From positions 18,414,001 through 18,478,000 of the forward strand of contig CM022673.1 in the NCBI GenBank assembly GCA_012295275.1: a DNA stretch of 64,000 nt, written 5' to 3'. The notes under the pieces were generated by a model. The model was not told the DNA's origin, did not search any database, and saw only the letters and a program-made list of their open reading frames with translations. Each line of letters begins with the position of its first letter. Positions within the stretch are counted from its first letter, which is position 1. A program made the translations under genes and the position numbers. Below, one piece after another: positions 1 to 64,000 of this stretch. This DNA comes from Chrysomallon squamiferum (lineage: Eukaryota; Animalia; Mollusca).

Positions 1-887
1 GAAAGTCGTGACTTCACAGAGATTACACGTCATGACATTCATGTAGTGTTGAAACAGTAACTGAGCCATGTGTATTTCGTATCTAACACAGACAGGCTGC
101 ACCCACGGCACGTTTCGGGTTTTAGGGTACCTTAGAGGTTCCATTAATTGTGTCACGCTCACCTCAAACAGAATCTTTATTCGCTCACATGCCGATAAAA
201 ATTTCCGACTTAAGAATTAACATAACTTGAAAAGAATTCTTGTTTTTTTTTGTTTTGTATTTTTTTCTATTTTTAATTTATTTTTTACTAATATTTATTT
301 ATTTATTTTTTATTTTTTATTATTTTATTTTATTTTATTTTGTTTTTTAAATTTTGGAGATATTGTATATAGTGGAGGCAGGGCGCTAGGAACAATAGGT
401 CTCTGGATCGGCTCCCACTGGCAGATTTTGTCTTTCAAGTGAACACAGAGTAAAAAATGATTTTCTCAGTTCTTATGTATAAATAATTCACTGACCTTGA
501 TCTAAATTTTAATAAATCTACCAAACATTACAAACTGTAATTAAAAATAATAATAGAACTAGAAACGTGCTCGTAATAAATAATATTTTTAACACGTAAA
601 GCAGACAGTCTCCAGTGTTCGGCCATATCGATTGTTAGCTGAGGAAACTGCAAACACAGTCCCAGGTCAAGTCTGCTACAATATCGATTTTTTGTCAAAC
701 CAAAATATTTTTTAATTCTTTCTTTGAACTGAAGATATGAATTCAGAAAACTGACTACTGAAACGATTTGAGGAACATTAAGTTGCTAAACAATATTTTT
801 CTTGTTATATGTTGTCAAAAATAACAGTAAGAATATATTATTATTTTTTTAAATCTATCAGGATGTTGTTGTTGTTCTTCTTCTTCA

Positions 888-930
<43 letters not shown>

Positions 931-1335
931 TAATATGTATGTGTGTGTGTGTGTGTGTAAAACGTAAAACAATATCAATATAAAACTTATTTCTGAGAAG
1001 CTTAGAATAATTAATAAATAAATACACATCAAATAAAACAACGACAACACTGCTATTCTTGTTATTTTCCATAGTGTTTAAAAAGAAGAAGGGAAAACAA
1101 AATAAAGAACAGAAAAAGTATACCTATAGTGGAACGTTAAACACTATCTGTGGTGATGCTATTACAGTTTTCGACTAAATATATTTTGTATGTTTCTGCT
1201 GAAGGTTTTGTTTCTTGTTTAAGGAAAAGTCTGTAATACATACACTAAATTTTACATCTATAACAATAAATATTAATTTTCTGTACTTCCGCAACTGTTC
1301 AAGGTCATACTGTATTAGTTACACAAAAGCTGCAT

Positions 1336-1379
<44 letters not shown>

Positions 1380-1510
1380 AAAGTTAGAACACGTGAATGG
1401 TGGAAATAAACACTGGCAGACGAAAACCAGGTTGCCAGGATGTTCAGTAACTTGAGAGATAAAGTCAAACTACTTTTAGATTGAGACGCATGCGTTTATT
1501 GTTGCTGGTG

Positions 1511-1520
1511 TTAAAATTCT

Positions 1521-1586
<66 letters not shown>

Positions 1587-1652
1587 ACATTATTAGTAGC
1601 AGGAGGATATAGCAGCAGTAATAACAGTGACTGTACTAACACCAGCAGCATT
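1511..1652. repeat. (CT)n microsatellite plus ~70-bp conserved flank; dispersed repeat, inverted copy at ~35263-35420
   Basis: cgttaacattattagtagcaggaggatatagcagcagtaataacagtgactgtactaacaccagcagcat matches the reverse complement of atgctgctggtgttagtacaaccactgttattactgctgctatatcctccttctactaataatgttaacg at ~35263-35332 with few mismatches. Both abut a GA/CT tract. Confidence 0.8.
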
Positions 1653-3779
1653 GTAATTAAAGAATATGAATAATGAATTAGCCAAATCTTAATATTTGCT
1701 TGAAGCATATTGCTGGATGGAGATATTATTTAATTATCTATCCATCTGTCTGTCTATTGTTATATTTTCAAAGTATATATATTCATTTATTTTTTATTCT
1801 TATTTTAGTTTTAAAAGTCAGGGGTATGTGTGTATGTGTGTGTTTGTGTGCGTGTGTGGGTGCGCAAGCGTATATAAAAGGATTTTTATTTCCAATCAAA
1901 ATATTATGTTTCCTTCTTATTTTACATTTTACAAATAAACAAATTTAATCAGTTTTGTTTTATTTTACTCCCTAAATTAATAATTATATAATACTTAATA
2001 TCAAAAATCACTAAAATAAATGTATAAACGTATTTCATGTTCACAATGTTCTTCTTCTTTTCTTATTATTATTGTTATTGTTGTTATTATTATTATTATT
2101 TTACAAACAAAAAATTAGTACATTTTTACGCATTAAAAGAAACGATTTCAGTATGAATAAATCAAGAAAAATGAATCTCAGAAAATAATTAAAATGAAAA
2201 TAATAATAAATGTTCTTATCTCGCAAAATTTTCAGCTGCCAACCTAATTTCTTTACGAAATGTGGCACCTACCTTAATTCCATCCTCATGAAGACAATCC
2301 TTTTCTAGAAGAATATCAGGCATTTTTAAATGAACTCGGAAAACAGTAGCAGCAGACGTCCTCAATCACGCAGTCCGTGAAAATTTTCCTTTTAGAATTT
2401 GCGTATTAATATATAACAAGCAGAAAGTTCACACGTCACAACCAAATTCGACAAACACTGATTCTTTTTTTACGTTTTCGGTTGGTTTGGCCTTTCTCCC
2501 CGCATTAATGGATTCTTTTTGTTTTCGTTGTTTCTTTTTCTTCTTCTTTTTTTTTTTTTTTTTTAATTTGTTTTAAATATGCCTCTTTCCTTTTAATTTT
2601 ATTTTGAAGGGTTATTTTTATTTAATTTCTTTCTTTCAAATATTTATTTCTTTATAATAATTATATGACGCTGTTTAGCTGCTGCTGTATAATCATGATT
2701 ACATTATGATTATGTACATTTCAGTGGCTAAAGTGGCTTTTCATCCTACACTTTTTCTGAGTAGTATTTGTATTATTTCTGCAACATAAATATCTTCCAT
2801 CCCTTTGTTTATTGAATATTGATTTAGTTTATTATATAGCATTAAAAAGCTGGGTTTAATTTAATAGACAAATAAAAACAGTAGATGAAGGTAACGGAAT
2901 TTTTTCCTGACCTTTCGTAGCACAGAAGGATCAGCCAAGCGATAAACATTCGGTAGCCATTTTTGCCAGGGTGCTTGCTTCTAGAACTTACTGTGTACTA
3001 CAGTTTCTCTACTACGCATGTATGTAATTTAATAAGATGCACAGAAAAGAAATATTTGATTTTTCTACAACAAATATCCGGCAAATACGGTAATCTAGCA
3101 GATTATAACATTTTTAAAATCGTTATTTGGCGTTTCTGCCAAAAATGAATTATATAAAATGAAATTTGGACGTGAATACAGTCTACTACCAGACTGGAGA
3201 TAGAGCGCACTGAACGATAGCGGAAAGATCACCGTAAAATGTCAGACTGTAATCTAGGCCGCTCTGTTTATGAAAAATCCATTACATTATGATTATGTAC
3301 ATTTTATTTATTTATTTATTTATTTATTTATTCAAGTCTTTCTTTCTTTCTTTTCAAATAACAATAATAAAAATTTCACTTAATACATTAATGTAGTGTG
3401 CGGAATGCAGTGTATAAAATCCAAGTCATATACCCAGCCTCTCGATCCCACCTGAAAGCTCTTCACAGAAACTTCGGGAACAACTGATTTATATCATAAG
3501 AAAAAAAAAAAATGTGTCGTTCTAGAATAAATGAGGCCAGGTTGTGACTTTGTAAACATGGTCAATATTTGTTAATACCAGATTTGGCTTATGTCCAGCT
3601 GGTGTCATATGATATTATAAATCAGTTATATCCACCCAGCAGTATTGATCCTATGACATATCGTGATTTTATCACTGAACACAGGTGTATCATCTTCGTT
3701 TTAAAATGTTCTATTTGTAATTTATATTCTTAAATACTTTATCATTATTGAGTATCTAGACCTACACGTTTACCTGAAC

Positions 3780-4235
3780 GTAAGTTCTAAGTAATATGTC
3801 AATAATATATACTAAGTTGTAGGATTCTGCGTAGTAAGTTATATGAATCTACGTAATAAGTTATATAAATCATCTGTGTAAAATATATGAATGAATGCAG
3901 TAAATTAAATATATTAATGTTGTAAATTATATAAATTAATGTAATAAATTACACGTATCTGTGTAGTTTATACGAATCAATGTAGTAAGTTATTAGAATC
4001 TACGCATTAAGTTGTATAAATTAATCTATAAAGTAGAAAGTAATATAAATCAATGTAATAAATGATATGAATAAATGTAGTAATTTATATTAATAAACGT
4101 ACTAATTCATATGAATGAGCATAATAAATATAAATCAGTGTAGTAGGTTATGTGAATCAATCTATTAAATTGTATTAATCTATGTATAAAGTATATAAAT
4201 GAGCAGAATGAGCTGTCTGAATTAATATAGATAAA
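3780..4235. repeat. degenerate AT-rich minisatellite, ~22-bp unit (gtagtaagttatatgaatcta-like)
   Basis: Recurring gtaataagttatataaatc / gtagtaagttattagaatcta / gtagtaggttatgtgaatcaa variants. Confidence 0.6.
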
Positions 4236-5093
4236 TATCCACATTACCAGAAAGTACTACATACCTATACATATTCTGCCTGCATTTATTTTTTTTTAAT
4301 TTTAATTCTTTTCGTTTTCTTATTCTAAAACATTCACTACATTGTCTGTACGTGATGTGTGTATATTTGTGCATGTTTGTTAGTTTTCACACGTGTGATC
4401 AGTACAAGACGACCAGTGTTGTATGTACTTATCTTATCTTCTTAATTCAGTTTCTGTCACGCTGTGATGAAATGCTTTAAACACAGATAATCAGTTAAGT
4501 ATTATTTTATTACATGTAATGTGATAACGTGCTTTTAATATTCATTTAAACAAATGTTGTTATTTGTATGTTAAATACATCTACATAACAAGTGCAAGTA
4601 AACTAAATTAGTGCTTTATTAGTTCACAAATCGGATGACTGATGCATATACAGTGAACTGATATATAAACGATGTACTTTTTGATCGTGATGATGGTTTC
4701 TTTATGATTTATTCATACAAAGAGCCTAGGCACTGAATAAAATTCAAACATGTTTATTAGAAATAATACGTTGCTTCATTCAAATATATTCTGTCGTATG
4801 TCGTTTCAGTGTATTATTACCGTCCTTCTTGTTGAGGTACTTTTGTTGTTATTTTATTATTATTATCACCATTATCATTATCATCATCATCATCATTATT
4901 ATTATTATTATGATTATTATGATTATTATTATTTCAGCTGATAGATGTTTCATCTAAGTCAGAGATGCTGATGGAAACTATTCATACAGGAGAGTACGAA
5001 AAAACACGCTGCACCATAGCATCGTTTATTTAATCTAATCATTTAAAGATGAAAATAAGAATAGCATCTAGTGTCTGAATAATCTTGTTACGT

Positions 5094-5315
5094 TTCTTCC
5101 ATTGATGCCAGTCGAGTTACGTGTTCCAGTCTGTATTTTTCCAGCCGAGTACCAGCGAACTCGAAAATGGCAAAGATTGAGCCAAGCAGACCTATCTCTG
5201 TCGAAGAATCAGCGATATCCGCCAGGGATGCTAGGGCTGGGAACTTCCGGTCATCCGCTATCCACTTTATACCAGATTATAGAAATGAATTTTTCTTTAT
5301 TGTCCTTAGCCAGTT
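5094..5315 (-). pseudogene. decayed fragment of exon 1 of a third Gfo/Idh/MocA paralog
   Basis: Minus strand gives KIHFYNL..GIKWIADDRKF..[~100-bp insert]..KYRLEHVTRLASMEE, versus KVHLYNLTRGFRVEIKWIVDDQKF..KYRLEHLTRLVSVEE in the intact copy at 10652-10881. 5094-5140 is about 87% identical to the intact exon 1. It has indels and no intact start. Confidence 0.8.
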
Positions 5316-5878
5316 GTGGCATCTAGTACTTTTACATCTGGTAATCGAAATGGGGTAAAGAGAAAAGAAAGTACTTAGCTGATTAGTGTTATTACATGCA
5401 ACTAATTTAAAAAAACAGTAATAAAAAAAACATGTGTTCACTTCCACCTGAAACAGTCAAAGTTATTCACTTGATATTATAAGCCGGAACCTGCGCCCTG
5501 TTGTCACCCTAGCAGCAAGGTATGACGGTTATTCATGTGACTTTACAAAATCGCTATGTTCTGCCATGTTGGCGATATCAATCATTGTTACTATTATAGC
5601 AACAAGATATAGGGGTTATTAAAATGACTTCACAAATCGATATGTTTCGCCATATCGGCGAAAGCAAATATCATGTATTTATTCACAAACACACACATAC
5701 ATTTTTTGTATGTTCACAAATTACAGTGAATATTTTAATAATTCTGTCCAGTAATTTTGTTTAAATATAAGTAAATTATTTGTAATATTGTCTCACTTAT
5801 AAGTTAAATGGGGACATATCTTTAAATCAATACATATTTATTATTCTAAACTCCTTTTTCTTCCTGTCAAACTATCAT

Positions 5879-5913
<35 letters not shown>

Positions 5914-6310
5914 CCTGGAATACATGTAAATACTGTTAAATGGAAAACACGTCAAGAACAGAAGAAGTTTAATAACAAATAGATACATATATGTTTCTAC
6001 TTGAAAACATTGACAAAAGTTTATGTATAGGATTTAATTTTGTTACTATAGTGGAGTCGATGATAAATGAAACTGATATCCAGAAGAAATGTTTAAAAAT
6101 AAAAAAGAGTGTAAAATCACGTTATTTGTGCACTGGATGCTTACTTCACACCCCAGCCCAGTCTTCACTACCGCTGTCCCAGTCAGATTAGGATGATTTC
6201 TCTGTGACACTCTCCAGATTTTTCATAGTTCAGTGTTACAGAAGTGATGACAGTGTATTTACCTGCGATGAAAGGTCGTTATAAATCTGTCAGTGATGAA
6301 CTTTGTTTCA

Positions 6311-6381
<71 letters not shown>

Positions 6382-7107
6382 TATTAGTATGTCTATATTT
6401 CAAAAAGCTTACTTAGAAGGATTTGTGTAAATAATTGAAAAGAGTTCAATAAAAAAAAAACACGAAGAAACCGTTTGGTTTGATATTAAAATTTATTGAA
6501 AACAGATTAACCATGAAATTGTTATTTTGCATTTTAAAAATATTATTTATGTCAAAGGAAGAGTTTTTCTTTATTATTTTTTGTAAATCTTTCATTAAAC
6601 TATTAATAAATCCATTACGTAAATACATATAAGCAACGAAAATCGTTTATAGCGATATAATAATAGATGGAGAACAAAACAGTAAAATGGACTAGCATAT
6701 GTCCATGATAAATATTATTTTAACACTAAACACTTAATTTAAATATTCTTATAATTTATATTTGTCGCACACGTATAACAGAATACATCTTTTTAAATAT
6801 TCATACAACTCTGCGAGATCGGGAAAGCAATGAAGTCAATTTGGTTTTTGAAAATCTGAGTCGCCAGTAAAGGTTTCAGATTCTGCTGAATTAGGATAGT
6901 CGTTAAAAAAGACTGATAAAACAGAGATCAATGTGAAAGATGACATTACATGTTTCTTTCACAATTAATTATGACATTTTCAAACTATCTGACGCACATT
7001 ACTCTTATACAGTTTGTTTATGTTGTAAAGTTAATGCACAAATGTTTACTAAATTATCTCTATCTGGGCGCCAATTCCACAGATATTTTAACTGTGCCTT
7101 CAACTCA

Positions 7108-7427
7108 TTAATCAGTGAACTCGTTTCCACTTTGAGGAGACACTTTTACAACTTGTCCTGTCCTGTACGATTCTACACACAAATCAGCTAAGTAGGTCGC
7201 CAGCACACATTCGTGCGACTTAACCAGGCATTCTTTCTTACCTGCAAAATAATAAACAGTTATTTACTATTGTATGTATTAAATATATTCCTGGGATTAG
7301 TACGACAGCAGTTATTTATTATTATTAATAACAGTAAAAGTAGTATTAGTAGTAATCACGTTGTAGCAGTAGTAGTAGTATGAAGAAGAAGAAGAAGAAG
7401 AAGAAGAAGAAGAACACAACAACAGCA

Positions 7428-7477
<50 letters not shown>

Positions 7478-8464
7478 AACCTTGAACTACATCAAGAAAT
7501 TCGTTTTCTTCAATCTCGTAGGATTTGTTAAATCTGACGAAACAATCTGGGCAGCCATCTTGTTTAACGCCATTCAGTAAAATTTCTTTACTGGCAGTGT
7601 TTGGTGAGTTCTCACATACAGCTAATGTTTTTGATCCGTACACCTATAAGAAGAGACAAAACAAATATGCATTTAATAATACAGTGGTACCTCGACTTAC
7701 GAGTGCACCAACTTACGAGTTTTTCGAGTTATGAGCGAGCTTCAGATACGCTGCCGCTAGTTGGCGCAACGAACAACATAACATCCGGTCATCATCCCGC
7801 GTGTTACTTTTGGTTAACTCGCCGCGGAAGCATCTCTGTTGTGTTGTGCTCGAGTTTTGTGCAAATACAAAAATGGCGTGGTTTTTGAGGGGCTGTAAGG
7901 GATTAATGATATTTCAGTTCATTTCAGCTGGAAAAATTGATTTGATATACGAACAAATTGAGTTACGAGCTCGGTCACAGAACGAATTAAACTCGTAAGT
8001 CAAGGTACAACTCCATTTATAATATTTTTATTATTTATGTATGCTTATGTACTTTATGTGATGTTTATTTTTTTGTGTGTGAATTTGTAATAGTTTAGGC
8101 TGTGATTATGTGCAATATATATTTTTCTCTCTCTTTCAGTATTAAATTAAATATAAACCTCAAGCCGCTGGTCTGTTCCATATGTAGCTTCTCGAGATGT
8201 CTCGATAAATGCAACGGCTCCACTGGGGAAAGTTAAAACAGTCGAGGACAAATCTACATCATCACAATCTCGATAGTCATCAGCCTTCGCTGAAGTCGCG
8301 TTTCCTGTGGCATACACCGTTAGAGGGCGCTCTCCCATGAAGTAACATACGTAGTCCAACTGATGAATACAGGAGTCATGAAATATTCCACCTAATTAAA
8401 TAAATCGTTATTGAAACAAAGGACAAAAAGAAATATATTTCTGATACAGACATAACGTATACTC

Positions 8465-8513
<49 letters not shown>

Positions 8514-10451
8514 TAAACATAGAAGCAAGTGTTTATTGCAGACATTCGTGTGAAATGTATCTCTCGTTACTATTTGTAAACGATTCATATTTCACGATTG
8601 AAACGTCATATATCAATAAAATAGTTCAAATCCAAACGCTTCGGTAATGTTTGCATAATGTATTGCTGATATAACCTTAAACAACATTGCTTTCGGTGAT
8701 AAATCAACGCTTGGTCGACGAAAACCGATTCTGAAAAGTCGAATGAGTACCGTGGCACGATTACCTGAATGAAGTTTAGTCCGCAAAATTTATCAAACAT
8801 TGCGATCTACAAGAAACTTGACCAACATGATTAAGACAAGTAAACAAAAATATAATAATAAAAAGTAAAAGTAAAAAAAAATTAAAAAAAGAAAAAGAAG
8901 AAGAAAAGAAAAGAAAATGAAAGTACGCTAACTAGCTTCGCGGAAAACGCTTCAGATATCAATAATGTCTGACATCACATAAATCAGTAATTCCCTATTG
9001 CAAAAATCAGCTGGGTGTGCATGTTTTTGACAGCTAAGAAGAAAACTTGATAGATCGATAGACCCATCAGTAAGTTCTTAAGTCATATAAATCGTAGGAG
9101 AAACTTCACAAATTAAGGATCCATTTATCGTGTTAGGCAGTCTCAGAGCTCACAACATCTACAATAACGATATTTTTTTTTCTCACTTACTTTTGCACTG
9201 TTTTATTATATTTTTAATTCAAATAACAATTAATACATAAAATAACATTATTGAAAATGCGCTTTAAAAACAGATTTTCTTTAATTTAACGCAAGTAACG
9301 TACCTGATGTCTTAATGTAACTGACAGACACGGGTGGGTCCCTTGATATCATGATGAGTTGCCGAACGTTGCCAATGTCGCCATCTTGTTTCTTTTTGTA
9401 AATTATATCGAAATCTGGATCGAATCGCCTGGAAATGAATAGTTATATTTAATATAATTCTTAAGTTTTGTCAATGACTATCAAAGATTATTGGAAACAT
9501 AAAAGTAAGTAAGTGATAAAAAAAAATGATCTAAAAAAATACGACTCCACGGCTAAGTAGGGATTTGATAGATGATTTACTTATACCCTTCGTTAAAAGC
9601 AGAAACAAAACAAATAAAAAAAATAAAAGTGCGAAGAGGAACATTTCTATATAAGATTATCATAAAGACTACAGTAAAATCTACTATTTTCAAGCGTATA
9701 TATTTTGTATATATTACTTGTTAAAAGCACAGAACAAAATTCGATTTTTCTCTTTAGCCAGATCATAACAAGACTGGATTGTCGCCATGGTCAGAGTGAC
9801 TGGTTTCTCACAAAACACATGTTTCCCTAAAAATAAAACACAGAACATCTCTTATTCATTTTAATTGTCTAAAATGTAAAACTAAGATGATGGTTGTAGT
9901 AATGCTTATGCTGATGATGGCGATAACGATTTTGACAGTGATGATAGTAATAATGATGTTGATGGTGATGATGGTGATAATGGTGTTGATGATAATTATA
10001 CTGATGATGGGGATAATGCTGATTGTGAAGATCATGACGATGATTAGTATAACGACATTGTTACATACTGTTGTGAGTTTAAAGGGAAAAGAAAGCATTA
10101 TATAAGCTTCATTACTTGTTACATCAATTACACATTTGCAAGCTGTTTATTTATTTTCTTTTAAGTTAATCGGGCGGTAAAGAAAGAAGAAAACAAAGGA
10201 CGACGACGAAGAAATATCTACAAATGAGTTTTATAATCCAAATATTCAGTACAGTTATAGGCTTAGAGACAAACAAACATAGGAAGAGAAAAATGGATCA
10301 TTTATATTTACCGTTGACTAAAGATTTCTTTACGATTTCTTCGTGGAATGACGTAGGTGTACATACAAACACAGCCTCGACACTGAATGTAATGTAAATA
10401 AAATATATCTTTAAATATCTCTTCATTCAAGTTTATTATAGGTGTCACTAG

Positions 10452-10511
<60 letters not shown>

Positions 10512-10881
10512 GAATTTTGTTAAGTTTAGAATTTCTTTTAAATATTCTTATTTACCAGATATTAAAGATTTATGTGATTAACTCTCTGATTGTAACAACT
10601 CTACAATATAACTGAATGTGACATTTAAAATTACAAAGTTATAATCACAACCTTTTGTCTGAAAACACCGTGTCCGCTTCTTCCACCGATACCAGTCGGG
10701 TTAAGTGTTCCAGTCTGTATTTCTTTAACAACGCTCGAATGTCTGGATGGAACTTTTGGTCATCAACTATCCACTTTATCTCAACACGAAAACCTCGTGT
10801 AAGATTATATAAGTGAACTTTTCCAATTCTTCCCAAACCAAATATTGCGATTTTAACAGACGTGTCTTGTTCCGTAGCCAT
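7108..10881 (-). CDS. Gfo/Idh/MocA-family NAD(P)-dependent oxidoreductase, myo-inositol 2-dehydrogenase-like, copy A (7 exons, 354 aa)
   Basis: Exons 10881-10652, 10382-10312, 9826-9718, 9428-9304, 8391-8159, 7643-7481, 7241-7108; all GT-AG, phases consistent, 1065 nt. Motifs: IAIFGLGRIG (Rossmann), VCTPTSFH, HVFCEKP, FNKRFDP, GGIFHDSCIHQLD (DxxxHxxD), YGTDQRLE. Confidence 0.92.
7682..8013. mobile_element. Tigger/pogo-like (Tc1/mariner superfamily) MITE in intron 5 of copy A
   Basis: Left end TA|CAGTGGTACCTCGACTTACGAG. Right end CTCGTAAGTCAAGGTACAACTC matches its reverse complement at 19/22. Internal subterminal TTACGAG repeats. Non-coding, ~330 bp. Confidence 0.8.
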
Positions 10882-12466
10882 CTTTAAAATTATAAACAAA
10901 TGCAGGGAAAAAACTTTTTAAAATTATATACTGATTTGTCTACAATGAAATAAGATATAAAGTAGCATGCTACTTCATCAGAATCTTTTATATGTTTTGT
11001 TATTTTCAGTGTCAAAAAGTTCTACATTGTCCTGCAAGACAAGCGGAACCGACATGACAAACCTGGTCACATCACACTTGAGTGATAATGTTCAAACGTA
11101 CTTATCGCCGGTAGTCTGTTAAGTATGCATTCGACTAATCATCGAAAGTTAAGAATTATTTTTCCAGTCTTTTCAGATGTAGGAATTGTCATATATTTTT
11201 AATAGGACGGCCACAGACATTCACTTCATATCCTGTGTGTCGCAGACATTTTAAAAATGATTGTTTTCTGTGTGTGGTGTTTGTAACATGTAGAAGAGAT
11301 ATTATGTGTTTAGTGAAAACAGTGGTTACTACTGAATGCTACAGGAATGTATTTTGGTGAAAATGAAAGTATATGGCATACTTGTTGTCTCAAATTGATA
11401 AAACTGCACCTCTAACTTGGAAATATATACCAAGTACTTTACCGTCTGTAAGTCTTGTCTACCTAGTAACAATAACTCGGAAGTAAAATATAAAAAACAC
11501 ATGACCTCTGGATACTGGAAACAATAAGAATACAAACAATAAATAAATAATTAAATAAAGAGTAATAATAATAATTAAAAAAACAACACAAAATGAAAAA
11601 TAAGTAAGTGCAAAACAGACAGAAGGATTAATGAATGTCTTCTGTATGCTTAACAAAGCACATGTGTTCTAAAAGCTAAGTCCCAAGTTGTCTCGCGAGT
11701 TGTTTTATCAGATACTCTTTATGCAGGTCGTCTATACCCAAACCAGAAACCGTTACAACCTTTGACTGCTTATCCACAGTAAGTGCGGTGTACATAGTTA
11801 ACTATACATTTTATTTTACATCATAGTCGGTATAGATTACATGAACCGTTATAGCACATGCCAATTTATACCTCAGTAACACACTTAATACTCAAACAGC
11901 ATGGATACCGTCTACTAAATTTTACATTATTGTATATATATATATATCATTTCAAAAATTGTTACAAAAAGAAAAGTTACTCACCAGGACAATGATTATG
12001 TTTTCGCTGAGACTTTATGTGTTTATTTTGGTTTTGCTAACTTAGATATAGCATCAAATGGCTGTAACAGATATAAAATAAGTATGTAACTGTTACTTGT
12101 TACTGCGATGACTCAACAATAAACCAGTTATGACTAAATCAAACCAACATTTGTTAGTTCTCTCTTCACTCGACTGCACTAAGTCGTCTTCAAACAGGAC
12201 AAAGAGCAGCTAACGTCAAACATCTGCAACTTTGACAGAACAGACGTGTCAAATATAATGTTTTAGAAATAACGTCATACGTCTATCTACTAAGTTTACA
12301 AATTGATTTATTCCCATACTACCATTAACGAATATATTTTTATCAACTATAAATATTTCACATTTTATTTTATTTTCGATCTTTCACAGTTTTATCTCTT
12401 TCAACATCACTTTTAAAATATTTATCTTATTTGTCATTCACCCTGTCTCATCGGTAGACATGCGAG

Positions 12467-12640
<174 letters not shown>

Positions 12641-12972
12641 GTTTTACGTTTTAAGGGAGTAGGTCTTTGAATACATTACTTGAAATTCAACACCTTAAAA
12701 CTGAATTAATCACATAAGTTTTTATTTGATATTATTTTATTGACAATATACATGACAAGTAAATAACAAATATTAATATTCTTCGTGTAAAAAATACACG
12801 TTTACGTTTCATATGAATGGTTAAATAACCATATAATAGTATGGATGTAGCTATGTGTGTAGTAAATATGTATATATGTGTATATGTATCTATGCATGTA
12901 TGTATTGTGTGTGTGTGTGTGTGTGTCTGTGTGTGTGTGTGTGCGTGTGTGTACGGATGAAAGTAAATTTGC

Positions 12973-13418
12973 TTAAATTAATTTGTTTTGAGTAGACACT
13001 TTTACAACTTGTCCTGTCCTGTACGATTCTACACACAAATCTGCTAAGTAGGTCGCCAGCACACATTCGTGCGACTTAACCAGGCATTCTTTCTTACCTG
13101 CAAAATAATAAACAGTTATTTACCTGTAATGCTATTAGTATTATTTAATATGTTTATTTTGCTTTTTCACTAATCCGGGGATTAAAATAAACGTTTCATC
13201 TCTAATGACATATTTGTTTCTCTATACAATGAAACTAATTTCTTATTATCGGTTCTGTCTATCGCAGTGACGCCATTCAAGAATTTGTAAATCTAGATTA
13301 GCTTCTGTTAGCTTCTATTAATCACTGAGTTTTTGTAGCAATTAAGTTATTACAATATCAAAAAAAACAACAAAAAAAACCTTATAAAATCAACAACATC
13401 CACTCAGTTATAACTGCA

Positions 13419-13462
<44 letters not shown>

Positions 13463-14492
13463 GTAGTAGTAATAATAATAATAACCTTGAACTACATCGA
13501 GAAATTCGTTTTCTTCAATTACGTAAGATTTTTTGAATCTGTGTAAACTGTCGGGGCAGCCAGTTTGTTTAATACCATCCTGTAACACTTCTCTACTTGC
13601 AGTGTTTGGTAAGTTGTCACACATTGCTAATGTTTTTGATCCGTACACCTGGAAAAAGAGCAATGGTTTCTGTTTGTATATACTATTATCTATGTGTTTC
13701 TATATGTTCTGAGAATGGTATTATTTATGTGTATTTCTGTGTATAGTATTTTTATGTGTGTGGTATTATTTATATGTAATTCTGTGTATAGTATTATCTG
13801 TGTCTTTCTGTGTATCGTATTATTTATGTGTATTTCTGTGCATGGTATTATTTATGTGTATTTCTGTGCATGGTATTATCTATATGTATTTCTGTTTGAG
13901 TTTGTGTTTGTGTATGGTATTATTTATAGTTATTCCTGTGTATGGTTTTATTTATGTGTATGGTATTATTTGTGGATTTCTGTATATGGTATTATTTATG
14001 TGGATTTCTGCTTATGGTATTATATGTGCGTATTTCTGTGTGTGGTATTATTTATGCGTATTTCTGTGTGTGGTATTATTTATGTGTCTTTCTCTCTGTT
14101 CTTGTAACATTTTACCTCAAGTCGCTGATCAAACCCGTACGTAGCTTCTCTAGAAGTCTCGATAAAAGCAATAGCACCACTGGGGAAGGTCAGGACAATC
14201 GAAGACAAATCTACGTCATGACAGTCTTGATATTCGTCGCCTTTTAAGGAACTAGTGTTTCCTAATGCATAGACCGTTAGAGGTCGCTCTCCAGTGAAAT
14301 AACAAACATAATCCAGTTGATGAACACAATAGTCATGAAATATTCCACCTAAAAAACAAAGGAAACAAAACTTCTTATTTATTTATATTTCAGATTAGTA
14401 ACCTAAACTGTATTTATCTATCAATTTATCATCATCATCATCATTACTATTAGTAAAGTAGCAGCAGTAGTAGTGGTGGTGTTAGCAGCAGC

Positions 14493-14526
<34 letters not shown>

Positions 14527-15595
14527 CTAAAGAAGCACAATATAAAGTAATAAAAGTGCCGGAGTTTATGAATCGCCGACGACTTGTAGTTCTTTATTAT
14601 TAGCAAAGTTTTGGAAGGATTGAGTCTTCAAACAAGTCATCATCATTGTAGAGTCGTAGTGTCCCATCATAAAGCAAAACTGACTGTATATAAATAAAAC
14701 CAAAATATATTACTTGTAATGACAATCAACTACAAACACACAAAGCACCTGATGTCCTGATGTAACTTATAGGTATTGGTTGATCCCTTGAAATCATAAA
14801 CAGTTGTCGAACTTTGCCTATTTCGCCATTTTGTTTCTTTTTGTAAATTATATCAAAATCTGGATCGAATCGCCTGCATGGAGAGAAATGAAGAAAATTG
14901 TTTATCATGTAAACAAAAAATAGTATCTTTCAGTTGCTTATTTATTACATGAATATATATATATTAATATTTACAAAGCTTTTAAAACTAGTAATTTTGT
15001 ATTCAAACTTTTAATCTGCTTTACCTCGAGCAAAACGTAATATTTTGTTTATAAACACTGATTTTTATCTCGATGTTGTAACCAGAACATTTATAACATT
15101 TTTCCATTTTTCTCTTTTCGATATTTCATTGTTGACGATATATCTTTTAATAACATATGATTAATGATATATGTCTTTGTAATAACATGATATTACTTAT
15201 TAATAAAATATCACAACTACACATTACTATTTAGTAAACAACGTGCTATTTGTCAAAAAATTATATATATATAATATTGTGTGCGTAATGGAAAATACAG
15301 TATAAATGACGTATAGTTTTTACTTGTTAAAAGCACAAAACAAAACTCGATTTTTCTCTTTGGCCAAATCATAACAAGACTGGATTGTCTTTGTAGTGAG
15401 AGATACTGGTTTCTCACAAAATACGTGTTTTCCTGGAATTGTAAAGAGAATAATTGTTAACGAGTATAATTATTTTGGAATATGAACGAGATGGCAGATT
15501 CAGCAAAAAGAAAAGAAAATATTAAAGAACAAACTAGGATACTCAAAATAACCGTTAACAAATATGATCAGTGTAAAGTGGTCAGCGGGTGTACC

Positions 15596-15683
<88 letters not shown>

Positions 15684-16542
15684 ACAATAATATAAATTAT
15701 GCAAATAAAATTAATATTCCATGTCAAATCCCCCCCTCAAAAACCAAATTTAAACCCGACTGTCTCAGACTTTTATGAAACTTGGTATACTTGTTGACTG
15801 GGATCCCACAGCACCAAATCTGAAATATTAGCCCAATTGGATCAGTGGTGTGGGAGATATGGCCCACCGAATTTTGAGATTTTTGGCAAAAATGGGCGTG
15901 ACCACCAACTTTTGAATACTCATATCTCAGGAACTACTGGGCCAATCTTCATAAAAATATTGGGGTACATTGACAATATAGATTTAAAAGATGCCCATAC
16001 ATGAAAATAACACCTTTTCAGCCATTAACATCTGATTAACTAAAACATGAATGATCAATTCTGGATGCTAGGAATCATAATGTTAATGGCTGAAAAGGTG
16101 TTATTTTCATGTATGTGCATTTTTTAAATCTATATTAACAAAAATGGCCGATTTGGAATCCGTGTCATATTGCCTTTCCAACAATACCAATTTTATGAAG
16201 ATTGGCCCATTAGTTCCTGAGATATGAGTGTTCAAAGGTTGGTGGTCACGCCAATTTTTGCCAAAAATCTCAAAATTCGTATCTCCCACACCACTGATCC
16301 GATTGGGCTAATATTTCAGATTTGGTGCTATGGGATCCCAGTCAACAAGTATACCAAGTTTCATAAAAATCTGAGACGGTCGGGTTTAACCCACTGGGTG
16401 ATTTGACACATATTAATTTAAACTGATGGAATGGACACAAATAAATAATGACGGTTAGTTATAGTTAATTAACCCTATCCTTTTCTGTATTTATTTTAAA
16501 TCTTTAACATATAATGAACGCGACAAAAAAAAAAAAAAAAAA

Positions 16543-16574
<32 letters not shown>

Positions 16575-17220
16575 TAAAAAAAATAAAAATAAAAATAAAA
16601 TAAATAAATAAATAATAAAAATATCAGGAGAAGATAACTCAAACTTGCCGTTGACTAAAGATTTCTTCACGATTTCTTCATGGAATGACGTGGGTGTACA
16701 AACAAACACAGCCTCGACACTGAAAAAATGTAAACATTTTTATCTGGAAATAATAGTAATCAATGTTTCTTCACTAGACAAAATTACAATTTATTCATAA
16801 TGTGAACGCCCTATTGTAACTAAAATGTATTAGAATATATTAAATAGTGAAGATTCAAGAAAATACAATATATATGTAAATGTGTATGTTTACATATTCT
16901 ATATTTAATTTAATTTTATTATTATTATTTATTTTTAATTATAATTCAAATTTGTCCTGCAGTTTATAATAACTAAAATGTAACCAAAACCTTTTGTCTG
17001 AAAACACCGTGTCCGCTTCTTCCACCGATACCAGTCGGGTTAAGTGTTCCAGTCTGTATTTCTTTAACAATGTAAGAATGTCGGGATGGAACTTTCGGTC
17101 ATCAACTATCCACTTTATCTCAACACGAAAACCTCGTGTAAGGTTATATAAGTGAACTCTTCCAATTCTTCCCATACCAAATATTGCGATTTTAACATAG
17201 GTATTTTCCACTGTGGCCAT
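12973..17220 (-). CDS. Gfo/Idh/MocA-family oxidoreductase, myo-inositol 2-dehydrogenase-like, copy B (7 exons, 351 aa; GC-AG intron 2)
   Basis: Exons 17220-16991, 16719-16649, 15432-15324, 14873-14749, 14348-14116, 13648-13486, 13097-12973. Exon sizes match copy A except the last. Motifs FGMGRIG, CEKP, GGIFHDYCVHQLD, YGFDQRLE. The intron 2 donor is G|GCAAGT. Confidence 0.9.
13670..14095. repeat. intronic minisatellite, ~26-bp unit ggtattatttatgtgtatttctgtgt
   Basis: About 15 degenerate tandem units in intron 5 of copy B. They generate the spurious + strand ORFs at 13694-14247. Confidence 0.85.
15722..16408. mobile_element. foldback/MITE-like non-autonomous element with very long inverted arms
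   Basis: 15722-15956 is the near reverse complement of 16191-16408 (tgtcaaatc...gatttgaca). An inner perfect 36-bp inverted repeat lies at 15996-16031/16080-16115 and extends imperfectly. Flanked by ttaatat..atattaa. Lies in intron 2 of copy B and is absent from copy A. Confidence 0.85.
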
Positions 17221-17716
17221 CTTTAAATTATAAAACAGATCAACAATCTTACCTCGAAACACTCGAGGTAGGATTTGTTTTAGAATTCGGACTCGATTCA
17301 GGTACGAAACAGCATATCGCCGTGCAAATTGCAGATAAATATAATACAGTTCTCCACAAAACATTAATCACGGGAAAGTTAAGCTAAAAGCCGTAAAGAT
17401 ATAAGTGATATTTACGTTCATTTAATAATAATAACAAAAATAATAAAGTAATAACAATAATAATATCAACAACAACAATAATATAGTAATAACAATAATA
17501 AATACAATCAGTTGAATAACAATAGTAATAATAATAATGATAATTATGTTTTTCCATTTGGAAACTGAAGATAAAATCATTATAAAAAACGCTATGTAAT
17601 GACCAGATTGTCATGAATCTGTGATCAACAGTATGTATAGTGTATTTTTCGTCTTCACAGCTTAAATCAGATTATTTCTTTTTCTGTCTTTCTTTTATAT
17701 ATTATTATTATTATAA

Positions 17717-17779
<63 letters not shown>

Positions 17780-20700
17780 GTTGTTGTTATTATTATTGGT
17801 TTTTTTTTTTTTATATATATATTTTTTTATTATTTTTTATTATTATTTTTTCTTTTTTTTGTTGTTTTGTTGTTATTTTTCTAATGGAAATTGGGAGTAC
17901 ACCTTAAATTCATCAGGAAGAAAATTATAATTTTATTTTCTTATATTACATTTCTCTTCAAAATGTTACTTACATTGTCTGAAATATGTGTTAGATAGAA
18001 ATCATTTCAGTATTAAAGTATTCACTGAAAAAAGATACCTATAAATATAATCTGAAAATGTACAGCAGTAATTTTTATATATTGTAAATTATAAATAAAT
18101 AAGTAAAGTAAGTAAATAAATAAATATGCTCTCACAACAACAACTCATTTTCATTACAATATTTTTAATATCTGTCTTGTTTTGGTTGAAAGAGCACAGG
18201 AATTAGATGATTCCTTTCATGATATACATTAATGAGTTATATCTTAAAATAAAATATAAATGTTGAGGTGAATGATTAAATGGCAACATCTGTTTATTCA
18301 GCAGTAGGGTTAAGAAAAAAGGTGAATATAGGTTATGTGAATGCTGCAACCTGTCTAGGTTAAAATTCTAGGAATAACTATCCATGTTATTAAATGATTG
18401 GGTATTTTTTTTTGTTGTGGTTTTGTTGTTATCTAATTTGCTTCTTTATTCATGGTTTTAAATTATCTTAATGATATCAAGCATTTTTATATCAGCCTAT
18501 TCAGATTTTGATTTACATTTGCCTTCAGCCACATTAAGCAATTTGTTTTGAACAGGCTGTAAGCATGACAAATAAAATCTCATAATTTGTTTAAATGTGG
18601 AGAAAAAATAAAAAAACCATAAAAATCGTTTTAAAAAAATCAGTATTAAGTATATAATTTGTAGAAAAAACAATTCAATGTTCAGTTAACTCTAAATATA
18701 CAAAGAAAAATATTTGGTTTGTCATAATTCTAACTGCTGTACAGATACAAAATTTAGTTAGCCTGCTCTCTGAAACAACATAATGAACATTCCAGATTGG
18801 CAAGTGCTAGTTTGGTCAAGTATCAGAAATTAATATAAAATTCATAACTCGGTGTCAAAATAACCTATGAACAACCAATCTGGATTATTTAGCTGAAACA
18901 GTTTTAGAGTATTTGCAATGTAATGTGAGGGGTGTGGATGTTTAAAAATGACCAGTTCTCTACTGTATGTTATCATTTGGTGGCCAACACTTTTGTTTCT
19001 TGCTATTTTCTCTTATTAACTGTTGGAAAGGAACGTTTTAAGAACTAAAACAGAAATAAGGAAAAACTAAATATTTGGTGTAGAAACATTTGCATATTTT
19101 ATTGGTTAAGCACTGAAAAAAGATACAATGTTATAAAATCATGTTAAGTACATTCAACTATAAAATACTACAATACACAGACTAGACAGTTTATATTATA
19201 GATACCACATACTGACAAGACAAATATTATACCTATAATTATATTGCATGATATTAGGATTACATTTGGCACTTCGGCATAATAATAATAATAATAGTTT
19301 TCTCAGTAGTAATGTAAGCAGCATGCATATTCAACTTTGACATGTTACAAATATGTCTTTATACTTTTAAGTTAAAATGACAAAACTATTATTTTGGTCT
19401 GCTAATATTATAAAGCCAAGGTGAGAACCTCTGTCGAAGAAAGTAAAACAATTTGAGATTTCTGTTATTTGGTATAATCTGAGACCATTTGACTTTTGTT
19501 ACATAGTATTATGAGACAATTTACCTCATTTTTTTTCCTTTTAAATTTAACTGACATGGTCATAACAATTAATTGTATATTAGAATTTAGATCCTTATCA
19601 CTACCATTTTTAACATAACCACATACTGAGTACCTTCATAAACACACAATAATCATAATGAACTTCAAAAATGTACTGATGTGATAATTCTGGAAGTATA
19701 ACAATAAGTTAAGATTTATCATATGAGCCCAAGTACATCTTTGTTGTTAAAGCCCAGTATTAGATATAACCATTTTTGAATCACTGTACAATTATTCATT
19801 ACATTGTTACAAAGTTGAGATCTTATGATTTTTCACAAATCTTTGGCATGTTAAAACATGGTTTTTCAGGGTTCAGTTATTTGTTTCATTTACAGATTAA
19901 ATTTTGTTTTTAATATTATTTAATTATTTTATTATTTTTCTTTTTTTAAAAATTATTTATTAATTTACTAAGCATATTTTGTTTTCTGGTTTAAGAGTTG
20001 TACAAGTCTTTTCTTTACAGTAAAATGAAAGAAAAAAATCACATAAACTTGCCCTTTTTACATCTGAAACTCACATGCAAACATGAAATAGTATAATAGA
20101 AGAAATTTTTTAAATAAACATACAAGTGTAATAAAATAAATAATCTATAACACGTTTAACATGCATCATTAAGACCTGCGAGAATAAAGAAAATCTATGA
20201 ACAATAACATACATTACACAGGATAAGGAAAACTAAATGATTTTATATAAAAGAATAAAGATGTTTTACATAGCTAATAATCACAACCATTCTAATAGTT
20301 TCTACTAATAAGTTAAGTCTATCTTTTACAATACAAAGAAACAATACAAGCCATACACAGTGAATGAAATAAATGTTTTCTCCACTAGAAGAATGTTAAC
20401 TATGAAAGCTAAGTCCAATATAATTTGTTACTTGAACTATCTGGTTAAAGTAACTAATTATATCTCACTTTTTATTCACTTATTAATTACAAATTGTACT
20501 TCATTAAAAAAAAATATAACAAACATTTTTTCTTGTTTTGGGGTTTATTTGTTGCTGTTTTTAGTTTATAGACGGCAGTTTTGTTTTTAGTTTACAGATG
20601 GCAGTTTTTAGTTGGAGATGGGGTTTTTGGTGGGGTTTAACGAATGATGTTGAGCATATTTTCCATGCTCATTGAAATAACAGTAAAAAGTGAAAAATGC

Positions 20701-23700
20701 AAGATACCACATGATGTGTAACAAAACATGAAAATAAGGATGATTTCACTCTGTATGACAACATGAAACTTGCTTGTCATGGATTGTATGGAGACATTGT
20801 TAAAATGTCAATAGTCTTACAACAGTTATTACAGGATATATTTTTAACATCTGCAAGTTCAGTTAGTTAATTTTAAATAAATTTATGTTTTATTTTGTTT
20901 AAATTATTATTATTTTTATTTTTAACCATCACATCTAACATTAATACTTCCAATATTCACAGCAATTATAATTACTTTAGAAACTAATATTGGTTTTTAT
21001 TTTCTTAATTTCTTTCCCTTTTTCCCCACAATGCTCCACTGTTGATATTATTCAATTTACATTATAATGTAAAACATCAAACTGACATATACAAGAAAGA
21101 ACAAATCTACTGAATACACTGGCTATAAAAATATAATTAAGATCAGTATTGAAAGCTATAAAACCAGCTGTTGGAAGAAGTGTGATAAAAATTAGTTTCA
21201 AACAGTATTATACAAGTAAAAATAAAAAAATCATAATTAATAAAAACAACAATTGAAGGCACTAAACTAGACTTGAACAAAATACCAGCAGTCTTTTTTT
21301 TTTAAATTTTAGAAATAATTATATTTAATAAAATGATCCATGCACACCCAGGCATGTTAGTCAGAATTCAATAAAATGCAGCATAGCAACATATATACAT
21401 ACACATTTATATATATATATAAAAAAAAATCCTAAAAATAACATTAAATTATATATACATATTAATACAAATAACATTACACTGTATATTTTGTTATTAA
21501 CACATTCAAATAATATTACACTGTATGTATATATTAACACATACAAATGACATTACATTATATATATTAATATATACATATAGCATTACATTATACAAAT
21601 TACACGTATGTGTGAAAAAAGGCTGAAATATATTTTCTCGATCTGTCATGTGAAAATGTTCAGTAAAAATCAAATGATAAATTTTAAGTTCTTCTGTCAT
21701 TCTGACTTTCCATCAAAGTGACCAGTGAAACAGTGGCCATAAATATTGCACACAGTAAAATTACATGTAAGCATATACTTGGTTTTTAATATTCTTAATA
21801 AAACACTTGTAATATGTAAACCAATGTTCACAATTAGTGTTATTTTAAAGAATTACAGAAATGTATTATTAATTATTAAATTACAATTATAGTTAACAAA
21901 GAAGTTAAGTTTAAATAATGAAATGTTTTATAAAAAAGTTTGTGATGTTTATACACCACATATTAAAAGATAATGCTAAGGTGGTGAAAACAAAATGTAC
22001 AAAAATATAATTCTTACAACAGATAATTTTAAAATATTAATCTTATGTTTTAAGATGTCTGTATTTTTTATTATTTTTCATTTGAAATGTTGATAGTATT
22101 TTAGTGCGTAGTTAAGATATGTGAAGAGTATAAAAAAATATTACAGTCAAAATATTTATATGATAAAGATTATTAAATGAATATCTGAAAATGGTAGTGT
22201 TAGATGATTTGATTAGTATATTAATATAATATGAAGACAAACACTGACAAAAATGATGCATCATCTTAAAAAATAACTAGTGATAAAAATAAAGGTTCAA
22301 ATATTAATATTTTAAAAGTAAATACTAAAACTAAACCTTGTTTTAATGTTTATAAAATGCTAAATAAAACAATACTAAAACTACAAATGTTTAAATATTA
22401 ATAATACTAAACTACAAGTAAATCATGTTGTATAAGTAGTAAAGACATGCTCTGTATACAAAGGCAATGAGTTTAAAAACTGAAAAGTAAGGCACTTTAT
22501 GCGAGGCAAGCTACAATCACAGCATATCCTATGGTCCTCTACTTGTGTATAAAAGTACAAAAAAAATATTCATTAAACTACTATCACCTTTTCATGAGAC
22601 AGTTTTCAAATTAAAATCAAATCTCATTAAAAAAAATAATAGTAAAAATAAAAGTTAATTATTAAAATAAAAACAAAATTTAAAAAAATTTCTAATGACT
22701 AATATATTTATAAATTTATTTAAAATTATAAATAAAAACATTTTTATTTTATTTTAATTTTTTTGAAATCAGGTCTAAAACAGATATTTTCCATACAATT
22801 TTAAGTATTGTTAGTGAAAATAGCAACAAGATAAACAAATATACTAAACTTGTATTAGAAAAAACCCCAGCAGATGAGCTATGCAATTTTATTTTGTATC
22901 TTATTATGATCTCTAACATTTTTTTCTATAAAATCGTTTTCTACAAATTTCAAATCATTTTCAGTGTAAAACATACAGATTAATAATACTAATCAAACAA
23001 TGATAAAAACGTGACCTAGAGGGAGTTCTTTGTATTGCACATGAATATTTAGATGCATAGTTAATTCTGTTTGGCATCAGCAGTTACCCTCTGTGTGTAA
23101 AAACAAATATTATTCTAAAATTTTAAAATTTAAAAAATATAGAAATGTTTGAAGATTACTTATCTTCTATCTGTGACCAGAAAAACCTGCAGAATAATTA
23201 TTAACTATAAAATATAAAAACATTTAAGTACAAAGACCACCAGACTGAAGACACAAACATTTCAATGAATGACAAAAAATCCTGCATGAAGTGGACACCT
23301 GTAGAAACAGGACCAATATGTTATCTTGTCTATAGCAAACTGATTGTCATAACAATTCATTATGTTAACTTGTAAACAAAAACTTATAAACTCAGTTATA
23401 AACTAGCTGAAATTACTAAATAAACCAATTCTTCATTTCAAAAAAAAAAGAAGAAAAGAAAGGTTTTCTTCCAAAATATTTTTCAGTAATCAGTTAAAAC
23501 AAATTCATACTGAAAAATACATGTATTTTAGTTATGTATCTTCTGTAAACATTAAGAATAATTTATAAAGAAATCATTCAACTAAATAAAATCCATATTC
23601 AGAAATGTTGGATTTCTTCTAAATGTGAATACAATTAGATTTGATATTTCAAAATTCTAATGTTTTATATTTTATGGATTTCTTACAAATTTTGGTCCAT

Positions 23701-24314
23701 AAAATCATATAAAATTTTGTTATTAATACTTTGTAAATTATAGGTAATGGATTTCTTCCAGACTAATTCTGTGTTAAGAATAACAACTTTGTAACTCTGG
23801 AATTCTGTACTAAATTAAATCAGCAAGCACCATAATTCTTCCAAAAGTAAAAAAAATAAGAAATGTTAATTGCAAATTTCAAAATGAAATCTTTACCATT
23901 TTGCAAGTAAATAAATTCTTCAAAACCTTCATTCCATGTTACAAAAATTTCTTGATAAACATGATCCACAGAGTAGGATGAGAAATCCTAAGAATTAGAA
24001 GACACTGATTGTTGAAAATGTCTTGATCTGGATACAAGATCCACTGGTTTTGTGATAAAACATTCACTGAATTTGTATGTTGTAATATAGCATTACAGTG
24101 AAAAGTAAACTGTGAAACCACTGGCATTTTTTATTCATTGAAAACCTGTTTTCTGAAATATATTATGAAAAACGGAAAGAGATACCAATGATTTCTTTGA
24201 AATATTAACAAACATTCTGTTAAAGAAACCACTGGTTTGTCTACACTGAAGAGCTGTTACTGGAAGACAGGTTTATACAAGATATGAAGTACTGAGGTGT
24301 AATGACTGGACTGT

Positions 24315-27300
24315 TCAACCCCGATGACCTCCATATGTCGGGTTTGTGAAAGTTGATGTGGCTTGTTTGTAAATTGGATTCTCACCCTGTAATAACAAAC
24401 AACCAGGTGTTAACACTGTAATCATCTACACTCACTAAGGTACTGCTTTAAAGTTCTCATCAAAATAGAGATAATTAGATCTGACTATTATTTTGAAAAA
24501 ACATTTTTAACTTGGTGTTGCGCAGAGATTTCAAGATTACAACAATACAACCAAATCAAGACTTTTTGTCCAATCCAATTAATATTTTTTAAGATGTGTT
24601 TACATAACAAATATTTAACTCATCTATACTCACAGTTAAGTGAAAAGGGCTGTAAACCCAATAGGCATTAAATACACACATACTTAATAACTTTTCTTTT
24701 GAAGAAATAAAATATAACTTACAAGACTTAATTAAGTATAATCATGCTGTTATTTCCAAAATTTACTACCGAAAAATAAAAAATTTTTATTTACCATTTC
24801 CCAAGTTGCATTCTGTCTTTCCTTCTCAAACTTGGCAAACTCTCTCCTGTCATGGATCATTGTCAACATTTTCCAGATGAGGAGGAGAGCTAGACCCACT
24901 GCAACAATCCCACCCACCACTCCACCCACTATTGCCAGAATGTTCACAGACTCAGGACACACTGATAGTTATAAAATAATCAACAAAATTAATAAAAAGA
25001 CTGTGTTAATGATCAATTTTATACTGAACAAAAAACAAATCACATGTTAAAGTTTCAAAACAAAATCAAAATGATTTGTGGACTGCAGAATAGAATATTT
25101 AGTTAAATTATTGCATTTTGTAAAATAAATATCCAATTAATTATATATTTAAATACAGAACCAAACAACTATATTTGTTAAATGGAATAGTGAAGTTTTC
25201 TGTGGTTTACATAAAACATTAGTATAGAACTTAATGGAATTTCTTTTTTTTATAAATAAAATATTAAAAACTATCAGCTTACAAATACATAATGAAAATA
25301 TAGTTATAACTATAAATATTAAAAGCAGATCTAAAAATGGTCTAAAGTATTTTTGTATACTGTAATCAAAGTGATGGAATACTTCTATTTAATTGTGTTA
25401 TAGTTTACCTTTTGTTCTCTGCACAACAATGTGAATTGCTTTGTTTTCATCATACTCGTATGTGAAATAAAACAAACACTCATCATCATCTTTGAAACGA
25501 CACATCTTAACTCCATCAGACTCTGAAACCACAACTACTAATGTAAACACAATACAGAACAATGTGCAGTGTAAAAGAGAAAGAAGAAAAAAGTTTACTT
25601 CTGCATACAGAAATAACAAATGCACACATTTAACATCCTTAAACTTTCCTATGTTTCATTATTAAAAAATGATTTATTTTTGGTACTGGAATGTTTTCAT
25701 TCATAAACACAATGACATTTATCACAACAATTTTTGTTTCAAGGAAATGCCAATTTAGACTGAATATTTTACTAAAATTCAAATCAAATATGAATTTCAT
25801 TTCTGAATTGACATAAGACAGGTTCGTAAGTACATCCAATGAGTAGATAGAATTTCACAAGAAATATTATCATTTACAAACTCAAAATATGAAACAAATT
25901 TAAAACTGCTCAAACTACTGTGGATAAATTTAACATTATAATACAATGCATAAATAACATACTCCAAACTGTAACTAGTAAAAAATATGTCTTTTAATTA
26001 TCTCTTTAATCTATGTGTATCCTGAAACACTGCATTTTTTTTTGATAATTCTAGAAAAATTATATTTTTGAAAAAAACCTACTGTTAACAATTTTAAACA
26101 CTACCTTTTACTTCATCTTTGACGACGATGTTGTGACAGTCACGCTGACACTGTTCTCTTGTGAGAGGTCCTGTCTCAAAGGCAAAACACTGAACACACT
26201 CCTTGTTTTCAGCACATTTACCTGGACATGTCTGTGTAAACATAAAACATTTTTTATTATAGTTGTAATGAAGTCTGTGAAAAAATAAAACTGTTTTACA
26301 TTTTAGTTATAATAAAGTCTGGATAAAAATGAAACTGTATTACATACTTGTAACAAAGTCTGTAAAAATAAAACTGTATTATATTTTAGTTATAATAAAG
26401 TCTGTTTAAAAATAAAACTGTATTATATTATAGTTCTAATCAAAACACTGAACACACTCCTTGTTCTCAGCCCATTTACATGTCTCTGTAAAATGACAAA
26501 AACTTTTTAACAGTTTTTTTTTATGTGATATGCTAAGTAGAAAAAAAAGAAATAAACATAAAATCATCAAAAATCTCCATAGATTTCACTGAATCTCAAA
26601 TAAATAATCACTTATTTAGGCTTTTTGTTCACACCATTACCAGTAAACTTAAACAAAAGACAACAACAATAATGGAATAATATTTACACCGACAACTCCA
26701 TGCTTTAATAATTACAATAAAATGATATATAAAAAAAGATTCCAAACTTACTGGACATTCTTCACATGTAGGTCCTCGGTACAGAGTGTTTTTATCACAC
26801 ACACAGCTTCCACAAATACACGTACCAAAACCATTACACTCTTTCTGTAAACGAACAATCACCTCATTTAATAAACAAATAAATAAATAATAAACAAATA
26901 AATAAATAATAAACAAACAAACAAACAAACAAACAATACAATAAAGTTAAATACTGTCAACAAAACTTTTCAATTTCTGCATTCTCCATAAAGCCTTTTT
27001 TAACAGGTTTCTGACACAAAACAATATTTTTAATGTACCAGCAATAAATCACCTTAAGTAAAAAAGTAATAATTACAAAACTGAAAAATTGTGCTATTTA
27101 TAAAGTCAGGGAAAAAAAACTTAGAAGAAATTGTAACCACTGTATTATAATTAACCTCATAAACTATTAAATTTCTCAAACAAAATTATGACTGATAATA
27201 AATTATAAAAGAAAAATTAAACTGACCCCATTAGCAGAAATACAGTCTGTGTTGTCTTGTTTACACTCACAGGAAGTTCCATTATATGGAGGTTTACAAT

Positions 27301-30300
27301 GACACACTCCACACTTACATATTCCTCTCTCCGGTCCTGAATAAAATTTTTTTTTACAGTTCTTACATTTTTCTTTTAAATGTTCCAAGTGTCTATCTAA
27401 GCATGTTTTTTTATCAACTGCTTACACATACACACACACATACACATTTTGTATGTCTGGGTTATTATGTGTGTTTAGGTGTGCTTATGTATTTTGTTTG
27501 AAAATTTCATGAACTGTATGTGCATGTACATGAATATATCAGTAGATTTGTGTTTTGAAATGTATATATTTATAACTCTATTTGTTCATGTATGCTGTCA
27601 AGATCACATAATTAATATTTCTGTAAGCAATCATTATAAAAGCAGACAAATTGAAATGTTACATGTGTTACATTTGAAATGCTTACTTCAACAACATAAT
27701 TAATATTTCTGTAAGAAATCATAATAATGCAGTTAAACTGAAATGTTACAGATGTTACATTTGAAATGCTTACCTCCACACAGTTGGTGGTCGTAGTAGT
27801 CACATGAGTAGTCATCACACTCGCAGAATGGGCCACTGTACTTGAACGCTGAATCTGAACTTCTCTGATAACACTCACAGATGCCACAAACACACTGTCC
27901 TTTACCTGAACATGGTACTGTTGAGTTTGGCCTGGTTTGTAAAACATATATTATTATTTTATTGTTGTTGTTGTTGCTATTTTTGTTGTTGTTATTACTG
28001 TCATTATTATTATTAAACTGGAGAGACAGCTATAAACACTGAATAATAACAATTTGTTTCTTTAGAAGCCGAGTAAAAATGATCTCTTTTGTCTAAGAGA
28101 AACTTGAAGAAGAAAATATTTATAAAACAAAAGATGAAAAGAATATTTACTTAATACACTTGGCATCAGATTCTTCACTGGAGACCACAGTGTCATCACA
28201 TTCACAAAACTTTCCATATCTGCCATGATTGCAGGTACATTTTCCACATTCATATGTACCATTACCATTAGAACATAGTGGACTGTTTGGAATCTAATAA
28301 ACAAAACATCACAGAAATCACAAATACTTAAACTAAGTCTCATCTCTGTAACACTGATAATAACAATTACAGGGGATGATTACATAACTATTTTAATTAT
28401 AATTAACTCAAAAAACTTATAAAATAATAATAATTAAAAGCAAATAATAATAATAAAAAAAAAAAAAAAAAAATAAAAAAGATTTGAATAACAAATCTAG
28501 AGGTACATTTTACTTTAAATGACTAGACTAGAGGCTAGAGTGTAGATTGTTTAAACATTGTGTGTGAAATGTGACTCACCTCCTGGCCCTTTGTTTCACA
28601 TTCACACTCACAGATCAGTTCCAGATTGATAAGTAATTTCTCTGCCAGACCCACAGGGTAGATTTCCAGCTGTCTGTTCCACCTGAGTCTGTCCCTGGGA
28701 CAGTCTGTCACTGTGATCTCAGCAGTAAATGTCACCTGAAACATTATTTTATATTTACAATATTTACATTACTTTCATTTCAAATATTATTTTACATTCA
28801 CAATATTTACATTACTTTCATTTCAAACACCATTTTGCATTTACAATAGTTACATTACTTTCATTTCAAACATTTTACATTTTACAATATTTATTACAAG
28901 TTCTTTAGGAAACATGAACTTTCATTTAAAACTCTTTATAATGATTATATCTAAAAAGATTTCACATTACACAATTTTACATTCAGTTAGTACAACAATT
29001 TCAAAATTGTTGCTGTAATTTTTTCTTTTTATTTTAAGATTATACTTTAACAGACTGATATTAACTATACAAATAAATCAAACATCATTTAGCATAATAT
29101 AACATGTTTGTTATTACTACTGAGTAACTTTAATTAAATAACATTATTTTTCATTTCTTGCAGTTATACTTACATTAGTTCCTATCTTCAAACCTTCACA
29201 TTCATTTGTTTCTTTAATTTTATTTCTGTAACAAGAGAACACTATGATACAAAACAGAAATGAAAGCTAATTTATTTACATTGTTTATTTACATAATCTA
29301 TGGTGGTTATCTGCAATACTGTGAGAATAATATAGCAAGTAAAATTAGTGTTTTTATTTTTTATTATCATCACTAAAATACATACCCAAGACATTTTGAG
29401 AAAAAGTTTACAGTGATGTTTTCTGCATTCTGGGTATTCAAAGTAACTTTTGAGGTAATTTTCTGAAAATAGAACAAAATGTACATAAAGTTTAGTCAAT
29501 CAAATAAATAAATATAAAATGAATTTTCAATCAGACTCATTATCTAAACAAAACAAAATAACTTTTTTGTATTTTTATATTTAAATTTATATTAATTAGA
29601 TATGAACAAATCACAGGACTGAACAGAATCACCTTTTAATTATTTTTTATATTTTTATATTTAAAATATATTAATCAGACATGAACAGATTAATTAACTG
29701 AACAGACTTACCTCATAATTATTTTCTTAAATTTTTTTATTCAAAACATATTAATTAGACATAAATGGAATTACCTTGTAATTGTTTCTGATTAGTGCGA
29801 CAATATTAGCCGAGTCATCAGCAAGTTCTCCAGCAATGGAGCCCTCAATGTACTTAGAGAGTTTTTCATAGACAGCTTTCTGATCCTTGGTGACAGCAAA
29901 AATAACATTGACCTTTTTCTGACTTATCATAGCAGCTATCTGACTAACTGATGGATAATCCTGTAACCACAACAATGTTTAACATTAAACATCAGCCATA
30001 TATCAAATACATAATTATTATTATTTTTTTTTTTAAACTAAAATCCCTCTTGGTAATAAGCAGCATGTGATCTTTTATAAACATTTTTTCAGGACAATAA
30101 AACAGATGCCACAGCTTTTGATAAATGTGCTGGATGGATTTGAAGCAGCCAGACAGTCTCTGTAATACGTGTTTGTAACAAATTGTAGTGTATCTATTAT
30201 ATGGTGCTAACTTATGTTTATACAGCAGCAAGTAATCTTTACAAGTACTATATCTGATATAATACTCAAAATAAATACTAAGCAAGTAAGAATGATGACA

Positions 30301-30817
30301 GGAAGAAAATGGGAATGATGCAAAAAAGATATATTGTAACTATCCTGTACTTATGAAACCAGTAAAATGAAAAAAAAGCCTGCCATTTTATTCATCAGTG
30401 AGAGTTAGAATGCCAAAAGAGATATAGGATGCTTTGATTTATTACAAATAGGAGTTCATGTGTAAAAATTCATTAACGTACCTGGTTGGAGCTTTCCGTG
30501 TACATTCCATGACTATTCATGTGACAGTGTCCATCATTTGGTTTAATAATACCACCAAGCTGAACACAAAATGAAAATGCTTTTTAAAACATTATTATTT
30601 TCATATAAATCAATTACATTTCTCTAGAATCCACCACAGAATACAAATTAACCAAACTGATTATTTAACATTACTATGTTTGTGTATGTGTTATTACTTA
30701 TATACACATTTAATCTCTCACAATTTGACAGATTTTCACTGCATGGACAAAGAGTGCTGATAAACAACAAGAAAACTTTCACAGTGAAACTATACTGTGC
30801 TGAAGACAGAAAAAAAA

Positions 30818-30849
<32 letters not shown>

Positions 30850-33800
30850 GAAGAAGAAGAATAAGAATAATTTAATAAAAATATAGTTATATTTTGTACA
30901 TGAAGTGTGATGAAGTTATTTGTAGTTTAGTTAATCAGTGTTCTAAATTACACAAGTACCAGCTTGTGTCTGGTGAACTAAAAATAGATCATCAAATCAC
31001 ATTCTACACATACAATATTACACACAAATATAAATATCAGCACAAACACTGAACATTCTTCACAAACCAGAGATGTGCACTAACAGTTATTAATTAAAAA
31101 ACAGTGGAAATAGACACAAAACAAAGAATGTTACATAGTTCATCACATGGACATGCAAAACTAATATATATGTTCAATATAAAAACACAAATCAAATATA
31201 CAAGTCAAAAATAAATAAAAATTAATTGCAAAACAAATTGAGCCATTGTCATTACAGGTGGGTATATCCGTGTGTAGATGTGTATATATGTGTGTTAATG
31301 TTAAGGACATTTAAGTGTGTTTTATTTATTAATTTTTTTTTTTAATCCTTTCAAACATTACAGCTGTCAGATAAAAACAAACGGCATTTTGTCATCATCA
31401 AAATAAAAGAAACATAGAAGACTCAAAATTCAGAGATTGCACATCTCAACAAATTTAATAAAATTTTCTATCAGTTGATTAAAATGTGAGTGTAGATTAA
31501 CTTTAATTAACTAGAGTAAGCTAAACGGACCTTTCCATCACCAGCATAATGAAATCCTGCATCCGTAGAGAAAACAAGCATTCTTCTCGACTGATTGCGC
31601 CAGCCTATATCTGACTGAAAACAAGTCACACACATCAAAACATGGAGTTTAAAAAAAAAAAAAGACTTTGTGAAACTGTTTCTGTCATGTCAGTAATGCA
31701 CAAACAACTCTGTACACACTCAGTTTAGTTGTTCTCTTTTCATTTGGTTTTATTACAAAGCTAAACTATAAAAAAAGGTTATTCATATTTAAAAGAAAAT
31801 TAAAGAATGCATTACTGTCATACACACAAGAACAGTTTCACTAAATAAAATGGTAAATCATTCAATGCAAAAGCAGGTAATGAGAAGCAAAGAGTTAACA
31901 AGGAATAAATAACAACACTCTAGAGTTATTTTTCACATGACATGGCTTTCACAAACCTTTCCATCCCCTGCATAATGAAAACCAGCATCCGTTGAAAATA
32001 CCAACATTCTGCGAGACACATTTCGCCAGCCTATTGTCTCCTTGACAACAAGAAAACAGTTACAGCAATATTCAAATTTACATACTTGATGTCAGTAATA
32101 ACAACACATCTTGATCACGGAAGATAAATATTAAAACTGTGCAGCATCATTAATTCAGAATTAAGGTATATTCATTTTTTTAATTTTAAATATTTAAATT
32201 TCAAAAACAAAAAGAAAAAAGATCAAATAAATGTAAGTAGTAATGTGAATATCTTACATCACAAACAATTGCCTGCATAATGGCATCAAAACCACCCTCC
32301 GGGGCATCCAGATTTCCTGATACATTGGCAGCCAGCACCTTTTTCTGTTAAACATAAGTATAGTGAAATATAAATATTGACACTCTCTGTCAAAGAAAGC
32401 AATTCATAAGTCTCATAAATTTTATAAATTATATTTAAAATTTTGTTAACAATAGTTGGTTTTATTAAATATTCAATAACTGTAATTTAAAAAAAAAAAA
32501 AATTCAAGATATGCATCCTAAAAATAATTCTAAAGTAAACTTTTTACTTTGATTAATGATTAAAATATTAAGAATTATGTCAATGAGTTTTGATCCTGTG
32601 TCTCAACTACCAAACTAGCAAAAAAAATACCTTTAACAATTTCATTAAGATTAATCATGAACTGATCGCATCAGTAATTTAGTGAATAAAATACATATAA
32701 CAGTTGTGCTATCTAAATTATAATAATTATAAAAATGTTCTTGACGGGTAAATCCTGATATTAAAACACACACTTACAGCAAAGAGAGAAGTGTCTAAAT
32801 CCAGACTCAGCTGATTTTTAAAACTGTATGGAGCTTCACATGGTGCTCCAGTACTTGTACGACATGGAATACGCAGTCTGATGAAATAAAAATTAAGAAA
32901 CAAAAACATTATATATATACACACACACACACATTTCCAACAGCATGACTGCTAAAATAACAAAACCTTTTAAATTTAATAAATATATTCTTTCATGTTA
33001 AAATGATTTCAGAAAATTATTTATATATAAACACTTACTTTTGTTCCACAGTACTAACATATGGCATAACAACTTTGTCCACAAATGATCCAAATCCAAG
33101 ACGGAAATTCTTTGTAATGGCAGACATACTTTCAGCTGAAAAATGTGACAACAAATATATCTTGTTTTAATTCTTTATCATTATTAATTACTAATTTGTG
33201 AGAAAAGCAATATGTATTCTATCAAAGACATATATATAACTTGTGTCATTTCCATAAAATTCCTGTTTAATTTTTTTAACAAAGAAAACACCAAAAAACA
33301 AAAAAAAACTATGCTAGTTAATTATACTACCTTTAAATAGTGAAGAATTAGACATTTAAAACATTTACGAAATTTAAAGTTAACATATTTAAATGTAAAC
33401 CAAACAGTAACTCTGAATTACTCAAGAGTTTTAAACAAAGAAATGTGTGCATAAAATAAAACCTACCAATGAGATTTCCCAGCTCCGCTAATTTGTCTTT
33501 GTCATCCTCCATAGAGTTGGAAAGATCCATCAAGTAGTACAGGTCTACAGGGTAATTCTCTGCCTGTCGAAACTTGATTGGTATTGTCACTGGTTTGTCT
33601 GGTAAAAATTATATTTTATTATTATTTAGTGGGTAGGTGAAAGATAGAAACAGAATAATAACTGATATGGAAAATGAGGAATTTCAATTCTTAAAGTCTC
33701 TGCAACAAATATTAACAAATTTAATTCCTATAAAAATATATAAAGTAGCCACTATCAAATTAATCTTTTATATAAATATCATAGCAATAAACTTGTATTA

Positions 33801-34186
33801 AAGAGATATTAGAAATATATCGAGGTTTAAAATATTTTAATAGTAAGGTTACTGTAACACTCACTGGGTCTAATCTTGATTTTCACTTCTTGTGGCTGAA
33901 TTTGCACTGCATCTTCCGGTCTGTCTCCATCTTGCACTGGATCATTCTAAATCCAGTAAGAAAATAAACATTTATTATACATTTGATTCTGAAATATCCT
34001 TTCAAATACTTACAATCTAAAATTAAAATATTGTTAAAAGAAAGATGGACACAAAGGTTAATTCTGTACAATGTAAATGTTTTATATGATGTGCTAAAAA
34101 TATTTTATTGATGATTTGCACCCACCTATACACAACATAAAGGGATGGGCAGGATAGGTATTCTTAATTTTATTTTCATATGATAC

Positions 34187-34226
<40 letters not shown>

Positions 34227-35327
34227 CCATCTTACCCTCAAGTTCACTGTGCTGTCCCCAGGGAACACAATACTGTCTGGGTCACACCCTCCAGCTTTGA
34301 CAAGGTTTTCATACAAATCACATCTTGCTCGATTCTCCTTGTCAAAAGCCTGCAACATAAATAGTGTTATACATAGGACAGACATTAATATTAGTTTTGG
34401 TTAAATTTACCTGGTCTACACTAAACTTCAAAATGTTTAATTTACTTACGATTTTCATTCAGTTTCAGTTAATTCTTTTCATTCAAACAAAACATCTTAA
34501 TTAATTGCAAAGTCAGCCAGTATTAGTTAATTCTTTAGGGATTAATGTTAACAGCCTTTAAATCATTAAAGTGTAACTTATTTTATATAGTATACATAGT
34601 TCCGTTTTTTAATTATATATTTTTAATGAAATAATGATATACATAGGTTGCTAATGTAAATAAATGTGACAAAATTCCTAGTGATGTTATAAAATAAAGA
34701 ACATGATAACCTAAAAGTAGCTTTGTGGATTTATTATCTTATTTAATATTTAAGTATATACAATGGCTTGGTTTTCAGTAACATACATATATATAAAAAA
34801 ACATTTTAATTTTTTTTTTTTAAATTACTTGATAATATATAATATCACTTTAGACTATTAATTAGCTTCAAGTTTCAACTAATTTATTTAACTTCAAATC
34901 AATTTAATAACAGTTCAGGCTTCACTGAAGTTTTAATATATATAAATCTTTATTACCTCAGCCAAACACCATCCACAGCCAGCTGCAGTGGCAATACACT
35001 GACCACAGGATACCTGAGCCTTGTCATCCAGACAGGGGTTCACCTTACCATGACCTGAAACAATACCCACCCTTAGTACAATATACACATCTCAGTACTA
35101 CATACTGGATTTATATTTAGTAGTAACAGCATTAAGCAGTATTTTTAAAATTTGATTACATGTATCATTGTTTTTTGTGAATGCTTTTGATTTTTTTTAT
35201 CTGACCTACATCTTCACTATAGTATATTTATTATGTACAACTATGATTCTACAGGTATGCTTATGCTGCTGGTGTTAGTACAACCACTGTTATTACTGCT
35301 GCTATATCCTCCTTCTACTAATAATGT

Positions 35328-35412
<85 letters not shown>

Positions 35413-35772
35413 TTTGAACATTTGAAGAGTTAATTATTAATAAATGATGGATCTAATTATGGTGAATATATAATTATATTACTTTATTGTAATGATTAAT
35501 CATGGCATAACACAGTAAAATATGTGTTAAAAATGGTTATAAATTTCACATCAGTAAAAACAAACAACAAATAATTATACATTCATTAATTTTACTCTTT
35601 TCTTAATTAATATTAATTATTTATTTATTTATTTTAAGAAATAATAAAATAATGTATTTAAATATATATTTTAATTATCTGTATAATTACTTTTAAATTT
35701 CGTACCTTGTGCATTGGTTGCAGAAACAGCAATTAGTAAAATAATAAAGATCTCTTTCATGTCAAGCGTCAT
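24315..35772 (-). CDS. integrin beta subunit (beta-1/betaPS type), ~797 aa, 22 coding exons per transcript
   Basis: Exons 35772-35706, 35054-34957, 34349-34236, 33946-33865, 33598-33467, 33135-33039, 32877-32778, 32344-32258, [32040-31957 or 31614-31531], 30559-30482, 29960-29775, 29462-29386, 29225-29174, 28735-28580, 28293-28151, 27931-27774, 27336-27227, 26844-26752, 26231-26105, 25522-25409, 24961-24795, 24386-24315. Features: signal peptide, PSI Cys, [18 protein letters not shown] (MIDAS), [30 protein letters not shown] repeats, [18 protein letters not shown] and NPTY. Confidence 0.97.
31531..31614 (-). CDS. integrin beta alternative coding exon 9b ([28 protein letters not shown])
   Basis: 84 nt, phase 0/0, ttcag|TCA...AAG|gtccgt. 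Confidence 0.88.
31670..31841 (-). promoter_or_regulatory. intronic inverted repeat (candidate splicing-regulatory RNA stem) between exons 9a and 9b
   Basis: gtgaaactgtt (31670-80) pairs with aacagtttcac (31831-41) at 11/11. atgtcagtaatgca (31687-700) pairs with tgcattactgtcat (31808-21) at 13/14. The helices are nested and colinear. Confidence 0.65.
31957..32040 (-). CDS. integrin beta alternative coding exon 9a ([28 protein letters not shown])
   Basis: 84 nt, phase 0/0, caag|GAG...AAG|gtttgt. Confidence 0.88.
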
Positions 35773-35829
35773 CCTTGAAAAATGAAAAATAAAAAAACAG
35801 CATATATAAGAGGAAGCAACTGTATGTGA

Positions 35830-35917
<88 letters not shown>

Positions 35918-36336
35918 TCGTATAAAGTACATCATTTATATAACACTGTAAAACTTATGTTTACAAAAATGCAAATATTAAGTAAAACAATTCACAGCTG
36001 ACTAGTTGCTTGTCAGTGATTAGTCATGTACGATCTGACTTGCAAGGGATGAGCATCATTTATTTTCATTTTAATCATAACTAAGGTACACAAAACTTTA
36101 AAAGTTAATTCACATTAATAAATATATCAGTATCAGTGTTGCTTTACCGTATACGGTTCGACATGATAACGTCTGAATTTCTTAAAATAATTTTTTTTGT
36201 TAAATAAACAATCAGTGGAGCTCAGGTCAAGCAAAACTTTCAAAGAAATGTTAGTGTAACAGTGTTGGAACCCGTTTTATTATTTTACCCAACTCTTCGA
36301 ATCAAAAGACTATATTCGGTTAAATGTAAATCTTAC

Positions 36337-36653
36337 CTGTTAGCTCGTTTTGAATTAATATAAGTTTAAATCTACATCTAACGAAGTAATTTACCCCAAA
36401 TATCCCTTTTTCCTGTAAATATTTCTCACTAACCAAACCCAGCGGTGACTAAATATGGCGAGCCCCCACAATGATGACGTCACTGAGGAAAGAGGAAATG
36501 CCAAATGCCAAAAGTCTTGTTAAACTAAATCGTTTGGTAAGCGAGGCAGCAGGTGCGAGAAATGCATTTTGATGCACCAATTAATATTTAATATTAACAA
36601 TTAAAGATATTATAAAAGTAATTGTTTTGTAACTGTTATATCATCTTGTTGAG
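36337..36653. promoter_or_regulatory. probable bidirectional promoter (integrin beta non-coding first exon / beta-lactamase-like gene)
   Basis: Strong minus-strand donor CAG|gtaaga at 36337. Locally CpG-richer. Palindromic CRE TGACGTCA at 36475-36482, YY1-like AATATGGCG at 36452-36460, ETS-like GAGGAAA. The + strand ATG is at 36654. Confidence 0.55.
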
Positions 36654-37137
36654 ATGTCTGCTTCGATGAATCAGCCATTTTATTATCAGAAAGATCACTC
36701 GTACAGTGTGCTGTCCAGTTAGTTCTAGCTGTTTTATCTTGGTTATTGGTGAACAAAAATTGTCGACTATCATTCGTTATGCTAATCTTAATGTTTTGAC
36801 ATTGTAATAATTATAAATGGTGGGCCACAGTCTTGGTCCTGTACTTAATTAATATTTCCTTAAGTAACCTAGGTCTGTTGTTTGTATTTTATTACTTACT
36901 TACTATTATTATTATTAGTAGTATAATGTATTTCAGCAATTATGTTTTTTTATTAGTATTTATGAATTTTTGTTTTATCTTATGTTGTTATCTCTTTTTA
37001 TCTTTATTTTTACTTATGTTTATTTATTCTTATGAGAATCATTATTTGAAAATGGTCTTAATAGGTTTAAACTATGTTGGAAGTTAAATTTGGCAGAATA
37101 CATATCTTAAAAAATAATAACAAAAATATATGTATAT

Positions 37138-37189
<52 letters not shown>

Positions 37190-38161
37190 GTAAATTAATA
37201 AATAATTAGGCCTATAAGTTAAAATTTATTTTCAGGTGATGTGTGTGCTAATGAAAATACACCTACACATTTGACTAACTTCAATGAGATTGTGACAGAT
37301 TTTCTGAAAGAACAAGGAATTCCTGGGGCATCCCTTGCTTTGTGTTACAATGGAAATCTGGTTTACAGTCAAGGTATTACAAAAACAAAATAAAAGGAAT
37401 TGTAGAATAGATACAATTACATGATATAAAACCATAAATGATTTATGTATTTTTTGTTGTTGTTGACATGAAGGTTATGGGTCAGGTGGATGTGGAAGGC
37501 GGGTGCACTCTGCCTCACAGTTCCGCATTGCTAGTATCAGTAAAACCATCACTGCAGCAGCTGTTCTTAGACTGGTGGAACAGGAAAAGATAACTCTAGA
37601 AGATACTCTATTTGGAGATAAAGGTAATCAAAATTTAATCTTTATATTTATACTTTTATTATAAATTTTATCCAACACACTTATATATATATTGCCTTTA
37701 TGTTTTGTTTTCATTTTTATTTTACTTTATTGTTATTGTTATTATTTTTTTTTTTATCTTTTTTATTATTATTTTTTTTTTACTATAGGAATTTTGAAAC
37801 AGTTTAAACCGACCAAAAAGGGAGATAAACGTGTGTTAAAGATAACAGTACGACATTTGTTACAACATTCAGGAGGCTGGGATCGAGACCGAGCAGGAGA
37901 TGCAGTGTTTTGGAAACTGGACAAGGTCACTCAGTGGGTGGATGCTACAAGTGAGGCAGCAAATAAACGACTGGTCAAGTTTATGATGACCAAAAAATTG
38001 CAGTTCACTCCTGGTCTGTTTACATTGCAGCATTTACCAGCTACTTAGAAAAAAACCTTAATACATGCTCTTCAAAATATATAGTTAAATGACATGATTT
38101 CTGTGTTTTTAATATTTACATCTGAGAATATTATAATTTTAAAATTATTACAGTAAATAAA

Positions 38162-38192
<31 letters not shown>

Positions 38193-40010
38193 TTTTTTAC
38201 TAAATTTTGGAAAATGCTCATGTATTTCATTTTTCTTTATTTTCTTGATCTCTATTTAAAACACAAGTAATAATTTTTCAGGAAGCAGACATTCTTATTC
38301 TAATCTAGGGTATCTAATTCTGGGTTTGGTTGTCACAGAAGTCGCTGGTGTGACTTATGAAACTTATGTCACATCAATGATAGATGAGATAGGAATAAAA
38401 ACTCTCAAAGTTGGAAACACAAAACATATACTGTGTTCTCCAGATGAGGTTTGAACATTTTGTAAAATTTGAATTTATTTTGTTAGTTTCAAAAAATAAT
38501 TGTTTTTAAGTCACAGGTATGCAAATTATCAAGTATTAACATTTAATGTACATCAAGTTCACTAGTTTATCATCTGTCATGAATCTGACATTTAAATTTG
38601 CTGATATATTTGAATAATTACTCGAATGTTTATATCTAATTTATTTAAAATATTTTTAATTACTCAAATCAAGTATATATTTATGATTTTCATGTTTGCT
38701 TGATTCTTGATTTATATCATTCAGTTTATTTTTTAATGTAGGTCGAGTACTTCAATAAACGTGACCCACAGCTTCAACAATCTATCTTCAAAGGGGAGGG
38801 AACTGTTGTACCACAGTATGGATCCTTCAGTATGGAGAACACAGCAGCGTATGGGGGGTGGGTCATCTCAGCTGTGGACCTGATTAAAATATTACACTCT
38901 CTAGATGGTTCAAATAGATTTTCTCTTCTTTCAGCTTCATCATTTTCACAAATGATCAAAGCTCCTAGTTTTTCAAATGGACCTGATTGGTATGGTCTTG
39001 GCCTTGATGTCCAGGACAGTGGCTTGACCTGGGGTCACACTGGAGCTATGGAAGGGACGTCATGCGCGATGATGAAACACAAGAGTAATATGTCATGGGT
39101 TTTCTTATTGAATGCTTGGTCTAGAGACTCTGATCTTGATGGTTTGATCAAGTTTGCTCTGAGCACAGTTGAATGCTGGCCACTGTGGTATCATTTTCCT
39201 CAGTCTTCAGCAGATATGTTTGAAATTCTGTCTCAGGATGGACAACAGTTAGTCAAGTTGAGACTTCCTTGTGTCTCTCTCAAAGACTATTTGAACTGTA
39301 AATTATCTTGTGGATTTGTAATTAAGTGTATTAATGCTTGTAGTGATGGTGGTGATATTTATTTTAATTTAGTCATGAATTTAGAAGATAAAAAATGTAT
39401 TTTTAAAACTGATGTACGAATAGAAGATATTGATATGCAGATTGATAGAGCTAGTAAAAATGGTTTTGTTCTCGATTTTGTAGAAGTGTATGTTACTTGT
39501 GACTGTCCATTACACATTTTAATATTTTATCAAAGTTTAGAAAATGACAGGAAATTTTATTCTTTACTTGAAGCTACAGAATATTTAGAGTTAGTTAAAG
39601 TACAGAAGGAAACTGGTTATCAAGTTTCTCTGCAGTCTGTTGTTTGTATATCTGATAAAATTTTAGTTTCAGCCATCTTTAAAAAAATGGAATATTTTAC
39701 TACTTTTTCTTGGGTACAAATATCCCCTGAAGACTTTGTTTTTGAATTAAGAAAACAAATTATTAAAAAGAATCACTTGATTTATATGAAATTCTTTTCC
39801 GTGAATAATGAGTCCTATGTCAGTGCTGTTTGGGCGGCCAGGTACCATGGTAACTGTTACCAAAGAAACGGATCTTCACTGTATGGGTTTTTATATGAAC
39901 TGCGTAATTCAGCCTTGATGAATATTCATGTAGAGTGTTTGTCTGCATACAGTGAAGATGGTATTATTAACTATGCTGCAGTGTGGTCAGAAGGAAATGA
40001 AACTATTTAA
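36654..40010 (+). CDS. serine beta-lactamase/DD-peptidase-like hydrolase with five C-terminal ~50-aa repeats (BTRD1/polyglycine-hydrolase-like), ~670 aa, 6 exons
   Basis: Exons 36654-36717 (least certain), 37236-37373, 37474-37623, 37789-38013, 38282-38448, 38742-40010; phases consistent. Motifs: IPGASLA, FRIASISK (SxxK), ITVRHLLQHSGG, FTPGSRHSYSNLGY (YxN), AYGGWVISAVDL, YGLG, WGHTG (HTG). The repeats end in FNLVM/HILIF/VSAIF/VSAVW/YAAVW. Confidence 0.9.
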
Positions 40011-41548
40011 TTATACACCTTTTCAAAATTCGGTAGAAAAATATGTGATTAGACCAGGCTAGGTATATTTAATATCACACATCACCCATTAGTTGGCAGA
40101 ACTGTACTTAGTACAGCCAATAGTTTCCTTTTATTCTAGATAGTACCTTAGAAAATGTATGTATTTTCTAAGGAAAAGGGATAGTAAAAGATATCTTGCT
40201 ACTAAATGCAGAGGTTTTCTATGTAAGTGTAAAAATATCATCTAATAATTATCTCAGACTGTGAAACATTCAGTTGCTAGCATTATACTACAAAAGGAGG
40301 AATGAATGACATGTGGATGGACATTTTGACAAACATCTGTCAAGTGATTATTTAACAATAAAATATTCTAATTGCCATCTTGATTTTTGTTTTAAATGAA
40401 AAAAACATTATACTTAATTCTTAGATGCATGCACACATATTATTTCAAACTGAAATACACTGATTGCTGTAAATATGTTACTGTTAACAATGCCATTGGA
40501 TAAATTTGTTAAACAGGAAAAAAAACTGAAACATTATTATTAAACATTTTGGGATTTTGAGGTAGTTAAAAAATTACTCTCACAATTGTCTAAAAAAGAT
40601 AAATAATAAAAGAACAAATTAAAAAGTATTTATTCAGTGTATGTATATTTTTAAATTGGATCCACAAATGTTAGTAAAGTAAATACAAAAAACCCATTTA
40701 ATTAAATATTCAAAAATACATCTATAAAATATGTAATATATAAGCATGATTTACAGACACTGAAGATAGAAACGTGAGGAAAATGAAAAAAGATAATTCA
40801 TTAAGCCTAATATTCACAATTATGAATAAATAATTCAGGATCAAGCAGAAATATTTCAGTTAAAGAACGTAAAATATTCTGTATATTGTGGTAAATAATA
40901 TAAATAAATATGAGTAAAATGTAATAGCAGTTTTATGAATCAAAACATCTAAAATACAATGAATCAGCAAATCAATAATACAGTTGAGTAAACGTAACAC
41001 TGAAGCATGCAAAACTATGATAATATCTGCTCCTAGAAACCATTGTTACTTTTGTCTTTCGCTGTATAGAAAAGTAATAAATTATACCTACATTTTTGTA
41101 AACAGCACCTTTAAAATATGATGAACAGGACCAAACAAAAAACAGATATTGAGATTTTTGCAGTTAAAATGATTTAACTTTCAAAATACTTGATTTCATT
41201 ACTTATTTAAAGTGTATATTATAATGATGCAAACAAATACATTACGTATTAATATATTTTATGAACTGATCATTTTATTTCTTTGTAGATTTTAACTAAT
41301 ATTCTCAAATGGATTGAGGATATAATATGTTTTCCATGATTTAGTTATTTTACTGGAACTTTCCTTTATACTGTATAATAAATGAAATCAAAGTAGATAG
41401 AGAAAATGCACCCTGTAAATATTTTACTATCAAACTGTTATTGTGAGAATCTTTCCCTACGTATGACAAAACAATAATTTGAATGTATACATGATTTATA
41501 TCATCAAAGGTACAGTATAAAACTTCCCTTTCTGATAGCAACTTTTTT

Positions 41549-43130
<1,582 letters not shown>

Positions 43131-43939
43131 CGCGCCGACATTTGACCGGCGAACCAGCTCCAAACATTAAAATTCCGCTTTCGCTTTTGATTACGTTTTC
43201 ATTTATGTCGCTTACAACAAAATAACAAATAAGAAGAAAACGTTTACAGAAAGTGAAAAGAGTTACTGTTCATTTGATATTCACAAAAATGAATTCCATA
43301 ATTATAATACAAAGAAAAACACGGCACTTTTTTTTTTTTTTTTTGCATAAGATTTTAACGAATGTTATTCCTTTTACTAATTTTAGATTTTGCATTAAGT
43401 ATTCAAGCAAGGGAAATAATTCATAGTCTAAAAGGTCCTCCTTTGTTTCGTAATACATATGTCACAAAAGTCTTTAAATATATTCAGTCAATCAAAATTT
43501 AATTGAGAACCCATATTTGATTGTTGACACAGTGATGTTACATACAAAATTAATTTTTAAAAATAAAGAAAGAAAGAAAGAAAAATAACTGAATACAAAA
43601 TTCATTATGATTATATATTTCCGATTAAGAATTATTTATATAACATGTCCAAAGTGTGGAGTGAAAAAGGTATAATTATTACTCTGAGGTGGGTTTCATA
43701 TTTAGAACAACTTTATCGTTTTTTTTAAATTCTTCTTCTTCTTCTTCTTCTTCTATTTTTTTAATTTATTTTTTAATTTATTTTTTTTATATATATAATT
43801 TCATTTTGAAAAGTACGTCAAACAAAATACGTTCACTTCTGTAATGTTGCGTCCGTCCCTTTTTATATTACAATATCAACCCAAATATATTTAATATAAA
43901 GTCATACAATTATTATTATTTTTATACTTATACTTATTA

Positions 43940-43991
<52 letters not shown>

Positions 43992-46185
43992 CACAGTGAA
44001 TCAACAAAATGTGAATTTCCTAATAAAACAAAGCAATAATAAGTAAATAAAATAAAAACAGTAAAATAAAATAAAATATATAAAAACAGAAAATGCAAAT
44101 TTACTGCATGGACATGATGTACAATAAATAAATGCATATAAACACACAAACAAACACATACATACGTCCATACGTACATACATTCCTACGCACATCTGTT
44201 CACTTTAAATTATTTTTCCAAAAACAACAAAAAAGAGACAATATTTTAAATATAATTTATTGATAATAATAACAGTGCAATAATAACATAAATATTGAAA
44301 TTTGAAATTATGAGGAAATAATTTTGTGACTGTTTAGAGTGATTTCTGTAAACTATCATTATTTAGTAAATTAGTAATTTCAGTAAATTAGTTCTTTCAT
44401 TTTCAGATTCATTTTATTTTATTTATTTATTTATTTATTTGTTTGTTTTAAATTGATTTCTTTCAATCTATTCTAAAGGTAAATAAATTATAATCTAGAC
44501 ATTTTCAGAAAAATACCTATCAGAAGAGAGCTGCTAGTGTTTATAATTAGGTTAATAAGGCACAGATGTAATAAATAACGAAATGCTATAAAATGCACGT
44601 GCAGAACAAGTTCAAGCTGAGAAATAGTAATATTTAACTTTATTTATTACTCCTAGTGGCTTCGTGTTCAAAACATCTTTTTTTTATTAAAAACAAATAT
44701 TGACAAACATGCCAAGTTATTTACTTTCTGAATAACATAAAATTATAATTCATGTTACATTTTTAATTTAATTTTGGTTTATTTTATACTATTTATACTA
44801 TTTGTTTGTTTGTTTCTAATAACATATTATGTCCAAATATGTTGTTGAATGTTAAAACGTCTTACACAGTAATACTAGAAAACGTTATTAATGTTTTAAA
44901 AATTGTTTTGAACTGACCACTGTAGGTAGTAATACGTCAAAATGTAACACAATTATCTAACACGTTAACAAATCACAGAGAACAGTCTAAAATCAGCACA
45001 CGACTGATTAAATATGCTTGGAATAGGAAACAGAAACCCTCTGAAAATTTACAAATAAACACTTTAATGTTTATTAGATAAAATGTAAATAACTTTTCAG
45101 TCAGTGACTCTCAGTTTTAAATTGCACAGGTTGAAACATTTCATTTAAATTTAAAGTGTTAAAGTAAAACTTAAGTTGAAATTTAAAGATTATCATATTT
45201 TTAGTTTAGTGTGGGGCAATTGTAGAATGCATTATTATTAGCAGTATTAGTATTATTATCATCATCATCATTATTAAAATTGTTATTCCATGCATGTTTT
45301 AACCATCGTGCACTTCAAATTGCCATATTAGGATCATTACGAACAATCACAATATCTTAATAAAAGAACAAGAAAAATTTAAGAAAATATTGTATTGAAA
45401 TACATAACAAACTATAAAACATATTTAGATATGAATATTTAAAAAAAAAAAAAAAAAAAAAAACCGTATATAAATGACTTTCCCAGAAATGTTTGTAATC
45501 TATAGATTATTATCATCATCATTATCATCATTATTAAATCAGTTTATTGTAAAGAAATTAATAAAAAAATAATTTGTCTTCTGTCGCCTTTGCAACAAAC
45601 TAATATATTCGGAATATATTTATAAAATAAAAATATATATAATCTATGCCTGTAGACTGTGGGTTTGTTATTTATGGATGAACTCTATAGACGATTAAAA
45701 TGTTTCTTATTAAAAAAAAATAAAAAAATATTAAAACATAACAGTAGAGTAAATAAATAATTAAGGATAATATTATTTTTAAAGTAACAAGGCCAATGGA
45801 CGGTTTTCGAAAAGTCTTTGCTCATTTTGGCTATCGACAAAAAAAAAAAAAAAAAAGGAAAGAAAGAAAAAAAAAAAAAATAGAATAAAGATTATCTTTT
45901 TTGCATGACGCCATTTATGCTGCTGAAAACAACATAACGTAGAATTGAATCATGTTTCTGTACATTCTACAGCTGAATTACATTATATCATAGTTAGATA
46001 ACGGCGACATTAAATGTTGTTTCTGTTCGTTTCGCTGTATTGTTTACTGATTAATTTACCCAGCAGATGTTTTCTTTTAGTTTTTTTATTTGTTTGTTGT
46101 CGATGTTCCACCGGGTTTTATACACACAAAAACATCTTTAACAGATTAATAATAATAATAATGATAATAATAATGATATAAAAAA

Positions 46186-46227
<42 letters not shown>

Positions 46228-46892
46228 AATAAATAAATAAATAAAAAACAAGAGAGAGAAAAAAAGAGTATAAAAGAAAAGTTTCATTAATCATGTCCTA
46301 CTCAGGGATATGTAATAGTTTAATAAAAATCTAATTGGTAAAACGTAACAGAAAGTAGAAATAACAAAGGTGATTGACTAGTTTCTTTAACTATGATGCA
46401 TAGAAAGAGTTCTAAGTGATTGCTTCATATGTAAAGTATTTAAAAATTATGAAACTAGAATGATTTATTAATAATAGTTAGTATAAAAATGTATAAAAGA
46501 AATTAGTTTAAATGTTTCATTTTCATCCAGACAAAACAATATACTGCCAAGTCTGAAATGCTTGTTGTCACTTTATGTATTGTAAATAAATGAGTTTCTT
46601 TTGTTGTGTATTTTTCTACCCAGCCCCTGAAATAGTGCAACCACAAATATTAGTTATTTCTACAGCAATAAACAACCAAACAGTAAGAGAATTTGACTTT
46701 GTTATTTAACCTGCGTTGATCGTCAGTGTACATTTAATTCAGACCTTTTATATTTTTTATTTGAATTTATCCTAGTATTTCACAAAATATATTCCAGTCT
46801 GGATATCTGACAAAACTGATATTTTGTTTTAATAACTGATATTTTTTAAAAGTGATCAATTTGTATACATTAATTTGAGTTAAGTCAGATGT

Positions 46893-63779
<16,887 letters not shown>

Positions 63780-64000
63780 CTGAAAGGTCAAAGATCAATA
63801 TAACAGTTAATTATTGTATTGTATTGTATTTTTATTTATTTTATTTCATTTTATTTTATTTTATTTTATTATATTATATTTTTATATTATTTTGTTTTTT
63901 GTTTTATTATATTCGTTTTATTGTTGTTATTGCTCATTTTGTTGCTATTCAACTTCAGTATGTTATTTCAATTTACTTTGTTGTTAAAAAGTCCGTTCAA

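Follow-up and report, generated by a model that had tools for sequence, protein, structure and literature searches.

A predicted intronic hairpin that may gate the branch site of an alternative integrin beta exon in Chrysomallon squamiferum

An integrin beta gene on the reverse strand of the window (the whole 64,000-nucleotide stretch of Chrysomallon squamiferum DNA analyzed here) contains two tandem versions of its ninth exon, 9a and 9b, and the intron that separates them is predicted to fold into a long stem enclosing the most consensus-like branch motif ahead of exon 9b. The folding models point to a real hairpin that likely gates exon 9b, at an exon pair that appears to be undescribed, and the general kind of mechanism, control of either-or exons by RNA structure, is known. 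The reading that we prefer, to which we assign a probability of roughly 0.4, is that the stem controls access to the 9b branch site, its 3′ arm (S2) being contested mainly between the intronic 5′ arm (D) and the exon 9a donor. The positions of the elements are given in Table 1.

Table 1 Features of the integrin beta gene and its exon 9 region, as positions in the window.
Feature	Positions	Strand	Remarks
Integrin beta gene, ~22 exons	24321..35772	-	approximate limits; tblastn with Gigantopelta aegis P0001
Exon 8, 87 nt	32258..32344	-	constitutive by position
S1, 11-mer with TACTGAC (32097-32091)	32089..32099	-	branch-like A at 32092
Local hairpin, 10 bp	32035..32058	-	predicted by folding; would bury the 9a acceptor (AAG)
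Exon 9a, 84 nt	31957..32040	-	phase 0, AG/GT ends
X, exon 9a donor region, -6 to +22	31935..31962	-	complementary to S2
AG-free pyrimidine-rich tract, 76 nt	31843..31918	-	intron +39 to +114
D, 5′ arm of the predicted main stem	31807..31846	-	at intron +116
S2, 3′ arm of the predicted main stem	31665..31701	-	
Exon 9b, 84 nt	31531..31614	-	phase 0, AG/GT ends
Exon 10	30482..30559	-	

In the tblastn comparison with P0001, the gene is ~90% identical to its Gigantopelta aegis counterpart, with most exons at 80-97% and one at 98%, and the 9b peptide of P0001 is identical to that encoded by exon 9b here. A preliminary description of this DNA had placed a 342-nt intron between exons 9a and 9b, and the sequence bears this out; both exons measure 84 nt. 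The two exons differ at 3 of 28 residues and are 75% identical in DNA, with silent differences in 11 of the 25 shared codons, from which we conclude that the duplication is old. Because both exons keep the reading frame, decay cannot enforce the either-or choice between them. Exon 9 aligns with residues ~263-289 of integrin beta-1, within the betaI domain, in a stretch that we take to include a metal-site aspartate and a glycosylation site, and as only three residues differ here, the functional effect of isoform choice may be small. The window also contains, at 26485-26441 on the reverse strand, a shortened copy of the first part of the beta-tail exon at 26231, preceded by an AG and with an in-frame stop after ~17 codons, which is likely a dead partial duplicate. 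A neighboring spliced gene on the forward strand (37223-40010) matches the Pfam Beta-lactamase family PF00144, at E 6.6e-11 for the best piece and with a faint hit to BTRD1 at the end of the gene, and likely encodes a serine hydrolase of the beta-lactamase fold.

Database annotations suggest that the exon 9 pair is used either-or in related molluscs. The tally from fetched records covers 28 mollusc species, a few partial or redundant records (e.g., P0032 and P0036) being omitted, and two forms with one copy of the exon per record are found in 10 of the 16 species having at least two records: Patella vulgata, Haliotis rufescens, Dreissena, Mercenaria, Ruditapes, Mya, Sinanodonta, Mizuhopecten, Argopecten, and Pecten. 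Tandem 9a and 9b copies occur within single gene models of Lottia and Patella caerulea (2 models). Forms with an a-type exon 9 are present in Haliotis, Patella, and clams, and the difference at residue 8, V/I vs Q, recurs in both snails and clams. Gigantopelta aegis is represented by one record, carrying 9b, and a short-protein search for the spliced 9a form of a close relative returned a best identity of only 81%, with none close; a search of the exon pattern in genome contigs and in viral contigs gave no match in either. No description of the exon pair or of its RNA structure was found in the open-licence literature. An exon pair kept across snails and clams, placed in the betaI domain and distinct from the known fly pair, is a finding in itself.

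That fly pair consists of alternative exons 4A and 4B of Drosophila betaPS (myospheroid), of which one splice form shows ligand selectivity (PMC9218073, PMC2148222). In both cases the alternative exons encode part of the ligand-binding domain of an integrin beta from an invertebrate, but the Drosophila X1 and X2 forms have the same sequence throughout exon 9 and differ instead in a 29-residue stretch equivalent to the present exon 7. Homology of 9a/9b to 4A/4B is therefore ruled out, since the arthropod pair corresponds to exon 7 and not to exon 9. Arthropod loci L025 and L074 contain tandem copies of an exon-7-type exon, and the intron before exon 9 is mostly absent from the insect loci fetched. 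Records from Mercenaria (P0319/P0315), Ruditapes (P0317/P0320), and Mya (P0323/P0324) show a further alternative pair, located at the exon-7 stretch like Drosophila 4A/4B, and in these three clams the exon-7-stretch pair and the exon-9 pair occur in all four combinations.

The preliminary description had drawn attention to the same 11-mer ahead of both exons, at 32099-32089 and 31697-31687, and these are indeed its only two exact copies in the window. The spacing that it gave, ~50 and ~75 nt before the respective AGs, also agrees with the branch-like A being at -52 from exon 9a and at -76 from exon 9b, where the S2 copy of TACTGAC (31695-31689) places it at 31690, intron +267. TACTGAC has just two copies in 11.4 kb of sense strand, both ahead of exons 9a and 9b, and CT[AG]AC is found in the last 110 nt of none of the 20 other acceptors of the gene; this placing is beyond chance. 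The shared 11-mer as such is only modestly unlikely, being matched in 17% of 5000 whole-intron shuffles and in 2.4% when the last 100 nt are considered, and its motif family is over-represented (8 matches vs 3.6 expected). Neutral carry-over of TACTGAC is unlikely given how long the exons have diverged, and the motif is probably the working branch site of both 9a and 9b. Against this, exon 9b has ordinary weak branch candidates closer to its AG, for example TTGAT at -21. A second 11-mer, GTGTTGTTATT, is common to both introns (32106-32096 and 31919-31909, reverse strand), with its first copy running into S1; it is UG-rich and is perhaps a protein site. An intronic AAT/AAC repeat 4 kb downstream (28004-27987, reverse strand) complements the S1 region at 17 of 18 positions with -20.7 kcal/mol, which is better than D does, and this complementarity is likely due to chance.

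Between the two exons, the preliminary description had located a docking element at 31841-31808, with nested complementarity to the 9b region of 11/11 and 13/14 positions, and both the element and the complementarity (with 31700-31670) are present. They are part of a predicted stem of 34 pairs (31846-31807 with 31701-31665), in which D5′ (31846-31831) pairs the 3′ part of S2 and D3′ (31822-31807) pairs the branch motif. At -36.0 kcal/mol, the stem was equaled by none of 60 dinucleotide shuffles of the intron (-19.9 ± 2.3, best -26.3), it accounts for about 30 expected pairs in a 580-nt context, and in a duplex scan of 32344-30900 it alone stands clearly beyond a crowd of pairs at -21 to -24 kcal/mol. 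The sole mismatch of the 13/14 helix falls on the branch A, 31690, which lies opposite an A and is unpaired with a probability of 0.82; that the mismatch should fall there is a 1-in-14 coincidence at worst. In support of the claim that the stem would mask the 9b branch site, a strong predicted stem covers TACTGAC; it leaves the branch A unpaired. The stem-loop, at positions 111-292, encloses each of the 12 AGs that occur between intron +39 and the acceptor, three of them (31683, 31677, and 31667) within S2.

It is somewhat unlikely, in our estimate, that the stem has no role, being a chance or decayed inverted duplication, and that exon choice falls to weak splice sites, distant branch sites, and splicing proteins. 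Among 186 tiled 342-nt segments the stem ranks fifth, and the 4 of 185 others that are as strong comprise two simple repeats and two inverted repeats. The splice sites are also weak, with a buried AAG acceptor and GTTTGT and GTCCGT donors, of 22 acceptors, the four with the most structure include both alternative ones (the cost of opening that of 9a, 10.8 kcal/mol, is third highest), and most human clusters of mutually exclusive exons lack an identified RNA structure (PMC5740500). Yet the stem sits on this one intron, where the sole consensus-like branch motif and every downstream AG are covered by it, an analogous stem occurs ahead of exon b in three other loci (see below), and there is no second copy of either stem arm in the window, which also leaves an origin from a transposon family unsupported. 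The core of D recurs at two other places in the window. Rfam covariance models gave no match in 31400-32400 at E up to 1, and D was found, at up to 3 mismatches, in 0 of 77 metagenome loci carrying the exon. Two inverted repeats, one near-perfect with 37 bp (~15880-16224) and one looser (7670-8016), are possibly small transposon remnants.

The preliminary description held that a 342-nt intron is too long for simple steric exclusion, but that conclusion is not warranted, since in OGDH exclusion is enforced by distant branch points close to the donor (PMC7969005). Dscam exon 17 is cited there as a further case of steric-type exclusion (PMC3917985). Like OGDH 4a/4b and Dscam exon 17, the present exon pair has an intron of a few hundred bases with a pyrimidine tract free of AGs, a candidate distant branch site, and predicted structure around that site. 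Only 3.2% of the gene's positions have upstream of them an AG-free run as long as the one that starts at +39. TGTTAAC, a weaker candidate for the branch site, matches at 5/7 positions with its A at intron +62 (31895) and is followed by an 80% pyrimidine tract; other candidates near the donor are at +51 (4/7) and a weak AAATAAC at +31. In plain sequence there are 12 AGs between +39 and the 9b acceptor, and an AG-free zone exists only if the stem-loop hides them.

Exon 9b might be proposed to branch near the 9a donor, at +62 or at the weaker +31 or +51, with the D-S2 stem always folded so that it hides the AGs and the -76 motif and brings the acceptor close. The candidate at +62, the tract after it, the absence of AGs from +39 to +114, and the enclosure of every later AG except the acceptor in the stem-loop all suit this arrangement, as does its demonstration for OGDH (PMC7969005), but +62 is beyond the published threshold of ~50 nt (PMC7969005, PMC5740500), and in OGDH the branch sites are 25-41 nt from the donor (PMC7969005), whereas here the best motif is at +267 and only a donor-near candidate is at +62. 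It also offers no explanation for the best branch motif being at -76 and repeated before 9a, and a 115-nt AG-free run is present in the preceding intron as well. We regard it as quite improbable. In intron 8 (32257-32138, reverse strand), a branch-like TACTTAC at +24 was observed ahead of that 115-nt run.

The preliminary description had proposed that D toggles between S1 and S2. Its 10/11 match of D to the 9a motif is present in the sequence, but the toggling is unsupported, as the D-S1 pairing is at chance level and has 0.0 expected pairs in unforced models. According to how the elements are delimited, the D-S1 duplex reaches -10 to -16 kcal/mol, which makes it weaker than D-S2 by ~20 kcal/mol. 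Full-length D is paired as well or better by 86-91% of 588 real 217-nt segments, and its 3′ half by 27%, while S1 is paired as well as by D by 7.5% of 10,662 pieces of the window. When the weaker of the two pairings was taken as the statistic, the ability of one element to pair both acceptor regions was equaled by 107 of 150 shuffles and is not beyond chance. In the 580-nt model, D-S1 has 0.0 expected pairs whether the RNA is free, D-S2 is forbidden, or the 9b branch site is held open, the same value was obtained in 8 of 8 nascent (truncated) transcript snapshots, and forcing the pairing costs 16 kcal/mol. For D3′ alone, the energies are -17.5 kcal/mol with S2 vs -10.1 to -12.8 kcal/mol with S1. 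Folding models of this type do not admit pseudoknots and often miss real long-range helices, and for that reason these results only remove support from D-S1, which on the models would be at most an accessory of the second state described below.

Competition of the proposed kind is known from human ATE1 exons 7a/7b, in which R3 is contested by R1 and R4 and splicing is rescued by compensatory mutants (PMC7797038). The novelty claimed for the layout is therefore overstated, human ATE1 having the same one proved by mutagenesis; for an integrin beta gene, no account of it was found in the open-licence literature. As in ATE1, two similar elements (here an identical 11-mer) lie upstream of two tandem exons with one complementary element between them, and the choice would be made by hindering a 3′ splice region. 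In ATE1, however, vertebrates conserve both pairings, compensatory mutants prove them, and R1 and R4 overlap splice sites and pyrimidine tracts (PMC7797038), whereas here only one of the predicted pairings is beyond chance and the motifs that would serve as elements, at -52 and -76, are branch-like. An ATE1-type switch, in which D would pair S1, looping out 9a and masking its branch site, or S2, masking that of 9b, is unlikely, also in a refined form in which the outer D5′-S2 helix is fixed and only D3′ toggles, as a pseudoknot. The order of the elements is that of ATE1 R1, R3, and R4 (PMC7797038), S1 and S2 have 11 nt in common though the exons are long diverged, and at the level of D3′ the energy gap between S2 and S1 narrows; set against these are the background level of D-S1 with its 0.0 expected pairs in every unforced model, the branch consensus, which explains 7 of the 11 shared bases, and the presence of the D core at two other places. 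As pairing beyond chance was found with one partner and not with both, we do not file the case as an ATE1-type member, though the D-S2 system may work in a related way.

A better competitor than the D-S1 pairing is, on the models, the 9a donor, which pairs S2. The X-S2 pairing comprises one helix of 9 and one of 8 Watson-Crick pairs, with a further 7 pairs across the junction, and its -24.7 kcal/mol was equaled by 0 of 3000 shuffles of the intronic part and by 13 of 10,662 pieces of the window (D and the antisense of S2 among them), though its chance level is better put nearer 1% than 0.1% because it was found post hoc among about ten site-element pairs. The 10 other donors tested give -5.6 to -14.1 kcal/mol with S2, so that X is the best of 11. 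Once D-S2 is forbidden or D is blocked, X-S2 forms ~24 pairs, in a fold that sits 9-10 kcal/mol above the ground state. Pairing of S2 with the 9a pyrimidine tract was also considered and is weak (-17.1 kcal/mol, 3.9% of segments as good, at most 0.22 expected pairs).

S2 is likely a hub, since it can pair either the intronic arm D or the exon 9a donor, and from the models we infer that both the D-S2 and the X-S2 pairing form in the cell. In the gating model, the first state (state A) would have D-S2 formed, favored by ~9 kcal/mol, with the 9a donor free and the 9b branch site closed, so that 9a would not be joined to 9b and would go to exon 10. The second (state B) would arise if a protein or the spliceosome took D; S2 would then capture the 9a donor, 9a would be skipped, and at the 9b branch site U2 would have only the short D3′ helix to open. 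That ~10 pairs of D3′ still cover the 9b branch motif in the X-S2 state is a weak point of the model. A further point against gating is that 9a should be the default under state A, whereas the single Gigantopelta aegis record carries 9b.

RNA-pairing control of either-or exons has been proved mostly in insects and in human ATE1, and the present case, with five elements within 450 nt, would be a compact molluscan one, well suited to minigene work, that could reveal whether hairpins are able to control a branch site and to exchange it for a donor site. Masking of a 3′ splice region by structure is known from chicken beta-tropomyosin. As in Drosophila srp exon 4 (PMC4691838) and in the docking/selector systems of Dscam, 14-3-3zeta, and Mhc (PMC6071210), intronic pairings here would favor one tandem exon, with splice-site strength as a modulator. 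For srp, a pseudoknot of both pairings has been entertained, and there are four conserved elements, one of them downstream of the second exon (PMC4691838), whereas none was identified downstream of 9b in the scan to 30900.

A metagenome scan yielded the 77 loci with the exon mentioned above, among which there are five distinct tandem pairs (L005, L026, L006/7, L016/17, and L040/41), none of which appears to be from a snail. None of these five distant tandem loci shares the D, S1, or S2 sequences, which is expected, since structures of this type are generally not preserved over long distances (PMC7797038, PMC5740500). A stem near exon b beat shuffles in one of the five, L041, where it is built of a motif repeated in the locus. 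In the two-way pairing test, L006 was equaled by 6 of 150 shuffles and L026 by 1 of 25, the rest being at chance (19/30, 8/20, and 8/15). In L006, one element, spanning +119 to +153 of the intron that follows exon a, can pair with either acceptor region at nearly the same strength (-28.4 and -23.8 kcal/mol) and covers a TTCTAAC at -75, and on these predictions L006 is a better ATE1-type candidate than the window's own elements. The likeness of this element's position to that of D (+116), together with its two-way pairing, would favor an ATE1-type switch here too; against that, L006 is one of six loci tested, with L026 at 1/25 and the rest at chance.

AG-free zones of 143, 89, and 112 nt precede exon b in three of the five tandem loci, compared with a median of 29 and a maximum of 73 nt at 40 single-exon acceptors, and L005, L026, and L069 share a stem, AUGAAURA/UUAUUCAU, before a b-type exon, which was found at 0 of 51 single-exon acceptors, these 40 and 51 controls being largely related records and so not independent. 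The 3′ arm of the shared stem contains a branch-like A, at -76 in L005, -98 in L026, and -34 in L069. By analogy, the features of the tandem loci fit a distant, hairpin-covered branch site for exon b; homology is unproven. A bolder form of the model, which we consider a long shot, would make the branch-site hairpins that precede this exon in other lophotrochozoans (L005, L026, L069, and L006) descendants of the same device, a bistable switch of four elements. Its state A would be the full D-S2 hairpin, with 9b shut and 9a free, and its state B a pseudoknot with S2 on the 9a donor and D3′ on the 9a branch site, so that 9a would be silenced at both ends and the 9b branch site opened; D3′ would act as an anti-branch strand, covering TACTG as U2 would and leaving the branch A unpaired. 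If true, such a device would govern a pair of integrin beta exons that both snails and clams retain. Finally, the bivalve-like loci L017 and L041, neither of which contains its exact complement, have an identical 19-nt pyrimidine-poor acceptor before exon b.
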